Program-made: the position numbers and the translations under genes
Shown: positions 1 to 64,000 of the stretch, piece by piece
Position numbering within the stretch: position 1 is the first letter of the stretch
Layout of the letters: each line of letters opens with the position of its first letter
From: a virus
Direction: 5' to 3' (one strand)
Virus record (IMG/VR): IMGVR_UViG_3300050821_002279
Location: 12,956 to 76,955 of that record
Length of the DNA: 64,000 nt
The notes under the pieces: model-generated
The model's database searches: none
What the model saw: the letters and a program-made list of their open reading frames with translations, nothing else
Told to the model about the DNA's origin: nothing

Positions 1-10
1 GGTCGGGTGG

Positions 11-652
11 GTGGTCGATGGAAGGGTTAAGGGCTGGAAAAAGTGGAACGACAGAAACCGGACGCCAGAGGAGGATGCGCTTCGAAAGCAGGTCGAATAC
101 TGGAAGCAAAAGGCTGATTCAAAAGACGTTGCAAAGTCGTCACAACAACCTCCCCAATTTCTCCCAAATCCTCCCAGACCTCCCCAGTCAGAGGAGAGGA
201 GAGGAGAGGAGAGTACAAATACAGTACCCCCTACCCCCTTAGAAGCTTTTGAAATCTTCTGGAGTGAATACCCCAGGAAGATGAAACGCGGGGATGCGGA
301 ACATGCTTTTGCAGAGGTTAACGCCCACAAGTTTATAAACGACATCGTCGCTGCCATTCGCTCCCAAAAATCATCTGAGGGATGGCTTAAGGACTCTGGC
401 AAATTTATCCCGTACCCGGCAAATTGGATTCGCGACAAGCAATGGTTGGATCAGGCGAACGGTCACGAAATTAAACTGGAAGAATTTTGTACAAAAAATG
501 CGACCCGGTTCAGGGTGATTAGCAATAAAGGATACATTTACTGGACTCGCACTGATGGGGGGCCAAGGCGCGAGCAGTGGGGGAACAATCAAGATCAGGA
601 AAAGTCCTTTCAGGCGACTCGTCAGGCATACGACGACTGGGTAAAGCTGTAA
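11..652 (+). CDS. Phage replication initiator (O-like), probably 5'-truncated by the window edge
   Basis: Contains 'FEIFWSEYPRK..RGDAEHAF...FIPYPANWI...W.D', the typical C-terminal domain of phage replisome organisers; lies directly upstream of the helicase. Confidence 0.7.
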   Translation: MVDGRVKGWKKWNDRNRTPEEDALRKQVEYWKQKADSKDVAKSSQQPPQFLPNPPRPPQSEERRGEESTNTVPPTPLEAFEIFWSEYPRKMKRGDAEHAFAEVNAHKFINDIVAAIRSQKSSEGWLKDSGKFIPYPANWIRDKQWLDQANGHEIKLEEFCTKNATRFRVISNKGYIYWTRTDGGPRREQWGNNQDQEKSFQATRQAYDDWVKL

Positions 653-657
653 ATTTT

Positions 658-2121
658 ATGTCTGACCGATTTGAAGATACAAATTGTGAAAACAGGGAAA
701 GTACAAGCTCGGCAGATCGCCTGCCCCCTCACGACGAGGGCGCTGAGCGGGCTGTGCTTGGGTCGATACTCATCGATCCGTCAGTTAACATTCACGAGGT
801 TATTCTTCATCTAAAAAACGGCTCAGATGTTTTTTTTGATCACAGGCACCGGCTGATTTTCAACACGATGTTGGAACTATTTGATGATGATGTGCCAATC
901 GACACGGTGACTCTTTATGAGCGCCTTAACATCTGGGGAAAATCAGAACAAGCCGGGGGAGTCTCTTATATTTCCACGCTGGCTGACGCAGTAACCTCAA
1001 CGCAGAATCTTAAAACATGGATGCAAATAATTCTTGGGAAGTACATCGTCAGGAACGTGCTTGCGTTCTGCACCGAAAGAGCCCAAGCAGCTTTCGGGGT
1101 CAACGGCAACTCAGAACAATTTTTAAGCCAGTTTGAACACGATGCTTTGGCAATACGCGGTTCAGCGGAATCGTGTGCATCAACAGTGGACGTTCACTCG
1201 TCGATATCGTCTCTGTTGGTTGATTACGAGAACGCCGCCAACAATAGTGCGCCGGTCGGAATTCAAACCGGATTTATCGATCTCGACCGGCTTGGCGGTG
1301 GAATGATGGAGCAGGAATTAATCATCCTGGCTGGACTTAGGAGCACCGGAAAAACAACGCTTGCACTCAACATCGCTTACAATGTGGCTATGGCCGGAAT
1401 TGGCGTTGGAATAATTTCACTGGAGACCAGCGGCAAGAAATTAATTCATCGGCTGGCGTGTTACTCTGGGGAAATTTCCGGTTCCGATTTAATGAGAGGC
1501 AGAAATCTAGATACGAATGCTCCAAAAGTTACTGCCGCATTTGGCCGCATAATTTCATTTCAGGAACGGCTATTGATTTGCGAGCGGGCCGATATGAGCA
1601 CAACGGAACTGGGCGCATTGTGCCGTCGAATGCACCAAAGAGGGGCAAGACTGTTTATCATCGACTACCTTCAGCTTTTAAACACACAGGGAAAATCCGA
1701 GTACGAGAGGATCACTGCCGCTTCTAAGTTTGGGAAACGACTCGCGAAGTCGCTGAACGCTCCAGTTATCTTACTCTCGGCGCTCAACCGGGAATCTGAA
1801 AAGGGTAACAAACCAAGGAAGCCAAGACTTTCCGACTTGAGGGCCTCGGGACAAATTGAATACGACGCGGACAAGGCTTGGCTCCTTTACGATCCTGAGT
1901 TCAAAGAAGAGTTCAACAACGAAGAATCTCGCCACGTCGCTCTCGACTTCGCAAAAAATAAAGACGGCCCGACTGGAACGGTCAACCTCACCTTTTTCCC
2001 AAAACAATTTCGCATGGCATCAGCGGCCAGTGTCAGCGATGATTATGTTCCGCCGCACATTTACCACGAACCACAACAACAAGCAGGACTACCTTACGCC
2101 GATGACTCGGGCACAACTTAA
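658..2121 (+). CDS. dnaB: Replicative DNA helicase, DnaB family
   Basis: N-terminal 'LPPHD..AERAVLGSIL', Walker A 'GLRSTGKT', 'IIDYLQLL', 'LSALNR', 'PRLSDLRASGQIEYDAD' and 'KNKDGPTG'. Start moved to ATG 658. Confidence 0.95.
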   Translation: MSDRFEDTNCENRESTSSADRLPPHDEGAERAVLGSILIDPSVNIHEVILHLKNGSDVFFDHRHRLIFNTMLELFDDDVPIDTVTLYERLNIWGKSEQAGGVSYISTLADAVTSTQNLKTWMQIILGKYIVRNVLAFCTERAQAAFGVNGNSEQFLSQFEHDALAIRGSAESCASTVDVHSSISSLLVDYENAANNSAPVGIQTGFIDLDRLGGGMMEQELIILAGLRSTGKTTLALNIAYNVAMAGIGVGIISLETSGKKLIHRLACYSGEISGSDLMRGRNLDTNAPKVTAAFGRIISFQERLLICERADMSTTELGALCRRMHQRGARLFIIDYLQLLNTQGKSEYERITAASKFGKRLAKSLNAPVILLSALNRESEKGNKPRKPRLSDLRASGQIEYDADKAWLLYDPEFKEEFNNEESRHVALDFAKNKDGPTGTVNLTFFPKQFRMASAASVSDDYVPPHIYHEPQQQAGLPYADDSGTT

Positions 2122-2296
2122 TTGCAGGACTGAGCAAATGGAGGCATTCAGAAGAGATTTTGAAATCTTTTGGGCACCTGTAAGAGAGCGCATCATTAAG
2201 GAAGGCTATATGGAAAAACGCCACATCGCCATGCTCGAATTGTTCCTGTGGCGCGAATGGCTAAAGCGACACGATCACAAAACAAATAACCAATGA
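2102..2296 (+). CDS. Small hypothetical protein
   Basis: ATG 2102; overlaps the helicase stop and is coupled to the next ORF by an ATGA overlap. Confidence 0.45.
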   Translation: MTRAQLNCRTEQMEAFRRDFEIFWAPVRERIIKEGYMEKRHIAMLELFLWREWLKRHDHKTNNQ

Positions 2297-2496
2297 ACAC
2301 AACGATTGACATACCCCCAAAAAACACCGGCTTATCCCAGAAGTGGCGGGACAAGATCCTTGCGACGAAGATCGGGGGACACTTCGACGTGGATACTGAG
2401 ATGCACCGCAAATCCGTGATGAGTCATCGGCATGGAGCAAAACTTACGTCGCGAAAGATCGTGGGGCTGGGATATAGGATTTGGAGACTCGCATGA
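2293..2496 (+). CDS. Small hypothetical, possibly DNA-binding protein
   Basis: Coupled on both sides by ATGA overlaps; basic, ending 'GYRIWRLA'. Confidence 0.55.
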   Translation: MNTTIDIPPKNTGLSQKWRDKILATKIGGHFDVDTEMHRKSVMSHRHGAKLTSRKIVGLGYRIWRLA

Positions 2497-2786
2497 GTGT
2501 TTACGTTGACGATATGAAGGCCGGGTTCGGCAACATGATCATGTGCCACATGATTGCTGATACCACCGAAGAGCTTGTCGCAATGGCCGTCGCTATCGGA
2601 GTCAAAACCAAATGGATTCAGAAGCCCGGAACACACGCTGAGCACTTCGATATTTGCCTCACGAAAAGAGCTTTAGCGATTATTCACGGAGCACTTCCAA
2701 TTTCACAGATGGAGCTTGGCCGTAAGCTTCTCAAGCGAAGGCGCAATAAAACGGCATTGCAGCTTGTCGTGGAAGATGCGTTGTGA
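2493..2786 (+). CDS. DUF4031-like protein
   Basis: 'MSVYVDD...MCHMIADTTEEL..MA..IG....WIQ.....EHFDI...KRALAI' matches the family pattern as I recall it. Confidence 0.75.
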   Translation: MSVYVDDMKAGFGNMIMCHMIADTTEELVAMAVAIGVKTKWIQKPGTHAEHFDICLTKRALAIIHGALPISQMELGRKLLKRRRNKTALQLVVEDAL

Positions 2787-2946
2787 GTGCAACTTCTTTC
2801 CATCGCGGGAAGAGCGGCGTGTACGTTTCGCCGTTGGATATTCCACGGCTGTTAAAATGGAAGCCAAGCAAGCGCCTCAAACGAAAGCTCGCGGAGCTTC
2901 AGACGATAACGATGACGGTGATACCGGATAACAACGTGAGAATTCG

Positions 2947-3192
2947 GTGAGCGAAGAAACGGAAATACTTTGGAGAAACAAACCCCACACCCACCAACCG
3001 CACAATGCGTGCAAGGGATGGAAGCATTACGACTACGTTTCGCAGAAGGACGCGGAATGGTTTATGAAGAATAGGGCGAGCTTCGACGAGCACTTTGAAT
3101 ACGCTATTGCGCGACCGGCTCGGGCCGAGAAAGCTCTTCCTTGTCCTCAGGTTGAGACGCCATCTGAGCCTTTGCCCGAAGGAAAAGCTTGA
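2947..3192 (+). CDS. Hypothetical protein
   Basis: 81-aa ORF ending convergently with the large minus-strand gene. Confidence 0.35.
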   Translation: MSEETEILWRNKPHTHQPHNACKGWKHYDYVSQKDAEWFMKNRASFDEHFEYAIARPARAEKALPCPQVETPSEPLPEGKA

Positions 3193-6100
3193 ACATTGCT
3201 TTCTTCGATTGCTTCGCAGATTCAACGGTCTTTTTTTGATCGGCTGTCAGCGTCTTGATAAACTCCTTTTCATTATCAACGCCTCCCGCAAACGGACTGG
3301 TTGAATACTTTCTCCAATATTCATTAAGATGGAAGTTAGTGTTGCCCTTTTTATCCGCGTGCCACTTCGCATCTTTAAGCCTTTTGATTTCTTTCACAGC
3401 GCCAGCCTCGTCTCCATTCGCAAGGGCGAGCTTTAGTGGGCGCAATGGATCTTTATCGCTGTCGTAAATAAACTCGCCCTTTTCTTGGATGCCGTGTTTG
3501 TCTTTCCACTTCTGCGCCATCTTATACGCCTGATCGGTGTCGGCATAGCGTCTCGCGGTGACGCCAAACCCATTCCACAAAGATTCGACCAGGCTGCGTT
3601 CTCGGCTCGACCGCAGTGTAATCGGGGTAAGTGTTGTAACATCGTCCCATATTTGCTCCATCCAACTGCGCTTCCTCCCGAAGTAATCGCGCCCAGTAGC
3701 CATCTCAATAATCGGTCGAACAAGAATCGGATTCACGCGAGACATCCAGAACTGGCGCTCATTGGAAAGCATGTGAAGCACGTCTCCCTGGACCGTGCGC
3801 AACCCGTAAGCCTTGCCTTTATAGATAATGCTGAAAGCATTTTCCGGCTCAAGGTGAGGCTGGCCGTTAAGGATTTGATTGCCGATCCTGGCAAGCGCGT
3901 ACATAACCGATGCCCCAAGAAGCAAGGCCTGCCTTTGCTCATTGCTCGTAAGCGGGCCTCCACGCTTCCAATACTCAGCAGTTCGAATGTCACCAGCCCC
4001 CGGCTGGAAAGCCTGTCCAACGAACTTAGCGCGGGAAATTAAAAAGTCGGGCGCAAACATTATGATGCTTCGCAAGTCCTGCATCGTCTTGCTGTTTTCA
4101 AGGACAATTCGATTTTGGCCCCCAAAGGCTCCGTTGGCTTGATTCGCCGTCTTGTGGTACAAATCTTCCATCGAGACTTCGCCGCTGGCCAATTCGTTTT
4201 TATATCGCTGCACGTTTCTTTCGAGAGCGTGAGTCGCCATCGTCATTTTAAGGCGTGGGATAAAGTCCTTGAAAAGATAGTTGTGATACCACTCCAAAAA
4301 CCCGCCAAGATAGGGAATGTGTTTCGAAATGGAACGCCCCATCAATCCCTCGCTCTGCATGATGTAATCGCCGCCGATAGTTAATCCACCTCGAAGCAAT
4401 CCATCAACGTCAGGTTTTCCAAATTCGATCTTTTGATCGATTTTCCAAGGCAATACTCCGTGTTCGATTCCGTGAACTATTTCTTGAACTTGGTGAAACC
4501 CGGACAAATCCAACATTGTTTGCTTGGCGGTAGATCCAACCGACAACACTGCTCTTGCGGCGGTGCGAAGACCCGGGCGCTCGGCATCGCGCAACCCGGA
4601 CTTTCCAAGCAGGGCATCCACGCGATGAACGAAGTCTGGGTGAATTGCGAGATCGCCCTTGACCCAAATCGGAACCGCCCCACCTTCGTCGGCATTGGCA
4701 ACCCACTTCCAACCCTGTAACGCTGGATACTTTCTATCGGTTGCATAATCCGTTCGTTCATTTTCCGGGTTCGACACCTTCTTGAGAAAAGCCTTGCGAT
4801 TGATTTCGTCCTGAGTCAATGGACCCGGCTTATTATTCAACTGACTTAATTCCGTTTTTTCATCGGAGGTCAATTCCCTGAAGCTCGGAAGGTAAGACGG
4901 GTTTATGAAATGAGCGGTAGCTGGAGCCCCATCAAATTCAGTAAGTTTTCTATCGCCACCGGCAACGGCGAAAACCGGCCTGCCGTCTGGAGCCTTTATG
5001 CCCGCATGCTTGACACCATTCGCATCCTTGTATCCAACCATTTTCGCGACGAACTCTCTCGCGGCAATCGCCTTGCTCAAAGATGACTCATAATGCGTGA
5101 TGCGCGGAACAAAATCTTGAACAGGCTTATATCCCAATCGCTCCGCTTCCCAATCCATCTGGAAAACTCTCTTTCTAATCAATGACGGATTCCGAGAAAG
5201 AATTCCACTTTGAACGTACCCAATCATCTTGTTGGCCGCTTCCGGGTCGTGTTCAAAAATACGATGGATGAAATTTTCAACGCCGTGTTCGAGCACGCCA
5301 GCATCAATAGCCTCCTGCAAACGAGCCTCAAAATAATTGCGAATGTTTTGCGCTGCCGTCAAAGCATCTCCGCTCAAGTGCATCGCGTCGATGTAGGCTT
5401 GTCGATATTGCGGCTTTGTGTGATTAGCGCCCCACAACAAGTCTCCGGTTGATCCGCCAGCATCAACCCACTTTAAAACAGCCGCCCTTTCTGATTTGCT
5501 CTTTACGTTTTTAAGAACGGTATTTGCAAACTGAGTAACGCGATACCCCCGCTCTTCAAGCGCCTTGGACAATTCGCCCTTCTCTCGAAGCATATCGTCG
5601 ATATTATCAAAGCCTTTCCATGCTGCTTTGACATAATCGCCAGAGGCTTTCAGTCCCGCGACCGCTTTGGAAACGACATCGCTGCCTTTTGCAAGGTCTT
5701 GCCCGACTTGATAAACCGCCTTCACTTTATCGGAAATCGAACCGGGAGTTTGGATGGCATCCTTGAAATCTTTGTAAACCCTGACCGTGCCAGCGAACTC
5801 CTCGGCGGCACGCTGCCTTGCGGTTAGCTTCTTCCCCTTTATGTTCTGGAAGGATTCGGTTAATTGCTCGATCTGCGTTTTAGGATCTGGCCCTTGGAAT
5901 ATCGAAGGAGATCCCGGGCCTTTCAGTTTTTCTCGCCGCAACGCCTCTTTCTTTTCCCTGTTACTTTTAAACGACGAAGGATCAAGGCCAACTCGCCGAA
6001 GCTCATCATCCAGTTCTTTCTTGGACATTCCCTTTCCCTTGGCCTTTTCTTCGGGGGAACGCTCGCGAACTTCCTGCAACTGCGATTCGAGAACAACTTC

Positions 6101-8899
6101 TTCTTTCCCCGTCTTGTCGTTCTTGATTCGCACTGGCTGCTCACCATTGGCGATTTCAACTTCCGTCGCGGGAAGATGCTCAATGACTGAGTAAGTCTGC
6201 GGGCCTTCGTTCTTCAAGCGCACCTTCCCGCGTTGTTTCGGTACTTCTGGCGGTGCGCCTGCGGGTTCTGGTTTAGCGCCCTCGGGCACTTCTCGCTTCT
6301 CCAGCAAATCGCCCTGTTGCTTCCGCTCAATCTCCCTTGCTTCCGCCGCAGTCTTTTCAGCCTTCGCTTTCTCAGCGGCAATGCGCTCCGAGTCGGAACC
6401 TTTTTCGCCAACAAGCGCAAATTCTTCATCGACGTTCTTGAGAAGATCGCCGGTACCTTTTTCCATCGCGCCAAGCTTCGGAACTTCCGGTTTGGCTTCA
6501 GGCTTTATCGGCTCCGCTTCCGGTGCGGCGGGTTCCGGCGCAAAGGTTGCCTCGTCTTCCGGCGATGGCTCCCACTTCTCAACCCAGATACTTTCTCCTT
6601 CTGCTAATTTCTGAGTCCCGAATTTTCGACCGTCTTCCAAGATTAAATCGCCTGTGTCGTGATCGAGCTTCGTAATCTCAATGCGCTCCCCGCCAACTTC
6701 GAGCTGATCACCGACCTTTAATTGATTCCATGAAAGATGTTTCACCCCTTCCTCGGTTGCTTTCAGCCAATCTGCGTTCTTCTTCGAAAACGAAACATGC
6801 TCTTCCTCTTCCTCCTTCCGAAACTTTTCCTCTCGCGCCTCGACTTCGAAAGCCTTCGACCGCGCCTTGCTCGCCTTATCCATTTTGGCGAAAAGTTCAT
6901 TAACGGAAGGCTCTTTGAGAAGTCCAGCTTCGTACGCTGTTTGCGCCACAACATCCGGGGTAGATCCTTTCTCGCTGTAAACAAGGTTGTGATGTGCCCG
7001 TTGCAAAGTAACTGAGTCATCGTAGAGCGATTTGTTCTGCCGAAACCATTCCCTGCCTTTTTTTAGACGCGCAGCCGACTTGCTCAGCATCTTCATGTTG
7101 TCGCGCATCCACGAGAGAATGTCGGGACCGTTTAGCTCGGTCTCTCGGTCAAAACGTTTTGTGGAGCTTAGGGCTTGCGCTACCCTTTGTTCCTTGGATG
7201 CTTCGGGTTTGGGTGCTTCTTGACCCCCTCGTGCGCCATCTTCCGGCTTTGCGCCTTCGACGGGCATTTCCCGTGCGCCTTCTCCGGGTTGTGGCTGCAC
7301 AGTTCGAAGAAGTTGTGGGCTTTCTGGGTGTAAGGCATTCGGCTTTCCTTTCTCGTTTATGATTTCGTCAATCTGCTGCGCTTTGTCGGCAACAGCTTCC
7401 AAGTCTTCCTCACCGTGAATCTTCGTGGCGATATCCGTAGCGCGTTCTTTGCCCGATTCAAGATCCGCAATATCGGCATCGCTCAATCCAAGCGCCTTGA
7501 GCATTGTCCTCTTTTCAAACGGGATGGCGAACCACACCTCATCGGAATGCAGCTTCCCCCTTTGCGGCTCATTCAAAAGCTGACCGGACTTGCGAGCAAT
7601 CTCTAAACTCTCATCCCGCGACACGTACCGCGTCTTGCCTGTTTGTGGATCTTGGACTTCGAAACCGTATTCGTCGCCGTGTCTCTCGGTCGGGATCTTC
7701 GGCGCTTCGACGTTTTGACCCTTCGCAGCCTCAATGTGATTCTTTCCTGTGGATGTTTCTCCGGTCTCGGGATGGGTAAAACTTGCCGCAGTGAGTTGCT
7801 CGGGAACGGCGCTAGAAGGCTGTTCTGCGTTCTCCGGTGCCTCTGTGGGTGGTTTTTCGGCCTCGGGTGGGGTGGAGACAGCGCCCAAATCGTCCTGGGG
7901 CTTTTTAACCTCAACCACACCCTGTTTCGGCTCTTGGGCCATCAGCCCTTCAAAAATCTTTTCTCCACTCGTTTTCGCAGATTCGAGAATTGCGGGTTGC
8001 TGAGCAACGGCAGCGGCAGTCATCGGCGCAACCGCTTCAGCGCCTTTTGCCGCATTCTGCAAAGCTACGTCGGCGGGTTTCTCTTGTGCGCGACGGGTCA
8101 GAGTTTTGATGAGATTGGAAATGACCGGCTTAACTGGAGGCTGTCCAAGGCCTGCCCTTCTGTCGTTAATCCTGTCAATAGCCGCGCTATGGGTTATCGC
8201 CCCGGCCATAACCGCAGTAGCCAAACCCTCGGTGATATCCTGTGGATCTTTAGTGACCGAAGCTGTTCCAAGCTGTTGACCCGCTTCCTTGGCCATCAGA
8301 CCGGCAAATATTCCCTTGAGGACTGGGCCGATAAACCTTGCAGGTAGGGTTTCAGGCGCAAGCATCGTCGCGATGCCAGATGGAGAAAGACCGAAGTTAA
8401 CAGCGCCAGCGCCAGCATTGTACAACCCAGCCGCAACCTTTTCAGACATACCGGCTTCCGGTGGAGTCCGAACAGTTGGAATCCCCATGCCTTCAACAGG
8501 CATTACCTTTGTGCCGCCGATGTCGATTGGCTTTTTGCTTACATCAGATGGAGCGGTAAGCATTCCCGCCTGTTCCCAGTTTCTTGCAGCACGTTCAAGA
8601 GCATTTCGCGGCGGTTGCCCTTCTTGGCCAATAGCGCGGAGAAATGAGGATTCCTCACGTCCAGCCTGAGCAGCTTCCCCCGCAGCCGGATTTGAAAGAA
8701 CGTCGATTAACGAGCTAACCCCTGATTGAACGGCCTTGATTGATCGATCCGCGACTACTCCCTGGAACTCGGTTTTGAACGCGGGATCGCTATCGAGATA
8801 GGCTGGATATTTTGAGCCAATTCGAAGCGTAAGCTCATCCTCTGGAACATCGGCATATTGAGGATACTTCTCGCGAACCTTGTCCAGAACTTCGCTCAT
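3104..8899 (-). CDS. Very large (1931 aa) probable internal virion / DNA-ejection protein
   Basis: Size, Ala/Glu/Lys/Pro-rich low-complexity middle and position at the end of the tail operon, as for podoviral ejection proteins. Confidence 0.65.
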   Translation of the reverse strand: MSEVLDKVREKYPQYADVPEDELTLRIGSKYPAYLDSDPAFKTEFQGVVADRSIKAVQSGVSSLIDVLSNPAAGEAAQAGREESSFLRAIGQEGQPPRNALERAARNWEQAGMLTAPSDVSKKPIDIGGTKVMPVEGMGIPTVRTPPEAGMSEKVAAGLYNAGAGAVNFGLSPSGIATMLAPETLPARFIGPVLKGIFAGLMAKEAGQQLGTASVTKDPQDITEGLATAVMAGAITHSAAIDRINDRRAGLGQPPVKPVISNLIKTLTRRAQEKPADVALQNAAKGAEAVAPMTAAAVAQQPAILESAKTSGEKIFEGLMAQEPKQGVVEVKKPQDDLGAVSTPPEAEKPPTEAPENAEQPSSAVPEQLTAASFTHPETGETSTGKNHIEAAKGQNVEAPKIPTERHGDEYGFEVQDPQTGKTRYVSRDESLEIARKSGQLLNEPQRGKLHSDEVWFAIPFEKRTMLKALGLSDADIADLESGKERATDIATKIHGEEDLEAVADKAQQIDEIINEKGKPNALHPESPQLLRTVQPQPGEGAREMPVEGAKPEDGARGGQEAPKPEASKEQRVAQALSSTKRFDRETELNGPDILSWMRDNMKMLSKSAARLKKGREWFRQNKSLYDDSVTLQRAHHNLVYSEKGSTPDVVAQTAYEAGLLKEPSVNELFAKMDKASKARSKAFEVEAREEKFRKEEEEEHVSFSKKNADWLKATEEGVKHLSWNQLKVGDQLEVGGERIEITKLDHDTGDLILEDGRKFGTQKLAEGESIWVEKWEPSPEDEATFAPEPAAPEAEPIKPEAKPEVPKLGAMEKGTGDLLKNVDEEFALVGEKGSDSERIAAEKAKAEKTAAEAREIERKQQGDLLEKREVPEGAKPEPAGAPPEVPKQRGKVRLKNEGPQTYSVIEHLPATEVEIANGEQPVRIKNDKTGKEEVVLESQLQEVRERSPEEKAKGKGMSKKELDDELRRVGLDPSSFKSNREKKEALRREKLKGPGSPSIFQGPDPKTQIEQLTESFQNIKGKKLTARQRAAEEFAGTVRVYKDFKDAIQTPGSISDKVKAVYQVGQDLAKGSDVVSKAVAGLKASGDYVKAAWKGFDNIDDMLREKGELSKALEERGYRVTQFANTVLKNVKSKSERAAVLKWVDAGGSTGDLLWGANHTKPQYRQAYIDAMHLSGDALTAAQNIRNYFEARLQEAIDAGVLEHGVENFIHRIFEHDPEAANKMIGYVQSGILSRNPSLIRKRVFQMDWEAERLGYKPVQDFVPRITHYESSLSKAIAAREFVAKMVGYKDANGVKHAGIKAPDGRPVFAVAGGDRKLTEFDGAPATAHFINPSYLPSFRELTSDEKTELSQLNNKPGPLTQDEINRKAFLKKVSNPENERTDYATDRKYPALQGWKWVANADEGGAVPIWVKGDLAIHPDFVHRVDALLGKSGLRDAERPGLRTAARAVLSVGSTAKQTMLDLSGFHQVQEIVHGIEHGVLPWKIDQKIEFGKPDVDGLLRGGLTIGGDYIMQSEGLMGRSISKHIPYLGGFLEWYHNYLFKDFIPRLKMTMATHALERNVQRYKNELASGEVSMEDLYHKTANQANGAFGGQNRIVLENSKTMQDLRSIIMFAPDFLISRAKFVGQAFQPGAGDIRTAEYWKRGGPLTSNEQRQALLLGASVMYALARIGNQILNGQPHLEPENAFSIIYKGKAYGLRTVQGDVLHMLSNERQFWMSRVNPILVRPIIEMATGRDYFGRKRSWMEQIWDDVTTLTPITLRSSRERSLVESLWNGFGVTARRYADTDQAYKMAQKWKDKHGIQEKGEFIYDSDKDPLRPLKLALANGDEAGAVKEIKRLKDAKWHADKKGNTNFHLNEYWRKYSTSPFAGGVDNEKEFIKTLTADQKKTVESAKQSKKAMFKLFLRAKAQMASQPEDKEELSRPEPVAQ

Positions 8900-10038
8900 T
8901 TGCTGAACAATCCAAGGGGATCTTTGTCGGATGCGGCTGGGGCTGGGGCGGCAGCAGGCGCGTTGGTCGAAGCATCCGGTTTTGGAGCTTCCACTTTGGG
9001 AGTCGGCGTCATCGACCGATAAACCCTGGCAAGAATCTGCCGCGTTTTCTGAGCAGATACGGCTTCCGTTTCAATGTTCCCAGCCGCGTCAACGGCAGGA
9101 TTCTTTCGGAGAGAAGCGTACACCGTGTTGTAATGACGGTTGATAAAGTCGGTTTCGCCAATCGTGTTCCCCTTCGAATCCTTCCGCGAAAGCCCCCTGA
9201 GTTTCTCGATGTCAACGCGGCCCTCCTGCTTTATCTTTTCAAGCTCAATCCGATCTTCCTGCCGAATATCCTCTGTCTTTCTGGTCTCCTCACCGCGAGC
9301 TTTGGCGACATCGACTGGGGAAACATTGGCCTTTGTTATCGCATCGTCGTAAGCCTTCAATACCTCCGTTGGCGCTCCAGACTCAGCCGCCCTTTGCCGC
9401 TCAGCCTGAAGCTTCCCGATTGGCGATAAGGTTTGCTGAATACGCTCCGACTTATCCATGCCAAACGCGGAGTAACCCTCTCGCTTCCTGGCATTGTCCA
9501 CGATGCCTAAAATGTCATCATCGGGGCCAATAGGCTTACCGTTAACCATTCGCCAGCCGCGATCATTGAGCTTGCCCTGACTGTCCTGAATGATTTGCGC
9601 GATTTGCCCCTTCTCTGCGGGGTTAAGCAATCCAAAGCTTTTACCCCAGTCGCCGTATTCTTGAACACGCTGAATCTCTTGCTGGCCTTCCGCCGATTTC
9701 TGTTTGATGGTATCCGCGCCCATGAGGTTTTTACCAAGCTCCATCCAGTAAGGCTGAGTGCGCGGGCTCAGCAGGTACTCCGGGTGTTCCTGATTGACCT
9801 TGAGCCAAGCGGCGGTTGAATCCAAACCTTGCGCGTGTTCAATGATCGGCTTTAGCTCATCCTTGGTTTTCTGGATCTCTTTTTCTTTCAGCGCCTCCTG
9901 CTGCTGTCGGGCATACGACGCCTGAAAAGCTTGATCGAACGACGCAGCATTGGCGCGGCCCTCTTGACCAAGGATCGCGTCTCTTTCCTCGGGGGCCATC
10001 CAGCGAGGTGTTGCGGTTCCGCCAAACAAGTCACTCAT
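8896..10038 (-). CDS. Probable internal virion / ejection protein
   Basis: 380 aa, Gln/Glu/Ala-rich helical composition, translationally coupled to the giant ORF. Confidence 0.55.
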   Translation of the reverse strand: MSDLFGGTATPRWMAPEERDAILGQEGRANAASFDQAFQASYARQQQEALKEKEIQKTKDELKPIIEHAQGLDSTAAWLKVNQEHPEYLLSPRTQPYWMELGKNLMGADTIKQKSAEGQQEIQRVQEYGDWGKSFGLLNPAEKGQIAQIIQDSQGKLNDRGWRMVNGKPIGPDDDILGIVDNARKREGYSAFGMDKSERIQQTLSPIGKLQAERQRAAESGAPTEVLKAYDDAITKANVSPVDVAKARGEETRKTEDIRQEDRIELEKIKQEGRVDIEKLRGLSRKDSKGNTIGETDFINRHYNTVYASLRKNPAVDAAGNIETEAVSAQKTRQILARVYRSMTPTPKVEAPKPDASTNAPAAAPAPAASDKDPLGLFSK

Positions 10039-10050
10039 TCAGAATTCCCT

Positions 10051-10515
10051 TCACGTCGGGTTATCATGTTTATCGTGCTGAAGCAAATAATCAGTCTCGC
10101 GAATCTTCGGGCTCAGGCTGCGCATGTGCTTCCAACCGCCACAGATCGCGGCGACTACGAGCAACATTTCGTCTCCGCAACAGCGAAGCACGTCGGCAAT
10201 CTTCCTTCGGTGAGGCTCTGGCGACCTCTCCCAGGCCACCGAGTCAGCGTAAAGATTTGTGACGGTTAACACTGGCGAGAACAGCTTGTCCCGATGCGCC
10301 ACGTAAAAAGAGCAGTTGTAAAGAAGCGCGGCCATGACGAAGCACTCAAGGATTTCTTCATTGCTAGTCGTCGGCCTGCCGTCCTCTTTGTTGTCGATGA
10401 TATCATCAATGCGATGGCAGTAGGTGTACCAAAGGTGACAGAATTCCTCCGCTGCCTTGTTGCCCCGGCAAAGCTCAACGGTAAAAGCGTGTGCCGCTTT
10501 GGTTTCTTCACTCAT
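10051..10515 (-). CDS. Small helical protein with a DDxxD motif (isoprenoid-synthase-like fold?)
   Basis: 'CHRIDDIIDNKED' in a predicted all-alpha 154-aa protein. Confidence 0.5.
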   Translation of the reverse strand: MSEETKAAHAFTVELCRGNKAAEEFCHLWYTYCHRIDDIIDNKEDGRPTTSNEEILECFVMAALLYNCSFYVAHRDKLFSPVLTVTNLYADSVAWERSPEPHRRKIADVLRCCGDEMLLVVAAICGGWKHMRSLSPKIRETDYLLQHDKHDNPT

Positions 10516-10761
10516 CTAATCTTCCCACAAGGGATTCTTCTCGATAATTTGGTATTGATGCGGCTGAAGGACTTTTCCGCCGTGGGCCATGTGTTTCTGA
10601 ACTCTCATTCGCTTCGGCTTGCCTTCCGTTGTCGCGTCGATGCAGTTGCAAAGAAGTCTCTCTTTGAACTCTGGCGCGTAAACGATGTACCAAGACCCGA
10701 TGCAATCAGGCTTGTAGATTGTCAGTGTTCCGCTTGGGGTTTCGCAGGTTACGGTGCTCAT
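10516..10761 (-). CDS. Hypothetical protein
   Basis: ATG 10761 overlaps the stop of the upstream gene (ATGA). Confidence 0.4.
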   Translation of the reverse strand: MSTVTCETPSGTLTIYKPDCIGSWYIVYAPEFKERLLCNCIDATTEGKPKRMRVQKHMAHGGKVLQPHQYQIIEKNPLWED

Positions 10762-11525
10762 ACGAGGTGGTTGTTGTAAAATTCCTCCTGACTTCGCCAC
10801 GCGCCAATTCCCCAACTCGGATTGGACATGATGCATCGGCGGGCCTGTTCCATCTGCGAGGCTTCTTTCGCTGGTAATCGTGGAAGAACAATGTCGGGTA
10901 TTGTTCCGAAGTTAAAATGGCAAAAGGCGCTCTTCTGTTCTTCTGTGAAGGCACGCCCCCCAACCGCGTGATAAAGCAGCGAGCCAGTGTCGTAAAAGTA
11001 AGGCTCGTTTTTGAACGGCAGGACAAGTGGGTAAAACAGGTTGACCTTTGGCGTAAAAGGCGTCTCAGCTATCCTTGCTTCGTACGCCGTGATTTTCTCA
11101 CGTAACAGCTTTGGATTAATCCGCAGCAAACTCGTGTGCAGCCTCGCCCTGGTTATTGCACCGGAAAACGAGTCGCGCCACTCTGGGATTCTCCATCCCG
11201 CCAAATGATCGGATGTAAACTCGGGATCGAACCGTTCGATGCTCTCGTAAAAAATAACGTCCGTGTCGCAGATCCAAAACGGTTCGTTGTTATTTTCAAC
11301 GAGTCTTTCAATCCATTCGTGATGAATCGTCGGCGTTGTGAACTCGAACGAGCCCCGGATATTCGTCGCCTCGGATCGAACCGCATCCCTCGCATCCCAC
11401 GAAAGACCATTGGCAAAGACCGTCAGATTAGCCTTCGGAAAACCGACACGGAAAGTTTTGAACACCATCGTCGCCATGTTTAGCAACTCTGGCCTTCGGC
11501 ATGTCGCGAGAATTAAGACGTTCAT
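10758..11525 (-). CDS. Putative GT-A fold glycosyltransferase
   Basis: N-terminal beta strand 'MNVLILAT' and a DxD motif 'FWICDTDVIFY'. Confidence 0.5.
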   Translation of the reverse strand: MNVLILATCRRPELLNMATMVFKTFRVGFPKANLTVFANGLSWDARDAVRSEATNIRGSFEFTTPTIHHEWIERLVENNNEPFWICDTDVIFYESIERFDPEFTSDHLAGWRIPEWRDSFSGAITRARLHTSLLRINPKLLREKITAYEARIAETPFTPKVNLFYPLVLPFKNEPYFYDTGSLLYHAVGGRAFTEEQKSAFCHFNFGTIPDIVLPRLPAKEASQMEQARRCIMSNPSWGIGAWRSQEEFYNNHLV

Positions 11526-12238
11526 AATCCGCCACCGCCCCCGCCGCCTCCACCAGCCGCACTTCCAGCTATCGACCCGATCATGGAATTCAACTGCGAT
11601 GAATCAGTCTGAAGTTCATTGCCCGCGAGATAACCCAAGGATGACTGCCAATCGATCTGATTTTGAGTCCAGTCATGTTGGAACTGCGCATTGCGCTCTG
11701 ACGTATCGCTGGCTATCTGTTGCCCGGGAGTCACGAACATTGAAGAGAACAAAGCCTGTCCAGCGCCAAGAGCCGGTGCATAGAGCGCATCAGTTTTCTG
11801 CGTCCAATCCTCGAACGAGCTTAGCCCCTGCTGCGTTATGGCAAGACTCGTCAACCCAAGGTCTCTGGCAACAAGAGCGCCATGAGCGCCACTCCCACCA
11901 TAGCCGCCACCCAAGGCTTTAGCGGCAGCGGAGTCTTGAACCACGTTCTGATCCGCTTGCGGTATCTGCCCCGCCATTTCTTGCGAAATCGTGCTCCCAG
12001 CCTGCGCCTGCATCCCCTGAAAACCCGGAAGCGTCTGGTTCAACATCTGGGTTATTTGATCCATGTTGAACTTGTTGATCCCGCCAACGAGATTCTCTAT
12101 CCCAGGAAGCGCGGCCTGATTACCGGCGATGGCCTTCTGCTGTTCCTCTTGAACATTGATTGGGTTGAATCCCGGCAGGTTAGGCTTGCCGCGAAGAATT
12201 CCGCTAAGGATTCCCATCCCAGGGTCGAATAGTCCCAT
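11522..12238 (-). CDS. Probable internal virion / pilot protein
   Basis: Gly/Gln/Ala-rich 238 aa with a poly-Gly C-terminus, inside the tail operon. Confidence 0.55.
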   Translation of the reverse strand: MGLFDPGMGILSGILRGKPNLPGFNPINVQEEQQKAIAGNQAALPGIENLVGGINKFNMDQITQMLNQTLPGFQGMQAQAGSTISQEMAGQIPQADQNVVQDSAAAKALGGGYGGSGAHGALVARDLGLTSLAITQQGLSSFEDWTQKTDALYAPALGAGQALFSSMFVTPGQQIASDTSERNAQFQHDWTQNQIDWQSSLGYLAGNELQTDSSQLNSMIGSIAGSAAGGGGGGGGGL

Positions 12239-12241
12239 AAT

Positions 12242-13084
12242 TCAAAGATTTAAAAGTTTTTGGTCGATAAACTGAATCTCAGAAGGGAGTTTAGAACCTT
12301 TCTTGAGATTACACTTCGGGCACGATGCACAGAGATTCTCCGAAGCATGGTTGCCATCCTTCGATAGCGCAATTACATGATCGACGTGTACTTCTTTTCC
12401 AGAGAACCATTCCCCGCAATAATAACAACGGATGCGATCCTTGGAACGAACGAATGTATAGAAAACTGTAGCCGTATCGTCTGTTAAAGCATTCTTGAGC
12501 CTCGCCCTTCTGCGATTAGACGCGGCTCGTACTTTTCCGGGATTTGCCCTAGCCCATTGTCGCTGGCACTCTCGGTATAATTCTGGATGCTCCCGCTTCC
12601 ATTTACTCGCCGCTTGCGGATTCTTAAGATGATATTTTAGCTTATAAGCTTTTACCAATTCGGGGTGAGATTTAGCCCAGCGAAGCGCAATATCGGGATT
12701 AGCCCTCGACCACTTTAATTTCGAAGCCTTAGCCAGTTCTGGGTTTTCATTCTGCCATTTGCGATTGATTTCTGGATGTGCCTTTGCATAGGCGCTGCTT
12801 CTCGCCCTGTTCCTTTGTTTTTGCTCGTCCGTCAAATTAAGCCTATAATTGCGATCATAAGCGGCCTTTTTGTCCTTGTTGCTGTCGTACCACTTACGGA
12901 GTCGCTTGCCGATCTTCTCACTGTTTCTGCGGTAGTATTCTTTCTGTCTAGCTAAAATAATGGCTTTGTGTTTGTGGTACGATCGCCGCTTCATTTCCCT
13001 CACATCATTGCGGTGCTCTCGCTTCCACTTTCTAGCCAATTCCAAGCAACGCTCCCGATTTTCTTGGTACCAGAGCTTATCCAT
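12242..13084 (-). CDS. HNH endonuclease with N-terminal W-x-x-x-(N/H)-P repeats
   Basis: 'CYYCG.....VHVDHVIALSKDGNH...NLCASCPKCNLKKG'. Likely start is ATG 13084. Confidence 0.9.
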   Translation of the reverse strand: MDKLWYQENRERCLELARKWKREHRNDVREMKRRSYHKHKAIILARQKEYYRRNSEKIGKRLRKWYDSNKDKKAAYDRNYRLNLTDEQKQRNRARSSAYAKAHPEINRKWQNENPELAKASKLKWSRANPDIALRWAKSHPELVKAYKLKYHLKNPQAASKWKREHPELYRECQRQWARANPGKVRAASNRRRARLKNALTDDTATVFYTFVRSKDRIRCYYCGEWFSGKEVHVDHVIALSKDGNHASENLCASCPKCNLKKGSKLPSEIQFIDQKLLNL

Positions 13085-13085
13085 A

Positions 13086-14129
13086 TTAAAATAATGCCAC
13101 AACAGGATCGTCTCCGTAGCCACTTCCTTGTATATCAATGCCGATATGCCTTCCGCTTCCAAGCATGTGTTCAAGCTCAAGATCCATTTCGTTTACAGCC
13201 CCGATAATTCCTTGCTTCGTCTTTGGATCTGTCCCGCCTTCCCAGAGAAGGGAGGCTTCTGGCCAATTACTTTCTTCTTCCGCTTTGATTGCACGGCACG
13301 CGAGCTTAACCGCCGCAAGATTGCCAACGCTCAGATAATCCGTTGGCTTGGCGACCGGGATGAAAGCGTTCTTGCCGACAAGCTGAATGGTGCTCACCGT
13401 TGAATTAAGGAATGGCACCTGATATCTTTGATAAAGTGGCGAGCTTTCGAACCACTGAAAATTAGAAAGCAGCGTGCCAGTCGCCACGGTTCCCGCATAG
13501 AGCCACGATTGCCCACTCTGCGGAGTGCCAGCAACCCCGATTTGGATCGCGGTGATTTTCGAGAACGAGTTTAACGTGCTCGTGCCAGCACCTTGAGATA
13601 ACAGAATGGTCTCTCCATCCTGCCAAACCCCGCCGACTAGAGTTCTAATCCAGTTTGGAGGCGTTGACCCATCGTAACCAAGGATCGTCATCGGACTGCC
13701 AACATCCGCCGCCACATCGCACTTCCCGGTTAACGTCGTAGCTGCGTTCGTTGATCCTGGCGGAATAACGTCAACAAAAGTCGGGAATACGCCAACCTGA
13801 AGAGCTTCCCAAACGCCGCTTCCATTCGGCGAGGTTTGATCGCGAGTGCCCCAACCCCCTTGCAGGTATTGATAGAGCATGTCGTGAATCGGAAGGATGG
13901 CATTTCCAAGAGATATACCTTCGACGGTATCGAGGTAAGGCGGCAGGCTGAAATACTGAGAGGTTAAAGCCACTGCGTAAGTCGATGTAGTACCCCAAAA
14001 CTTGCCGCGTTTAAGCAGCCTTTCGCACGCTTCATTCACGAACTGAATAAGCCGCACATCCCCAGGCGGAATGTTCAAGAGTTGCGGAGTCCTCGAGTTC
14101 TGAACCATTGCGAAAGTAGTGCGATACAT
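13086..14129 (-). CDS. Probable tail tubular / head-tail adaptor protein
   Basis: 'IQFVNEACERLL.RG.FWGT' helical N-terminus and '..YFSLPPYLDTV' pattern; position in the tail module. Confidence 0.55.
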   Translation of the reverse strand: MYRTTFAMVQNSRTPQLLNIPPGDVRLIQFVNEACERLLKRGKFWGTTSTYAVALTSQYFSLPPYLDTVEGISLGNAILPIHDMLYQYLQGGWGTRDQTSPNGSGVWEALQVGVFPTFVDVIPPGSTNAATTLTGKCDVAADVGSPMTILGYDGSTPPNWIRTLVGGVWQDGETILLSQGAGTSTLNSFSKITAIQIGVAGTPQSGQSWLYAGTVATGTLLSNFQWFESSPLYQRYQVPFLNSTVSTIQLVGKNAFIPVAKPTDYLSVGNLAAVKLACRAIKAEEESNWPEASLLWEGGTDPKTKQGIIGAVNEMDLELEHMLGSGRHIGIDIQGSGYGDDPVVALF

Positions 14130-14130
14130 A

Positions 14131-14886
14131 TCACGTTCCCTGTATCAAAGCCCTCGCCGTTCTCTGGATGAAGAAGCCGCCAAGGAAGGGCGGAAGATTC
14201 TGATGGCTCAGCGCAGTAACAGGGGGAGTTCCACTCGCCGGATTACCGCCGCCTGAAACCGTATTTGCATCCGGTTGCCCATCGGTAGTCGATGCCTTAA
14301 ATACCGCATTGTCGGCAGGCGCGTGACCGACTAATCCTTGATGCTGCAAGTGAACATGGGGCGCAAGTTCGGAGCTTATCAATATATGCCTCTCCTCGCC
14401 AGCCGCTCCAGAGCTTGTTACAGAAGCGCCTTGAGCAATCGAGTTCGCCGGATTGCCGTCATAAGGCACCGTGTTCGTCCCCGCTCCGATCACCATCTTG
14501 AAATCCATCGAATGATCGACCTGCCACATTGCGCCGGTCGTTGAAGTTGGTGGAGTAATTGTCGGGTTCGTTCCATCGCCACCGTCGAAAGCCCATACGG
14601 AAGCTTCGGTGTTGAACCAAATCTGACGCACGCTACTGCTCGCCGGAATTGGATGCGGACGAAACCAGCCGCCGTTATACTGATAAATGCCCTCCAAATA
14701 CCCGCTTACAATCCTTGCCCACAACGCGCTTTGATTCGCCGGTCCAGGCGGGGCGGAAGAAATGATTATGCCGCTGTCAGGGACAGTGCCGGAAAGAATT
14801 GTGCCGAAGTCGATGGCGAATTGTTGCGCCCCGGACCAACAATAGTTCGCCGGAAGGTTCCCAATCGTGAATGTGACTGCTGCCAT
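14131..14886 (-). CDS. Tail-associated protein with a short-fibre/collar-like C-terminus
   Basis: 'GEERHIL...ELAPHVH...SHQNLPPF....FIQRT' motif typical of phage collar and fibre domains. Confidence 0.6.
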   Translation of the reverse strand: MAAVTFTIGNLPANYCWSGAQQFAIDFGTILSGTVPDSGIIISSAPPGPANQSALWARIVSGYLEGIYQYNGGWFRPHPIPASSSVRQIWFNTEASVWAFDGGDGTNPTITPPTSTTGAMWQVDHSMDFKMVIGAGTNTVPYDGNPANSIAQGASVTSSGAAGEERHILISSELAPHVHLQHQGLVGHAPADNAVFKASTTDGQPDANTVSGGGNPASGTPPVTALSHQNLPPFLGGFFIQRTARALIQGT

Positions 14887-14891
14887 AGGTT

Positions 14892-15419
14892 TTAAGTTTT
14901 AACTATGTGATCGAAGTAACATGGAAACGCCCCAATGTTGCTATCGAGATTACAACGAAGCTCCACCCAAGTCGCCCCGGTTGCGGTTGTCGTCGTGACG
15001 TTGACCGGCCCAATCATTGTCCATGTTGCCGAAGGAGGCGCAAAGCTCTCGATATCAGCAAGGATACCAATCGCGGGATTCGCCCTAATTGCCAGCGACG
15101 GCCTGGGATTCAGGTTAACCGCTTGCATGACGTTAACTGAAATCGTGTGCTGTCCAACGGGCAACGCCCAGCGAAATTTCCAGATGCCATTCGCGTCAAG
15201 CCTGAGACAGGGTGCGGCGGGATTGCCTTGAATGAAATCCTCTCCACCCATTACCATATATTCCGATTCGCGCATGATGCACCGCAAGCGAGCAGATATC
15301 CCGCCAAGGGCTAGGCTTGTCGCGGCATCGCCAAGGACAGCACCAGACAAAGCGGCAGCGGGCTGGCCCCCAATAGCGGAGTCAGTGGTGTTGCCGTCGT
15401 ATATAAGATAGGCTGGCAT
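14892..15419 (-). CDS. Hypothetical structural protein
   Basis: Coupled ORF in the tail operon with beta-rich composition. Confidence 0.5.
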   Translation of the reverse strand: MPAYLIYDGNTTDSAIGGQPAAALSGAVLGDAATSLALGGISARLRCIMRESEYMVMGGEDFIQGNPAAPCLRLDANGIWKFRWALPVGQHTISVNVMQAVNLNPRPSLAIRANPAIGILADIESFAPPSATWTMIGPVNVTTTTATGATWVELRCNLDSNIGAFPCYFDHIVKT

Positions 15420-16342
15420 TAATTCGTTGGCAGTGTCGCTGAAGTCTCAATAATCAATGCGGCGATTTGCGTGTTGTCGGCGGCTGGCGTGAAAGCCATG
15501 AACGTCTTCCCGGCGAGCGTCCCGGTGCCGTTATACACCTGTAAATTGTTCAAGCTCGTATTGGGGTGTAAGAAGTGCCAAATCCCCCTCATCTGCCCGC
15601 GAATGTTGTAAATCGGAGCCGTCGTTGGATCTGAAATCCAAATTGGAGAAAGGTAAAGCCCGCCATTCACAGGATCGGGAAACGGGATAACGCCGTTCAT
15701 GAGCGCAGAGCTATTGGACTTAGCGGCGTCTCCGGTGCAAGCCACATTGATAGCGGTTCCTACTCCTGTGTATCCGCGAGGCATGTACGCGTTAGCTGAG
15801 GCCGTCTCGATGCTGTTGCTCAAGGCGGGGAATTTGTCGTAGTTAACCCCGTTGTTGCTGCACTTGAGTAGCGTCCTATAGGCGTCGGACCCAAGGAATG
15901 AAAATATCTCCCCAAAGTAGAATGCGCCGTAGCCAGTAGCAACGGAGAAGGCTTTGCCGAGGATAACGATAACCGTTCGAGAATCCGCAAAGACGTGCCA
16001 CTCGTTTGTTGCGGAACTTCCCTTGGATGTTTGGTTGTTCGTCGCGCCACTCGGGAATTGTCCAGTCCCAGTGTTGAATCCACTCATGGTCTCGAAGCCC
16101 CACATCGTAGCGATGGCCCCGATGTTGTCGTTGACCTGCCAATAATGCTGAACGCCGCTCGGGGCGCGGTAAACTGCGATGTTTGTGCTGGTGAAAGGGC
16201 TCGTCCAGCCAGCGGCAACCTGAGTGCCGTAGCCGTTCACGAGGCAGGCATTGAGAACGCCGATTAGCGAGCCGACTGAGTTGAAATTTAGCACAGGAGC
16301 GGAGGCGTCCGTTGAAGCGTAGTGCGTGTATTGATTGCTCAT
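15419..16342 (-). CDS. Putative virion structural protein
   Basis: 'STDASAPVL....GSLIGVLNACLVNGYG...AAGWT' N-terminus seen in phage tail-associated proteins. Confidence 0.6.
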   Translation of the reverse strand: MSNQYTHYASTDASAPVLNFNSVGSLIGVLNACLVNGYGTQVAAGWTSPFTSTNIAVYRAPSGVQHYWQVNDNIGAIATMWGFETMSGFNTGTGQFPSGATNNQTSKGSSATNEWHVFADSRTVIVILGKAFSVATGYGAFYFGEIFSFLGSDAYRTLLKCSNNGVNYDKFPALSNSIETASANAYMPRGYTGVGTAINVACTGDAAKSNSSALMNGVIPFPDPVNGGLYLSPIWISDPTTAPIYNIRGQMRGIWHFLHPNTSLNNLQVYNGTGTLAGKTFMAFTPAADNTQIAALIIETSATLPTN

Positions 16343-16348
16343 GACATT

Positions 16349-16636
16349 TCAATAAGTATCAGATTTTTCGACAAAAGGCGATCCTTCAAACCAAAGCCCG
16401 AAATCCTCATCCCCGGAAGAGCAGAGGACGGGAGCACCTTCCAACCATACCCCAAAGTCGTTTAGAGTATTGCATGTCACCGTTGGCGGCGGTCCCGGGG
16501 GACTTGGAATGACGTTGAATAATCCCGGCTCGCAACACTCTTGGCTGTTGCAAGAATTGGCGCTAACAGCTTCTCTGTTTACGCTGCTAAACGGCGACGG
16601 CGCACAACATTCAAGCGATGGGCAAGGAAGGCTCAT
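16349..16636 (-). CDS. Small Cys/Pro-rich hypothetical protein
   Basis: ATG 16636 coupled to the upstream stop; two 'DFG(V/L)W(L/F)EG' repeats. Confidence 0.45.
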   Translation of the reverse strand: MSLPCPSLECCAPSPFSSVNREAVSANSCNSQECCEPGLFNVIPSPPGPPPTVTCNTLNDFGVWLEGAPVLCSSGDEDFGLWFEGSPFVEKSDTY

Positions 16637-18645
16637 GTTGCGTTCGGTTCTGGAGAGAGGCTCTCGGCCTCGTCCAAATTGTAAACTCGGAATTGCCGCA
16701 TCCAACCATAGCCGGTAAATTCGATCCTTGGTTGCACCTCGTAGTTCGTGCGAAACTTCCTTCCTGCAATCGTATCGAAATCATCAGGCGGCATTCCAAG
16801 CTTGATCGGAGTGCGCTCTTGTTCACGGTACGTGTGCGGCCCCGTGCAATCAAAACCAGTGTAGGATACCGAAGCCCCGCTCGGCACGATTGTCCCAGGT
16901 GTCACCCCCGCCGTATTTTTCAAAGTTACCTGCGTCATCGAATTAACAAGCGTGATCGTGAACGAGAATCCACCGATAACGACCGCACTGTTGAACGTGT
17001 TCATTCCGGCAGTCGTTGTCAATGTAACAACAACGGTTGCATTTAATGCTGGCACGGTGAAAGGCCCGTTCGTTGTCGTTGTCTTCGGCCCGCCGCAATC
17101 CCGATACTTCGAGCAAACGGTACCAGATGACCAAAGCTGGTAGCATGGGCTTTCGTCGGTGCGGTAGCGAACGGTGTAGGAAAGGCTTCCAACAAGATTC
17201 GAAACGATGATTCTGCCAGTTTCCAGACGCTTGAAAGCATCCGAGTCTCCGCAATTATAGCTCCTCAAGTCAACGCTCCACGAAATCGGCGAGCTTCCGT
17301 TGTCGAAGAGATCCCCGGTTGTAAGCTCCCAAAGCTCGATTTGATTGCTCGCATTGAGGTTGTAGATGAAGCAACGCTCGCGACGATTGACGATGCCCTT
17401 GACGATTTTAAGAACGCGAAGACCGGACCAAATTCCCTCCCATGCCGGGGAACTGCTTCCACGAAGACTGCTGATAAGGTTGAAATCCAGAACCGCCAAT
17501 CCGCGATGATAAACGCCATACGGAGAGTTTACCGGGCTGATCGTCATCAAAAGGCGATTGTTGAACAACACCGCAGACCCGTACTCCAGAAGCTCCGGGG
17601 TATCGACGGAAATTTCATCGTCTATTTCGGAGCTTTGCGGCGTGTTGCCCTCGCTGCCGTTGAACTGCCTTTGAGCGGAGATATAGCTTCGAATGCCATC
17701 GATGGCTCGATACCAAATGTCTGAATTGACGAGCACCGTCGAATCCTGTCCCAACGCCCCATATATGGGATTCACCGTCTGAATCGGGTTCGCAAGATTC
17801 TTCCACGTCGTTCTGTCGAAAGGCAATTGTACCGTAAACACGGTGTAAGGCGTGAAAACAACAAGCGGACCCTGACCAAGAGCGGTGTCGCCTTGCGCAC
17901 CAGACTTCATCGCGAGGATTGGCCCTACGGCGCTTGGGGCTCCAAAGACACGCGCCACGAAGTCTCCTCCCTCGTTGTAATAATTGTTCTCCGTGTAACG
18001 CAGCATCGCGTCACGATATTGGAGCGCGGGAGTGCCGGAAGATCCAAAGACAAGATCGCCAATGCGGAAGCTCTGACGGTCGGGCAGCGCAACTGTCAAT
18101 CTGCCCTGGCAATAGCACATGACATTGCCAACGGGGACTTCGCTCAAAGATTGGTTTGATCTCCTTGCCAAGCTTCCGTTGAAGATTATCGGCAGGCTTT
18201 GGTTGTCTTGCAAAACAAAGTAGTTTTCGGCCTGAATGCCCCAGTTGATCGGAAGGATCGGGGAATTCACGTCCAAATTCCCACTCCCATCAGTTTTGAA
18301 TGGGGTGATCTCCGTGACGGTGAAAGTGGTCAAATCCAGCATGAACATCCGGCCACCTTGCGTTGAGACAAGGCACGGAACGTTAGCGCCGTCGTAAAAA
18401 CCGGCTGATTGGAATGGACCTGAAGGGCTTTGGAATGGTGTTTGGACGTTCGCGGCAAATGTTAAAGGCCGAAAACGATAACCCGGGCGAGGGGCAGCAG
18501 GACCGCCACGAAACGTGGTATTTACGGCAGCGGCTACTTGATCCGCCGCGATGTCGGATGCTGGCCGAGAGCCATCGACGCCGGAGACGAACGAGGCGTT
18601 TCCGTCCTTGCGCCAGTTTTTTGCGTCGGCTCGACTCGAAATAGC
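16633..18645 (-). CDS. Probable tail tubular protein B / nozzle (P22 gp10-like); true start lies upstream of the called ORF
   Basis: The 571-aa ORF frame stays open for about 100 more codons upstream (…DGNASFVSGVDGSRPASDIAADQVAAAVNTTFRGG..APRPG…); beta-propeller-like composition. Confidence 0.6.
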   Translation of the reverse strand, partial: AISSRADAKNWRKDGNASFVSGVDGSRPASDIAADQVAAAVNTTFRGGPAAPRPGYRFRPLTFAANVQTPFQSPSGPFQSAGFYDGANVPCLVSTQGGRMFMLDLTTFTVTEITPFKTDGSGNLDVNSPILPINWGIQAENYFVLQDNQSLPIIFNGSLARRSNQSLSEVPVGNVMCYCQGRLTVALPDRQSFRIGDLVFGSSGTPALQYRDAMLRYTENNYYNEGGDFVARVFGAPSAVGPILAMKSGAQGDTALGQGPLVVFTPYTVFTVQLPFDRTTWKNLANPIQTVNPIYGALGQDSTVLVNSDIWYRAIDGIRSYISAQRQFNGSEGNTPQSSEIDDEISVDTPELLEYGSAVLFNNRLLMTISPVNSPYGVYHRGLAVLDFNLISSLRGSSSPAWEGIWSGLRVLKIVKGIVNRRERCFIYNLNASNQIELWELTTGDLFDNGSSPISWSVDLRSYNCGDSDAFKRLETGRIIVSNLVGSLSYTVRYRTDESPCYQLWSSGTVCSKYRDCGGPKTTTTNGPFTVPALNATVVVTLTTTAGMNTFNSAVVIGGFSFTITLVNSMTQVTLKNTAGVTPGTIVPSGASVSYTGFDCTGPHTYREQERTPIKLGMPPDDFDTIAGRKFRTNYEVQPRIEFTGYGWMRQFRVYNLDEAESLSPEPNAT

Positions 18646-18736
18646 ATTTGACGGATTACAAAGGTGGCACGCGCCACAACATCAGCGAATCCGATTGATT
18701 TATTGTCGCCTGCGAGCCTAAAGTCAATGAAAGATT

Positions 18737-19423
18737 GTGGCCACGACACTTCCGCTACCATCCTCAGTACCGCAAACGACCTCTGCGATTGCTCAAAGCA
18801 ATATCTTTCCAGGGGCAGCAATCTCGCAATCGGCGGATAAGGCTTCCTTGGCTGGAAACGGTGTCCTTGCAACGCACATCGTCAACCTTGGGGCTCGCGT
18901 CAAAGGCATTGCTTCGATTGTCGCTAGCGGGATCGTCTTCCTCGATGATTGGACGTTGGCAACCGGAAAAAAGACGTTAGCAACCGGGGCTACGTACTAT
19001 GCCGGGAGCGGCGGAATGCTGTCAACTTCAGGGTCTCAGCCAGTCGGGATTGCCATTTCGCCAACAAGCCTATCGGTTACGATACAGAATCAAGTTGCTC
19101 CCGTCGCACCGGCAAACACGAGCGGGTTTCAGTCTCAAATCGCGAGTTTGACTCAGCAACTCGCTTCTCTACAACTTTCGATACCGAAGATTTTCGCTGG
19201 AACATTCGCCATCGGAAGCGGGGTTAACTCCGGTACCGTGACCGGGCAAGCGGTACCTTTCACGCCTACTAGGGCAATCGCGGTGGTTCGCAAGCAAACC
19301 GGGGCTTTGAACATTTTCGCGACGGTAGTGGATACCACAATTACAACGGATGGATTTGGATTTGTTCTCTCCTCGTTGACGGATACCGCGAACTACAAGC
19401 TGGATTTCATTATGTTGCCATGA
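18737..19423 (+). CDS. Virion decoration / fibre-like protein
   Basis: 'LATGATYYAGSGGMLST....QPVGIAISPT' capsid-cement-like segment, a short coiled coil and a C-terminal beta domain similar to 45103..45486. Confidence 0.5.
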   Translation: MATTLPLPSSVPQTTSAIAQSNIFPGAAISQSADKASLAGNGVLATHIVNLGARVKGIASIVASGIVFLDDWTLATGKKTLATGATYYAGSGGMLSTSGSQPVGIAISPTSLSVTIQNQVAPVAPANTSGFQSQIASLTQQLASLQLSIPKIFAGTFAIGSGVNSGTVTGQAVPFTPTRAIAVVRKQTGALNIFATVVDTTITTDGFGFVLSSLTDTANYKLDFIMLP

Positions 19424-19746
19424 AAAAGATTGCCGTAGGTTTCGGTATTGGGATCGCCTTTTGCCTGCTTCTCGCGGCGGATCGGCTTGGTCTTTATCAA
19501 ACTTTCCTGCAAAGCAATCTCGACGGCGGCGGGCAATCTGTAACGAACCTCAATAGCCTCACAGCGACAAATCTCACATCATCGTCAAATACCACCGCGC
19601 TTTTCTTCACTGTCAGCGGTGCAACGAATCAGGTTATTTTCGGAGCAACCAACACAGCGCCGGTCAATACGACGAACCCCGTGTATTGGATAAGCGTTCA
19701 AGTGGCTGGGTCGAACAACGTGCTGAGATTGCCTGTTTACCAATAA
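19420..19746 (+). CDS. Small protein with a signal-peptide-like N-terminus
   Basis: 'MKKIAVGFGIGIAFCLLLAA'; its N-terminus resembles that of 45493..49365. Confidence 0.55.
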   Translation: MKKIAVGFGIGIAFCLLLAADRLGLYQTFLQSNLDGGGQSVTNLNSLTATNLTSSSNTTALFFTVSGATNQVIFGATNTAPVNTTNPVYWISVQVAGSNNVLRLPVYQ

Positions 19747-19884
19747 TGCCATTGACTTTTAACGTGAAATCAATCAAAGTATCACGAGCATTAAGACTGC
19801 TTAAAACATGGCTTACAAATTTCTCGCCCTTTCAGGAATTGCCGCTTTCCATGTGCGGGTCTTACTTTTTCTGTTGGGGCGAGC

Positions 19885-20415
19885 TTGCTTTTCAAAAACA
19901 TGGACCCGATTCGTTGTTTAGATTGCGGAGAGCTTTACAGGAATTCCCCAGGCTGGAAATGTTGGTGTACCAGAAAATTGCACGTCCAAGAGAGAGTCCT
20001 AGAAAGAACCTACGTGGACGAAAATGGATGCTGGGTTTTCACCGGGGTAAAGATCGGAAGGGGATATCCTGCGATGGGTTGTGCTCGACACGGAGGGCAA
20101 ATACATCAAGGCCATCGAGTATCATATTCGGCATTCATAGGAGACATACCGGAAGGCTGCCAATTAGATCACATGTGCGAAAACAAAGCCTGCATGAATC
20201 CGTGGCATCTGGAGCCGAAGACCGCGAAAATACACAAGCCGAGACATTATATCACTGTATGTCTGCGCGGCCATCCATACGATGAACAGAACACCAACAT
20301 TTATGTTACAAAAAATGGATTCATTCACAGGACGTGCCGGACGTGCAATAGATTAAGGAGAACGCTGAGAACCATAAGGGATCGTGCCAAGAAAACCACC
20401 ACCCAAACCACTTGA
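19885..20415 (+). CDS. HNH homing endonuclease
   Basis: 'GCWVFTG....GYP...GHRVSY..FIGDIPEG.QLDHMCENKACMNPWHLE' plus a C-terminal 'CLRGH...CRTC' Zn domain. Confidence 0.9.
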   Translation: MLFKNMDPIRCLDCGELYRNSPGWKCWCTRKLHVQERVLERTYVDENGCWVFTGVKIGRGYPAMGCARHGGQIHQGHRVSYSAFIGDIPEGCQLDHMCENKACMNPWHLEPKTAKIHKPRHYITVCLRGHPYDEQNTNIYVTKNGFIHRTCRTCNRLRRTLRTIRDRAKKTTTQTT

Positions 20416-22243
20416 TGTCGGGCTTGTAAAAACATACGGATGCCCGGTAAAGGTTGATTTAGTAAGATCCCAGCTTGGAAACAACACGCCTTTTTTTTAT
20501 TGGCAGTGGGCATTTGCCCATCCAAAAGTTGCAAATGATAATGGTGCGCCTCCACGCGACGAGTTGTTTTGGAAAATAGCCGATGTCCTAACCCCTGGTT
20601 ATTTCTGCCGCGATCCTTGGTCGGAGAGGATGATCAAAGCGTTGTGTTACAATAACTGGGTAGGAATTGCAGGATGCTCAAGCTCATCTAAAACTCACAA
20701 TCTTACTGGATTTGCCGTAATATGGTGGCTTTGCTCGCCAAACGAATCCAGCGTTATTTTCTGCTCCACTACCGCAAAATCGCTCCGAAAACGCAACTGG
20801 GCCAACGTTCAAAAAATCCGCTCGCTCATCCCGGGAATCCCGCATGGAAATTTTGTAGATTCTCGGATGGTGTGGCAGACGAACAAGGGAGATGATCTTA
20901 ACTCTATTTCTGGAATCGCCGTAGAAGAAGGCGACACCAAGGCTTCTGCTGATAAGATTAAAGGCACTCACACAAAGCGCCAGATGGTTGTCGCCAATGA
21001 AGCCAACTCGATTAACGGCGGCATCTGGGAAGCGTGCTACAACCTTTACTCGTACCCGGAGCAATGCGGCGGGGAATTCATTCTCGCAGCGGAAGCCAAT
21101 CCTTCATCCTGGCATGACGAGTTTGGTAAATTCACAGAGCCCGACAAAGGCATAACGAGCGTTTCGGTGGAGACCGAGGAATGGGACACAAGGCCGCAGT
21201 TGAACGGCAAGAATGGCATTTGCATACGCTTCGACGTTGAGCGTACTCCAAACCTTGATTACCCTAGTGATAAGCCAATCAATAGGCATCTTCCCTCTCG
21301 TGAACGCGCAGAACGCTGTATGCGCTCAACGCAGAAAGACTCCGCTCTTTACTGGTCGAACGAACGCGGCTTTCCGCCTCCCGAAGGACTCAGTAAAAAC
21401 GTCTTCTCAGAAGTCGCGCTTGAAATGGTCGGGGCCATGCAATCACAGCGATTTACCGGGGAAGCGTTTCAAATCCTGGGAGCATTCGACCCGGCGAGAA
21501 CTGGGGACAAGCCAACGCTGCGTTTTGCCGCTATGGGAAAGCTCGACAACGGAAACATGGGCATCGAGTTGATGAAGCCCATCGAGCTTAGGGTGGACTT
21601 GAACAAAAGCGTTAATCAGAAAATCTCCATCGACTACCAGCTAAAAGACCAGCTTAAACGCGAGATGGAGAACGTTCAATATCGCGGGACAAAGACCGTG
21701 TGCCCTTGGAACAATCTGGGTATTGACGGTACCGGCGGCGGTGCGGACTTCTGCGACATCATCAATCAAACGTGTTCTTGGGACATCAAGCGCGTTGTGT
21801 TCTCAGAAGCGCCAAGTTCGGACGCGGTAAGCCATGAGGATCTTCGACCGGCAAACGAGAGGTACAGAAACCTGAGAGCGGAGATGTATTTTCGCGCACG
21901 GCAAGCCTTTGACACCGGGCAAATGAAGGGGCTCGACCCGGAGACGAAGAAGGAGATGGCGACAATCACCTTTGATGATTCAAAGCCCTTGATCACGATT
22001 GTCTCAAAGGAAGATTACCGGCTCAAATACAAGTGTTCTCCCGACAAGACAGATACCATCGTTATCCTGATTGAGGTCGCAAGGCGCAAGGGATTCAAGC
22101 TGGCAGTTGTCGGAGAGACGGTGAAGCGAGTTCAAGAGGTTGAGAAGGTATTCGAGCAATCTCAGGAAGTGTTCGCGGAGATTAATTATTCGCAAGACAA
22201 CGAGGAATTTCAGGAGACGGATGCCAATTCGATTTACGCATGA
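20384..22243 (+). CDS. terL: Terminase large subunit
   Basis: Walker A-like 'IAGCSSSSKT', 'ANP' coupling motif, and nuclease motifs 'GAFDPA..GD', 'GIDGTGGG', 'YRNLRAEMY' and 'SPDKTD'. Confidence 0.85.
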   Translation: MPRKPPPKPLDVGLVKTYGCPVKVDLVRSQLGNNTPFFYWQWAFAHPKVANDNGAPPRDELFWKIADVLTPGYFCRDPWSERMIKALCYNNWVGIAGCSSSSKTHNLTGFAVIWWLCSPNESSVIFCSTTAKSLRKRNWANVQKIRSLIPGIPHGNFVDSRMVWQTNKGDDLNSISGIAVEEGDTKASADKIKGTHTKRQMVVANEANSINGGIWEACYNLYSYPEQCGGEFILAAEANPSSWHDEFGKFTEPDKGITSVSVETEEWDTRPQLNGKNGICIRFDVERTPNLDYPSDKPINRHLPSRERAERCMRSTQKDSALYWSNERGFPPPEGLSKNVFSEVALEMVGAMQSQRFTGEAFQILGAFDPARTGDKPTLRFAAMGKLDNGNMGIELMKPIELRVDLNKSVNQKISIDYQLKDQLKREMENVQYRGTKTVCPWNNLGIDGTGGGADFCDIINQTCSWDIKRVVFSEAPSSDAVSHEDLRPANERYRNLRAEMYFRARQAFDTGQMKGLDPETKKEMATITFDDSKPLITIVSKEDYRLKYKCSPDKTDTIVILIEVARRKGFKLAVVGETVKRVQEVEKVFEQSQEVFAEINYSQDNEEFQETDANSIYA

Positions 22244-22875
22244 AAATGAAGCTTAGTCGCATTGGCGGCGTACCGTATGGTGGCCGATACGAAATCAACC
22301 GCCCCGATCTCGGAATGGTCGGCATGGGCACGGCGTTCGATATGCTTGAGACCAACGTGCGCAGATATCGTAAGGCCAACGGCATCCCAACCGGCCTTGG
22401 TTTTTCAGAAGAACTTGAGCAAGAAATTTGTAAGCTCTACCCCCAGGAATGTGAGCACGCCGATCCAAATCTGCCGTCAAATATCCGGCTCAGCTTTGAA
22501 GATGTCGTTCACGGCACGCAAGTGCTGGCATCGTTTAAACTCGCCGGATCTCCTTTAGTTCCCAAGCAAGAGGCGGAAAGACGCGCTTCGATTTGTTCTC
22601 AATGCAAGCTTCTTGTTCCATTTGCGCGGCCTTGCGGCGGGCTATGCGGAGCATTGAAGACCGCCGTGGACGAACTCGTTGGCGGATACGAAATCGCTTT
22701 CGACAACGATTTGCGGGCGTGCGGTATCTGTCATTGCTTCGCCGCCTCACAGGTGAGGATACCATACGAACACCTCGAAAAAGGGCTCACCGAGCAGATG
22801 AAGGTGCAGTTTCAGGCGGCAAAGGCTGCGTGGGGGTGTTGGAAGGTGCAAGATTCTTCCACATCCGCCCCTTGA
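22240..22875 (+). CDS. Cys-rich hypothetical protein
   Basis: Motifs 'ICSQC', 'CGGLC' and 'CGICHC'; coupled to terL. Confidence 0.6.
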   Translation: MKMKLSRIGGVPYGGRYEINRPDLGMVGMGTAFDMLETNVRRYRKANGIPTGLGFSEELEQEICKLYPQECEHADPNLPSNIRLSFEDVVHGTQVLASFKLAGSPLVPKQEAERRASICSQCKLLVPFARPCGGLCGALKTAVDELVGGYEIAFDNDLRACGICHCFAASQVRIPYEHLEKGLTEQMKVQFQAAKAAWGCWKVQDSSTSAP

Positions 22876-23482
22876 TAATATTGCGGATGGTCTCACGAAG
22901 AACTCCGCACTCCTTCGCCATGCCAGCCACAAGGCCCCATTTAGATTTACTTGAATTGTAGCGCTGTCTTATTTTCAAAACTTGCTCCTCGGTAAACTTT
23001 GTAGTAACCGGGTGTTTCCTTGGTGGTTCGGTGAGAATTCGCTCGTCAGACCATCCTAGTTTCTTTCTTTGGTGGATTAGTTTTATAGATATGCCTGTTA
23101 TTGTTTCCCATTCTTTGGCGTGGAGTGTTTGACCTTCGAACGTTAACAAACTCCTCGGTCTCCGATTCAGCGCTTGTTCATTTGGATTTGCCCACCGGCA
23201 ATTCATGGGCCAATTGTTAGCAATGCATTCAGGACACTGACCGCACGAATAATGACCGTCATTATTTTTCCGATCTAACGATCTCCCTTCAGGACATGGC
23301 CCCATTATAGCCATGAAATTCAACTTGTCTTTAAAACCCTCACACATCTTAATTCCGCGACCTCCGTAGGCAAAATAATTCCAGCATTTCGGATTGCTGG
23401 TTCTTGCAAAGGCACTCCTTTGCGCGTGAAAAGCTCTAATTACTTCCTTGAAATGGACTACTTGGTTTTCAAACGGTTTCAT
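22787..23482 (-). CDS. HNH-type homing endonuclease
   Basis: 'YGGRGIKMCE..K...F...MG.CPEG.SLDRKNNDGHYSCG.C..C...NCRWA...EQALNRR' plus a C-terminal HTH; similar to 41637..42299. Confidence 0.85.
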   Translation of the reverse strand: MKPFENQVVHFKEVIRAFHAQRSAFARTSNPKCWNYFAYGGRGIKMCEGFKDKLNFMAIMGPCPEGRSLDRKNNDGHYSCGQCPECIANNWPMNCRWANPNEQALNRRPRSLLTFEGQTLHAKEWETITGISIKLIHQRKKLGWSDERILTEPPRKHPVTTKFTEEQVLKIRQRYNSSKSKWGLVAGMAKECGVLRETIRNIIKGRMWKNLAPSNTPTQPLPPETAPSSAR

Positions 23483-23639
23483 AACAAAACTCCGCGAAAC
23501 AGGTTGTAACGTTCGGCCCATTTGAGGCAAAACACCCGAAACGCGGAGCTAAATTGTCTTGATTATTAAGGTAAAACGAACCAAACGTTACGGTGTGAGC
23601 ATAAAACTTAACGCAAACCAAGTCAACCAAGGAGTTTAA

Positions 23640-25919
23640 ATGTCTTACGTCGGCGGAGAAGGTGATTACGGCTTGGAGAGTCTCCAGCTAAAAGAAAACG
23701 GAGGCGTTGCGGTTCCCGAGACGCGCATGAAGTCTGCGGCCCAGGTGCAAGACTTTGGCCGTCGCCTGTGGTTCAATGATGAGAAACGTTCCTTAAAAAG
23801 AGGCAAGGTAAATGGGCTCGTCGGTGGTTTTCCGCCGTACCGCAATTCGAAGCTTCGGGATGCTGGGCTCGCGGCCAACTGTAACGCCAACTTCGGCACC
23901 GCTTCTGCCTACATGGAGAACGGTTCAGGAGCATACTACGATCTTTTCTCCGAAGCCCCCGGCACTGTTGGCATAAAAACCTCTCACGGCACGGATGAGC
24001 AAAGAGATGATTATTCCCGCATCATGTCGTCTGAAGCCGATAAGATTTTCGCCAAAGACGATCTTTGGGATTACGAGATGCAAAGGAGTCAATGGGAAAT
24101 GACGCTGCACGGTCCCGGGCCATTAATCTTCGAAGATGCTTTCAAAGTGCTTCCGCGTGCTGTCGGGGCTGGCGATTTCAAAGTGCCCGAACGAACCAAG
24201 GCTGATGCCGGGTATTACGAAATTGTTTGGGCTGATGTCGATTATTACCCGCCAGAGCTGTACCAGTTTATCAAAAACGAGGCGGCGGCGGCTCAGGTTG
24301 GATGGGATGTCGATTACACTCAGCGTTGCATTGCAAACGCGATGGATATTCGGCAACCAGAGCAGCGCGGGTACGACTGGGAATTTTACCAACAGGAAAT
24401 CAAGAACAACAGTCTTAGCTATTACGACGATTCAAAGGTTATTCACGTCGGCATTTGCTGGTGGAAAGAGTTCGATGGCAGGATTACCCAGGCAATCGTT
24501 GAGCGGGAGAGCACAACGGCAGAAGCTAGCACGGACGATTTGAGCAAGGGCGATGGGGGCGGGGTTAAATTCCTGTTCATCCACATAGGCCGGTACGCGA
24601 ACTTTCGGGAAGCGGTTCATCCGATGTACTTCGACCGTGGCAACGGCGGGTACCATCATTCGGTCACGGGGCTTGGCTCGAAGATGTATTCGGCGATGGA
24701 ATTCGAAAATCGTGGCCTTTGCCGCCTCTGGGACGGCGTATTCGCCCCCAAAGTCCTCTTCAAGCCGACAACCACGGAAGCCTCTCAGAAGATGCAGCTT
24801 GCCCACATGGGCAACTACGGCGTCATTCCCGCTGGATGGGAGGCAGAGGACATGCCGATTAATGGTTATATCAACGAGGGCTTGGCGATGTACCGGGCAT
24901 CGTCGGACCTGATGCGCTCGAATCTTTCGAATTATCGGCAGCAACCGGAGCCACAGAAACCCGGAAACCCGGAAACAAAGTTTGGTCGTCAACTCGATGC
25001 TGCCGCGCAATCCAGCCTTTCGAAAACCACGTTTAATCGGTACTACCGACAGCTTGATTTGCTTTACGCCGAGATTGTTCGACGGCTTTGCAATCTCAAC
25101 TCGACGGATAAACGCGCTCAAGAATTTCAGCAGCGTTGCATGGATCAAGGCGTTCCAAAGGAATGCTTCGGTCGAATTGAAAGTGTGGAAGCAATTCGGG
25201 TCGTTGGCGAAGGCAGCGCGTTTCTTCGAAAATCTTCTCTTGGAGAGATGGGCAGTCTTGTGCCTGGATTACCAGAAGAAGGACAGCAAGCCTGGAAAGA
25301 CGATATGATTGCCGCGACGTGCGGTCAACGCAGCGTCTCGCGGTACAACCCAAGGAAGACGCCGGGGAAGATGCCGAATGACCAGCAATTCATGGCGCTC
25401 GAAGGCGTTTGCATGATGAAGAACGGCATTCCGCCGATTGTCACGTCATCGCAGAACGCGGTTACTTTTGCAGCCGCATATCTAAACGCTGGCGTGCAAG
25501 CCCTGCAAAGCGTCCAGAAGGGCGGAAACCCGGCAGAAGTATTGAAGTTCCTGGGACTGTGCGGACCCGCGATTCTGGCGCATCTAAAGCGATTTGCCAA
25601 AGATCCGTTGCGGCAGCAGGTTTTCAAGGCGATCTTAAAACAGTTTCAGCAGTTGGCTAAACTCACAGACCAATTGAAGAAAAAAGTTCAACAGATGCAG
25701 CAAAAGCAGAAGGAACAACAAGACAAGACGCAACAAGCGATGTCCGACCAGCAGATCGCCACTCAAAAGTTGAAGGGTGACGAAGCCAGAAAAAACGCGA
25801 AGCTTCAATTCCAAATCAAGAGGGATGCAATTAAAACGCGCTCTCAACTCGCCATTGCAGACGCCCAAGCGGCTTCACAGATTCATAGAAGTAATTCGTT
25901 AGCTGCTTTTCAAGAATAA
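23640..25919 (+). CDS. Portal (head-tail connector) protein
   Basis: 759 aa, downstream of terL, AAGGAG RBS, Gln-rich coiled-coil C-terminal barrel as in P22-like portals. Confidence 0.75.
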   Translation: MSYVGGEGDYGLESLQLKENGGVAVPETRMKSAAQVQDFGRRLWFNDEKRSLKRGKVNGLVGGFPPYRNSKLRDAGLAANCNANFGTASAYMENGSGAYYDLFSEAPGTVGIKTSHGTDEQRDDYSRIMSSEADKIFAKDDLWDYEMQRSQWEMTLHGPGPLIFEDAFKVLPRAVGAGDFKVPERTKADAGYYEIVWADVDYYPPELYQFIKNEAAAAQVGWDVDYTQRCIANAMDIRQPEQRGYDWEFYQQEIKNNSLSYYDDSKVIHVGICWWKEFDGRITQAIVERESTTAEASTDDLSKGDGGGVKFLFIHIGRYANFREAVHPMYFDRGNGGYHHSVTGLGSKMYSAMEFENRGLCRLWDGVFAPKVLFKPTTTEASQKMQLAHMGNYGVIPAGWEAEDMPINGYINEGLAMYRASSDLMRSNLSNYRQQPEPQKPGNPETKFGRQLDAAAQSSLSKTTFNRYYRQLDLLYAEIVRRLCNLNSTDKRAQEFQQRCMDQGVPKECFGRIESVEAIRVVGEGSAFLRKSSLGEMGSLVPGLPEEGQQAWKDDMIAATCGQRSVSRYNPRKTPGKMPNDQQFMALEGVCMMKNGIPPIVTSSQNAVTFAAAYLNAGVQALQSVQKGGNPAEVLKFLGLCGPAILAHLKRFAKDPLRQQVFKAILKQFQQLAKLTDQLKKKVQQMQQKQKEQQDKTQQAMSDQQIATQKLKGDEARKNAKLQFQIKRDAIKTRSQLAIADAQAASQIHRSNSLAAFQE

Positions 25920-25956
25920 AAAGAAAATGACTGCCCAAAAAATCAGGCAGTCATTT
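25919..25956. terminator. Probable bidirectional intrinsic terminator
   Basis: AAATGACTGCC-N10-GGCAGTCATTT inverted repeat between convergent units; followed by a T-rich run on the minus strand. Confidence 0.8.
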
Positions 25957-26365
25957 ATCTGACCACACCATGACTTTACTTACCAGAGATTAGCTCACCA
26001 TAGCGCACTGCATCCTGCCAGTCCCGAACTTGCCAATCCTGATTGTTCCAAACCTTACCGGCTTTTCAGCCCGTGCCTTACCAAACCAAACCGGACCCGG
26101 CCTGAGAATGGAGAGCCACAACCCGCCAAGTCTCTCCATGCCATATCATGCAACTCCACTACCTACCGCCCCACGCTCGACCTCTGCCAACCGGAACGCG
26201 CCTAAGCAGACCGGCCAAAAGGCCCGTACCAAACCTAACACTTCCGAACCACTCCGAAGCCAGCCTGACCGCACTCAACCATTCCAAACCATGCACGATC
26301 TCGCCGAAACCAGCCTTTGCTAACCGGACACGAGCCCACACTACCGCACCACTCCTGAGCGTGTC
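25955..26365 (-). ncRNA. Pentamer-repeat array (GGY-like + NN): three blocks of 28, 28 and 21 pentamers separated by 13-nt hairpins; candidate guide RNA precursor
   Basis: Block 1 26365-26226; hairpin GGGCCTTTTGGCC; block 2 26212-26073; hairpin GGGCTGAAAAGCC; block 3 26059-25955. 16/28, 17/28 and 11/21 pentamers begin with GG, and register is unbroken within blocks. Confidence 0.75.
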
Positions 26366-26367
26366 CG

Positions 26368-27000
26368 TCACAGATCGAGGATTTTGAAACCCACGATCTG
26401 AAATCTTCCGAAAGTTGGACGAAAATCCCCAACGCCGATTAACTTTCCGGCCTGCGTGATAACCTCGTTAAGCAAAGTTGGACTGACATACTCGGGAAGG
26501 TTGACCATTAATTGAATTTTGGCCGTCCACCCAGCTTTCATCGCCGGTCTCGTTCGAGTGATCGCATTTCGCTGGATCACAACCCGTCTTTTATCTTCGT
26601 AATCCCAATCCTTAACGCCAAGGCTTGCGAGGTTGGTAACGCTCACAACCGCCGCCTTGAACAGATCCGCAGCAGACTTTCTCGGACTTCGCGGGTCTTG
26701 GCGAAACTTGGATGCGGCGATGATACTCATCCGTAGGTACTCACCGGGGATGGCAAGGTTGCCTTTCTCGTCACGATAAACATAACTTTCCAAGTTATCC
26801 GACTTCTTTGCAGCACTGCCCTTCTTGGCTTTGGCCTTTTCTTCAACCGCTTCACAATTCCAACGGTGGAAAAGAAGATCCGCACTTCCCTGAATCTGAA
26901 TTTCCGCAATGTACGGAATTTCCATTTCGATTGCATCTTTAGCACCATTTGTGGGACAACGATCCCCGCCGAGTTCTGTGGTTTTTGTCGCTGATTTCAT
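26368..27000 (-). CDS. Stand-alone Cas7/RAMP-like protein (210 aa)
   Basis: RAMP-like layout: first strand 'IQIQGSADLLFH', 'LAIPGEYLRMSI' (IPG motif plus helix), thumb 'RRVVIQRNAITRTRP' and C-terminal Gly loop 'AGKLIGVGDFRPTFGRFQI'. Start is ATG 27000. Confidence 0.7.
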   Translation of the reverse strand: MKSATKTTELGGDRCPTNGAKDAIEMEIPYIAEIQIQGSADLLFHRWNCEAVEEKAKAKKGSAAKKSDNLESYVYRDEKGNLAIPGEYLRMSIIAASKFRQDPRSPRKSAADLFKAAVVSVTNLASLGVKDWDYEDKRRVVIQRNAITRTRPAMKAGWTAKIQLMVNLPEYVSPTLLNEVITQAGKLIGVGDFRPTFGRFQIVGFKILDL

Positions 27001-27003
27001 AAT

Positions 27004-27073
27004 TAACCATTCCACGCCGTAACACGCCGCGACTGGCCAAGGCAATGACGGCACTGCCGCATCCAGCCCTGCC
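27004..27073 (-). repeat. Leader pentamer array (14 units) ending 3 nt before the ATG of the RAMP-like gene
   Basis: GGCAG GGCTG GATGC GGCAG TGCCG TCATT GCCTT GGCCA GTCGC GGCGT GTTAC GGCGT GGAAT GGTTA att ATG. Confidence 0.7.
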
Positions 27074-27201
27074 GTGTTTCTGGCAACGCACCCGCCCGTC
27101 GATTGCTGTAACGCAGCAGTTGGGAACCGCTACCAAACGGCGAACGAGTGCAAATTTGTTTTGGTTGTTTCATCCGGTTACAGTCGGACTTTACGCTTGC
27201 T

Positions 27202-27229
27202 ACTTTATCAAAAATGGCATTACTGTCAA
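27202..27229 (-). promoter_or_regulatory. Sigma70-like promoter for the RAMP/array unit
   Basis: TTGACA (27229-27224), 16-nt spacer ending TGA, then TAAAGT (27207-27202), i.e. an extended -10. Confidence 0.6.
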
Positions 27230-27238
27230 CTAGAATTT

Positions 27239-27382
27239 ATGCCCGAAGGTTCCACCGATACCGACGATCAAGGTTTGCCAGAAGACGAGCCGGATGATTC
27301 TGATGAAGACGAGTGCGAAACTCCAGCCGATATTTTCCGCAGCCGCACCGAAGACTTAGGCGATAACCCGCAAACACGATAA
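27239..27382 (+). CDS. Small acidic hypothetical protein
   Basis: ATG 27239, D/E-rich, coupled to the next ORF. Confidence 0.35.
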   Translation: MPEGSTDTDDQGLPEDEPDDSDEDECETPADIFRSRTEDLGDNPQTR

Positions 27383-27579
27383 TGCCAGATAGAGAACAGG
27401 GTAAAATGCTTATGAGTGACTTCGGCTGGTGCCTGGAGTCGGATAAGCCTGAGCGCAAAGACCTTTTATGGGTGCCTACGGGGACGAAGGATATTTACGT
27501 TTGGCAAAGCGATGAAGACGGCTGGATAAAGATTCGACCGCCGCAGACGTTTCCGTGCAGAGAACTCAACCACGGTTAG
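27382..27579 (+). CDS. Hypothetical protein
   Basis: Coupled ORF immediately before the ATP-grasp gene. Confidence 0.4.
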   Translation: MPDREQGKMLMSDFGWCLESDKPERKDLLWVPTGTKDIYVWQSDEDGWIKIRPPQTFPCRELNHG

Positions 27580-28926
27580 ATGAGCGGCGACATTTCAGAA
27601 AAATCGTGTTGCGTCTTTGACCCGGGATACAACATCTCCCTCGCTCGCCGACTTGCCAGAGAGTTTGGGCGCGTAGATTTCTTCGCTGGTTGGAAAGACT
27701 CAGATCCCGAGACCCTAAAGCTCGCCATCGGAACAGGCTTTCCTGAAATAAACCGGGTGCGGCATTTCAGTGATGCGATAAGTCGCAACGACATTTTCAT
27801 TTTCCCGAACATCTATCACGGCGATCTCCAGAGGGACTTGATCAATCGCGGGAAGAGGGTTTGGGGAAGTCGCAAGGCGGAAAGGCTGGAGTACGATCGC
27901 CCGTTTTTCTATAAGACGCTTGAAAAGGTTGGGCTTCCAGTCCCCGAATACCACGTTTTACAAGGGCTTGATGAGCTTGAGGAATTCCTTCAGGAGAACG
28001 AAGGCTGGTGGGTGAAGCTGAATCTTCGCGGGGATGATGAAACGTGGAAGCATGAGACTTGGGAGTTAACCGAGCCAAAGTTTCGCTCGATGCGACAACG
28101 CTACGGCCCGGTCGGAAAGTTCATAACGTTCACACTCGTTAAGCACATTGATTCGATTATTGAAGCTGCTTACGACGGTTTCATGGTGGCATCTCCTACC
28201 GGACTTCCGCAATTCCCGAAGATTGGATTTCTCGGGTACGAGGACAAAGATCTCTCGCACATTGTTCACGCCATCCCGTACGACGATTTTGCCGATCCGG
28301 TTCGCGAAGTGAACGACCTGTTTGCTCCGGTCGCTGCAAGTTACTTCATGCGCAGTGGCTTCGGCACAGAGATAAAGATTGCGGAAGACGAGGAAACCAA
28401 GGAGCAGATCAATTACTTCTTGGACTTCACCGCGAGACAGCCAGAACCGCCAGGGGCTATAATCATGGAGCAGGTAACAAATCTCGGAGCGTTCTTCTGG
28501 CATGGTTCGGAAGGCGAGCTTATCCCGCTCGAAATCGAAGAGGAATTCGGCGTGCAAATCATCATGTACGCTGAGCCATCGCGCTCGAACGTTGTGCCGT
28601 TGCTTTACCCCAAAGAGCTAGATCAATGGGTGAAGCCGTCGCGTTGCTGCATGATCGATGGCACGGTGAACATCCTGCCAGATTTGCTCCTGCGACCGCG
28701 ATCTGAGTCCACCGCGCCGATAGGCTCTGTAGTTGCTCTAGGCGATTCAATCGAGGGCGCGATTGATAAAATCAAAGGGTATCTGGATGAGATTAAGTGC
28801 TCTGGCCTGGATGCTGAGGTTGAATCGCTGGCCGAAGTGCTGAAGAGAATCCAGAAAGGTGAAGAGGAAGAGATACCTTTTGCCGACGAAGTGCCAGCGC
28901 CAGAGGTTGTGACGAACGGAGAATGA
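27580..28926 (+). CDS. ATP-grasp ligase, distantly PurD (GARS)-like
   Basis: 'VWGSRKAERLEYDR.F....LEKVGLPVP', 'WWVK' and 'YFLDFTARQPEPP' correspond to ATP-grasp motifs. Confidence 0.7.
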   Translation: MSGDISEKSCCVFDPGYNISLARRLAREFGRVDFFAGWKDSDPETLKLAIGTGFPEINRVRHFSDAISRNDIFIFPNIYHGDLQRDLINRGKRVWGSRKAERLEYDRPFFYKTLEKVGLPVPEYHVLQGLDELEEFLQENEGWWVKLNLRGDDETWKHETWELTEPKFRSMRQRYGPVGKFITFTLVKHIDSIIEAAYDGFMVASPTGLPQFPKIGFLGYEDKDLSHIVHAIPYDDFADPVREVNDLFAPVAASYFMRSGFGTEIKIAEDEETKEQINYFLDFTARQPEPPGAIIMEQVTNLGAFFWHGSEGELIPLEIEEEFGVQIIMYAEPSRSNVVPLLYPKELDQWVKPSRCCMIDGTVNILPDLLLRPRSESTAPIGSVVALGDSIEGAIDKIKGYLDEIKCSGLDAEVESLAEVLKRIQKGEEEEIPFADEVPAPEVVTNGE

Positions 28927-28929
28927 TTT

Positions 28930-29169
28930 ATGGATGAATCAGCATCGCCGGAAGGCCAGAGGATGCTCAACCAAGTAACGGAAGTGCTGGGGACTCCAAT
29001 TCCGCCAAACGTCGAAGGCTGGCCGTTCCCAAGGAAGCCCGTTGGCCCCACCGCTCACCCGCAAAAGTTCAAATCCACATCCAGAGCGCCAAAAGGCCAC
29101 TCTCGCCACAGCCGCTCACAGCGCGGTCACGTCAAAGGCAAAAAGAACATTTTTGCGGGCTGGGATTAG
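28930..29169 (+). CDS. Small basic hypothetical protein
   Basis: Follows the ATP-grasp gene by 3 nt. Confidence 0.4.
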   Translation: MDESASPEGQRMLNQVTEVLGTPIPPNVEGWPFPRKPVGPTAHPQKFKSTSRAPKGHSRHSRSQRGHVKGKKNIFAGWD

Positions 29170-29203
29170 GCGCAGAAAATATTTCACTTTTCCGCTTGAC
29201 CTT

Positions 29204-29230
29204 CTCAGCATAATCAATGAGTATGCTGAG
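29204..29230. promoter_or_regulatory. Palindromic operator candidate overlapping a promoter
   Basis: CTCAGCATAATCA-A-TGAGTATGCTGAG (13-bp arms, 1 mismatch) just after TTGACC and just before a wHTH gene. Confidence 0.5.
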
Positions 29231-29232
29231 CA

Positions 29233-29490
29233 TTGAACAGCGAAATCCCAAAAGTTAAGTGCGAATCCTGCGACGGAACCGGGGAAGTAGAACTTGACCA
29301 AACGCTTCTCGAAACGCTGAAGATAGTTCGCAAGCTGGGCAGGGCAACCGCGTCAGAGGTTTATGCACACAAGGACTTCAAGGACAAGGTGGTTTTAACC
29401 GCCGTGAATAATCGCCTGGACGAACTTTTCAATCTTGGATTCTTGACACGCAGCAAATGCTCTAGGCAGTGGATGTATTGCGAGAAATGA
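29233..29490 (+). CDS. Winged-helix DNA-binding protein with an N-terminal CxxCxGxG motif
   Basis: 'CESCDGTG' then 'TASEVY...TAVNNRLDELFNLGFLTRSK..RQWMY'. Confidence 0.6.
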   Translation: MNSEIPKVKCESCDGTGEVELDQTLLETLKIVRKLGRATASEVYAHKDFKDKVVLTAVNNRLDELFNLGFLTRSKCSRQWMYCEK

Positions 29491-29870
29491 AAGACGAATC
29501 CGAAAAGCAAACACCCGACGTAATCGCGAGGCAGTGGTTGTATGCCTTCGAACGATGCGCCAGGGATCGAAATTACGATGAAGCCCTTTCTCTCCTGCAC
29601 AAGAATTGCGTGTATTTCGGTCTTGCTGCGGATTCGCCCACGGCAGATTGGCTCGCGTGGTGGCCGCATCAGTTGAACTATACAGTGGACATGGCCGCAA
29701 CGAAGTTCATCCCCGAGGGAAACTTGATCATGTTCTCTTGCGCTTGGCTCGCTAAGCCGGTTGTTATCGGCGCACCAGATAGAGTTGGCAATATGAGCGG
29801 GGCGCTCATGAGATTTGCGAACGAGAAGGTTTTGGCGGTAATGGTACATATTTCTAGGAGGATGGAATAA
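29487..29870 (+). CDS. SnoaL/NTF2-like protein
   Basis: 'WLYAFERCARDRNYDEALSLL....VYFG' start and terminal 'VMVHIS' strand. Confidence 0.45.
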   Translation: MKDESEKQTPDVIARQWLYAFERCARDRNYDEALSLLHKNCVYFGLAADSPTADWLAWWPHQLNYTVDMAATKFIPEGNLIMFSCAWLAKPVVIGAPDRVGNMSGALMRFANEKVLAVMVHISRRME

Positions 29871-29879
29871 ACACACAAC

Positions 29880-30791
29880 ATGAAAACCACAGTCATTCAC
29901 CACAGCGCAGACTACGACGGCATTTTCTGCCGTGAAATTGCACGGAAGTTTTTGACTGAAGCTGAGTTGATCGGATGGGATTTTGCCGATCCGCCACTGC
30001 CGGTCCCTGAAGGAAACGTGCTTGTCATGGATCTGCCACTGGACGCAACGTTTGGTGGAAAGTCTGGACAGTTCAACATGGGAGTCGTAAACGCATGGGA
30101 GTCCAACCGCTTGATTTGGATTGATCATCATCAAAGCGCGATAAAAACGCACCCCCCTGAAGTTGGCGGCTATCAAATCGACGGCGTTGCAGCATGTCGG
30201 TTGGCGTGGCAATGGTTCACTCAGACCGGACCCGACAATCCCCCCAGCGATCCGGCGCTTGCTAAAAAGGAAGACTTCATAGAGCGCAGGGTTTCAGAGC
30301 CAATCGCTGTTCGCCTCGCCGGTGAATACGACATTTGGGACAAACGCGATCCTAACGCTGAACTGTTTCAGCATGGATTGAGAAGCCAGGAGCTTTCGCG
30401 TAACGAATGGGAATGGTTGCTCAGCATGAATCCCGGGGCAGTTCAAGTAGTTGAAAAGCTACTCAATCAGGGCTCTGCGGTTCAATATGCTCAACGCAAG
30501 CAAGACGAGTTCATTGCCAAAAGCCGCTCATTCGACGTGGAATGGGAGGGCTTGAAGTTCATGGCGATTAACGCCGTGCGCTGCAACTCTCTGACGTTCG
30601 AGGCCGCAACCCGTGCAGACCACGACGCGCTTATGGGCTTCTACTGGAACGGCAAATTCTGGAACGTGAGCCTGTACCATGCGCCGCACCGGAAGGATTT
30701 GGACCTGTCGGCCATCGCAGTGAAGTACGGCGGCGGCGGTCACAGGGGAGCATGCGGTTTCAGGGCTGATAAACTTCCGTTTATTCCGTAG
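29880..30791 (+). CDS. DHH-family phosphoesterase
   Basis: 'HHSADYDG', 'WIDHH', 'YDIW' and 'YGGGGHRGACGF'. Confidence 0.9.
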   Translation: MKTTVIHHSADYDGIFCREIARKFLTEAELIGWDFADPPLPVPEGNVLVMDLPLDATFGGKSGQFNMGVVNAWESNRLIWIDHHQSAIKTHPPEVGGYQIDGVAACRLAWQWFTQTGPDNPPSDPALAKKEDFIERRVSEPIAVRLAGEYDIWDKRDPNAELFQHGLRSQELSRNEWEWLLSMNPGAVQVVEKLLNQGSAVQYAQRKQDEFIAKSRSFDVEWEGLKFMAINAVRCNSLTFEAATRADHDALMGFYWNGKFWNVSLYHAPHRKDLDLSAIAVKYGGGGHRGACGFRADKLPFIP

Positions 30792-30793
30792 TC

Positions 30794-32389
30794 GTGCTCC
30801 TCGCCCTCGCAACAAACCCGAAGGACGTTGATCGTGCCTCCGATCTAATCTCATGGATTGGCGAGCTTGGCTCTTACCCGAAACACTGGATGCTTCTCAT
30901 CGGAGCATTTACGCTGGATGAAAGCATAATCTTTCAACTCGCGGCCCAGGCCAGAACGTGCGGTTTTAAGCAGGTTGTTTCGATTCGAGCGAAGACCGAG
31001 CCGGATAATCCTTGGCCGCAGGCTGCGAACCACATGTTCCATCTCGCGGCGGATTATGCGGCAAATCACGCCCGCGTCCCCTTTTTCTGGATAGAGCCGG
31101 ATTGCGCACCCATGAGGGAAGGCTGGCTGGATGCTATCGAAGCTGAGTATCAAGCGATGCGCAAAGCCTTCATGGGCACAGTTTACGACCAGCCTTATCG
31201 CCACATGAACGGTGTAGGGTGCTATCCAGACAACATTCGCCGGTATAACCCACTCATGTTTAATGCGGAGTTTGCCGGTCTGCCGTTCGATACCGTTCGC
31301 CCCGATCTGGTTCTCAACACGCGAAACGCCCACGTCACTCGCCTGATTCACCGAAGCCTCGAAGATCCGGCGACGAACACGGCGCATCATTTCGCGACGA
31401 TGGATGACCTTTCAATCATTCCGCGTGAATGCCTGCTTTTCCACGGATGCAAGGATGGCTCTCTCATCGCCCGTCTCCGCGAACAACGCAACGGATTATC
31501 CACCGTGATCAATCCGCCTCTTGAGACTGGACCGACTTTGAAAGAACGATTCGTCCAAGGGATGAAGAAGCTGATTTCGTGGGATGGTGGGCCTTTCTAT
31601 CATTCGGGGAACCTGGGCGATGTCGTTTACGGGTTGCCAGCGATCAAAGCTGTCGGCGGTGGGGATCTTATCATCGGCCCAGAGCAGCGAAAAACCGCTC
31701 TCTGCGCCGTCCCTATCGACAAGAAACAGTTCGAGATGTTCAAGCCCCTTCTGGATGCGCAATCGTATCTGAAGCACGTTGCTTACTCGGAGAAATATCC
31801 GCCGCAATGCAGGGATTTGAATCACTTCAGGACGATTTGGAACACTCCCGCACTGCGAAAGAAGCACGATATTACCACCCTTTGCCAAGCTCATTTCCTT
31901 GAGCTTGGAGTGCTCGATAAATTCGACGCGCAAGAGCAGGCCGCGTGGCTCACATGCACAAAGCCGATGGAGACCGGGAAGCTCATCGTGCATCGTTCTC
32001 CCAGGTATAACGCGCCAGCGACCGGCAAAGATTCTTTTCCGTGGCAACGTGCCGTGGATAAATACCACGAGGATATGCTATTCGTTGGTCTGGAAAGCGA
32101 GCATGATGCCTTTTGTCGCAACTTCGGGAAGAAAGTCTCGTTTTGGAAGGTGAAAGACTTCATGGAAATGGCGAATATAATCGCTGGCGGCAAGGTTTGT
32201 CTCATGAACCAAAGCTTCCCGCTTTCTATCGCGATTGGGCTTGGTAAACGAGTGGTTTGTGAAGCCTTACCCCGAAGCCCGGATTGCAGGTTCTTCAGAA
32301 ATTCATATACAGACCAGCTATTAGAGAAAGATCAAACATCCCTGTTGGATTTCATTGACAATCCGAAGCCGTTGGGTTTAATTGCATGA
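30794..32389 (+). CDS. Two-domain glycosyltransferase-like protein (GT-A-like plus GT9-like)
   Basis: N-half 'FFWIEPDC.P....WL' and 'FHGCKDG'; C-half 'HSGNLGDVVY.LPAI' and 'DFMEMANIIAG...LMNQS.PL.IA.GLG'. Confidence 0.7.
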   Translation: MLLALATNPKDVDRASDLISWIGELGSYPKHWMLLIGAFTLDESIIFQLAAQARTCGFKQVVSIRAKTEPDNPWPQAANHMFHLAADYAANHARVPFFWIEPDCAPMREGWLDAIEAEYQAMRKAFMGTVYDQPYRHMNGVGCYPDNIRRYNPLMFNAEFAGLPFDTVRPDLVLNTRNAHVTRLIHRSLEDPATNTAHHFATMDDLSIIPRECLLFHGCKDGSLIARLREQRNGLSTVINPPLETGPTLKERFVQGMKKLISWDGGPFYHSGNLGDVVYGLPAIKAVGGGDLIIGPEQRKTALCAVPIDKKQFEMFKPLLDAQSYLKHVAYSEKYPPQCRDLNHFRTIWNTPALRKKHDITTLCQAHFLELGVLDKFDAQEQAAWLTCTKPMETGKLIVHRSPRYNAPATGKDSFPWQRAVDKYHEDMLFVGLESEHDAFCRNFGKKVSFWKVKDFMEMANIIAGGKVCLMNQSFPLSIAIGLGKRVVCEALPRSPDCRFFRNSYTDQLLEKDQTSLLDFIDNPKPLGLIA

Positions 32390-32568
32390 ATGACTCAATC
32401 AGCAAGCTCGCAAGTCAATTTGGAAGGATGGGTGGATTATCTCGATCTCCTGCCAAATCGCGTGCGGCAAAACGTAATGGAAGGCTTGGCGGGCGGCCAA
32501 AGCGTTGGAAGACCAGTTCGCCTGTTCAGCAGAGAGCATCTGCGCCAAAGGCTTCAAAAAAAGATTAA
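32386..32568 (+). CDS. Small basic protein (GR-GG repeat)
   Basis: 'GRMGGLSRSPAKSRAAKRNGRLGGRPK'; ATGA-coupled to the upstream gene. Confidence 0.55.
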   Translation: MNDSISKLASQFGRMGGLSRSPAKSRAAKRNGRLGGRPKRWKTSSPVQQRASAPKASKKD

Positions 32569-33001
32569 TGTTGACCTAGTATCAGGTTGCTGGAATTGGA
32601 CTGGATACATAATGAAAAATGGATACGCAACAATAGGAGTCCATCATGCTAAGATTTTGATTCATAGATTATCGTGGGTCTTATTTGTCGGCTCTATCCC
32701 GCTTGGACTATGCGTCCTTCATCACTGCGACAACCGCAAGTGTTGCAACTGGGAGCACCTTTTTACTGGAACTAATCAGGAAAACCAAGACGATTGCAGA
32801 CAGAAAGGAAGACATCGCTGGCTGAGGGGTGAATTGCATCCAAAGCGTATCCTGACAGAGCTAGAAGTAATTGCAATAAAACAACGACACGCGAGCACTG
32901 GAGAATCTTTTACTAGCATCTCCCTAGATTACCCTTCTGTCCATAAAGATACAATTCGGGCGATTCTTAATAATAAATCTTGGGGTTGGCTGAATCCATG
33001 A
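32390..33001 (+). CDS. HNH homing endonuclease (start uncertain)
   Basis: 'GCWNWTG....GY...HRLSW..FVG.IP.GLCVLHHCDNRKCCNWEHLFTGT..EN..D'. Confidence 0.85.
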   Translation: MTQSASSQVNLEGWVDYLDLLPNRVRQNVMEGLAGGQSVGRPVRLFSREHLRQRLQKKINVDLVSGCWNWTGYIMKNGYATIGVHHAKILIHRLSWVLFVGSIPLGLCVLHHCDNRKCCNWEHLFTGTNQENQDDCRQKGRHRWLRGELHPKRILTELEVIAIKQRHASTGESFTSISLDYPSVHKDTIRAILNNKSWGWLNP

Positions 33002-33813
33002 ACTACACCGAGCGCATCCCGTGTCCCGTCTGCAAATCCTCAGAGGCAAAAACCGCGAGGACTTCGCGGGACATTGTGCAATGCGACTCTTGCGGCATCG
33101 TTTACCTTCGCACGAGACCGCCCGTGAAGGAGTTGGAAGCGTGGTACCAACGCTATGCGAGCAATCCAGGCTCACACATGAAGTGTCCCGAGACATTCGA
33201 TCAAGTCCGAACAACGCCGCTTCGCCGCAACGATCTAATGTCGGACTTGCTAGGCTTCGTCGGGCCAGAGCGGAGACAATTTATTGATTGCGGCTCAGGC
33301 TGGGGCGCTTTCCTTCATAATGCCCGTGAGCACGATTTCGCCGTGACTGGGATCGAGATATGCAGGGAGATGGCCGACTTCGCAACGAGCATGCTTGGGA
33401 TTTATACGCACCGTTGCCAGCTTGAGGAGACAGACCTTCTTTCTGACGGCACGCAAGTCGTAAGCCTTTGCCACAGCTTAGAGCATCTTCCTGATACCGC
33501 TTCCGCTTTGGGCTACATTCATCGCATCCTTGAGCCAAACGGGATTATTTGCGGCATCGTGCCTAACTTCGCCGGATGGGGCTCGATTACCATGCGCGAG
33601 AAATGGCCCTGGATCGACGCAGATTATCATTATACCCACTATTCACCAGAGACGCTCAAGACAACGCTTTGGCGGTTTGGTTTCAATACCTTGAAGATGT
33701 ACACAACTACCGGCGACTTTGACCGCAAACTTCTTCCAACCGGCGCATCCTTGGCAAGGCTTGAGGCGGATGGAAAGGGTGAGGAAATACATTGGATAGC
33801 GCAGAAGCTATGA
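32998..33813 (+). CDS. Class I SAM-dependent methyltransferase with an N-terminal Zn ribbon
   Basis: 'CPVC...CDSCG', 'IDCGSGWGAF', 'HSLEHL' and 'VPN'. Confidence 0.85.
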   Translation: MNYTERIPCPVCKSSEAKTARTSRDIVQCDSCGIVYLRTRPPVKELEAWYQRYASNPGSHMKCPETFDQVRTTPLRRNDLMSDLLGFVGPERRQFIDCGSGWGAFLHNAREHDFAVTGIEICREMADFATSMLGIYTHRCQLEETDLLSDGTQVVSLCHSLEHLPDTASALGYIHRILEPNGIICGIVPNFAGWGSITMREKWPWIDADYHYTHYSPETLKTTLWRFGFNTLKMYTTTGDFDRKLLPTGASLARLEADGKGEEIHWIAQKL

Positions 33814-33946
33814 AATCCGACATGACTGATTTTTGGAGTGGTTTAGGACTGGCCCTGATAATCCTAGCGTGCTTTCTTGGACTTGGCGGGTGCATTTATT
33901 TGGCCGAAAAAGGCGATCAAAGGCCCACACCAGCAGAATCGTCGAA

Positions 33947-34951
33947 ATGATTAAAATCTTTGCCACAACCCTAAACACCTTTGCCGGGAATAATCCCTAT
34001 GGCGTCCATCCTGTTTGCCATTATGCTCTGGATACCCTCGTTTATTATTGTCCAGAACAGTTTGAAAAGACATCGAGTTTGGCTGAATGTGACGCTGTTC
34101 TCACAAACGCCCCCGCCGCCCCGCCCTACTCCTTCGATTGGGTCACGGCAGATTCGGTAATCGCGCTCAAAAAGCCAATCTTCATCTTGAACGATGCTGA
34201 TGGCGCAATGCCTGACTGCGAGGGGCAAACACCAGACAAGGTGCGAAACTTCCAAAACTTCGTTCGCGGCGGAAACGGGATACGAGCTTACTTCTACCGC
34301 GAGTGGTTTGAAGGCTACGAACGCCCCGATCTCCCATTCCCGCTCCTGCCATTTGAACTCGTCGGTTATCTTTGGACGGCCCACCCCAAGGACCGCCAGG
34401 ATTATCACACCAATGAAACGCTGGAGAACTTCAAATCGCGACAATGGGACATCCTTTTCGCGCAATCCTTAAACTGCCAAGCCAGGATTGCTCTCCACAA
34501 TGCCCTTCTTCGACTCCCAAGGACGGCTGTGCGCAATCTTTATAGCACTGGGAAGCTTCCAGCCGCGCAACACCTCTCAGACCAAGGCACGGCGCGAATA
34601 ACGACCGCGATTGAAGGCTCAGGGATTAAATGCTGCTCAACCCACGAAGCCTCGCTAAACTCCGTGATGGCGATGGGCGATATCGCGATGCATTGGACTT
34701 ACCCCTGGATTGACGGCGAAAACTGCATACGGCTCGTTTACGAAAAGAACAAGGGGGAAGGCTCGCTGGTTCACAACTTTGGAAGGGGACTGCCTGACGT
34801 GGACAAATCGATCTTGAAGCTCCAAGCGCATTTGGATGCACCGGAAAGGCTGTACAACATCATGCAGGCCGGAATGGAGACGGCAAGGAAGTATTCGCTG
34901 CCGGAATATTACAAGAATCATCTTGGGGCAAACATCATCAAGTATTTATGA
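33947..34951 (+). CDS. Glycosyltransferase-like protein (GT-B-like?)
   Basis: Paralogous to 36892..37920 (YF.RE, 'R..DI.F', 'G.G.KC', 'W.YPW..G.NCI.L'); lies in the sugar-modification cluster. Confidence 0.5.
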   Translation: MIKIFATTLNTFAGNNPYGVHPVCHYALDTLVYYCPEQFEKTSSLAECDAVLTNAPAAPPYSFDWVTADSVIALKKPIFILNDADGAMPDCEGQTPDKVRNFQNFVRGGNGIRAYFYREWFEGYERPDLPFPLLPFELVGYLWTAHPKDRQDYHTNETLENFKSRQWDILFAQSLNCQARIALHNALLRLPRTAVRNLYSTGKLPAAQHLSDQGTARITTAIEGSGIKCCSTHEASLNSVMAMGDIAMHWTYPWIDGENCIRLVYEKNKGEGSLVHNFGRGLPDVDKSILKLQAHLDAPERLYNIMQAGMETARKYSLPEYYKNHLGANIIKYL

Positions 34952-35178
34952 AAGCACACCTTCACGTCCACGACGGAGACGCGCAGCTTGAAATCATCGC
35001 GGAAACGGAGTTCGAGAAACGCGCTTTGGCAATGTGTCACGAAAACTTCCCGATTCAATCGTTGCGGATCGTAATTGACGAGGGTGGCTATTTAGGACAA
35101 GCGCCAAGGACAGCTTGTGCCCTGATTGACTTCGAGCCAAAGCCGCAACCATTTAAAAGCGTGTCATTAAACCCATGA
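34948..35178 (+). CDS. Hypothetical protein
   Basis: Coupled on both sides. Confidence 0.45.
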   Translation: MKAHLHVHDGDAQLEIIAETEFEKRALAMCHENFPIQSLRIVIDEGGYLGQAPRTACALIDFEPKPQPFKSVSLNP

Positions 35179-35909
35179 ACCTTACGCCCGAACTCCAAGC
35201 CTTCGTCGATCTCTGGCGCAACGAAGACGCGTACAATAACGACTTTCACGCCCGCTGCACGAAGATGGTCGATGAATCCAAGCTTCTCAAGGAGCACCGC
35301 GACTGGATCGAAGCGAATCAATTCGGTTTCGGCGACAGAGCCTTTCACTGTATTTGGCTGGCTCTCATGGCCCAAATGCCCCCGGACTTTTCCTTCCTCG
35401 AAATCGGCGTCTTCAAAGGGCAGGTCTTGAGCCTCGTCGGGCTCATCGCAAAGACGATGGAAAAGAAGGCGCACATCTACGGCGTGACAACCTTAACGAA
35501 TACTGAGGACGTTCGATGCCGGTATCCTGCTGGCGATTACAAGGGATGGATAAATCAGATTCACGAACATTTTCAAGTGCAGAAACCGATCCTGATTGTC
35601 GGAAAATCGAGCAATCCAACGGTTGTTGAGCAATGCACCGGATTTGCGCCGTATGATTTGGTGTACGTGGACGGGTCTCACGACTATCCAGATGTCGTGT
35701 TCGACATTAAGACCTATGCGCCGATGACGAAGGCGGGCGGGTTTTTGGTGATGGACGATGCCAGCATCAACCGTCTCAACGTGGGAAGTTGCTGGAGTGG
35801 CCTCGAAGATGTCGCGCAGGCCGTTAAGGATCATTTGGACAATGATCCGAGGTTCAAGTTTCTCCTAGCATGCGGCCACCTCAACCTGTTCCAGAGAGTT
35901 AAGGATTAA
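35175..35909 (+). CDS. Class I SAM methyltransferase (Methyltransf_24-like)
   Basis: 'FLEIGVFKG', 'YDLVYVDGSHDY..V..DI' and 'GGFLVMDD'. Confidence 0.85.
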   Translation: MNLTPELQAFVDLWRNEDAYNNDFHARCTKMVDESKLLKEHRDWIEANQFGFGDRAFHCIWLALMAQMPPDFSFLEIGVFKGQVLSLVGLIAKTMEKKAHIYGVTTLTNTEDVRCRYPAGDYKGWINQIHEHFQVQKPILIVGKSSNPTVVEQCTGFAPYDLVYVDGSHDYPDVVFDIKTYAPMTKAGGFLVMDDASINRLNVGSCWSGLEDVAQAVKDHLDNDPRFKFLLACGHLNLFQRVKD

Positions 35910-35966
35910 CCATGCCAATCCGTTACAAAGCTGAGCATTTCGAGTGGCTTATATAAAGAAGCACGC

Positions 35967-36689
35967 ATGACGACTCCTGTTGTAACTATTTCTAGCAGGA
36001 CTCCAGATCGGATTAAAGAGCCCTATTACCACCTTGATGCTTTCATTGAGAGCGCCAAGAGGCAAGGAATATCGCCTGTGTTTTTACCGGGTAAATATTT
36101 CGGCTTGATGAGTAAGCCACGATTGCTCCTCGACTGGATTCACACCAACGGGGCGGCTTTTCAGCATTTGATCTGTTGCGATGCATGGGATGTCGCGCTA
36201 ATCTGCGGAACCGAAGAAATCATTTACAATTACAAAGGCTTCGGCTTTCCAATCGTGATGAATGCAGAACGCAACTGTTTCCCTCTTGCTGACCTCGCAG
36301 ACAAGTTTCCAGAATCTCCAACGCCCTATAAGTACGTTAATAGTGGCTTCTACGTTGGCGAGACTGCTGCGATCGTCTCCATGCTCGAAACCATGCGCGA
36401 TACCTACGGCTTTCCAGACGACGTTCATAATCCCGATGGAAGTTGGACCGCGAGAAACGACCAGGGCGACTACAGCCTTTATTTTTTGGAGCATCAAAAC
36501 ATCATCAAGCTCGACACGACCGCGATCTTGGCCCAAACCCTTCACGATGCCGATCCGCAAGAATTTGCCTATTTGCCAGATACTAAGCGCGTGATAAGTC
36601 TGCTTACTAAAAATCAACCCTGCGCGATCCACGGCAACGGCTCCGGCAAATCATGGTTAAAACGAATCATCGGATGGCTTGGACTATGA
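35967..36689 (+). CDS. PLOD/procollagen-lysine glycosyltransferase-domain-like protein
   Basis: 'CDAWDV', 'IVMNAERNCFP', 'YKYVNSGFYVG', 'DQ', 'IKLD....LAQTL' and 'IHGNG..K' mirror the PLOD glycosyltransferase domain. Confidence 0.75.
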   Translation: MTTPVVTISSRTPDRIKEPYYHLDAFIESAKRQGISPVFLPGKYFGLMSKPRLLLDWIHTNGAAFQHLICCDAWDVALICGTEEIIYNYKGFGFPIVMNAERNCFPLADLADKFPESPTPYKYVNSGFYVGETAAIVSMLETMRDTYGFPDDVHNPDGSWTARNDQGDYSLYFLEHQNIIKLDTTAILAQTLHDADPQEFAYLPDTKRVISLLTKNQPCAIHGNGSGKSWLKRIIGWLGL

Positions 36690-36895
36690 GAGTTGTGAAC
36701 GCATTCATCCTAGTTGTTGGGGTTTGCCTCTGGAGTTTTCTTATTTGCAAGACTCGCAGGAGACTGAGAATTCAACGCGATTTTGATCGCAATAATGAAG
36801 CCTTCTTTCGTGCCGCCCTTAATAGAAACACGACGGCCATGAAATCTCACCACGAGCAATGCGAGGCCGCTTTGGAGGAGCTTAAAAAGCTGTGA
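36686..36895 (+). CDS. Small membrane-anchored protein
   Basis: N-terminal hydrophobic helix; coupled ORF. Confidence 0.4.
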   Translation: MRVVNAFILVVGVCLWSFLICKTRRRLRIQRDFDRNNEAFFRAALNRNTTAMKSHHEQCEAALEELKKL

Positions 36896-37920
36896 GGGCT
36901 TTAATCACCTCCTTCAACCAAAAGCTCGGGCTGAATCCGATGGTCTCCCGCCTTCTCCACGCAATCCCCGGCTTCGAACCAGCAGGCGTACACGATTGCG
37001 ATGTTGTGTTCCTGTCCTTTATCGCTCCCGAGCAAGACTTCGTTCCCGACAAGATGACGCTGGATGCGATCTCGCGGCGGAAGCTGCCGGTGATAATCTT
37101 TGACCATTCGGAAACGTTCAAGGAACCATTCATTTTAGGATTTTCGCCCGTTGAGCCTGGAGGCCAGTACGAGCTTGTTCACTCTATTCTGGCGCGGGAA
37201 CTGAACACTAAGGCGTATTTTAAACGCGAGATGTCGCCAACTCCACCAAGTCCGTTTAATCTAATATTCCCAGTCTATCCCCTCGACTGGACCCTCAACG
37301 CCCTTTCGCCAGCCCATGTTGATACCCGCGAGGAGTACAACGCTCGCCCCATCGACATTTTCTATAGCTGGGGATACTCAAACGAATCCCGTCCCCGCCT
37401 CATGGGGGAACTGCTCCGACAAGCTGGAAGATTCTGCGCTCACTTCTGTTTAACTGAGGAAGATTTGGACGTTGCTTTGAAAGAAGGGCGCGAGCGGATC
37501 TTCGCACTGCTCTTTACCCCGCACTTCAGGCGGATTCACTACAGCAAAATCTTCGAGTGGCAGGGCAAGGCGAAGGTGAGTATTTCGATGTTTGGGGCAG
37601 GGAAGAAGTGTTTTCGCTGCGCAGAGGCATCGTATAACGCGGTTATGGCGCAACAAGCCCCGGATGAACTTCAGTGGTCTTACCCTTGGGTTGCGGGACG
37701 GAACTGTATTCAGCTTCCGACCGGAAGAAGGCTTGATAAGGATTCGTTTTGGCGCGAAGAGGAAGAAGTCGCCGTTGCATGGCTTTATAGTGGACTCCGC
37801 GAAACACAAGGCTCCCTTTACGACATCTACCTCAAAGGCATGGAAAACAATCAACGGTACCACAATGCGACGTACGCGAGGGATTATCTTGCACCGCGAA
37901 TCATGGAGGCTTTGAAATGA
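36892..37920 (+). CDS. Glycosyltransferase-like protein, paralog of 33947..34951
   Basis: Shared motifs with 33947..34951. Confidence 0.5.
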   Translation: MRALITSFNQKLGLNPMVSRLLHAIPGFEPAGVHDCDVVFLSFIAPEQDFVPDKMTLDAISRRKLPVIIFDHSETFKEPFILGFSPVEPGGQYELVHSILARELNTKAYFKREMSPTPPSPFNLIFPVYPLDWTLNALSPAHVDTREEYNARPIDIFYSWGYSNESRPRLMGELLRQAGRFCAHFCLTEEDLDVALKEGRERIFALLFTPHFRRIHYSKIFEWQGKAKVSISMFGAGKKCFRCAEASYNAVMAQQAPDELQWSYPWVAGRNCIQLPTGRRLDKDSFWREEEEVAVAWLYSGLRETQGSLYDIYLKGMENNQRYHNATYARDYLAPRIMEALK

Positions 37921-39652
37921 GTCGGGAGGTGTCTAAGTCTGAACTGCTCGTGGAATGTTTAGAGCAGATGAAAATCACCTATCACATGCTTGAAAAACTC
38001 GAATCCGGTCATGATTACCAAGCGACGTTTCAGCATTTCAAAATGGCCGCTTTGACCGCCGCTAAGATAATGAACGAAAACGATGTCAATATCGCTGCGA
38101 TGATAAAAGACAAATGAACAGTACTTGCTCACCAGAAACACCGTGGACGTGGCGCGATAAGTTATGCGCCAGAGTCTTCCCATTCACAATCTGCAACATC
38201 CCCGAAGCGCCAGCATCGTATCAGGACGTGATTGTTAGCAAATCACGCTCAAGTCTTTGCTTTACCGATAGACTTCGTGTGCTGTTTACCGGCAAAGTGG
38301 AAGTCGAAACGAGAATCGTAACAGAGAACATGATCGGCTCCCACAGGACCAACAGCGTAATTCGGTGTGGGAGGTTCTTTGAATGAATGACATCCGAGAG
38401 CGCCTTCAGGAGACTGCGGCGATGATTCAAACACGCCTGCCTCCAAACACCATGTTCGTCTTACTTGCTGGCGATTTTGGCCCAGGGACGCTTGAGTATA
38501 TCTCGAACGGTCGTCGGGAGGACGTGGTTAAGCTACTGAAAGAGTTCATAAAAAAGACTGAAGGCGAACGCTGGATGAGGCATTGCGACGAAGGCCCGCA
38601 AGCACCAACATGAAATGACCCCCAACCGACTACAAGCCCTCACCACGAACCCCGATCTTGAGCTTACTGCCGAGGAAGTCAAAGAAGGCTGGCATTTCTG
38701 CTATAGTTACGAGAAGCTCGTTGGCCCTGGAATGCCAGAGTTCACGACCTGTCAATGTGGAAATCGGCAACAAAGCGCGGAAGGCGAACCAGTGATACTG
38801 CCATGAAACAACCGTTGTGGAATCCCATTATTAACCAAAAGTGCTACGTGATCCTCGACGAGCACGGCAACATGATTTGTGAACAACTGGCGGATTCAGA
38901 ACACTTGGCTTTGAGGCAGGCGAAGGAAGAGCCTTACTCGAAGAAATACGCGAGGACTGCGATCTTGAAAACCGAGCACGAACGCACGGAGAAGTTACAG
39001 GACAAGTGGATTAAGGCGGCGAAAAAGGCGGAAATGTGAACAGCAGATCCTTTTTCAAATCGCTCGCCATGCTTACTGCCGGTGCCGCAGTAGCACCCGG
39101 GATCTTCATTCCTAAGTTTGAGCCGGTGAAGTGGAAGCTGACTCGCGGAGGCTTGACCCAAGCTTATCTAGATGAAGTTGCGGCGGAACTCGAACCCAAT
39201 CCCGCGTGGATCGATGCTGAGCCGATGTATTTCATTGTCCACCCAGACTTTAAGAAAGCTTACTACGGCGAATGGAAGTTTGAAACAAAATGAAGAGACT
39301 GCTTAACTTCTTCCGTCCCCAACCGCGCAAGCTGCTTCTCATACGAAGGCTTTCATCCCGCATCAGCATCGAGGAATGGCGCTCGAACGCGGATCTGGTC
39401 ACGATGGCCAGAAAGTTTCTCAACGACCCAGATTTTCAAATCATGATCGATGCCTTGGAAAACGCCGCGCCACACAACTATATCGCCTTGCGCGAAATGA
39501 GCATCGACGCCCGGGCAATGGAGCAATCGAAGTCGGAAGGGTACCAACTCGCCCTGAACAACCTTTTCGCGCTTGGATCGCCGCAAGTGCCGAAGGTGGA
39601 CCTTGAAGCTGACTTTTCTCAGCCCGAAGAAGAATTGCCAGAACATGCTTGA
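37917..39652 (+). other. Run of small, mostly coupled hypothetical ORFs (37917-38117, 38114-38386, 38383-38613, 38615-38806, 38803-39039, 39036-39293, 39290-39652)
   Basis: Consecutive ATGA/GTGA overlaps indicate real genes; no recognisable function. Confidence 0.55.
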
Positions 39653-39690
39653 AATCCCACAAAGATAAGTGTTAGTTAAATAACTGCTTT

Positions 39691-41106
39691 ATGATATTGA
39701 ACCACATCCTGCGCAGTCCCGCCGCTGTTGAAGGCACAACTGAAGCCAAATCCGCCGAAGACCTGCAACTTGGAATGGGCGAATGGGTCGAAGCCCTGCC
39801 GAATCTCGAAAACGACGGCCCGATTCAACCGAACGAACCACCACCGCCACAGCGAAAAAAGGAATCCGATGGCACAACTACTCCGCAACCTACAGGAGAT
39901 CGAGGCACTGGATTGCCTGGGGCTGCTAAGCCTGCAAGCGAGTCCGCTGGCCAGCCTGCCGATGCCGCTCAAAAGCAGCGATTGGCCGATGAGTCTGCTA
40001 AAGCTGCGGCGGCTGATAAGGCGAAGGCTGAAGCTGAAGCTGCGGCTGCTAAAGCGGCTGAAGAAGCCAAGAAAGCCGAAGAAGCGGCGAAGAAGGTCGA
40101 ACCGGGGCAGGAAAAGTGGCCTCGCAACTCAAGCGACTGGGACAAGTACAAGAAGGTTCACGCCGATAAGGAGGCAAAGCTTCAGGCCGAAATCGACGCC
40201 CGGGAAGCGAAGCTCAAGGACATGGAGACCCAGCTTAAAACCGTTCAAGAAACGGCTGCAAAGGCTGGAGAAGCATCACCGGAAGTCACGTCCAAGCTTC
40301 AACGCCTTGAAAAAGAGAACGAAGAGATGTCAAAACGTCTCCAAGTTCTCGACGTAACGCAGCATCCAAAGTTCCAGGCATACTTCGAAAACAAGGTCGC
40401 CGCGCAAAAAGAGCTTGGCAAGCGCATCGTCGGTGCGGAAAAAGGCCCAGCATTCGAAAAGCTGCTGGCACTCCCCGACTCCGATTACAAAAACCAGCAG
40501 ATCGAGGAATTCGTTTCCGATCTCCCCATTCTCCAGCAATCACGTATAGGGGCTGTCCTGAATGCCTTGGAAGGGATTAACCAAGAGAAGACGGCGGAAA
40601 TCGCCAAAGCCGGGGAACACCGGACGCAGTTAACCGAGGAGCAGAAGGTTAAACAGGCGCAGAACGCAGCGGCGAAGGAGCGCGTCATCAACGAGGTTAC
40701 AGCCCAGATAACTTCTGAAAAGGACGGCATGGCGATATTCCAGAAACGCGCTGATGATGTCGCATGGAATCAGGCCGTGGATGAGCGCATTGCCACCGCC
40801 AAGAAGCTTTTGAGCGGGCAAGGACTCAAACCCGCCGACATTGTGAGAGCCGCCTTCCACGCGACGGCGGTACCCGCGATTCTCCAGGCGTACCAAAACG
40901 ACATGAAGGAGAGCCAGGAAACGATTACTAAGCTCGAAGAGCAGGTGAAAGCTCTCACAGCGGCTCAACCTGGGGCCGGAAAAGGCGGGACGGGAAGCGC
41001 GGCTAATGGGGATACGACTCCGAGAGCGGATCTCAAGGCTGGAATGAATCCGATGGAAGCAACGAACGCATGGACGAAGAATTTGCCGGGATGGGGAGAA
41101 AGTTAA
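39691..41106 (+). CDS. Probable capsid scaffolding protein
   Basis: Ala/Glu/Lys-rich coiled coil with a Pro-rich N-terminus, upstream of the capsid gene. Confidence 0.6.
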   Translation: MILNHILRSPAAVEGTTEAKSAEDLQLGMGEWVEALPNLENDGPIQPNEPPPPQRKKESDGTTTPQPTGDRGTGLPGAAKPASESAGQPADAAQKQRLADESAKAAAADKAKAEAEAAAAKAAEEAKKAEEAAKKVEPGQEKWPRNSSDWDKYKKVHADKEAKLQAEIDAREAKLKDMETQLKTVQETAAKAGEASPEVTSKLQRLEKENEEMSKRLQVLDVTQHPKFQAYFENKVAAQKELGKRIVGAEKGPAFEKLLALPDSDYKNQQIEEFVSDLPILQQSRIGAVLNALEGINQEKTAEIAKAGEHRTQLTEEQKVKQAQNAAAKERVINEVTAQITSEKDGMAIFQKRADDVAWNQAVDERIATAKKLLSGQGLKPADIVRAAFHATAVPAILQAYQNDMKESQETITKLEEQVKALTAAQPGAGKGGTGSAANGDTTPRADLKAGMNPMEATNAWTKNLPGWGES

Positions 41107-41128
41107 ACAATCAATCATAGGAAAACAC

Positions 41129-41437
41129 ATGCATTACAAGAATGGTAGGGTAGCGAAAAACGGGGATAAGGTTGTTATCGTTACGACCGGACAAAGCGGC
41201 ATCCTTTACAACGCGGTCGCCGGAAACGATTACTGCAATGGCAGGCTGGCGCAGATGAGGAATGATGACCCATGCCCAAATCTCAAGGAATGTCTGCATC
41301 TTGACGATGTTGCGGCGGCGGGAGTGCCCGATTCAACGCAAGCGCAACTTTCAGTTCTGAATACCCAAGGTGAAGCGGCGGCAGTACCGGCAACTACCGA
41401 AACAGTCGCCACTGAAGCGCCTCCCGCAGCAACGTAA
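41129..41437 (+). CDS. Hypothetical protein
   Basis: AGGA RBS; 'MHYKNGR.AKNGD.VV' start; followed by a terminator. Confidence 0.6.
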   Translation: MHYKNGRVAKNGDKVVIVTTGQSGILYNAVAGNDYCNGRLAQMRNDDPCPNLKECLHLDDVAAAGVPDSTQAQLSVLNTQGEAAAVPATTETVATEAPPAAT

Positions 41438-41463
41438 TTTCCCAAGCTCGCCACCGTTCCCAC

Positions 41464-41499
41464 AACTCCCGCTGAAGGACACGGCGGGAGTTTCTGTTT
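41464..41499 (+). terminator. Intrinsic terminator
   Basis: AACTCCCGCTG-loop-CGGCGGGAGTT followed by TCTGTTT. Confidence 0.7.
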
Positions 41500-41525
41500 G
41501 ACAAAATTGTTCTACGTGGTACTTT
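41498..41525 (+). promoter_or_regulatory. Sigma70-like promoter
   Basis: TTGACA-16 nt (ending TGG)-TACTTT. Confidence 0.5.
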
Positions 41526-41636
41526 TGGGGCATTCGAGTAATACCGAATGAATCCAAACCAAAACAATTAGCCCTCGGCAGTGTCCCTTTCCGCACAGGA
41601 TCGGGAGTATTACCACTGTCGGGGGCGATTGGTTTT

Positions 41637-42299
41637 ATGAACGACCTGCCTTATAAAAACGATCTCAATGGTAAAATGTTCGGACAGCTTTACGTCAGGA
41701 AATTCGCTGGAAAAGGCGAGGATGGAATGAGCCTTTGGGAATGCCGATGCTATCGCTGTTTTCGAATCCTTAATGTACGAGCGCAATCGCTGGTTCGTGG
41801 TCAGTCTAAAACGTGCGGCTGTTCAAATATCACTCACGGGCTAACTCGCGGGCCGGTTGGAACGGAAAAGCCTACCGAATACAAATCGTGGATTCATGCG
41901 AAAGGTAGATGTTTCGACCCCGAACATCAGGCATGGAACGATTATGGAGGCAGGGGAATTACAATGTGTGCCGGATGGAAACACGATTACGCTCAATTTT
42001 ACAAAGACCTTGGGCCAAAGCCGGAACGCACATCGTTAGATCGTCTAGATAACAACGGTCACTACTCCTGCGGCCATTGCGAGGAGTGTCTTTCAAAAGG
42101 ATGGAAGGCGAATTGTGCTTGGAGGACGCCTAAAGAGCAATGCCGCAATCGACGCAGCACTACGTTTTACGAGGTCGATGGCAAGCGCCGGTCGCTCGCG
42201 GCATGGGCTGATGAGCTAAACGTTGATATTAAAGTTCTTTGGAAGAGATTGCGGACGCTCAGAATGCCAGCAGCTATCGCGCTTTCTAAAAGGGCTTGA
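41637..42299 (+). CDS. HNH-type homing endonuclease
   Basis: 'DLNGKMFGQLYV...WECRC..C.....L..G.S..CGC', 'YGGRGITMC..W..DY.QFY.DLGPKP...SLDRLDNNGHY'. Confidence 0.85.
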   Translation: MNDLPYKNDLNGKMFGQLYVRKFAGKGEDGMSLWECRCYRCFRILNVRAQSLVRGQSKTCGCSNITHGLTRGPVGTEKPTEYKSWIHAKGRCFDPEHQAWNDYGGRGITMCAGWKHDYAQFYKDLGPKPERTSLDRLDNNGHYSCGHCEECLSKGWKANCAWRTPKEQCRNRRSTTFYEVDGKRRSLAAWADELNVDIKVLWKRLRTLRMPAAIALSKRA

Positions 42300-42597
42300 C
42301 AGGGTTCACAACATAAGATAGTTCTCTTCTCAGATTCGGTGATCGCATCCCGTGGACGCCAGGGGGCCGAAGCGAGACAAGATCGCGTGTCTGTAAGTTG
42401 CCTACGATTGGTTACAAGGCTGGGTGTGGCTAACACCTAACCAAAGGCAGCAGCAACAGAGCGCAGCATCCTGACAAGGTGCATGCCGCCAAAGTCGCCA
42501 TCCCAGGCGACAGTCACCCCCCCCGATAAACGCAAGCGGTATGTAGTGTGCCTGTGTGGGCCACTCGAATCCGTAACAATCTTAAAGACAACAATTT

Positions 42598-44211
42598 ATG
42601 GCATGCACAACCCCCTTCGACGTACTACGGGCGAAGGTTGAAGATTTGGGACCGATAAACTGATGTCGCCGCATTAGCGTAGCGCAAAAGTGCTTATGCG
42701 AGAAAATCTGGAAAATTCGGGGGAACTGCTTTGTGGCAATAGCGCACCCAAAGGACAATCCCGAGCCGAGCCGAGTAATACCGGAAGGTGTAACGACTAT
42801 GCCGCCAATCGAGAGGTTGGTAGCCGCCCCAGAGCCCGATCTACCGGGCATGATATAGTCTGAACCGGCAGGTAACTGCTGGAGCTTGGCAGAAATGACC
42901 AAGCCGCCCCGCAAGAGGTTGTAACACACTTGGTTACTCGTCCGCGCAAGCTGGAAAGATCCGTGGCTTAACCTCATTCCACGGGATAATTACCCCCAAG
43001 GTGCCGGGTACGTCCGTTCGCAGTTCACAATCGGTCGGTCGGAGCCTGCAACTGATGAGGAAACTTGGAATGCTATCGCGGCGATTGATTCCAATGCTAA
43101 TCCCAACGGCGCTTGTAACCTGACCTACAATCAGACGTACGTGGGGCAGGTCGAAGCGCAGTACAAACCCGAGAACTTCGGCCTGATGGGTCCGCTCATC
43201 TGCCAAGACGACCTCGTGATGTATTGGAACTCCAAAGCGTTCTGGGAGCGGTATTTCCAAGCCCTTGAAAAACGCAATCGCAAGTCGATCATCAACCGGA
43301 TCGGCAATGTGTACCGGCAATACTCCAGCAAAGCGGCGGCAAACGCGAGCTTTGCGTTCACTGCTGGCGACTTCACTACCCAGCCCGCGCCATCGTCTCC
43401 TAACGTGACTTCCCTGCAAGGCGGTAACGTTCCGACTTCCGAGCTTACCCAGGAAATGCTGGACAGCACGGCGGTCGAACTCGCTGAAGAGGGTGCGGAC
43501 GAACCCAATTCGAACGGCTGGATCACGCAGGGGCCGGATGGTCCTGTTTATCCCCTGTATATCGGTCAGACGATGAGCCATCGCTTGCTGCTTAACAACA
43601 GCGAGTTGCGCTCTGACTTCAACCAGTCGTTCCAGGGCTGGGGCGACACTAACCCGGTGATTAAACGCCTTGGCGCGTCTCGCATCATCAAGAACTTCCG
43701 GCACGTCATCAACCGCTTCCCGGCGCGTTGGACGATGCAGCAGGTTGACCTTACCGGCGCACAGGGACAGGGCGTTGGATTCGTTTACGGTGCCAATGAC
43801 GGCATCCTGAAGCGTGTTCCGACGTGGCAGATGTCCACAGCGTCCATCAACGCGACCAAGGGGCAGGTTGCCATTGTTAACCCCTCGTGGCGCAATCCGG
43901 CGCTGGCGCAGTACGAAAGCTGCGAAGTGCTCAATCCTTGGGTAATGACTGAGGAAGTCCTGATGCCGATGAACTCGGCTCCCGGGATGAAGCTCAACGC
44001 GCAGAACTACTTCGGCGAATGGCACTTCGTTACCGGCAATGATGCCCTCCTTGGCATCGCAAGCTGCACGGGCGTCCAAGACCCGATGAAGAAGTACGGG
44101 CGACATTTCGCGGAATACCGTCATGCACTCCGTCCTATGTTCCCGTTGTACGGGCGCATGATCATGTTCGTTCGGTGTTCCTCGGCGTTCGATACAGTTA
44201 CCTGCTCGTAA
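42598..44211 (+). CDS. Major capsid protein, two exons (42598-42656 and 42933-44211; 445 aa spliced)
   Basis: Exon 1 MACTTPFDVLRAKVEDLGP+AT joins G+TTA.. to read ...LGPMLLVRASWKDPWLNLIPR..., in frame with ORF 43141..44211. Position after the scaffold, size and downstream terminator fit a capsid gene. Confidence 0.75.
42657..42932 (+). ncRNA. Group I self-splicing intron (276 nt, no internal ORF)
   Basis: P (AAATTCGGGGGAA ~42713), Q (AATCCCGAGC ~42757), R (GTGTAACGACTA ~42788) and S (ATGATATAGTCT ~42850); P7 GACTAT/ATAGTC; 5' exon ends in U with P1 CGAU/GUCG; terminal G; splicing restores the frame. Confidence 0.9.
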
Positions 44212-44272
44212 TTGACAGGCTTACAACATCTTCGGTTAGCGAATGACCGGAGTTTGGTTAGTTGTGTGGTTG

Positions 44273-44305
44273 GGGTGGTTGGTGCAACGACCGGCCACCC
44301 TTTTT
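44273..44305 (+). terminator. Intrinsic terminator after the capsid gene
   Basis: GGGTGGTTGGT-GCAACG-ACCGGCCACCC-TTTTT. Confidence 0.8.
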
Positions 44306-44316
44306 GAAAGGTCACT

Positions 44317-44601
44317 ATGAGCGAAAAAATCGAATTCACGCCGCCTAAAGGTTTCCATGCCCCAGAGAACGTCGAACCCGACAAGGATTTTGATCTGGTC
44401 TGTTCCTTTCGCGCCAAAGAAGGCGGGAAGCTTTGCATGACGAAGCTCGGCGATACCGATTGCCCTGGTTACGGCGACAAAAAGGAAGAGGGCGGCGAAG
44501 AGCGACAAGAGCACAAGCCGGATTACAGCGGTTACGCTCAGGAACTCTCAACCAGCATGGGTGAAGGTGGAGCGCCTAACCCGAACAGTTACAACGGTTA
44601 A
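44317..44601 (+). CDS. Hypothetical acidic protein
   Basis: AAGG RBS; follows the capsid terminator. Confidence 0.55.
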   Translation: MSEKIEFTPPKGFHAPENVEPDKDFDLVCSFRAKEGGKLCMTKLGDTDCPGYGDKKEEGGEERQEHKPDYSGYAQELSTSMGEGGAPNPNSYNG

Positions 44602-44625
44602 ACAATCAACGGAAACAAATCAATT

Positions 44626-44871
44626 ATGCCAAGAGTCATTCACACGGTTAGACACGAGCGTTCCCTGTTCAACAAGATCGGGTTTGCTCAAGCTTACTGG
44701 CTGTCCAGTGGCGGCACAGCCACCACTCCGCGTATTAAGGCTGGGAGAACCGGCTACATTGGCGGTTGGGCAAGCGACGGATCGCGTACCGTAACTGCGG
44801 AGTCAGCAACCAATGTTGCCGTGGTTAAGGTGCCCGGTACCTTCATGGCCCAGAATCGAACTGGCGAATAA
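44626..44871 (+). CDS. Small putative virion protein
   Basis: In the late operon. Confidence 0.5.
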   Translation: MPRVIHTVRHERSLFNKIGFAQAYWLSSGGTATTPRIKAGRTGYIGGWASDGSRTVTAESATNVAVVKVPGTFMAQNRTGE

Positions 44872-44880
44872 GGGCGCTTC

Positions 44881-45093
44881 ATGCCGACTGAAATCTGGTC
44901 GGGCGGAAAGCAGGAGCGTTATGGGAGCGGTGTAGTGCCGAAAACTTCGGATACCCGCCGCATCCTTCTGGTAAAGCGCCTGCGTTCGCTCATCCAGAAT
45001 AAAGGCGCAGTGAGTGCGGATCGTTATCCGATGTCGTCAGATACGCGGCGAGTCTTGTTGTTGAAAATTGACGCCGTTCAAAACGGCATTTGA
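44881..45093 (+). CDS. Small protein with two P-x-x-(S/G)-DTRR-x-LL-x-K repeats
   Basis: PKTSDTRRILLVK and PMSSDTRRVLLLK. Confidence 0.6.
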   Translation: MPTEIWSGGKQERYGSGVVPKTSDTRRILLVKRLRSLIQNKGAVSADRYPMSSDTRRVLLLKIDAVQNGI

Positions 45094-45102
45094 AAGGATA
45101 CA

Positions 45103-45486
45103 ATGCCACCAACAGAGTTCTACGGTAGCGGGACAATTCCCAAAACGGGCGATACGCGCCGGATCTTGCTCTTGAAAGAGCTTCAAGCCACCAACTCTGG
45201 CGGGGGCGGGGGTGGAGGTGGCGGCGGTATCCCCATAGGCAATCCAGGCTCATTCAAAGCGGGCGTCGTCAACCTGGGGAATAATGTTTCATCCGGTACC
45301 GTGACCGGCCTCGCCCTTCCTGGGACTCCGGTTTCCTTCCAACTCACCGTTAAACAGCCAGCAAATGGGCTTGTCCTTGTCGCCAGCACGGTTTCAGGGT
45401 CGGAAACATCAGACGGTTATCAGTTCTCGATGAACGGCCACACCGATAGCGCAAGCTACAAAATGGCGTGGCTCGCAGCCTTTTAA
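45103..45486 (+). CDS. Putative virion protein: DTRR motif, poly-Gly linker and beta domain
   Basis: PKTGDTRRILLLK; C-terminal domain similar to that of 18737..19423. Confidence 0.6.
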   Translation: MPPTEFYGSGTIPKTGDTRRILLLKELQATNSGGGGGGGGGGIPIGNPGSFKAGVVNLGNNVSSGTVTGLALPGTPVSFQLTVKQPANGLVLVASTVSGSETSDGYQFSMNGHTDSASYKMAWLAAF

Positions 45487-45492
45487 ACAACC

Positions 45493-48400
45493 ATGAAAAA
45501 GTTCCTATGGGGTGGATTCCTGACAGGGATCGCCATTCTTTGCATTGCGGCAGTGTCCCATTTCCCGATTGTTAACGGGGTTCTGCAAGGTGATTTGGAC
45601 GCGGGGGGCAATAGCATTACGAATGCGCAAAACCTCGTTGGCAACTTCCATTACGGCGACGGGTCTAATCTTTCGAACGTTACAGCGGGAGTCACAGTGC
45701 AGACCAATGGCGTGCAGCTTGCGACTGGGCAGGGCACGTTAAACATTAACGCGGGCGCAAACGTCACGGTCACGGGAAGCTCTGCTGGTTCGGTTGCCAC
45801 AGTAACTATAGCCTCTACTGGCGCTGGAGGCGGCGGCATTGCCACCGTGCAATCGAACGGGGTTAATCAGGTCACTAGCGCAACGGCTCTTAATTTCTGG
45901 AATACAGGCGACGTTCTTTTCGGGCCTTACACTAACGCGCCAGCGGGAACTGCGGATATTCCGGCCTTCCTGAAAAATACCGGGACGGCGGGAACCTACA
46001 GGAGTGTGACCTTCGATGCGCAAGGGCGAGAGACGAGCGGAAGCAATCCGACAACTTTCGCGGGCTACGGCATCAGTGATACGGCTGCGAATCTCAAGGC
46101 CGCGCTGAGCACTTGGGATGGTAGCTTTTGGACGAACCTCACTGGTCCGAACATTGTGGGCGGGCCGATCACCAATGCCATCAATACGACCGGCAACGGA
46201 ACTTTCGGCGGAAACCTATCGGTGACTGGATGGGAATTCGTGACTGGTGGCGAAACTAATGTGGGGAAACTTTACCTTTCTTCTATCAACATTTCCAACG
46301 CTGGAAGCGCGGCGGCAACGTGGATGCTGGGAGTGACGGCGGCTGGCGATGTCGTCACTAACGCCGTTCCAAGTGGAGGCACGGTGTCGGCTGGTGTGGA
46401 TATCTTGGTGAGCGGCTCGCAAGTCAGTTTGAACACCAACATGACCAATGTGGCCTCGATCACGTTTACCAATGGCGCAGTCATGCAAGGTTCATCCCCG
46501 GGAAGCTCCAACGCCGTCACATGGTCATCGAGCCAAAGCCAGCCAAACGGGTTGACGAATCAGGTTGCGGCAGTGGCCACCAACGGATTCGTTGACCTTG
46601 GAACCAACCATCAATTTCTTTTGGACACTTCTGGCAACGAGACGATTAAGGGGACAATGACCGCGACGAGTTACAACGGGCTCGACACTTCATTGACCAA
46701 TGCATCCGGGGTGACGCTTCCAATAGAACTCTCTCAAAAGGTTGCTACGAACGACAGCCGCACGGTTGCCTTGACTGGGCTATTCAGCGAAACAGCGCTT
46801 TCCACTTTCAGCGGCGGTCTTGTGGATAACTGGCAATTTGATTCTGGGCCATCAACAAACGTCGGCAAAACCTATCTCTCGTCTGTCAATATATCCAACG
46901 CAGGCAGTGCGGCGGCGGTGATGATGCTCGGCGTTACTGCCGCCGGAGATGTGGTTACCAACGGGATCCCCGGAGGCGGGGCCGGCCCAAACCCAACCAA
47001 CAACGATCTGGTTCTGAGCAACAATCTCACGAGCCTGACGATCTACGTCGCAACGAACGGCTCGAGCGGGAATTTCCCCGGCACGCCGCTGGCCCCAGTG
47101 GACGCGGCGACTGCCCAGGCCGCTGCGACCAACGGCAATACGATCATCCTTCTGGATTATAACTATTTCACCGGTCCCTGGCAGTTCACTGGAGCTTGGG
47201 GAACTCCACAGCATCCGACAACGGTTAAATCTCAGCACAAGTGGACGGCTGGAATCGTGAACTCGGTCAATGGTGGAATTCTGATGGTGGCGTCGCCCGT
47301 CATCACCAACTTCGTTTTGGATGGTTTGATCATCAGCAACTCGGCAGTGGACGGCCTCGGCGGCGGCGGACATGACAATACCTTTCGCAACCTCTGGATC
47401 GACCGATCTTCACAGCAGGGAGTCAACCTGACCGAAGTTAACTGCTCAAACAACATCGTGGAGTATTGCCTACTGACTCGCAACGGGACAACTAACGACA
47501 CCACCGGGGCGCACTTCCACAATCTTTACGTGAACGGACGAAATAACACGGTGCGCTTCACCGTGGGGCTCTTCCCAACCAATGGCTGCAATTTCCAGTT
47601 CTTCTCTGGCATCACTGGCGACACGATTACCGGGGACCGGATTTACGGCAACTTCACCTATGGCGCGACCAACAATTACGGCTGCGTAGTGTGGGCGACT
47701 GATGGCGCGGCGGCCACGGCTGGCACGAACACGGTTTATAACAATGACTTCCTTGACTCGATGGGCGTGCGATACGGGGCCATGTATCTCACGAATAACA
47801 TCGTTCTCACCAATACCGTCCAGTCGATAACCGTGGCGATTTCATTGGGCGTTGCGGGTGCGGCTCCGACTATCTTTGGCGACTATCAGCTTGGCACCAT
47901 TGCGATGCCTGCCGGAGTTGCTGGGGCTCATGACGTGGTTTCGTCTTTCGCCAATATCGGATTCGTGAACTTCCCGGCGGGTGTCTTCTGGCTCAATGGC
48001 ACCAATTCGACTGCTTATGGGAAGGGCCTCTCGACAACCTTTCCGACGCAGGACATTTGGGGCAACCAGAAGCAGACCATCACAGACATCGGGGCGGCTC
48101 AGTTCGACACGATTGCGGCGGGCGACACGCGGACCTTCATCCCGATTCAAAACACCGGTGACGACTACTTCACCAAGCCGACGATTTACAACACGATTAA
48201 GATGCCGACGATTTCAGCGATCAGCGGCATCACCGTGACTCCAACGACGAGCGGTGACGGCTCAACAAACTATGGTCTGACGGTGAGTGGTGGAGGTTCG
48301 ACAACCAACGGTTATCTCGCAAACACCAATTTTATCTCTGGGCAACTTTATACCAACACGCTCGGAGGTCCGATCCACGTGAGTGTGAACGTAAACACGC

Positions 48401-49365
48401 ACGTTTCCAATGTGAGCGGTCAGGCGGCTGTAGCTCTGTGGGTATTTGGGAGCACCACTAATGCTGTTGGATACACTAGCTCGACCCTTGGATTTGCTGC
48501 CGACCAAACAAATCTGCTTAGCGGATGGGTGGCAAATGGGCTCGGTTACGTGTTTACAAACATCTTAGCCGGGGCCGGTGACACCGCCACGCTCTTCGGT
48601 GGACAGATCGCAATGCCAAGCGGAACAAACCTCACTGGAGTCCAGGGCATTACTGGCACCGCGAATCAGGTGACAGTAGGCGGGACAGCGGCCAACCCTA
48701 TTCTTTCCACCCCGAGCACTTTTGTAGGGCCGGGAAGCGTGACGGCTACGACAGTGTTCAACGGCACTGCCGGGTCGGGACTAACAAATTTGAACGGTGG
48801 CGCAATTACCGGCGGCGTATGGCGCATCGACATCCCCGGATTTGCACTTAACCCGGCGGATACTGGATCAATGTCTTACGTCACAAACACGCCTGGAGCC
48901 GCCTCTACGTCGATCCAGGGCGCTGGACCGTCCCGTCCTATGTGGCAGGTGACGGCAACGGGAACAAACATTTATGCAGTATTCCCGCTCCCTTACAACT
49001 ACGACAGCACTCCGATCACTGCGGAGGCGTGGTTCGTGGGCGGCACAAACTTCAACACGAAGACAACCAACGTAGTTACCGCCTCAGCGAGCACCTACGG
49101 CTCGGCTCTCGGGACTGCGGTCACGGTCACAAACCGGGTTGACACGGTAGGCGTCTCGACGTTTTGGACTACCAATACGCAGTTGCCTGGGATTGTAATA
49201 GCCAATAGCACCGCCGCTCCTCTCCCCGGCAGGGCTGTGACGGTTCAATTCGCGGTGAATAACACAGCGCCGCAGTTCTCAATTTCAAATACCCTCTACC
49301 TTCACCATGTCTCGATATTTGGAACCGCGACCAACGTCGCCAGGGGCAGCATAACAATGCCGTGA
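45493..49365 (+). CDS. Tail fibre/spike-like protein with a beta-helix domain and a signal-peptide-like N-terminus
   Basis: Tail-fibre repeat 'GTYRSVTFDAQGR.TSGSNPTT.AGYGISD'; central right-handed beta-helix pattern ('IYVATNGS...PGTP.AP', Asn ladders, 'DIGAAQF'). Confidence 0.7.
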   Translation: MKKFLWGGFLTGIAILCIAAVSHFPIVNGVLQGDLDAGGNSITNAQNLVGNFHYGDGSNLSNVTAGVTVQTNGVQLATGQGTLNINAGANVTVTGSSAGSVATVTIASTGAGGGGIATVQSNGVNQVTSATALNFWNTGDVLFGPYTNAPAGTADIPAFLKNTGTAGTYRSVTFDAQGRETSGSNPTTFAGYGISDTAANLKAALSTWDGSFWTNLTGPNIVGGPITNAINTTGNGTFGGNLSVTGWEFVTGGETNVGKLYLSSINISNAGSAAATWMLGVTAAGDVVTNAVPSGGTVSAGVDILVSGSQVSLNTNMTNVASITFTNGAVMQGSSPGSSNAVTWSSSQSQPNGLTNQVAAVATNGFVDLGTNHQFLLDTSGNETIKGTMTATSYNGLDTSLTNASGVTLPIELSQKVATNDSRTVALTGLFSETALSTFSGGLVDNWQFDSGPSTNVGKTYLSSVNISNAGSAAAVMMLGVTAAGDVVTNGIPGGGAGPNPTNNDLVLSNNLTSLTIYVATNGSSGNFPGTPLAPVDAATAQAAATNGNTIILLDYNYFTGPWQFTGAWGTPQHPTTVKSQHKWTAGIVNSVNGGILMVASPVITNFVLDGLIISNSAVDGLGGGGHDNTFRNLWIDRSSQQGVNLTEVNCSNNIVEYCLLTRNGTTNDTTGAHFHNLYVNGRNNTVRFTVGLFPTNGCNFQFFSGITGDTITGDRIYGNFTYGATNNYGCVVWATDGAAATAGTNTVYNNDFLDSMGVRYGAMYLTNNIVLTNTVQSITVAISLGVAGAAPTIFGDYQLGTIAMPAGVAGAHDVVSSFANIGFVNFPAGVFWLNGTNSTAYGKGLSTTFPTQDIWGNQKQTITDIGAAQFDTIAAGDTRTFIPIQNTGDDYFTKPTIYNTIKMPTISAISGITVTPTTSGDGSTNYGLTVSGGGSTTNGYLANTNFISGQLYTNTLGGPIHVSVNVNTHVSNVSGQAAVALWVFGSTTNAVGYTSSTLGFAADQTNLLSGWVANGLGYVFTNILAGAGDTATLFGGQIAMPSGTNLTGVQGITGTANQVTVGGTAANPILSTPSTFVGPGSVTATTVFNGTAGSGLTNLNGGAITGGVWRIDIPGFALNPADTGSMSYVTNTPGAASTSIQGAGPSRPMWQVTATGTNIYAVFPLPYNYDSTPITAEAWFVGGTNFNTKTTNVVTASASTYGSALGTAVTVTNRVDTVGVSTFWTTNTQLPGIVIANSTAAPLPGRAVTVQFAVNNTAPQFSISNTLYLHHVSIFGTATNVARGSITMP

Positions 49366-50054
49366 GAAACATCCTGATATCATTGCTATTGGTTGTCGCG
49401 CAGTTGGCAAGCGGCCAAAGCGAGGTGATCTTTGCTCCTTGGAATCAGTACGCCTCGACCGCTGCCGGTTGCAGCATCAACGCCGCTGACACCTTCCACC
49501 GTGCTAATGAGAACCCATTGAGCCAAGGCGGGAATTGGAAACTGGTATCAGGTCAAGGGGCCTTACAGGTCTCCGGAAATGTCTGCACTTGGACCAACTG
49601 CGCAAGTCCTAACGGTGAAATGTATTTCGACGGGGCGCTTGGGTGGACTAATTGCCCATCCCAAACCTCAAGCACTTGGGTAACTGGAGGTCCGAATACC
49701 GCTGCTGGCGGCGGGTGGGGGCCATTCGTTCGATGCAGTCCGACGGTGAGGACATATTACGAGGCTATCGTTTGGCAGGGCAACGTGAGGCTGGAAGAGC
49801 GTATATCTGGCGTCGGGAATACACAGCTTGCAGACATTACTGTTACCTACGTCACAGGAGCAGAACTCACGCTATCTGTCACCGGGAGCGACCTCACGAA
49901 CAATGTGAATCTGATCGTAACTTACAATAACGTCCAGTTGACCAACATGCACCCGTTCCACGTCATCACTAATGGGTTTCCGGGGATTCGGTATAGTTCA
50001 GCGGATAGCACTTGCCTCATGGCCGTGACAAACTGGGTTGGAAGCTCGCCGTGA
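49362..50054 (+). CDS. Secreted-type beta-sandwich (lectin-like) protein
   Basis: 'MRNILISLLLVVAQLASG' signal; 'DTFHRANENPL..GGNW' start of a beta-rich domain. Confidence 0.55.
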   Translation: MRNILISLLLVVAQLASGQSEVIFAPWNQYASTAAGCSINAADTFHRANENPLSQGGNWKLVSGQGALQVSGNVCTWTNCASPNGEMYFDGALGWTNCPSQTSSTWVTGGPNTAAGGGWGPFVRCSPTVRTYYEAIVWQGNVRLEERISGVGNTQLADITVTYVTGAELTLSVTGSDLTNNVNLIVTYNNVQLTNMHPFHVITNGFPGIRYSSADSTCLMAVTNWVGSSP

Positions 50055-51613
50055 GACTCGCACTCTCCATCCTGCTTTGCTGCCTGAGCGCGAACGCCGC
50101 GACGATTACGAGTGTCCTGCGCGCGTCCAGCAACCCCAATTACTTCACCGACGCAACAGGCAAGGGCGTCATTCTCGTTGGCTCTCAAACATGGAACGAC
50201 TTTCTGGATCTCGGGTTAGCCTCTGGCGGCTCAGTAACCCCTCTCAACTTCGATCAATATGTGACGAACCTTGTTTTTTGGGGCCATTCCGCAACGATTG
50301 TTTGGCACAAAGACTTTCCGCAAATGTACAACTGGGGTGCAGCGGGCGGTAGCACTACATGGATTATGTCGCCGTATCAATGGGCGAGAAACGGCCCCGG
50401 TAACGCGACAGATGGGCTGCTCAAGTTCGATTTTACCGTGTTCGACACGAATTACTTTGCCCGCCTGAGGAGTAGGGTGATCGAACTTCAGACAAACGGG
50501 ATTTACGCAATCGTCCAACTTTTTGACGGCACCGGCTTGATTTTCTTTCGCGGTTCTGGGGACGGTTATCCATACACGGCAGCAAATAATATCAACGGCA
50601 TTGATGACGGCGGCGGAAGCTCGCAAACCTCGATGACGATGGTGGCAACCAATGCAATTACTGACGTGCAGGATAAATACATTGCGCACGTCATCAGCCA
50701 GATTGGAGATTTGCCAAACATCCTTTGGGAGCCTTCTGAGGAAGCGCCGACAAACTCACAGTTTTGGCAGAATCATGTTATTAGTGTTATTCGAGCAGTG
50801 GAGGCAACCAACACTTTGCAGCATCCTATCATGTACGCCAGCCTCACGACCCCGCCCCCTACCGACAGTGTGCTTTACAATTCTGCCGCCGATGCGGTTG
50901 CTCCTGGGACTAAGATTTCTACGTCCACAAGCTGCGGCACGAATACCCCGACGTGCAAGGTCGTGCTGGCTGATAGTGATCACCTTTACTTCGGCATGTG
51001 GAATGATTCACAGCAGGTAAATCGCAACTGGATTTGGGAAGAAGTTTGTAATGGGCATCAAGGGTTGTTTATGGACCCTTACGTTATTTATTGGCCAACG
51101 GGCACCAGAAATATACCTTCCGGCATAGTCAATGGAGTTGGAAGCGCACCCACGAATTATTGGAACAACCTTCGCTTTAATTTGGGCTGGATAGCGACCT
51201 ACATCGGCAAGATCAACAAAGGGGGAAACTTGGTGGGTTTAACGGTGACTTCAAACTCAATTTGCTCGACCGGCTGGTGCCTTGGGAATACGTCAGTTAA
51301 TTCCAATCAGTTCCTTGCTTATGCCCCAAGCGGCGGGACTTTCACGATGAATCTTAGCACGGCGAACGGTCGGGTGATCGCTTACGAATGGCTCGATCCA
51401 AAGAACCTTACCAACTCCCCCACACTTACGGTTGCTGGCGGTTCTGCTGCCCAATCGTTTACCCCGCCTTGGGGCTCGTCTCAAGATGCGGTTCTGCTTG
51501 CCCAGGATAGCGCCCTGACAAACACAACGACCGTTGCCAGTGTTGGCACCATCGCCGGTTTGAGTAGCGGCACGATTGAAAGTATTAGAGCCGGAACTAT
51601 ATCGTCGCAGTGA
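50051..51613 (+). CDS. Secreted-type glycoside-hydrolase-like protein (DUF4038/TIM barrel-like plus C-terminal beta domain)
   Basis: Signal 'MRLALSILLCCLSANA'; 'NPNYFTD.TGK...L.GS.TW', 'FDFTVFD..YF.RL..RV', 'NILWE..EE', 'DSDH' and 'YEWLDP'. Confidence 0.65.
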   Translation: MRLALSILLCCLSANAATITSVLRASSNPNYFTDATGKGVILVGSQTWNDFLDLGLASGGSVTPLNFDQYVTNLVFWGHSATIVWHKDFPQMYNWGAAGGSTTWIMSPYQWARNGPGNATDGLLKFDFTVFDTNYFARLRSRVIELQTNGIYAIVQLFDGTGLIFFRGSGDGYPYTAANNINGIDDGGGSSQTSMTMVATNAITDVQDKYIAHVISQIGDLPNILWEPSEEAPTNSQFWQNHVISVIRAVEATNTLQHPIMYASLTTPPPTDSVLYNSAADAVAPGTKISTSTSCGTNTPTCKVVLADSDHLYFGMWNDSQQVNRNWIWEEVCNGHQGLFMDPYVIYWPTGTRNIPSGIVNGVGSAPTNYWNNLRFNLGWIATYIGKINKGGNLVGLTVTSNSICSTGWCLGNTSVNSNQFLAYAPSGGTFTMNLSTANGRVIAYEWLDPKNLTNSPTLTVAGGSAAQSFTPPWGSSQDAVLLAQDSALTNTTTVASVGTIAGLSSGTIESIRAGTISSQ

Positions 51614-54102
51614 AAACGGTACTCGCAATCCTGACTGCCCTGTTCGTTGCTGGCCTTGCATCGGCACAGATTCACGTTGACGCCTATATCGACTTCGAGA
51701 CTTCCAGCGCCGGGACAATCGTTACCCCGACAATAGTTTCCAACAGCGTTCGAGCGGGAGGCTCTGCGTTCAATGGGTACAACGTCTATGTTAATGGCCC
51801 ATCCACCCCAGGCAGCGCAAGTGTCCTGGCGATTACCAACATCGAGGGACCGGCCTTGCCTGGACCAGTCAGTGTTGGCGGGACGGTGATTCAACCGAGT
51901 CACGGCACACGCTGCCTTTACACCCAAGGCTCGGTCTTTGAGGAAGCCGCTTGGCTTTTTGCGGGACAATCGCATGTGGTAATCAGTTATATGTGGCGAC
52001 CGGGTTTCGGCGGAAGCGGAGACTTCAATTTCTATGACGAGGTGACGATTCAGGACGGGGGCGATTTCTCCGTCAACAGCTTCGAGATGAACGGCAACAC
52101 GTCCCAACACCTGAAAACGCACAACCAGAACGGCACCCCCGCCGATCCTAATTATATCGATCTGACCGGCAAGGATAACAATGGCTACTGGTATTTTGTT
52201 TCACAAGAGTACAACGGGGGGCACCTTACCCAAATTGCCCTGTACAATCCAACGAACATGGCCCCGATAGGGTTGACTAATTCCCTGGCCTGCAACAATT
52301 CCAGCATGACTAGCATAAAGTTTGGGATGAACCACAGCCCGAACAATGTTGGCGTGCCAGCCTTTAATTACTACGACAACATCATTTTTGCCGTTGGAGC
52401 CAACGCTGTCTTTCCGTTGATCCCTACCAATTCAGCAGATTGCTTGATCGCGGATCACCGTACGGACTGGACAACGGCAGGAGTGCGCGGCGGGGTACCG
52501 ACTGTCAGCACGATTTACACGAATTTTTACTCAACGAATTACTGGGCGCAGATCCAGACTGGGATCAACAACTGCCCAAGTAATCAGGTCGTGAAGCTCA
52601 ACGGGGGTCCGTACACGCTCACGAACTTTCTGGACGTTCTCAACGGCGTGGTTTTGCGCGGCGATGGTCCGACGAACACGGTCCTGAATTACATCGGCGG
52701 CGGTTTCGAGGCGTTGCGGATTCGCGGCTCGGCTACCATAAATCCACCACCGAACAATGTCACTTGGACGAACGGCTACACGGCTGGAAGCACAAACCTG
52801 TTCTTTAGTTCCGTGCCAAATCTCGCTGTTGGGCAGGCCGTTATCCTCGTAGAAAACCCGGATCTTAGCGTGGTCAGCCCTTCCGGTAGCGACGTGCCTG
52901 CCGATTATTCGGGAATGCTTGGCAACTCGACCCTTATCCACCAGCAAATCGTTGTCGTAACGGCAATCACAACGAACACGATGGTAACGGTGTTTCCTCC
53001 GATCTACGCGACAAACTGGCTATCGAGCTTGAGTCCTCAGGCGTTCTGGCTGGGCAGCAACACGAGCATCCGAAAGGCCGGTATCGAGAACCTTTGCATC
53101 GACACTTCTGCCGGAAGCCCCAGCTACAACATTCTCGTTCAAGACAGCGTGGATTGCTGGCTCAAGAATGTGGAAAGCCGAAGCGGAAACTTGGCTCACG
53201 TCTATTGGTTTGAGAGCACTTGCGGGGAGATCCGCGAGTGCTATTTCCATATCGACACGAGCTACGGCACCAGTTCTTACGGCGTTTATCTGTACTGCTC
53301 TTCTGCGATCAAGGTGGAAGACAATATCACTTACGAAGTCACAGGGCCGATTCGACTTGCCACCGCAAGCGGAAACGTGATCGGGTATAACTACCTCGCA
53401 TGGCCGCGCTACGATAGCAGCCCGCATTTCCTCAACGAGGGCATAAAGACTCACGGCGGGCACCCGGATTACAACCTTTACGAGGGGAACGAGTTTACGA
53501 CTTCGACCAACGGCGCTGGGGTATATTTCGACAACACGCACGGCAGCAGCAGCCACAACACCGCCTTCCGCAACGACTGCCCCGGGTGGGACACCAACAT
53601 GACGGACAACACGTTTGCCATCGGGGTCATGTGCTCGAACCGCTGGGAAAACATTATCAACAACGTGCTGGGCGTGAAGTCCTACCACACCAATTATGCA
53701 ACGCCTCCAAGTGTTGCTCCAAGCGACATATTCATGCTCGGCTACTCAAACACGGCCTGGACGCTCAACGGCTACGACCTTCAGGTGACGAACAGCATCT
53801 TGATCCACGGCAATCAGGACACCGTGACGAGCACAAATGGCGGGATCGTTTACACGGCAGGGCTCAGCACTGTGTTCTCAAACTCTTATTACTACGCTTC
53901 AACGCCCTCATGGTGGGATGCCTCTCGCTGGCCGGGGGTGGGTAGTGATTTGACCGTGACAAACTTTACGCCAAACCCCGCGATGACGCGCTTTGCGGCC
54001 ATGAATCAAGCTGGAACGGCGCTATCCATCCCAAACACCTCGCTTGGGAGCGGAACGGTTCAAACCCTTCAGGGTGGAACTCTCATCCAAAACGGGCAAT
54101 GA
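51610..54102 (+). CDS. Secreted-type pectate-lyase-like beta-helix protein with an N-terminal beta-sandwich
   Basis: Signal 'MKTVLAILTALFVAGLASA'; 'DWTTAGVRGGVP', 'IQTGINNCP..QVVKL..G.Y', 'VVLRGDG' and 'HGGHP.YNLYEGN'. Confidence 0.7.
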   Translation: MKTVLAILTALFVAGLASAQIHVDAYIDFETSSAGTIVTPTIVSNSVRAGGSAFNGYNVYVNGPSTPGSASVLAITNIEGPALPGPVSVGGTVIQPSHGTRCLYTQGSVFEEAAWLFAGQSHVVISYMWRPGFGGSGDFNFYDEVTIQDGGDFSVNSFEMNGNTSQHLKTHNQNGTPADPNYIDLTGKDNNGYWYFVSQEYNGGHLTQIALYNPTNMAPIGLTNSLACNNSSMTSIKFGMNHSPNNVGVPAFNYYDNIIFAVGANAVFPLIPTNSADCLIADHRTDWTTAGVRGGVPTVSTIYTNFYSTNYWAQIQTGINNCPSNQVVKLNGGPYTLTNFLDVLNGVVLRGDGPTNTVLNYIGGGFEALRIRGSATINPPPNNVTWTNGYTAGSTNLFFSSVPNLAVGQAVILVENPDLSVVSPSGSDVPADYSGMLGNSTLIHQQIVVVTAITTNTMVTVFPPIYATNWLSSLSPQAFWLGSNTSIRKAGIENLCIDTSAGSPSYNILVQDSVDCWLKNVESRSGNLAHVYWFESTCGEIRECYFHIDTSYGTSSYGVYLYCSSAIKVEDNITYEVTGPIRLATASGNVIGYNYLAWPRYDSSPHFLNEGIKTHGGHPDYNLYEGNEFTTSTNGAGVYFDNTHGSSSHNTAFRNDCPGWDTNMTDNTFAIGVMCSNRWENIINNVLGVKSYHTNYATPPSVAPSDIFMLGYSNTAWTLNGYDLQVTNSILIHGNQDTVTSTNGGIVYTAGLSTVFSNSYYYASTPSWWDASRWPGVGSDLTVTNFTPNPAMTRFAAMNQAGTALSIPNTSLGSGTVQTLQGGTLIQNGQ

Positions 54103-54302
54103 AGCTCACGAAACGACAACGAGAAGTTCTCAGGGCATGGCTCAAAACCACATCTCAGAAACAAGCCGCGTTTGAGCTTGGAATCAGCGAGAAAACTATC
54201 CAAGATCACCTCGTAAAGATGAAAGCAAAGCTCGGAATAGTGTCGTCGCTCTGGCTTGCAATTTGGGCCGTAAGAAATAGGGTGGTAAAATACGCATTAT
54301 GA
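54099..54302 (+). CDS. LuxR-type HTH protein
   Basis: 'LTKRQREVL.......SQKQAAFELGISEKTIQDHL...KAKLGI'. Confidence 0.85.
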   Translation: MKLTKRQREVLRAWLKTTSQKQAAFELGISEKTIQDHLVKMKAKLGIVSSLWLAIWAVRNRVVKYAL

Positions 54303-54694
54303 AGAAAGCACTCGTAACGCTCGCGATCTCCGCTCTGGCCGTCATCATCTCGGCTGGCGCAACGCTCTATTTCCGATTTCAGCCGGGGAGCGCAGGTGAA
54401 CTTGGCGGGCTGTCCACGAACGATTGGCTGACGAATATAACGCTCAACGTGAGCTTTTCGACGAACGTAGCGATCCCGATAACCAACTGGCCGGTTGTTG
54501 CCTCGTATCCCGCCGCTCAGTTCTTGACTCAGGGACCGGCTGGATCATGGTGGACAAGCTCAATCCCATCGGCGGCAAGTGCCGGTTTCTATACGATTCA
54601 ACCGACCAACGGAAACGGTACGATCGGCCCTTTTTCCTATCCCGGCGTGTGGCTCCCGACGCTGCCCGGGGGTTTTATCAAAATCGGGCAATGA
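54299..54694 (+). CDS. Small secreted-type protein
   Basis: Signal 'MKKALVTLAISALAVIISAGA'. Confidence 0.55.
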   Translation: MKKALVTLAISALAVIISAGATLYFRFQPGSAGELGGLSTNDWLTNITLNVSFSTNVAIPITNWPVVASYPAAQFLTQGPAGSWWTSSIPSAASAGFYTIQPTNGNGTIGPFSYPGVWLPTLPGGFIKIGQ

Positions 54695-54772
54695 AATATC
54701 CGCTTCCACCAGCGCCGGGGCAATGACTTTGCGAACCTCGACTAAACCTCAAGGACCGAGCGAAAGGTCTAT

Positions 54773-55379
54773 ATGGGATTATCGGAATATATGGCAAACA
54801 AAGCAGCGCAAATTAGCATAAGCCTAAACACCGTAGTTCTGGCAATCGTCTCGACAATGGTTGGAATCGGAATTCATAAGGCGGATAAAGCCTTTGACGA
54901 GATTACGGCATTGAGGATCGAGCACAATGACCTCGAACGGCGCGTTGGACAGATTGAAACGGCGATGGGAGTAATTGTTGTGCCTCCAGTCAAAAAGCCA
55001 TGATTGAGAAAGGCGAAGTCATTCTCGGCGTTTGTGGGGCGATTAGCGTCGTCGTAAACGGATGGATTGCTTATCACGTCCCGAAAATAAGAGAGGGCCT
55101 CCACGAGATTCATTTGACGATGAACTCTCGATTGACCGAACTGATAGCGGCAGAGAAGGCAAAATCGCGAGAGGAGGGGGCGGCAGAGCAAAGGGACAAG
55201 TCGAAATGACCCTCAACATTCCAGATGGCCTAGTTGAAACCCTCGTCGCGGCATGGCTCGCGTTTCAAGGCTGGATGTTTGCGGAACTCGTGAAAATCAA
55301 AAGCAAGCTCGACGTGACCGATGAGCGGGCAAAAGGCGTTCAGAAGGCGCTCGAACTCAAACAAACTGAAAAAACATGA
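54773..55379 (+). other. Three small single-TM plus coiled-coil ORFs (54773-55003, 55000-55209, 55206-55379)
   Basis: Each has one hydrophobic helix and a charged tail; ATGA-coupled; lysis-region-like. Confidence 0.5.
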
Positions 55380-55795
55380 ATACCCTAAACGACATCCTTA
55401 GCTACCTAGACAAACTGCAAGGCTTACCCGCCGCAGGCTTGGTCCTCGTCCTCTGCATCGCCGTTGGTTATGCGTGGCGCGGGTTGAACCTCAAGTGGTT
55501 CCCAAACGACGCGATCCCGCTTGTTGTCATGATCACGGGCTCACTGTTCATGATGTTCATTGCCGATGGCAGGCCGACAACCATGCCGCATCACGTTTGG
55601 ACGGCTCGCAATCTCGCCGTGGGCTTCGTCATCGGCGCAATCGCTTGGGCTGTGCATAATTACGCTCTGGCTTGGATCGAGAAGTGGCTCGTCTCGAAGA
55701 TACCGGGGCTTTCCAATACAACCTTCTTCACGAAAGACGGATCGCCGCCAACCGAAAATCCCTCTGGACAGTCAAACAAACCTCATGTACCGTAA
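55376..55795 (+). CDS. Putative holin
   Basis: Three TM helices, 'PNDAIPL' motif and a hydrophilic C-terminal tail. Confidence 0.6.
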   Translation: MNTLNDILSYLDKLQGLPAAGLVLVLCIAVGYAWRGLNLKWFPNDAIPLVVMITGSLFMMFIADGRPTTMPHHVWTARNLAVGFVIGAIAWAVHNYALAWIEKWLVSKIPGLSNTTFFTKDGSPPTENPSGQSNKPHVP

Positions 55796-55803
55796 AATCA
55801 CTT

Positions 55804-56391
55804 ATGAAAAGACTCCTGTTAACCACATTAGCTTTACTGGGACTGATCGCATCATCGGCGCTGGCGCAAACGAATCTTCCGCCGACACCTACCGGCTTAA
55901 CCGATCTCGGAAATACAATCCTGGGTTATTTCATTTCGTTCAACACGAATTTGGATAGCACATTTGGATCTTCATCGTTCGACCTGTGGGCCGGGGTTTC
56001 ATCGGTGCAGAACGGAGACGCTCCGATTGTAAACGACCTTGGCCTTTCGTACGACATCTGGCGACCCGTGCCCGCGACAAACTCTCCTGTTAAAACGGCG
56101 GTCAGCCTGGAAAATGTTATTCGCGACAGTGGCCTTGCCGGGAGCCTTATCAGCGATCAATTCGGGCCTTCATTCTCGTTGATCGTTCACGACGTTAAGA
56201 TCACGGCTTACATTGACGGCGGGTACGACTTCTTCAGGAAGAATACCAAGTTTAAGGAGAAGCTATTCGGTGAAGTCGGCCTGAGAGCTAAGAAAGCAAT
56301 CGGCACGCATTTTTACTTCGGCGTTGGCCTGGGGCAGCAATTCCCGACGAATGTGCGAGTGCTTTCGGCATTTACTGGCGCTACGTTTTAG
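55804..56391 (+). CDS. Secreted or outer-membrane beta-barrel-like protein
   Basis: Signal 'MKRLLLTTLALLGLIASSALA', amphipathic beta strands and a terminal Phe ('AFTGATF'). Confidence 0.55.
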   Translation: MKRLLLTTLALLGLIASSALAQTNLPPTPTGLTDLGNTILGYFISFNTNLDSTFGSSSFDLWAGVSSVQNGDAPIVNDLGLSYDIWRPVPATNSPVKTAVSLENVIRDSGLAGSLISDQFGPSFSLIVHDVKITAYIDGGYDFFRKNTKFKEKLFGEVGLRAKKAIGTHFYFGVGLGQQFPTNVRVLSAFTGATF

Positions 56392-56811
56392 GTGATCCCC
56401 AATCTCCTTCAAGTTGAGGACTCGATCTGGCGAGGTGGACAGCCCGAAACGCCGGAAGACTGGGAATATCTGGCCAACATCGGCGTCAACCAGATCATAA
56501 AGTTAAACACGGATTCAGAGGGCGTCGATTCTCCGGTAGAGGGGACGGCGCTCTTCAAGTGTCCCATTACGACGCTGGAGCAAATCCTGACGGAGCCGGA
56601 TAAGCAGGCCGTCATTGACGCGGTTGGTTTTATCTCGCCTGGGAGCATGGTGCATTGCGAGCACGGGCAGGATCGCACGGGCCTTGTCGTTGCCTGTTAC
56701 CGTCGCTCTCGGGGATGGTCAAAGGCTAAAGCCGAAGAAGAAATGCTCAATCTTGGCTTCCACAAATTACTTTTAGGGCTTTGGGAATTTTGGCGTGAAT
56801 GGACTCCGTGA
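56392..56811 (+). CDS. Tyrosine / dual-specificity phosphatase family protein
   Basis: 'IWRGGQP' and catalytic loop 'VHCEHGQDRTG'. Confidence 0.9.
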   Translation: MIPNLLQVEDSIWRGGQPETPEDWEYLANIGVNQIIKLNTDSEGVDSPVEGTALFKCPITTLEQILTEPDKQAVIDAVGFISPGSMVHCEHGQDRTGLVVACYRRSRGWSKAKAEEEMLNLGFHKLLLGLWEFWREWTP

Positions 56812-56844
56812 AAACGGCTTCCTACCCCTGGAACCTGCTCGCCC

Positions 56845-57228
56845 CTAAGCGTTGGAAACGATCTCCAAAAACTCCCTCTTCGACCGCACGACGTAAGCTT
56901 TCAATCCCTGCATCTCAAGGAGCATCGCGAAAGCCAGTTGATCGGTGCTCCGCTTGCCTTCCCTGTCCTTAACTTCGATCCAGAAGACCTTCCCTCGGTA
57001 TGCCAAAATAAAGTCGGGAGTCCCTTTAGTAACCCCAGATCGTTTATCCGGCCTCGCGTGGACGCAGGGCACCATCGGGTATTGTTCCTTGCACCACTGA
57101 AGGATCTCCCCATGTAGCGGCAATTCTTCCTCAACAGCATCATCTGCGACGATTGGGTCTGATAATCGCCCTGCATTCTGCTCAACCCGCCTGAGCATTT
57201 CCTGAAACTGCTCGGGGGTAATTGGCAT
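56845..57228 (-). CDS. VRR-NUC-like PD-(D/E)XK nuclease
   Basis: 'KGTPDF.......FWIEVK...GK.S.DQ..F'. Confidence 0.85.
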   Translation of the reverse strand: MPITPEQFQEMLRRVEQNAGRLSDPIVADDAVEEELPLHGEILQWCKEQYPMVPCVHARPDKRSGVTKGTPDFILAYRGKVFWIEVKDREGKRSTDQLAFAMLLEMQGLKAYVVRSKREFLEIVSNA

Positions 57229-58170
57229 TACTCCAAGTCAAACACGCGCTTCCCCGGTTTGAGCGGATCGACCCTCTCGGGTTCACTGGGCATTTTTCGG
57301 CTGAAATCCATCCCCGTTTTCTTCAAATCAAGCTGCCCCATAACGCATCGGTAAGTCAGCTCTCCGGTTGCGTCAAAATACCCGTTCTGTCCAGATAGCA
57401 ATCTGACAGGAGAACTCTGCGCTTTCCAAGCTGCGCGAATCTCGGATTCCTTAACGCAAATATCCCGATCTTTAAGCGGAAGCTTCGACAAAGCCTTACC
57501 AAGGAAAAGGAAGAGGGCCACGATTATTTTAGTCTGCCGATCTTCCGGCTTCGCTGCCGTGTTTATGGTTTGAGCGGGTTCGATGATGCCGTTCGCGTGT
57601 CCCATGCAGCATTTACCGCAAAATAATTGCTCCGCATCTTTCCTGTTGTGCGACATTTGGCCGCAGCGAAAGCATTGAATCCACGAGTTGTCATGCGCCT
57701 TGCGGTATGTGATCGGAAAAGTATTCATCGTTCAACAAACACCGCGATTATGGTCTCCGTGAGCGAAGATCCAAACGAAATAAACTGGTTGAATTTCCAG
57801 CTTTCCAGCTCATAACCTCGCTCCGCATTCACGCTGATAATCCGCTCAAATTCCTGGGAGATTAAAGGCTTAACTTCTGGCTCCGGTTTGCAGGCGATCC
57901 AGTTGCGCGTAATTTCTGCTACGATTCGTTTTTTCATTCTCGTATGGCGCTTCTAGTTATTGCAAGCGGCTCAATCCGGGTACATTGGTTTTTCCCAAGC
58001 GCAAGGCATTCAGCACAGGCAATCCCCCACTCTGGGCCGTAATAGTTTCTTATCGTTGTGAAGCAGACTTCGCATTTCGCGGAGTCTAAGGCTACCCCCT
58101 CTTTGTGAGTTTCGCGATATTGCTTCCGCCTCTTGAGAACCGCGTCCAGCCTTGCAATAAATAAATCCAT
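57228..58170 (-). other. Three hypothetical early ORFs (57228-57728, 57725-57937, 57934-58170)
   Basis: Coupled ORFs, two of them with CxxC pairs. Confidence 0.5.
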
Positions 58171-58171
58171 T

Positions 58172-59317
58172 TTACCTCGCCTTCCTCAAAATCTTCTCCC
58201 CCTCCCCAATCTCAATAAACTGCGCAAGAAGCTGCTTAACCTCTCCATTGGCGTATTTCTCCCCCACGCCCATGTATTTTTCCGCGAGCTTCCCAAGTTT
58301 CCCCAGGCCGAATTCCAGGCACATCCAAAGCTCCATCTCGTTCCAGCCTTTTTCCTTGAGCAGGCCGAATGCGCCTTCGACATCCTTCCACGTCAGGGTT
58401 TCGCGTCCTTTGCCGCGTCGAATTCCAAGTGCGGCGAGTTCCTCATCACTGAAAGACTTCAGGCGATCTTTAACGGCCTTGAGGATTGATTCGATTGTGG
58501 AAGACGCCTCCCAGATGCGAGCCAGATCGTCAGGCGTAACAGCTTCCACAGCAACCCCCGCCTTCTTTCCAGACAAAATCCCGCTGGCGATTGTTGACGG
58601 CAGCAAAGCAAAGGCGACGGCTTGTGGACAAAAAGACTTCGCCTTGCAATAACGACAGTGAAGCCCTGGTGAACGAACTGCATCCGGTTGAGTTGCCCAC
58701 CAAATCGCCAGAATGATGCTCTCGTAGCTGTAATGCAAATCCATCTCTGAATAATCAACAAAATCAAGCTCAGATTCCTCATATCTCGGCTTAGCAAAAG
58801 CGACACGGATATTTTTTAAGTGTGGATGTTCAAGCCACAAGAGAACGGCCTGCATTCGAAGCTGATAATTGCCAGTCGCGCCGACAAGGTGATTCAAGAA
58901 GCCAACCTTCCAATCAATAATGTGAGCATATTCACGGCAGAGGAAATGCACGTCAAGTTGCCCACTACCGACCGGATCTAAGTTGTGGTTGTGAATCCAA
59001 AGCCGGAGTTCGTTCGGCCCCTGCTTTACATCATCGTCTTTGAAGCCCCAAGTGGATTTCCACTTCTCAAGTAAACGTTCCTCATAGCGCAACCCAGACT
59101 GGTAAAGTTCGAATTCCTCCGGGTTAAGTTCGAGCGTGTTTGATGTCTCGCGGGCCTTATGTACGCGCAACCCAACTTCGGTTATTTCGGTTGAATCATC
59201 CGGCGCATCATCTTTAACGCGCTCCTCCATAGCGTGACTTCCGGGGCACGCGGCAACTCGTTCGAGCTTCGACGCGGAAGGGAGTCCTATCCTTGGATCG
59301 TTCAAAGCCACCCCCAT
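58172..59317 (-). CDS. Cas4-like / DUF2800-like PD-(D/E)XK exonuclease
   Basis: 'SASKLERVAACPGS', 'GQLD', 'IIDWK.G', 'QL..QA' and 'PGLHCRYCKAKSFCP'. Confidence 0.8.
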   Translation of the reverse strand: MGVALNDPRIGLPSASKLERVAACPGSHAMEERVKDDAPDDSTEITEVGLRVHKARETSNTLELNPEEFELYQSGLRYEERLLEKWKSTWGFKDDDVKQGPNELRLWIHNHNLDPVGSGQLDVHFLCREYAHIIDWKVGFLNHLVGATGNYQLRMQAVLLWLEHPHLKNIRVAFAKPRYEESELDFVDYSEMDLHYSYESIILAIWWATQPDAVRSPGLHCRYCKAKSFCPQAVAFALLPSTIASGILSGKKAGVAVEAVTPDDLARIWEASSTIESILKAVKDRLKSFSDEELAALGIRRGKGRETLTWKDVEGAFGLLKEKGWNEMELWMCLEFGLGKLGKLAEKYMGVGEKYANGEVKQLLAQFIEIGEGEKILRKAR

Positions 59318-59826
59318 GTCCTTCCAGATTTTATGTTCCTGACAGTACTTACGTGAATGTTAAAATCTAAGGCGATCAATCGCCAGCTATCCTTACAACT
59401 TCTGATGTGCAGAACGTCTTGGCTGGTAAGCTTTCCGTTATTGTTCTCAGTAACTGTGGTGCCGTGCCTGTGCTTATCCGATGCGTTCTCTAAAGGTGTT
59501 TTGTAAATCACGTTGCACGCTCTATCGTCTCCAGGGTTTCCGTTATCATGCGCGACTTCTTTTCCATCCGGCTTCGGCCCATTAAAAGCCAAAGCGACAA
59601 GTTTGCACACTTTAACTGGTATGCGTTTTCCGCTCACAGAATGCATCAGGCCAACGTTGCGATATCCATCCCAATCTTCGCCCCCGTGAATGATATGCGG
59701 CTTACTTTTGGTTCGTCCCGCATACCTCCTAGCCCTCCAGCTTCTTACCCTTCCCAGATTGCTTACCTCGTATCTGTCGAAGCCGCATATTGGGACTGGC
59801 CTCCATTCCTCGGGTTCGACGCTCAT
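59302..59826 (-). CDS. NUMOD4/HNH homing endonuclease
   Basis: 'EEWRPVP.....YEVSNLGRVRS' and 'LVALAF.GPKP.GKEVAHDNGNPGDDRACN'. Confidence 0.85.
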   Translation of the reverse strand: MSVEPEEWRPVPICGFDRYEVSNLGRVRSWRARRYAGRTKSKPHIIHGGEDWDGYRNVGLMHSVSGKRIPVKVCKLVALAFNGPKPDGKEVAHDNGNPGDDRACNVIYKTPLENASDKHRHGTTVTENNNGKLTSQDVLHIRSCKDSWRLIALDFNIHVSTVRNIKSGRTWGWL

Positions 59827-60509
59827 GATTGTTCATTCGTCGCCGCAACCCAAACAGCGCGAAGCAGAGCGTTAAATCTCGGTGGCCTTGCTTCCGGCTC
59901 GGAGATGTTCAGCAATTCGTTGCAGAGACGGTACCAAGCCTGCGAAGCTTCACCGTCTTTGAGATTCGCGGCCTGTCGATAGGTCTGCTCGATTTTATGT
60001 TTGCGGTCTTTGGATTTCACGCGATAGCAACAGGCTTTGATCGCTTCACTTCCACGTCATTGCGCGTCGTTCCAGCGTTGGAGAGTGGGCGTTTAGGGCT
60101 GGGTTTGCTCATTCTTCTCCACGTAAAGCTTGAAAATCACCTTGCGAGTAAAGCCGTCCACCGTGTATTCGTATTTAACGATCTTCTCTCCCGGCTTCGG
60201 TTTGAATCCTTCCGCGAAGTAACGAAGCACATCATCAAAGTTGTGCTCTTGGAATTTGATTTCTACGGTTTTCATTCAATTCACTCCCCAGAACAACACC
60301 GCCACAGTTCTCCCGTTAATCACCATGTTTGTTGAGAATTTGATTGCCTGAAGCGAATCATAGTTCGGCGCGGATTGCCACGGATAAACGTCACTCTTCA
60401 TGCATTCCATTTGATCGCTCGGCTTCCAGAGATAAACCTTGGCCCAGTCTGGGAGAAGATCCACGTCTCGGAGGAAAGAAAGGCGGCAGCAGGGATCGGC
60501 AAAGTTCAT
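59823..60509 (-). other. Small early ORFs (59823-60020, 60093-60275, 60276-60509)
   Basis: Closely packed minus-strand ORFs. Confidence 0.4.
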
Positions 60510-60861
60510 GGAAAAGTACAGAGTAAGGCAAATCCTCCCGCATTTCCGCCAGAGACAAAGCTTGGTCGGACAACGCATTTACGTGTAGCTACGGAGCAAC
60601 CCGGCGCTGGCATGTCTTTATTCCGAGCCCCAACACCTTGTCTCAATCCCGCACGGCTCGTCCGATTTCTCAGGCTATCGGTGCCCAGTCTTGGTTTTGC
60701 ACGGTTCAAGAGCATACAACCGGCAGTTGAGCGCCTCGAAATAAATGGGGCACTTGGTTCTAAGAGGGGGAAATTGCAAAAGGAGGGGCTAGTTCCCAAC
60801 CAAGTACCCCGAAAGGGGATTTTTTCGCATCTCGGCCTCTTAGTTCCGATACTGCGAGTGA

Positions 60862-60891
60862 ATGATAAAGCTTCGTTCATCGACTTGTCAA
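60862..60891 (-). promoter_or_regulatory. Sigma70-like promoter
   Basis: TTGACA (60891-60886)-18 nt-TATCAT (60867-60862). Confidence 0.55.
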
Positions 60892-60963
60892 GAACGGACA
60901 CCCGGTTTCATCTGTTTTCAACACCTTTCGGCGCTAGCCCCAGAATCCACCGGATGCCCTGAA

Positions 60964-62277
60964 TTATTTCCAGGCTTTGATCTCGCTGGCCCACTTCGGG
61001 ATGTGAACTGAAATGCTCAGAAGTTTCGTGGACGCAAGCTCATCCAGCTTTTGGCCTTCGCGGGCTAATTTTTTTGCCCTGAGGAAGGTCATTAAAGCGT
61101 CGTAAGTGATACAGGCTTTTCGCGCCACGACCTTGACGCTGGCCAGTTCGTCGGTATCGCCTTGTTTCGGGCTCCAGGCCGGATCTGCTGCCGCTTGAGC
61201 ATCCTCGTTGTTTAAAGTCTCACCAGAAGCTTGTTCTTTCTGCTCAGATTGAGCCTGGACAGCTTTTTGAGCCTCGGAAGGTGTCTCGGCAGGCTTTTCC
61301 GTCTTCTGCACGTCTGTAGGGGCGGCTTTAGCGTTTTCGAAGGATACGTTATCGCTACCTAACCCCGGACCTTGCTCGGCAGATTTTGCCGCATCGGGCT
61401 TGGTTTCGGGCTTCGTTGCTTCTTTTGTACCGGAAGCGCCCTGTGTGGCAAGTGTGTGAGCGGTTGGAGTGGGCTTATTCTTGTCCTGCGATTGCTGTCC
61501 TTGAGCCTCTGGCATTGGGAAAGCCGATTCGTAGGTTTCGTCCCCGTCCTGTATCGCAGTCTTCAAGCCAGTAAGCCTGAGTAGATGGTCATCTGTCACA
61601 TCTCCCCAGCCTTTCACGCCAAGTGCTGTGAATACTCGGGTCTCGGCATTGTCCATCTTGATACCGCTCACCCAGGCTTTAGCCTTCTTCCGGCGTTCCT
61701 CCAAGGGCTTACCTTGACCGGCAGCAACCTTCTTCGCTGCTTCGAATACCGGCTTGCACAGTGCTCGCGGTACTACTTTAAAGCAGGCGTCCCGATAAGC
61801 TTTGGCAAGACATACCTTTGCCGTCAAAGCTCGTTGCCGTTCGGAGTAAGGCTTTCCCTGCTTATTCACGGTGGACTCCATGCACTCCGACTTCCCGGCG
61901 TAATTGCTCTCCAAGTCGTGAGCAACACCCTCGCAGCGTACAAAGCGTTCGGTTTGCTCGACGATTCTGGCCGCAACCCGGATATTTCCGTAGGATGCCG
62001 CAACGATTTCCGCGAGCCGGATTGAAGCGCCCTCCGCGTATTTTTCAACCCACTCGCCTTTTTCGTTCTGCTCGCGCCCCACAGGACGGCAGTAGATGCA
62101 ACTCTCTGCGGATTCCTCGTCCAGGGTTGCCATCGACAATGCCCGCTTCTTGAACTGCTCCAAGGAACGCGGGTACTGGTGGGCCGTCGCAACCTGCGTA
62201 TCGATCTGCGCCCGCTCCATCGCCATGATTGCAGATGGCGGTAAAACTTCCATCGGTTCTGTGTCGTGATTGTCCAT
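60964..62277 (-). CDS. Phage protein, possibly recombination or ssDNA-annealing related
   Basis: Conserved-looking N-domain ('QVATAHQYPR', 'EGASIRLAE.VA..YGN', 'DLESN') and a low-complexity linker; near the Cas4-like exonuclease. Confidence 0.5.
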   Translation of the reverse strand: MDNHDTEPMEVLPPSAIMAMERAQIDTQVATAHQYPRSLEQFKKRALSMATLDEESAESCIYCRPVGREQNEKGEWVEKYAEGASIRLAEIVAASYGNIRVAARIVEQTERFVRCEGVAHDLESNYAGKSECMESTVNKQGKPYSERQRALTAKVCLAKAYRDACFKVVPRALCKPVFEAAKKVAAGQGKPLEERRKKAKAWVSGIKMDNAETRVFTALGVKGWGDVTDDHLLRLTGLKTAIQDGDETYESAFPMPEAQGQQSQDKNKPTPTAHTLATQGASGTKEATKPETKPDAAKSAEQGPGLGSDNVSFENAKAAPTDVQKTEKPAETPSEAQKAVQAQSEQKEQASGETLNNEDAQAAADPAWSPKQGDTDELASVKVVARKACITYDALMTFLRAKKLAREGQKLDELASTKLLSISVHIPKWASEIKAWK

Positions 62278-62291
62278 AGTGATTGTGTGGT

Positions 62292-62776
62292 TTAATTCAA
62301 AATCTTGCTCAATTTAGGAATTATATCTCGGATGTCGCAAACAAGGGTCTTTTGAACCCCGCCGACTTCCTTCGTGAAAATTAGCCACGGAGTTCCAACT
62401 CCCGCCCCACAGTCTAAGCTTATCTTGTCTTTCCCCGCATTGCCTTCTAGCCAATTAATGCGCAATCCGCATTGAATACAGGATTCAACCTCCTTGAACT
62501 CAAGGTTTACTTTATGGGATTTCATCTCCCCATAGCCTTCCTGCATTGCTTTAAAGCCAACTCGGGATATCCAAGCTCCAGCGCGTTCTGGATTAATTGC
62601 ACTTGGAACAAAAGCTCTTCATTCCGCGTGATTAACTTCGCAAGTTGCGCGGAGAAGACTTCGGGAAGATGCTTTGGTACGACTTCGGCGCTTCCTCGCA
62701 TTGAAGCAAGGGTTGGCGTGCCGTTCATTCGCACGTTGACCTCGTGGATTTGTTGCTGGTTAAGAAAGTCGCTCAT
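62292..62776 (-). other. Two small hypothetical ORFs (62292-62546, 62522-62776)
   Basis: Closely packed minus-strand ORFs. Confidence 0.4.
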
Positions 62777-62777
62777 T

Positions 62778-63104
62778 TCAGTCGATGACTTGCCGGGCCA
62801 TGTTTTTAAAGTAATCGAACTCCTTCACCCGCCCGATTTCCCAGATGCCCGGCGAAAGCTTAATTGGCTTGTGTTCTTCGTGAACGACTGTTGCGGCCTT
62901 GGTGAGCTTGAGAAGCATTCGTTCGCCAATCTCGATTAGCTCGGCCTCATCGTCATCGATAACGTGACTGTGCCCAGATTCGCCGTGGGCAAGGACCAGT
63001 CGCTTGCGCGTGATTTTGGCCTCGGTGATGTCAGGCATGGCATCAAGGCGCTTGCCGATCACGTCGCCTTGCTGGAATGTGCTTTTTGCAATTTTGAGTT
63101 TCAT
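62778..63104 (-). CDS. His-rich phage protein usually found beside DUF6745-like genes
   Basis: 'QQGDV', 'VLAHGESGHSH' and 'HEEH..I.L.PG.W....V.EFD'. Start ATG 63104. Confidence 0.65.
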   Translation of the reverse strand: MKLKIAKSTFQQGDVIGKRLDAMPDITEAKITRKRLVLAHGESGHSHVIDDDEAELIEIGERMLLKLTKAATVVHEEHKPIKLSPGIWEIGRVKEFDYFKNMARQVID

Positions 63105-63282
63105 TTTTTCTTCGGTGGTATTAGTGTTTTTAACGTTTCCAAATCTTTCCCCGAAATGACGACACAAATATTCGTGCCCTCTGGTATGATGTGAATGGCA
63201 TTGCCAACCACCGCAAAGCTTTCGGGCGCTTTTGGAGAAATACCGCGCCATGCATGTTTGGCCTGCCTGTAATCGAATGCGT

Positions 63283-64000
63283 TCACGTCAGAACTTCGGC
63301 ATCCACGTGCCAGCCTTGGTTTCTCCAGTTAAGGCTTTCGGTGATTGTTTTGCATGACGGGTCCACCCCTTCAAGGTGAAATGTTTGAATGGAGGGGTTG
63401 ATCATGCGCAAATAGCGCGCATCTCGGACCTCATCGGAAAGCTTTATTGAAAGCAATTCGTAGTTGCCCCGCTTATCTAAGGATTTATGTGGCAGCTTTG
63501 CCAGCATTCGCTCAATCCCGACCTTTCGCAGCAATTCCCGGCGACGATCCGCGTTCGGCTCTTTCAAAACAGAATCCGGCTCGATCTTTTCGGCAGGCGT
63601 TAAGACTTGTTCCGGCTCCATAGCGATACCGTTTAGATAAAAAAGTTTCCAGCCATCCGAATATTCAAGGGCAGCGGCTTCGTCTTTGTGTAGTTGGCCG
63701 GATGCGTTCCGGGAGATGGACGATGGGCGGCTTCCGACAATGAGGATGTTATCCAGCGGATAAAACAACCCAAGCTCCGCGCAGGACTCCAAATAACCGT
63801 AGTCATTAGGGATTCCAGAAACCCCGATAAATTCCATTGCGCGAACCCAAGCGAAGTATTGCGCCCAGAAGTGTCCGGAAAAATAGGGCCAGATGAAAGA
63901 CTCCACTTGCGACCACACTTGCGACCACACTTGCGACTCCACTTGCGACCCCACTTGCGACCACACTTGCGACCGCACTTGCGACTCCACTTGCGACCCC
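63283..64000 (-). CDS. DUF6745-like protein, 5'-truncated by the window edge
   Basis: xSQV tetrapeptide repeats followed by 'RP..ISRN..GQLH.D...ALEY.DGW..F.LNG' and 'YLRM.NPS'. Confidence 0.65.
   Translation of the reverse strand, partial: GSQVESQVRSQVWSQVGSQVESQVWSQVWSQVESFIWPYFSGHFWAQYFAWVRAMEFIGVSGIPNDYGYLESCAELGLFYPLDNILIVGSRPSSISRNASGQLHKDEAAALEYSDGWKLFYLNGIAMEPEQVLTPAEKIEPDSVLKEPNADRRRELLRKVGIERMLAKLPHKSLDKRGNYELLSIKLSDEVRDARYLRMINPSIQTFHLEGVDPSCKTITESLNWRNQGWHVDAEVLT
63900..64000. repeat. 12-nt tandem coding repeat (CACTTGCGAC core)
   Basis: About 8 visible units encoding (W/E/G/R)SQV; runs off the window end. Confidence 0.9.

Follow-up and report, generated by a model that had tools for sequence, protein, structure and literature searches.

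A probable single-gene VIPR cassette with short hairpin tails on its guide RNA blocks in a complete 77-kb phage genome

Results

The cassette and its surroundings

The window analysed here is a 64,000-nucleotide stretch of a complete virus record of 76,955 bp with direct terminal repeats (IMG/VR record IMGVR_UViG_3300050821_002279). On its minus strand, from 27229 down to 25925, lies a compact group of features which, read along that strand, runs from a promoter through a 14-unit leader vrRNA, the gene vipr and three vrRNA blocks of 28, 28 and 21 GGY-NN pentamers to a terminator. The putative promoter (27202-27229, minus strand) is sigma-70-like, with the -35 box TTGACA, a 16-nt spacer and an extended -10; it agrees with the consensus at 10 of 12 positions and is the sole promoter-like site within 25800-27400. 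The intrinsic terminator predicted from the sequence (25925-25956, minus strand) has a 14-bp stem and a U tract, and to judge by its position it could also stop the convergent plus-strand gene that ends at 25919. The gene vipr (26368-27000, minus strand), which encodes a Cas7-like RAMP protein of 210 amino acids, is the sole plausible minus-strand gene between promoter and terminator; all other frames of that strand in the interval are short ones within vipr or the array, and the neighbouring genes are on the opposite strand. A vap accessory gene is absent from the cassette, counted from promoter to terminator.

Nearly all large open reading frames of the window (up to 1931 amino acids) are without a match in Pfam or PHROG, and it has no tRNAs. 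The phage lineage is very poorly charted, although the genome is complete. A minus-strand reading frame for an HNH endonuclease (22787-23530; PHROG 3377, E 1e-32) stands among plus-strand genes just upstream of a gene for 759 amino acids, and it may be a homing endonuclease.

The Vipr protein

VIPR (Viral Interference Programmable Repeat) is a CRISPR-like, RNA-guided DNA silencer that was first described in 2026 (bioRxiv 10.64898/2026.04.26.720920, 10.64898/2026.04.26.720927), and a further preprint deals with the system of phage SUSP1 (bioRxiv 10.64898/2026.10.15.759431). Its protein, Vipr, is a phage-encoded ancestral RAMP that polymerises along guide RNAs (vrRNAs) of alternating GGY and NN (bioRxiv 10.64898/2026.04.26.720920, 10.64898/2026.04.26.720927). 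The product of the gene studied here falls in PHROG 4652, a family of unknown function, and Pfam gave no match for it or for the neighbouring genes. One entry was returned by a sequence search of the PDB, namely 36pp ("SUSP1 Vipr protein"); the single sequence matched it at E 1.5e-5 and a profile built from 40 homologues at E 4.1e-7, with residues 67-201 aligned. The AF2 model of the protein (pLDDT 75) has its best Foldseek matches among Csm3/Cas7 structures (E 1e-6, TM about 0.5).

The residues by which SUSP1 Vipr contacts its RNA have counterparts here. The G-loop residues D177, W178 and R179 of SUSP1 correspond to D192, F193 and R194, the aromatic character being kept at F193, the thumb residue R138 corresponds to R151, and E71 of helix 1 to E87; all five are invariant or at least 90% conserved among the 40 homologues. 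The N-terminal third of the protein is unaligned to 36pp, including the residue equivalent to H17 of SUSP1, for which H45, invariant and in the region of the first strand, is a candidate. Since the gene upstream of the array is homologous to SUSP1 Vipr and has kept the RNA-contact residues, we regard array and gene together as a VIPR locus. The family is large, with 7477 homologues at E<=0.001 among the collected proteins; IMG/VR has 349 loci, and the nearest homologues are 86-96% identical.

The pentamer array

Directly downstream of vipr, 77 in-phase pentamers occupy 26365-25955 on the minus strand. G makes up 84% of their first and 68% of their second positions, the third has T in 58%, C in 23% and G in 1%, and the last two are unbiased in composition, so that the consensus unit is GGYNN (Y at position 3 in 81%). 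Two insertions of 13 nt each break the register and split the array into block 1 (26226-26365, 28 units), block 2 (26073-26212, 28 units) and block 3 (25955-26059, 21 more degenerate units that run into the terminator). The power of G at period 5 is 5.8, 4.4 and 4.0 in blocks 1, 2 and 3, compared with at most 1.63 in all other 140-nt windows of the 64 kb, and the other periods from 2 to 15 are flat in the array. The division into 28, 28 and 21 pentamers, the last block ending in the terminator, had been read from the letters in a preliminary description of this DNA and is borne out, and the NN strings listed there agree letter for letter with our independent extraction.

Block 2 measures exactly 140 nt between its hairpins, and block 1 has the same length when it is started 2 nt past the vipr stop codon, a start which is supported because its first two weak units fall within an NN string that is common to the related locus L061. 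The preliminary description had taken equal 140-nt blocks as a property of the array. This holds in this genome, and about 28-29 units is common in near relatives, but it fails as a rule, since tracts in 17 loci range from about 11 to 47 repeats. That the unit numbers 14, 28, 28 and 21 are all multiples of seven is a coincidence, as the leader of relatives numbers 11-15 units and their other tracts 11-47.

Tandem Repeats Finder did not call the array, nor was any tandem or direct-repeat array found in 24000-28000; the program misses it because only three of the five pentamer positions repeat. Rfam, searched at permissive E-values, gave nothing relevant in the array and no ribozyme in the region. 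A sponge RNA of the CsrB/RsmZ type, in which hairpin loops expose GGA motifs, was considered and rejected, as there was no Rfam match, the GG motifs of the array RNA are unpaired and phased at 5 nt, and the overall fold is not significant (z -1.9). There are also no CRISPR repeats or spacers beside vipr, the only Rfam CRISPR-DR match reaching 17 bits at E 7.4 against a gathering score of 50.

The leader vrRNA (27004-27073, minus strand) has 14 GGYNN units. A VIPR locus calls for at least 4 tandem units beside vipr on its strand, and here there are 14 upstream and 77 downstream. The leader ends 3 nt upstream of the start codon of vipr at 27000, without a clear Shine-Dalgarno sequence, and by binding at this place Vipr could hold down its own translation. 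A conserved GTGCTT(T)G-like element closely precedes the leader, at about 27082-27093 on the minus strand. It is found at the same place in L001, L017, L054, L055, L057, L059, L061, L062 and L069 and may serve as a 5' handle, as a processing site or in the start of transcription.

In 79 of 80 IMG/VR loci that were fetched, in-phase GGYNN runs flank the vipr homologue, with scores far beyond the 95th percentile set by random segments of these phages' own genomes; the median run has 29 units. The leader of the relatives holds 11-15 units at the same place and mostly ends in GGTTC, followed by a few bases and the ATG. What separates the vrRNAs depends on the Vipr clade and may be an AT-rich tail, a structured tail of about 45 nt or an in-phase GC hairpin. 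In the upstream arrays of L008-L012 and L033-L037, and in L005 (2306-2703), the spacers are either conserved structured elements of about 30-45 nt or AT-rich stretches of 17-24 nt, and the type of tail tracks the clade of the Vipr protein. Two loci of a more distant clade (L004, 3001-4126, and L031, 987-1416) have arrays of 60-86 units with a recurring in-phase GGGG/CCCC hairpin with a UCCG loop, which takes up three pentamer slots and so keeps the register.

Hairpins between the blocks

Both register-breaking insertions are hairpins. Hairpin 1 (26213-26225, minus strand) consists of a G and a 4-bp GGCC stem with a UUUU loop, and hairpin 2 (26060-26072, minus strand) of a G and a 4-bp GGCU/AGCC stem with a GAAA loop, each directly after a GGYAC unit, just as the preliminary description had it. 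It had also remarked that the stems differ and still pair; RNAfold, given 23 nt of context, forms both (-10.3 kcal/mol for hairpin 1 and -8.6 kcal/mol for hairpin 2), and the inner pair of hairpin 2 differs from that of hairpin 1 on both sides, which is a compensatory change.

The motif recurs, with the same or compensated stems, in 16 related loci. In the nearest subclade, where Vipr is 62-85% identical, the punctuation has the same order: after a unit with a final C come a G, a stem beginning with GG, a tetraloop and the complementary stem, and the next GG unit adjoins directly, with a total hairpin length of 13-19 nt. Because the first search had required pairing, it was repeated on the outer anchor alone, and fully Watson-Crick interiors were then found in 17 of 18 distinct instances with 8 nt, three of four with 10 nt, seven of nine with 12 nt and one of five with 14 nt, with 10 different inner stems among them. 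In the 4-bp class all 64 of 64 cells are paired, a value that none of 500 shuffles reached and that is lost when the partner is slid, and two of the four pairs have changed on both sides; this pair count is drawn from the search that required pairing, and the outer-anchor test alone is free of that bias. The loops (n=27) are GAAA in 17 cases, another GNRA in two and UUCG in two, and the unit that precedes the hairpin always ends in C, a base that the search did not demand. Under the same search 27 hairpins lie on the gene strand and one on the other, a biased count, because flanking GG was demanded on both sides and this context exists only on the gene strand. A role at the DNA level is argued against by the loops, since GNRA and UUCG loops are special only in RNA of the vipr sense. 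Terminators were considered as a further reading of the hairpins and rejected, as no U tract follows them.

Between boundaries, which may be the stop codon, the hairpins or the end of the array, the 17 hairpin-bearing loci have about 11-47 repeats, and in the nearest relatives the lengths cluster loosely at 27.6-30 repeats. The earlier suggestion that the hairpins mark the boundaries of units or filaments fits what is seen in the relatives, where such hairpins, conserved and covarying as RNA, stand at tract ends. We read them as the short form, in this subclade, of the structured 3' tail of the vrRNA.

Guide modules in the NN positions

When the NN strings were aligned unit by unit against the arrays of relatives, three shared modules were found. 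Units 1-12 of block 1 (26306-26365) have their counterpart in L061, where one of the 24 NN bases differs, units 20-28 of the same block (26226-26270) are common to L054 without any difference in 18 bases, and units 9-18 of block 2 (26123-26172) are common to L058, L061 and L067 with one difference in 18-20 bases. The module scores are 21, 18 and 17, whereas none of 60 NN-shuffled controls exceeded 13. At the GGY positions of these units the difference amounts to 33-47%, no lower than the 42-45% between random pairs of pentamers, and at the third codon positions of vipr these phages agree in only 32-41%. Because the NN bases are kept while GGY and synonymous sites are saturated, it is the NN positions on which selection acts, as the VIPR code predicts; the modules were chosen on their NN match, so that the contrast with GGY is partly built in, while the excess over the shuffled controls is not.

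The position of the modules relative to the hairpins is variable. The module of block 2 lies inside the block in this phage, whereas it occupies the 5' end in L061 and L067 and stands close to a unit start in L058, and the module formed by units 1-12 of block 1 is 5'-terminal here and 3'-terminal in L061. The one that is common to this phage and L054 ends exactly at a hairpin in both. This varying placement suggests that each 28-unit block combines several shorter guides, and as shared modules ignore the hairpin boundaries, the hairpins may not be what defines a guide. The proposal that the hairpins mark off separate guides is thereby weakened: with shared NN strings of 9-12 units, one block is probably not one guide.

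Target searches and the CBASS cyclase match

A gapped search with shuffled-NN controls had been proposed with the first reading of the array, and for whole blocks it gave nothing above the shuffled background at any gap size. With skips of 0, 1, 2 and 3 in the phage genome and about 130 related loci, nothing exceeded the order-shuffled controls, the skip-3 matches being the array itself. Local gapped scoring at skip 1 over 1.4 Mb, including 17 whole related phage records, was also negative; the leader scored 15 there and the highest control 14. IMG/VR was scanned six times with exact seeds of 9-10 units, taken from every block, and no match was returned, which is weak evidence of absence because only near-perfect targets are detectable in this way. 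Two 12-unit patterns with 3 mismatches allowed had zero matches, one on 5 and the other on 50 whole related virus records. The best self-hit was that of the leader at 27150-27190 on the plus strand, with 12 of 14 coded bases over 7 units, and it was rejected, as 10 of 100 order-shuffled leaders equalled it.

The module of block 2, compared with 401 prokaryote genomes, had six matches where a reversed control pattern had five, which in number is background. Two of the six hit CD-NTase genes (Pfam SMODS and DncV-like) at one common site, both on the opposite strand; L193 (1501-1529) and L200 (7426-8625) are the stretches concerned. The site encodes PISIIITTLA, of the 20 NN bases of the module (26123-26172, minus strand) 19 fit it in one genome and 18 in the other, and every skipped base is a codon position 3. 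The version of the module that is found in three related phages (among them L061 and L067) fits at 20 of 20, and the sole mismatch in the better match is the base at which this version differs from that of the present phage. PISIIITTLA is exact in 51 of the 120 closest members of the CD-NTase family, and 52 of 120 are compatible with the module at the protein level. One of the two genes belongs to a chromosomal type II CBASS operon with CD-NTase, E1-E2 (ThiF-E1), JAB and 2TM-SAVED genes, and this operon adjoins guaB and guaA.

In block 2 the fit to the site is confined to 10 of the 28 units and does not extend into the flanking ones. Other guides of the clade gave nothing above controls against the CD-NTase family and the CBASS operon. 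The remaining module matches look like chance, two being in metallopeptidase and HisA-like genes and two more in L192 and L194. By a rough estimate that allows for the other searches that were run, a match such as that to the CD-NTase genes has a chance probability of about 0.004 to 0.03, and we treat it as a lead and not as a result.

Discussion

The stretch from 27229 to 25925 on the minus strand is very probably a single-gene VIPR cassette of a complete 77-kb phage, in which the hairpins are the subclade's short form of the vrRNA 3' tail and the blocks are probably composites. The first reading of the array, with a filament protein, a gapped code and hairpins as boundaries, was essentially right, save for the rule of equal lengths and the equation of one block with one guide. 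Its remark that the array does not look like a decaying microsatellite agrees with what we find, a set of guide RNAs for a Cas7-like filament protein, with the gapped code of the published VIPR mechanism.

The closest known system is the type II VIPR of Escherichia phage SUSP1, which has Vipr, Vap1 and four vrRNAs (PDB 36pp). In both the phage encodes a small RAMP whose contact residues in G-loop, thumb and helix 1 are the same, both have gene-strand GGY-NN pentamers with one vrRNA upstream of vipr and three downstream, and in both each repeat tract ends in a structured 3' element. This element is a tetraloop hairpin of 13 nt in our phage (13-19 nt in relatives), whereas in SUSP1 it is a pseudoknot of roughly 40 nt, which caps the filament and from which the assembly on DNA appears to proceed (bioRxiv 10.64898/2026.04.26.720920, 10.64898/2026.04.26.720927, 10.64898/2026.10.15.759431). 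The tracts hold 21-28 units here and 9-16 in SUSP1, and natural vrRNAs of up to 30 repeats have been described (cryo-EM preprint on VIPR). Unlike in SUSP1, the cassette is without a vap gene, which is typical of published loci although not universal (VIPR preprints), the blocks look composite, and a satellite or prophage target was not found. The Vipr protein itself is distant (E 1e-5 to 1e-7), with about 28 extra N-terminal residues and a lysine-rich insert.

Other VIPR architectures, namely staggered, interspersed with hammerhead ribozymes and with a single vrRNA, are presented in figs S17-S20 of a VIPR preprint. As far as those figures go, the likeness to our locus is in having several vrRNAs per transcript with a clade-specific separation, and degeneracy of GGY is noted there too; the difference is that the separator is here neither a 1-nt overlap nor a ribozyme. 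The Cas7 backbone proteins of class 1 CRISPR systems (Csm3 of type III-A and Cas7 of type VII) are the best structural matches and have in common with Vipr one protomer per fixed step of RNA and a base-flipping thumb, but the step in VIPR is 5 nt with sequence-specific recognition of GGY, in contrast to a sequence-independent step of 6 nt. The locus is thus one more example of the known VIPR kind, with a short hairpin that replaces the longer guide tail.

By analogy with SUSP1, one Vipr protomer would sit on each pentamer, burying GGY and presenting the NN pair. We infer that the array is transcribed and processed and that the resulting filament would read double-stranded DNA with one base skipped per unit and silence the gene to which it binds. 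Each 13-nt hairpin ends a repeat tract and breaks the 5-nt register, and most likely it caps the filament, protects the 3' end after processing, or both. Each block bounded by hairpins probably combines two or three guide modules, every one 9-12 units long. Experiments on VIPR have so far been made with two closely related type II systems (VIPR preprints).

It could be argued that the hairpins do not delimit guides at all in this VIPR array, and that the working guides are the modules of 9-12 units, either cut out elsewhere, as in the published staggered arrays, or acting as independent segments of one long filament, with the hairpins serving only as blocks to exonucleases or as nucleation points for Vipr assembly. 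The different placement of the same modules in this phage, L058, L061 and L067 is what one would then expect, as is the fit of only 10 of the 28 units of block 2 to the candidate CD-NTase site; published arrays without tails between the vrRNAs and the absence of a hairpin in L001 at a unit boundary that carries one here point the same way. However, every hairpin closes an in-phase tract behind a conserved GGYNC unit and is followed without a gap by the next tract, the module shared with L054 stops exactly at the hairpin in both phages, and in SUSP1 it is the 3' structure that caps the filament and the end from which assembly has been seen. We therefore consider this alternative rather unlikely, if worth keeping in mind, and prefer to see the hairpins as the tails of composite vrRNAs.

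Two further explanations would deny the array its function as a guide. The RNA might mainly serve to bind Vipr, as a platform or sponge by which the protein is titrated or its translation regulated, and the position of the leader against the start codon, where bound protein could be repressive, fits this, as does the lack of any whole-block target in the searches. A pure platform would however keep GGY and leave NN free, the opposite of the pattern in the shared modules, and published Vipr-vrRNA complexes do bind and silence DNA (VIPR preprints), so we find this explanation improbable. Still less credible, to the point that we would set it aside, is a decaying pentanucleotide microsatellite or an element that acts as DNA, for instance by cruciforms at the GGCC palindromes, without any function of the RNA. 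Apart from the repeat-like appearance of the letters nothing speaks for it. Tandem Repeats Finder made no call here, 79 of 80 relatives with differing NN content have the pattern beside the same gene, the loops are strand-specific RNA tetraloops, and the hairpins stand 27 to one on the gene strand, biased as that count is.

On the CBASS lead, it is possible, though we hold it to be doubtful, that the subclade carries a conserved guide module of 10 units against the cyclase (CD-NTase) gene of type II CBASS, and that the long hairpin-bounded vrRNAs are composites of several guides. CBASS is not mentioned in the VIPR preprints (bioRxiv 10.64898/2026.04.26.720920, 10.64898/2026.04.26.720927, 10.64898/2026.10.15.759431). 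A weakness of the idea is that the cyclase is expressed before infection, and silencing may come too late for a lytic phage. If it is true, a phage would use RNA-guided silencing on a host defence gene, beyond rival mobile elements.

The locus belongs to a large Vipr clade of soil phages and differs from the VIPR systems studied so far in three points: the guide tail can shrink to a 13-nt tetraloop hairpin, the tracts reach 28 units, equivalent to 84 bp of DNA, and the cassette can work without an accessory gene, if it works at all. For engineering, a tail of 13 nt would mean a smaller guide scaffold. The hairpin tail, the composite blocks, the absent accessory gene and the CBASS lead may deserve a specialist's further attention. 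The survival of NN amid randomised GGY, together with the shifting strings of 9-12 units, bears on how guides originate and spread and on filaments with more than one specificity, and if the match to the CBASS cyclase holds, the use of VIPR would be widened from conflict between mobile elements to direct counter-defence.

What the first reader, a model, noticed from the sequence alone, without database searches (positions are those of the whole stretch)
27004..27185. Leader array matches its own promoter-proximal DNA in a read-2-skip-1 code (possible autoregulation)
Seen: leader pentamers 6-12 carry NN = tt tt ca gc gt ac gt. The plus strand at 27165-27185 reads TTg TTt CAt cCg GTt ACa GTc, so 13 of 14 coded bases match when every third base is skipped. 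The flanking pentamers do not match. The site lies roughly 10-30 nt downstream of the predicted transcription start (-10 box at 27207-27202). Inference: the leader is a self-targeting guide that represses the system's own promoter, and it reveals the decoding rule. The array also ends 3 nt before the ATG, so protein coating could block translation as well. The match is short and was found by eye.
Basis: partly seen in the sequence, partly recalled or inferred. Interest (0 to 1): 0.85.

Follow-up and report, generated by a model that had tools for sequence, protein, structure and literature searches.

The report
VIPR guide RNA partly matching itself
The five-base repeats before this phage gene are a guide RNA of a VIPR system (a CRISPR-like DNA silencer described in 2026); its half-length match to its own promoter-proximal DNA is real and locally unlikely by chance, but relatives lack it, so self-regulation is unproven.

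Summary
The text is as described. Leader units 6-12 match plus-strand 27165-27185 at 13 of 14 coded bases when every third base is skipped. Shuffles reach this in 4 of 5000 trials (skip 1) and 3 of 1500 (any skip 0-3).

The locus is a VIPR system: a Vipr RAMP protein plus GGY/NN guide arrays. "Read-2-skip-1" is the published 1-nt skip rule, so system and code are already known (bioRxiv, 2026). This scan has met VIPR before in at least seven other genomes.

The autoregulation reading is weak:
- Only 14 of 28 guide bases match, against the 80% or more the discoverers required.
- The two 3'-most units fail.
- A hit of this quality somewhere in the 77-kb genome is ordinary. Only its position is unusual.
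- Of 12 relatives with the same leader architecture, none keeps the site. One has a weak match on the other strand.
- The site lies in a conserved, covarying 5' hairpin.
- The same guide matches a csrA-family gene of a related phage better (21 of 28, skip base on the wobble position).

Verdict: a new member of a known kind. I put lineage-specific self-repression at about 0.3.

The parts
27202..27229 (-). Predicted sigma-70 promoter of the vipr unit (TTGACA, 16 nt, TG-TAAAGT). The transcription start is inferred near 27195.
   Evidence: the only promoter-like site in 25850-27450. A TTGAC-type -35 box aligns in most relatives.
27172..27189 (-). Conserved 5' leader hairpin: stem GTCCG/CGGAT, 8-nt loop ACTGTAAC.
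   Evidence: 11 loci, 92.6% of cells paired, 3 of 5 pairs with compensatory changes, 0 of 500 shuffles as high.
27162..27185 (+). Self-match site, read on the guide-identical strand: TGg TTg TTt CAt CCg GTt ACa GTc. It covers the hairpin loop, the 3' stem and the variable flank.
27074..27171 (-). Rest of the conserved structured leader: A-rich stretch, TTTGCAC box, a second variable hairpin, GGTGC box.
   Evidence: Alignment of 12 loci. No Rfam family matched.
27004..27073 (-). Upstream vrRNA: 14 GGY/NN-type pentamers, 7 of them canonical GGY. The last two units (GGAAT GGTTA) sit where relatives keep a GG.A.GGTT motif that probably serves as ribosome-binding site.
26368..27000 (-). vipr gene: 210-aa RAMP/Cas7-like protein (P0001).
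   Evidence: Family-profile hit to the SUSP1 Vipr structure 36pp_D, E 3.5e-16. AlphaFold model with pLDDT 92 whose best fold matches are Csm3/Cas7. phrog_4652.
26903..26928 (-). Codons 25-33 of vipr (EMEIPYIAE). This is the predicted target of the upstream vrRNA of a related phage (L017), at 17 of 20 with the skip base on the wobble position.
25955..26365 (-). Downstream vrRNA arrays. My caller finds three blocks of 29, 31 and 21 pentamers, separated by small tetraloop hairpins.
25925..25956 (-). Intrinsic terminator that closes the unit.

Best explanation
The 14 pentamers are the upstream guide RNA (vrRNA) of a phage VIPR system.

Mechanism, taken from the published work. One Vipr protomer binds each GGY. 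This builds a helical filament that presents the NN dinucleotides. The NN pair with DNA in which every third base is skipped, forming an R-loop triplex that blocks transcription.

My inference. The main job of this guide is to silence foreign DNA. The best candidate found here is a csrA-family gene carried by a related phage. The 7-unit match to +11..+33 of the guide's own transcription unit is real and locally improbable. It is not a conserved operator of this VIPR clade. Most likely it is a coincidence inside a leader element that is conserved for its RNA hairpin. At most it is a weak, lineage-specific brake.
For: The locus is a VIPR system.
- The P0001 family profile hits SUSP1 Vipr at E 3.5e-16, with the G-loop GDFRPxFGRF, H45 and R151 aligned to residues that contact GGY.
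- The fold is Cas7/Csm3-like.
- Period-5 G arrays flank the gene in 89 of 93 non-redundant homologous loci.

The rule is published, and it holds in this clade.

Against a conserved operator.
- In the guide-versus-own-leader matrix of 13 loci with the same leader architecture, W scores 12.5 and L001 scores 10 on the other strand. The rest score 6-9, the same as off-diagonal pairs.
- In L001 the W-type site is broken by an indel and substitutions, although the two guides are homologous.
- The site lies in a covarying hairpin.

The match is partial: 14 of 28 bases, with 3' units 13-14 unmatched. R-loops grow 3' to 5'.

Genome-wide, a score of 12.5 is typical for shuffled guides.

A better target exists. 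At L101 4218-4252, in a gene matching Pfam CsrA at E 4.7e-18, the guide matches 21 of 28 bases and 21 of 24 over units 2-13, with the skip base on the wobble position. None of 400 shuffles reached that score in 0.87 Mb. The W genome has no csrA.

The other significant self-matches in the family (L011, L144, L153, L136) are all in-frame matches to the neighbouring gene. None is at a promoter.
Against: - The local p of about 0.001 holds under three different nulls. It is the single outlier among 169 guide-leader pairs.
- The position, just downstream of the start site, is where VIPR represses reporters, on either strand.
- If units 13-14 serve as ribosome-binding site rather than guide, the match is anchored at the 3' end, where R-loops start.
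- L001 has a borderline match (p 0.01) to the same block.
- The csrA target is a single contig in IMG/VR. At 75% over the whole guide it falls below the discoverers' 80% cut.
Confidence: 0.55

Rival explanations
1. True autorepression in this phage. The Vipr filament on the upstream vrRNA binds its own DNA at +11..+33 through seven matched units and acts as a roadblock. This would be negative feedback comparable to the long tracrRNA that represses the cas9 promoter through a partial match (comparison from my own knowledge).
For: - Local p of 0.0008-0.002.
- The skip rule is the correct one.
- The site is promoter-proximal, and either strand works.
- It is the only outlier in the guide-leader matrix.
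- L001 shows a weak match to the same block.
- Stable 5- to 7-subunit intermediates form on dsDNA from the 3' side.
Against: - Half the guide is unmatched, including 3' units 13-14.
- Only 3 of the 7 matched units have a canonical GGY.
- The match is absent in L067, L017, L099-L103, L107, L113 and L119.
- The discoverers found no self-targets at 80% or more.
- The genome-wide score is ordinary.
Confidence: 0.3
2. Pairing at the RNA level. The strand complementary to the guide is the sense strand. The filament could therefore pair with the 5' hairpin region of its own transcript, in cis or in trans, and so control processing, stability or translation.
For: - The guide NN are complementary to transcript positions +11..+33.
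- VIPR forms guide-RNA duplexes with ssRNA targets, mostly as 7-subunit complexes.
- The site overlaps a conserved leader hairpin.
Against: - No relative shows it.
- The weak match in L001 is on the other strand, which excludes RNA pairing there.
- No third strand means no stable triplex.
Confidence: 0.05
3. Translational feedback alone; this does not exclude the other readings. Vipr coats the array up to 3 nt before the ATG and hides the ribosome-binding site. The DNA match plays no part.
For: - The array abuts the ATG in W and in about 12 relatives.
- In those loci the last two units carry a conserved GG.A.GGTT motif at Shine-Dalgarno distance.
- One protomer binds per repeat.
Against: - In most other family members, 10-30 nt with an ordinary Shine-Dalgarno sequence separate the array from the ATG.
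- In SUSP1 the vrRNAs are processed to about 100-nt species, which would uncouple them from the mRNA.
Confidence: 0.3

Closest known systems
VIPR systems (Vipr + vrRNA): bioRxiv 10.64898/2026.04.26.720920 and 10.64898/2026.04.26.720927. The type II examples are Escherichia phage SUSP1 and a Pseudomonas fulva prophage.
   Same: - A RAMP protein with conserved GGY-binding residues.
- GGY/NN pentamer arrays upstream and downstream of the gene.
- The 1-nt skip code.
- Phage-borne.
- Targets in rival phages, with the skip base on the wobble position.
   Different: - Distant in sequence (profile E 3.5e-16).
- No accessory vap gene inside the promoter-terminator unit.
- Downstream blocks of 21-31 units separated by tetraloop hairpins, instead of 9-16 units capped by a pseudoknot tail.
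- A conserved structured 5' leader of about 120 nt.
- An upstream array that runs into the start codon.
- I could not assign it to one of the seven published types.
vrRNAs that target rival VIPR loci: bioRxiv 10.64898/2026.10.15.759431
   Same: The upstream guide of L017 hits the early codons of vipr in W, L001 and L067 at 17 of 20, but its own vipr at only 13 of 20. This is the published pattern of a self-match lower than the rival match.
   Different: Here the guide under study matches its own non-coding leader better than any sampled relative's leader. That paper does not describe this case.
Autoregulation of CRISPR-Cas by partially matching guides (long tracrRNA at the cas9 promoter; crRNA-like Cas-regulating RNAs). 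Cited from my own knowledge, not checked here.
   Same: A guide with a short partial match to its own promoter region. It would be expected to bind without full activity and to damp expression.
   Different: Those cases are conserved across relatives and shown by experiment. This one is a single locus with no conservation and no data.
Cas7/Csm3 backbone of class 1 CRISPR effectors
   Same: The fold is the same: RRM core, G-loop and thumb. One protomer binds per repeat unit, and bases are flipped periodically.
   Different: A 5-nt guide period read against a 3-nt target period, with sequence-specific GGY recognition, instead of a 6-nt period on both strands.

Membership tests
VIPR system | A Vipr protein: a minimal RAMP (RRM core, G-loop, thumb) homologous to known Viprs. 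| tested here: met
   The profile of 49 homologues hits PDB 36pp_D (SUSP1 Vipr) at E 3.5e-16 over residues 33-203. The model has pLDDT 92, and its best Foldseek hits are Csm3/Cas7 at E about 1e-7.
VIPR system | Residues that read GGY. In SUSP1 these are H17, R138 and D177-W178-R179. | tested here: met
   The aligned residues are H45, R151 and D192-F193-R194. R151 and R194 are kept in 90% or more of the 49 aligned homologues (residue roles).
VIPR system | Flanking arrays of GGY/NN (YNNGG) pentamers on the sense strand. | tested here: met
   All 63 minus-strand 14-unit windows of the 64-kb window that have G at period 5 in at least 11 units lie beside this gene. 89 of 93 homologous loci have such arrays.
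VIPR system | Targets obey the 1-nt skip rule. | tested here: met
   L017 to vipr of W, L001 and L067: 17 of 20, in frame. W guide to L101 csrA: 21 of 28, skip on wobble. Four further matches are in frame with neighbouring genes. In the 58-locus test, skip 1 gave 5 loci at p below 0.01, against 1, 1 and 0 for skips 0, 2 and 3.
VIPR system | An accessory vap gene next to vipr (typical, not universal). | tested here: inconclusive
   There is no second ORF on the same strand between promoter and terminator. The neighbours have no Pfam hits. Systems with differing accessory (vap) genes and array layouts are described.
VIPR system | Carried by a virus. | tested here: met
   The genome is a 76,955-bp IMG/VR record with direct terminal repeats and 100% estimated completeness.
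VIPR system | vrRNAs are expressed, processed and bound by Vipr. | not testable with these tools
   Only a promoter and a terminator are predicted.
Autoregulatory self-targeting guide | Partial complementarity to the system's own promoter-proximal DNA beyond chance. | tested here: met
   13 of 14 over 7 units at +11..+33. Reached by 4 of 5000 shuffles.
Autoregulatory self-targeting guide | Guide and site kept or covarying in related loci. | tested here: not met
   Diagonal scores of 6-9 in 11 of 12 relatives. L001 scores 10 on the opposite strand, and its W-type site is broken.
Autoregulatory self-targeting guide | Repression depends on the site and the guide. | not testable with these tools
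   This needs a reporter assay.

The most novel reading that the evidence does not exclude
In this phage the upstream vrRNA has two roles. It attacks a rival's csrA-like gene. Through its units 6-12 it also sits on +11..+33 of its own transcription unit as a partial-match brake. That would be the first autoregulatory guide in a VIPR system and a counterpart to the tracrRNA-based self-repression of cas9. The three VIPR preprints report no self-targets at their 80% cut, so half-guide matches like this one would have been missed.
Probability: 0.3. Interest if true: 0.55.

Novelty: new member of a known kind. Interest (0 to 1): 0.35.

Why it matters
The system and its gapped code are already published, so the main value here is annotation. 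This uncultivated 77-kb phage carries a distant VIPR with very long arrays and a conserved structured leader.

Two points could interest VIPR specialists.
- Half-guide matches next to the promoter are invisible to the 80% full-length filter used so far. One reporter experiment would show whether VIPR can throttle itself as some CRISPR systems do.
- This clade shows the published VIPR-against-VIPR warfare: a relative's guide aimed at this phage's vipr. It also offers a candidate csrA-like target.

It is also worth noting that a reader with no tools recovered the correct decoding rule from this one match.

Tried and rejected
- Rfam search of 25800-27300 at E up to 1: only a spurious miRNA hit, so the leader and the arrays belong to no curated family.
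- Pfam on ten neighbouring ORFs: nothing.
- First literature search on pentanucleotide-repeat RNA-binding proteins: nothing. The link came from the PDB sequence search.
The 96%-identical relative P0002, the best test of covariation, could not be fetched.
- Leader-motif scan of IMG/VR: 44 hits, of which only 3 were true relatives.
- A rival leader as the real target: rejected. The W guide scores 6-7.5 on all 12 related leaders. Guide units 1-4 would have to pair with the TTTGCAC box (kept in 10 of 11 aligned leaders), which they do not match.
- Exact 9-unit guide pattern in IMG/VR: one hit, in a giant-virus contig, as expected by chance.
- The csrA-type pattern found only the L101 contig. Nineteen other phage csrA homologues score 13-18 of 28.
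- Family-wide enrichment of self-matches looked at first like support for autoregulation. All four independent hits proved to be in-frame matches to neighbouring coding genes. Control regions gave 2, 0 and 1 hits.
- The W-specific loop substitutions that create matches are not independent evidence, because the site was selected for matching.

Full report
**1. The observation**

The minus strand upstream of the ATG at 27000 reads as 14 pentamers between 27073 and 27004. G stands first in 12 of them, and 7 are canonical GGY. The NN of units 6-12 are tt tt ca gc gt ac gt. Plus strand 27165-27185 reads TTg TTt CAt CCg GTt ACa GTc, so 13 of 14 coded bases match. Unit 5 adds one base. Units 1-4 and 13-14 add none, so the whole guide matches 14 of 28. 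The only promoter-like site in the region is TTGACA-16-TAAAGT at 27229-27202 on the minus strand. This puts the site at about +11 to +33 of the transcript. The array ends 3 nt before the ATG. The text is therefore confirmed.

**2. Chance**

Searched locally, the match is unlikely:
- It is the only skip-1 hit of 13/14 or better in 64 kb on both strands. One unrelated 13/14 hit appears at skip 3.
- A local-alignment score of 12.5 is reached by 0-3 of 3000 shuffles.
- None of 551 natural guide windows from other loci reaches it.

Searched over the whole 77-kb genome, shuffled guides reach a best score of 11.1 on average, with a 95th percentile of 13.0. Only the location is improbable. If all four arrays and the whole locus count as searched, p rises to a few per cent.

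**3. What the locus is**

- G at period 5 on the minus strand is concentrated at this gene. All 63 windows with at least 11 of 14 lie in the leader array or in about 410 nt of arrays after the stop codon.
- The 210-aa protein has no Pfam family and belongs to phrog_4652. It has thousands of homologues (7477 sequences; 1194 cluster representatives).
- In 93 non-redundant homologous loci, 89 carry such arrays directly upstream or downstream, or both.
- A profile of 49 homologues hits PDB 36pp_D, "SUSP1 Vipr protein", at E 3.5e-16. The G-loop GDFRPxFGRF is aligned.
- The AlphaFold model (pLDDT 92) matches Csm3/Cas7 chains best.
- The literature then identifies the system. VIPR is a phage-borne Vipr RAMP protein plus vrRNAs of alternating GGY/NN. 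These recognise dsDNA by a 1-nt skip rule and silence transcription on either strand.
- Structures show one protomer per repeat, GGY flipped into the protein, NN paired with the target, every third target base extruded, and R-loop triplex formation running 3' to 5' along the guide.

**4. The rule holds in this clade**

The 10-unit upstream guide of L017 (Vipr 79% identical) matches codons 25-33 of vipr in W, L001 and L067 at 17 of 20, with the skip base on the wobble position. It matches its own vipr at only 13 of 20. That is the rival-VIPR targeting described in the third preprint. It confirms the register (positions 4-5 are NN) and shows that short upstream arrays of this architecture act as guides.

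**5. Is the self-match a regulatory device?**

I tested 58 loci that have upstream arrays against the 250 nt before the first array. Skip 1 gave 5 loci at p below 0.01. Skips 0, 2 and 3 gave 1, 1 and 0. Control regions gave 2, 0 and 1.

This looked like support until I inspected the hits. L011, L144, L153 and L136 each match the neighbouring protein gene in frame with the skip base on the wobble position. Two of these genes could be named: a RecT-like gene and an integrase. They are ordinary VIPR-type coding targets, most simply read as near-copies of rival homologues. They are not promoter sites. Two earlier notes of this scan describe the same pattern in other genomes.

Among the 13 loci that share W's architecture (conserved leader, short array abutting the ATG):
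- The guide-versus-own-leader score is 12.5 for W.
- It is 10 for L001, on the opposite strand, at 16 of 22.
- It is 6-9 for the rest, no different from off-diagonal pairs.
- The W and L001 guides are homologous, yet the W-type site is broken in L001 by an indel and substitutions.

**6. What the site region is**

The alignment of these leaders shows a conserved 5' hairpin: stem GTCCG/CGGAT at 27189-27185 and 27176-27172, with loop ACTGTAAC. The stems covary (TCCG/CGGA, TGCG/CGCA, ACGG/CCGT). 92.6% of cells are paired, 3 of 5 pairs carry compensatory changes, and 0 of 500 shuffles score as high. A TTTGCAC box, a second hairpin and a GGTGC box follow. No Rfam family matches. The conservation around the site is thus explained by RNA structure and does not depend on its being a VIPR target.

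**7. A better target for the same guide**

Across 0.87 Mb of related loci, the W leader guide scores 16.5 at L101 4218-4252. It matches 21 of 28 bases, and 21 of 24 over units 2-13. None of 400 shuffles reached that score; their maximum was 15.5. The site lies in a 68-aa gene that matches Pfam CsrA at E 4.7e-18, with the skip bases on wobble positions. The W genome has no csrA. The target occurs in one IMG/VR contig only, and other phage csrA genes do not match. It is therefore a candidate and not proven.

**8. Verdict**

- The locus is a VIPR system (near certain), and the code is the known one.
- The self-match passes the shuffle test.
- It fails the conservation test, covers half the guide, and lacks the 3' units.
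- Its region is constrained for another reason, and it competes with a better foreign match.
- I put 0.55 on [quoted passage not shown] and 0.3 on real lineage-specific autorepression.
- A small remainder goes to pairing with the guide's own RNA.
- Hiding of the ribosome-binding site by the filament is plausible and independent of the match.

**9. Limits**

- Guide boundaries in this clade are inferred, not measured.
- The comparison with tracrRNA autoregulation rests on my own knowledge.

Noticed in passing
window 26903-26928 (minus strand, vipr codons 25-33): The upstream vrRNA of a related phage (L017, Ga0068865_100005591) matches this stretch at 17 of 20 with the skip base on the wobble position. 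It matches the same codons in L001 and L067 equally well, but its own vipr at only 13 of 20. This phage's vipr looks like a target of a rival's VIPR.
   Followed up: yes
L101 4218-4252 (IMGVR_UViG_3300010397_000013): A 68-aa CsrA-family gene in a related VIPR-bearing phage is the best match of the window's leader guide (21 of 28). The window's genome has no csrA. A phage-borne csrA as a VIPR target has not been reported, as far as I read.
   Followed up: partly
window 27074-27195 (minus strand): A conserved structured 5' leader of about 120 nt precedes the upstream array in about a dozen related loci: a covarying hairpin, an A-rich stretch, a TTTGCAC box, a second hairpin and a GGTGC box. No Rfam family matches. 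It may be this clade's counterpart of the vrRNA handle or tail, or a processing signal.
   Followed up: partly
L011 2719-2753; L144 2047-2090; L153 2278-2300; L136 2141-2163: In four unrelated family members the upstream guide matches the adjacent gene of its own genome (a RecT-like gene, an integrase and two unknowns) at about 80%, always in frame with the skip base on the wobble position. The pattern is guides lying next to near-copies of their targets.
   Followed up: partly
window 25955-26365: The three downstream arrays have best self-genome scores at or below the shuffle mean (10.5, 12.0 and 11.5, against means of 11.8, 12.0 and 11.4). They show no self-targets. Their natural targets were not found among the fetched loci.
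   Followed up: partly
window 27003-27173 (minus strand): A 56-codon ORF starts at the ATG inside the conserved CCGGATGA box and runs through the leader array to a stop 3 nt before the vipr ATG. L001 has a similar ORF that overlaps the vipr ATG. In L017 it stops early. It is probably not coding.
   Followed up: no
window 22787-23530 (minus) and 29880-30791 (plus): An HNH endonuclease (phrog_3377, E 1e-32) and a DHH phosphoesterase (phrog_4771) flank the region. Most other neighbouring ORFs have no family match.
   Followed up: no
window 63899-63998: A 12-nt tandem repeat (CACTTGCGACCA, about 8 copies, with a 36-nt super-period) lies at the right end of the window, which is also the end of the genome record.
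   Followed up: no
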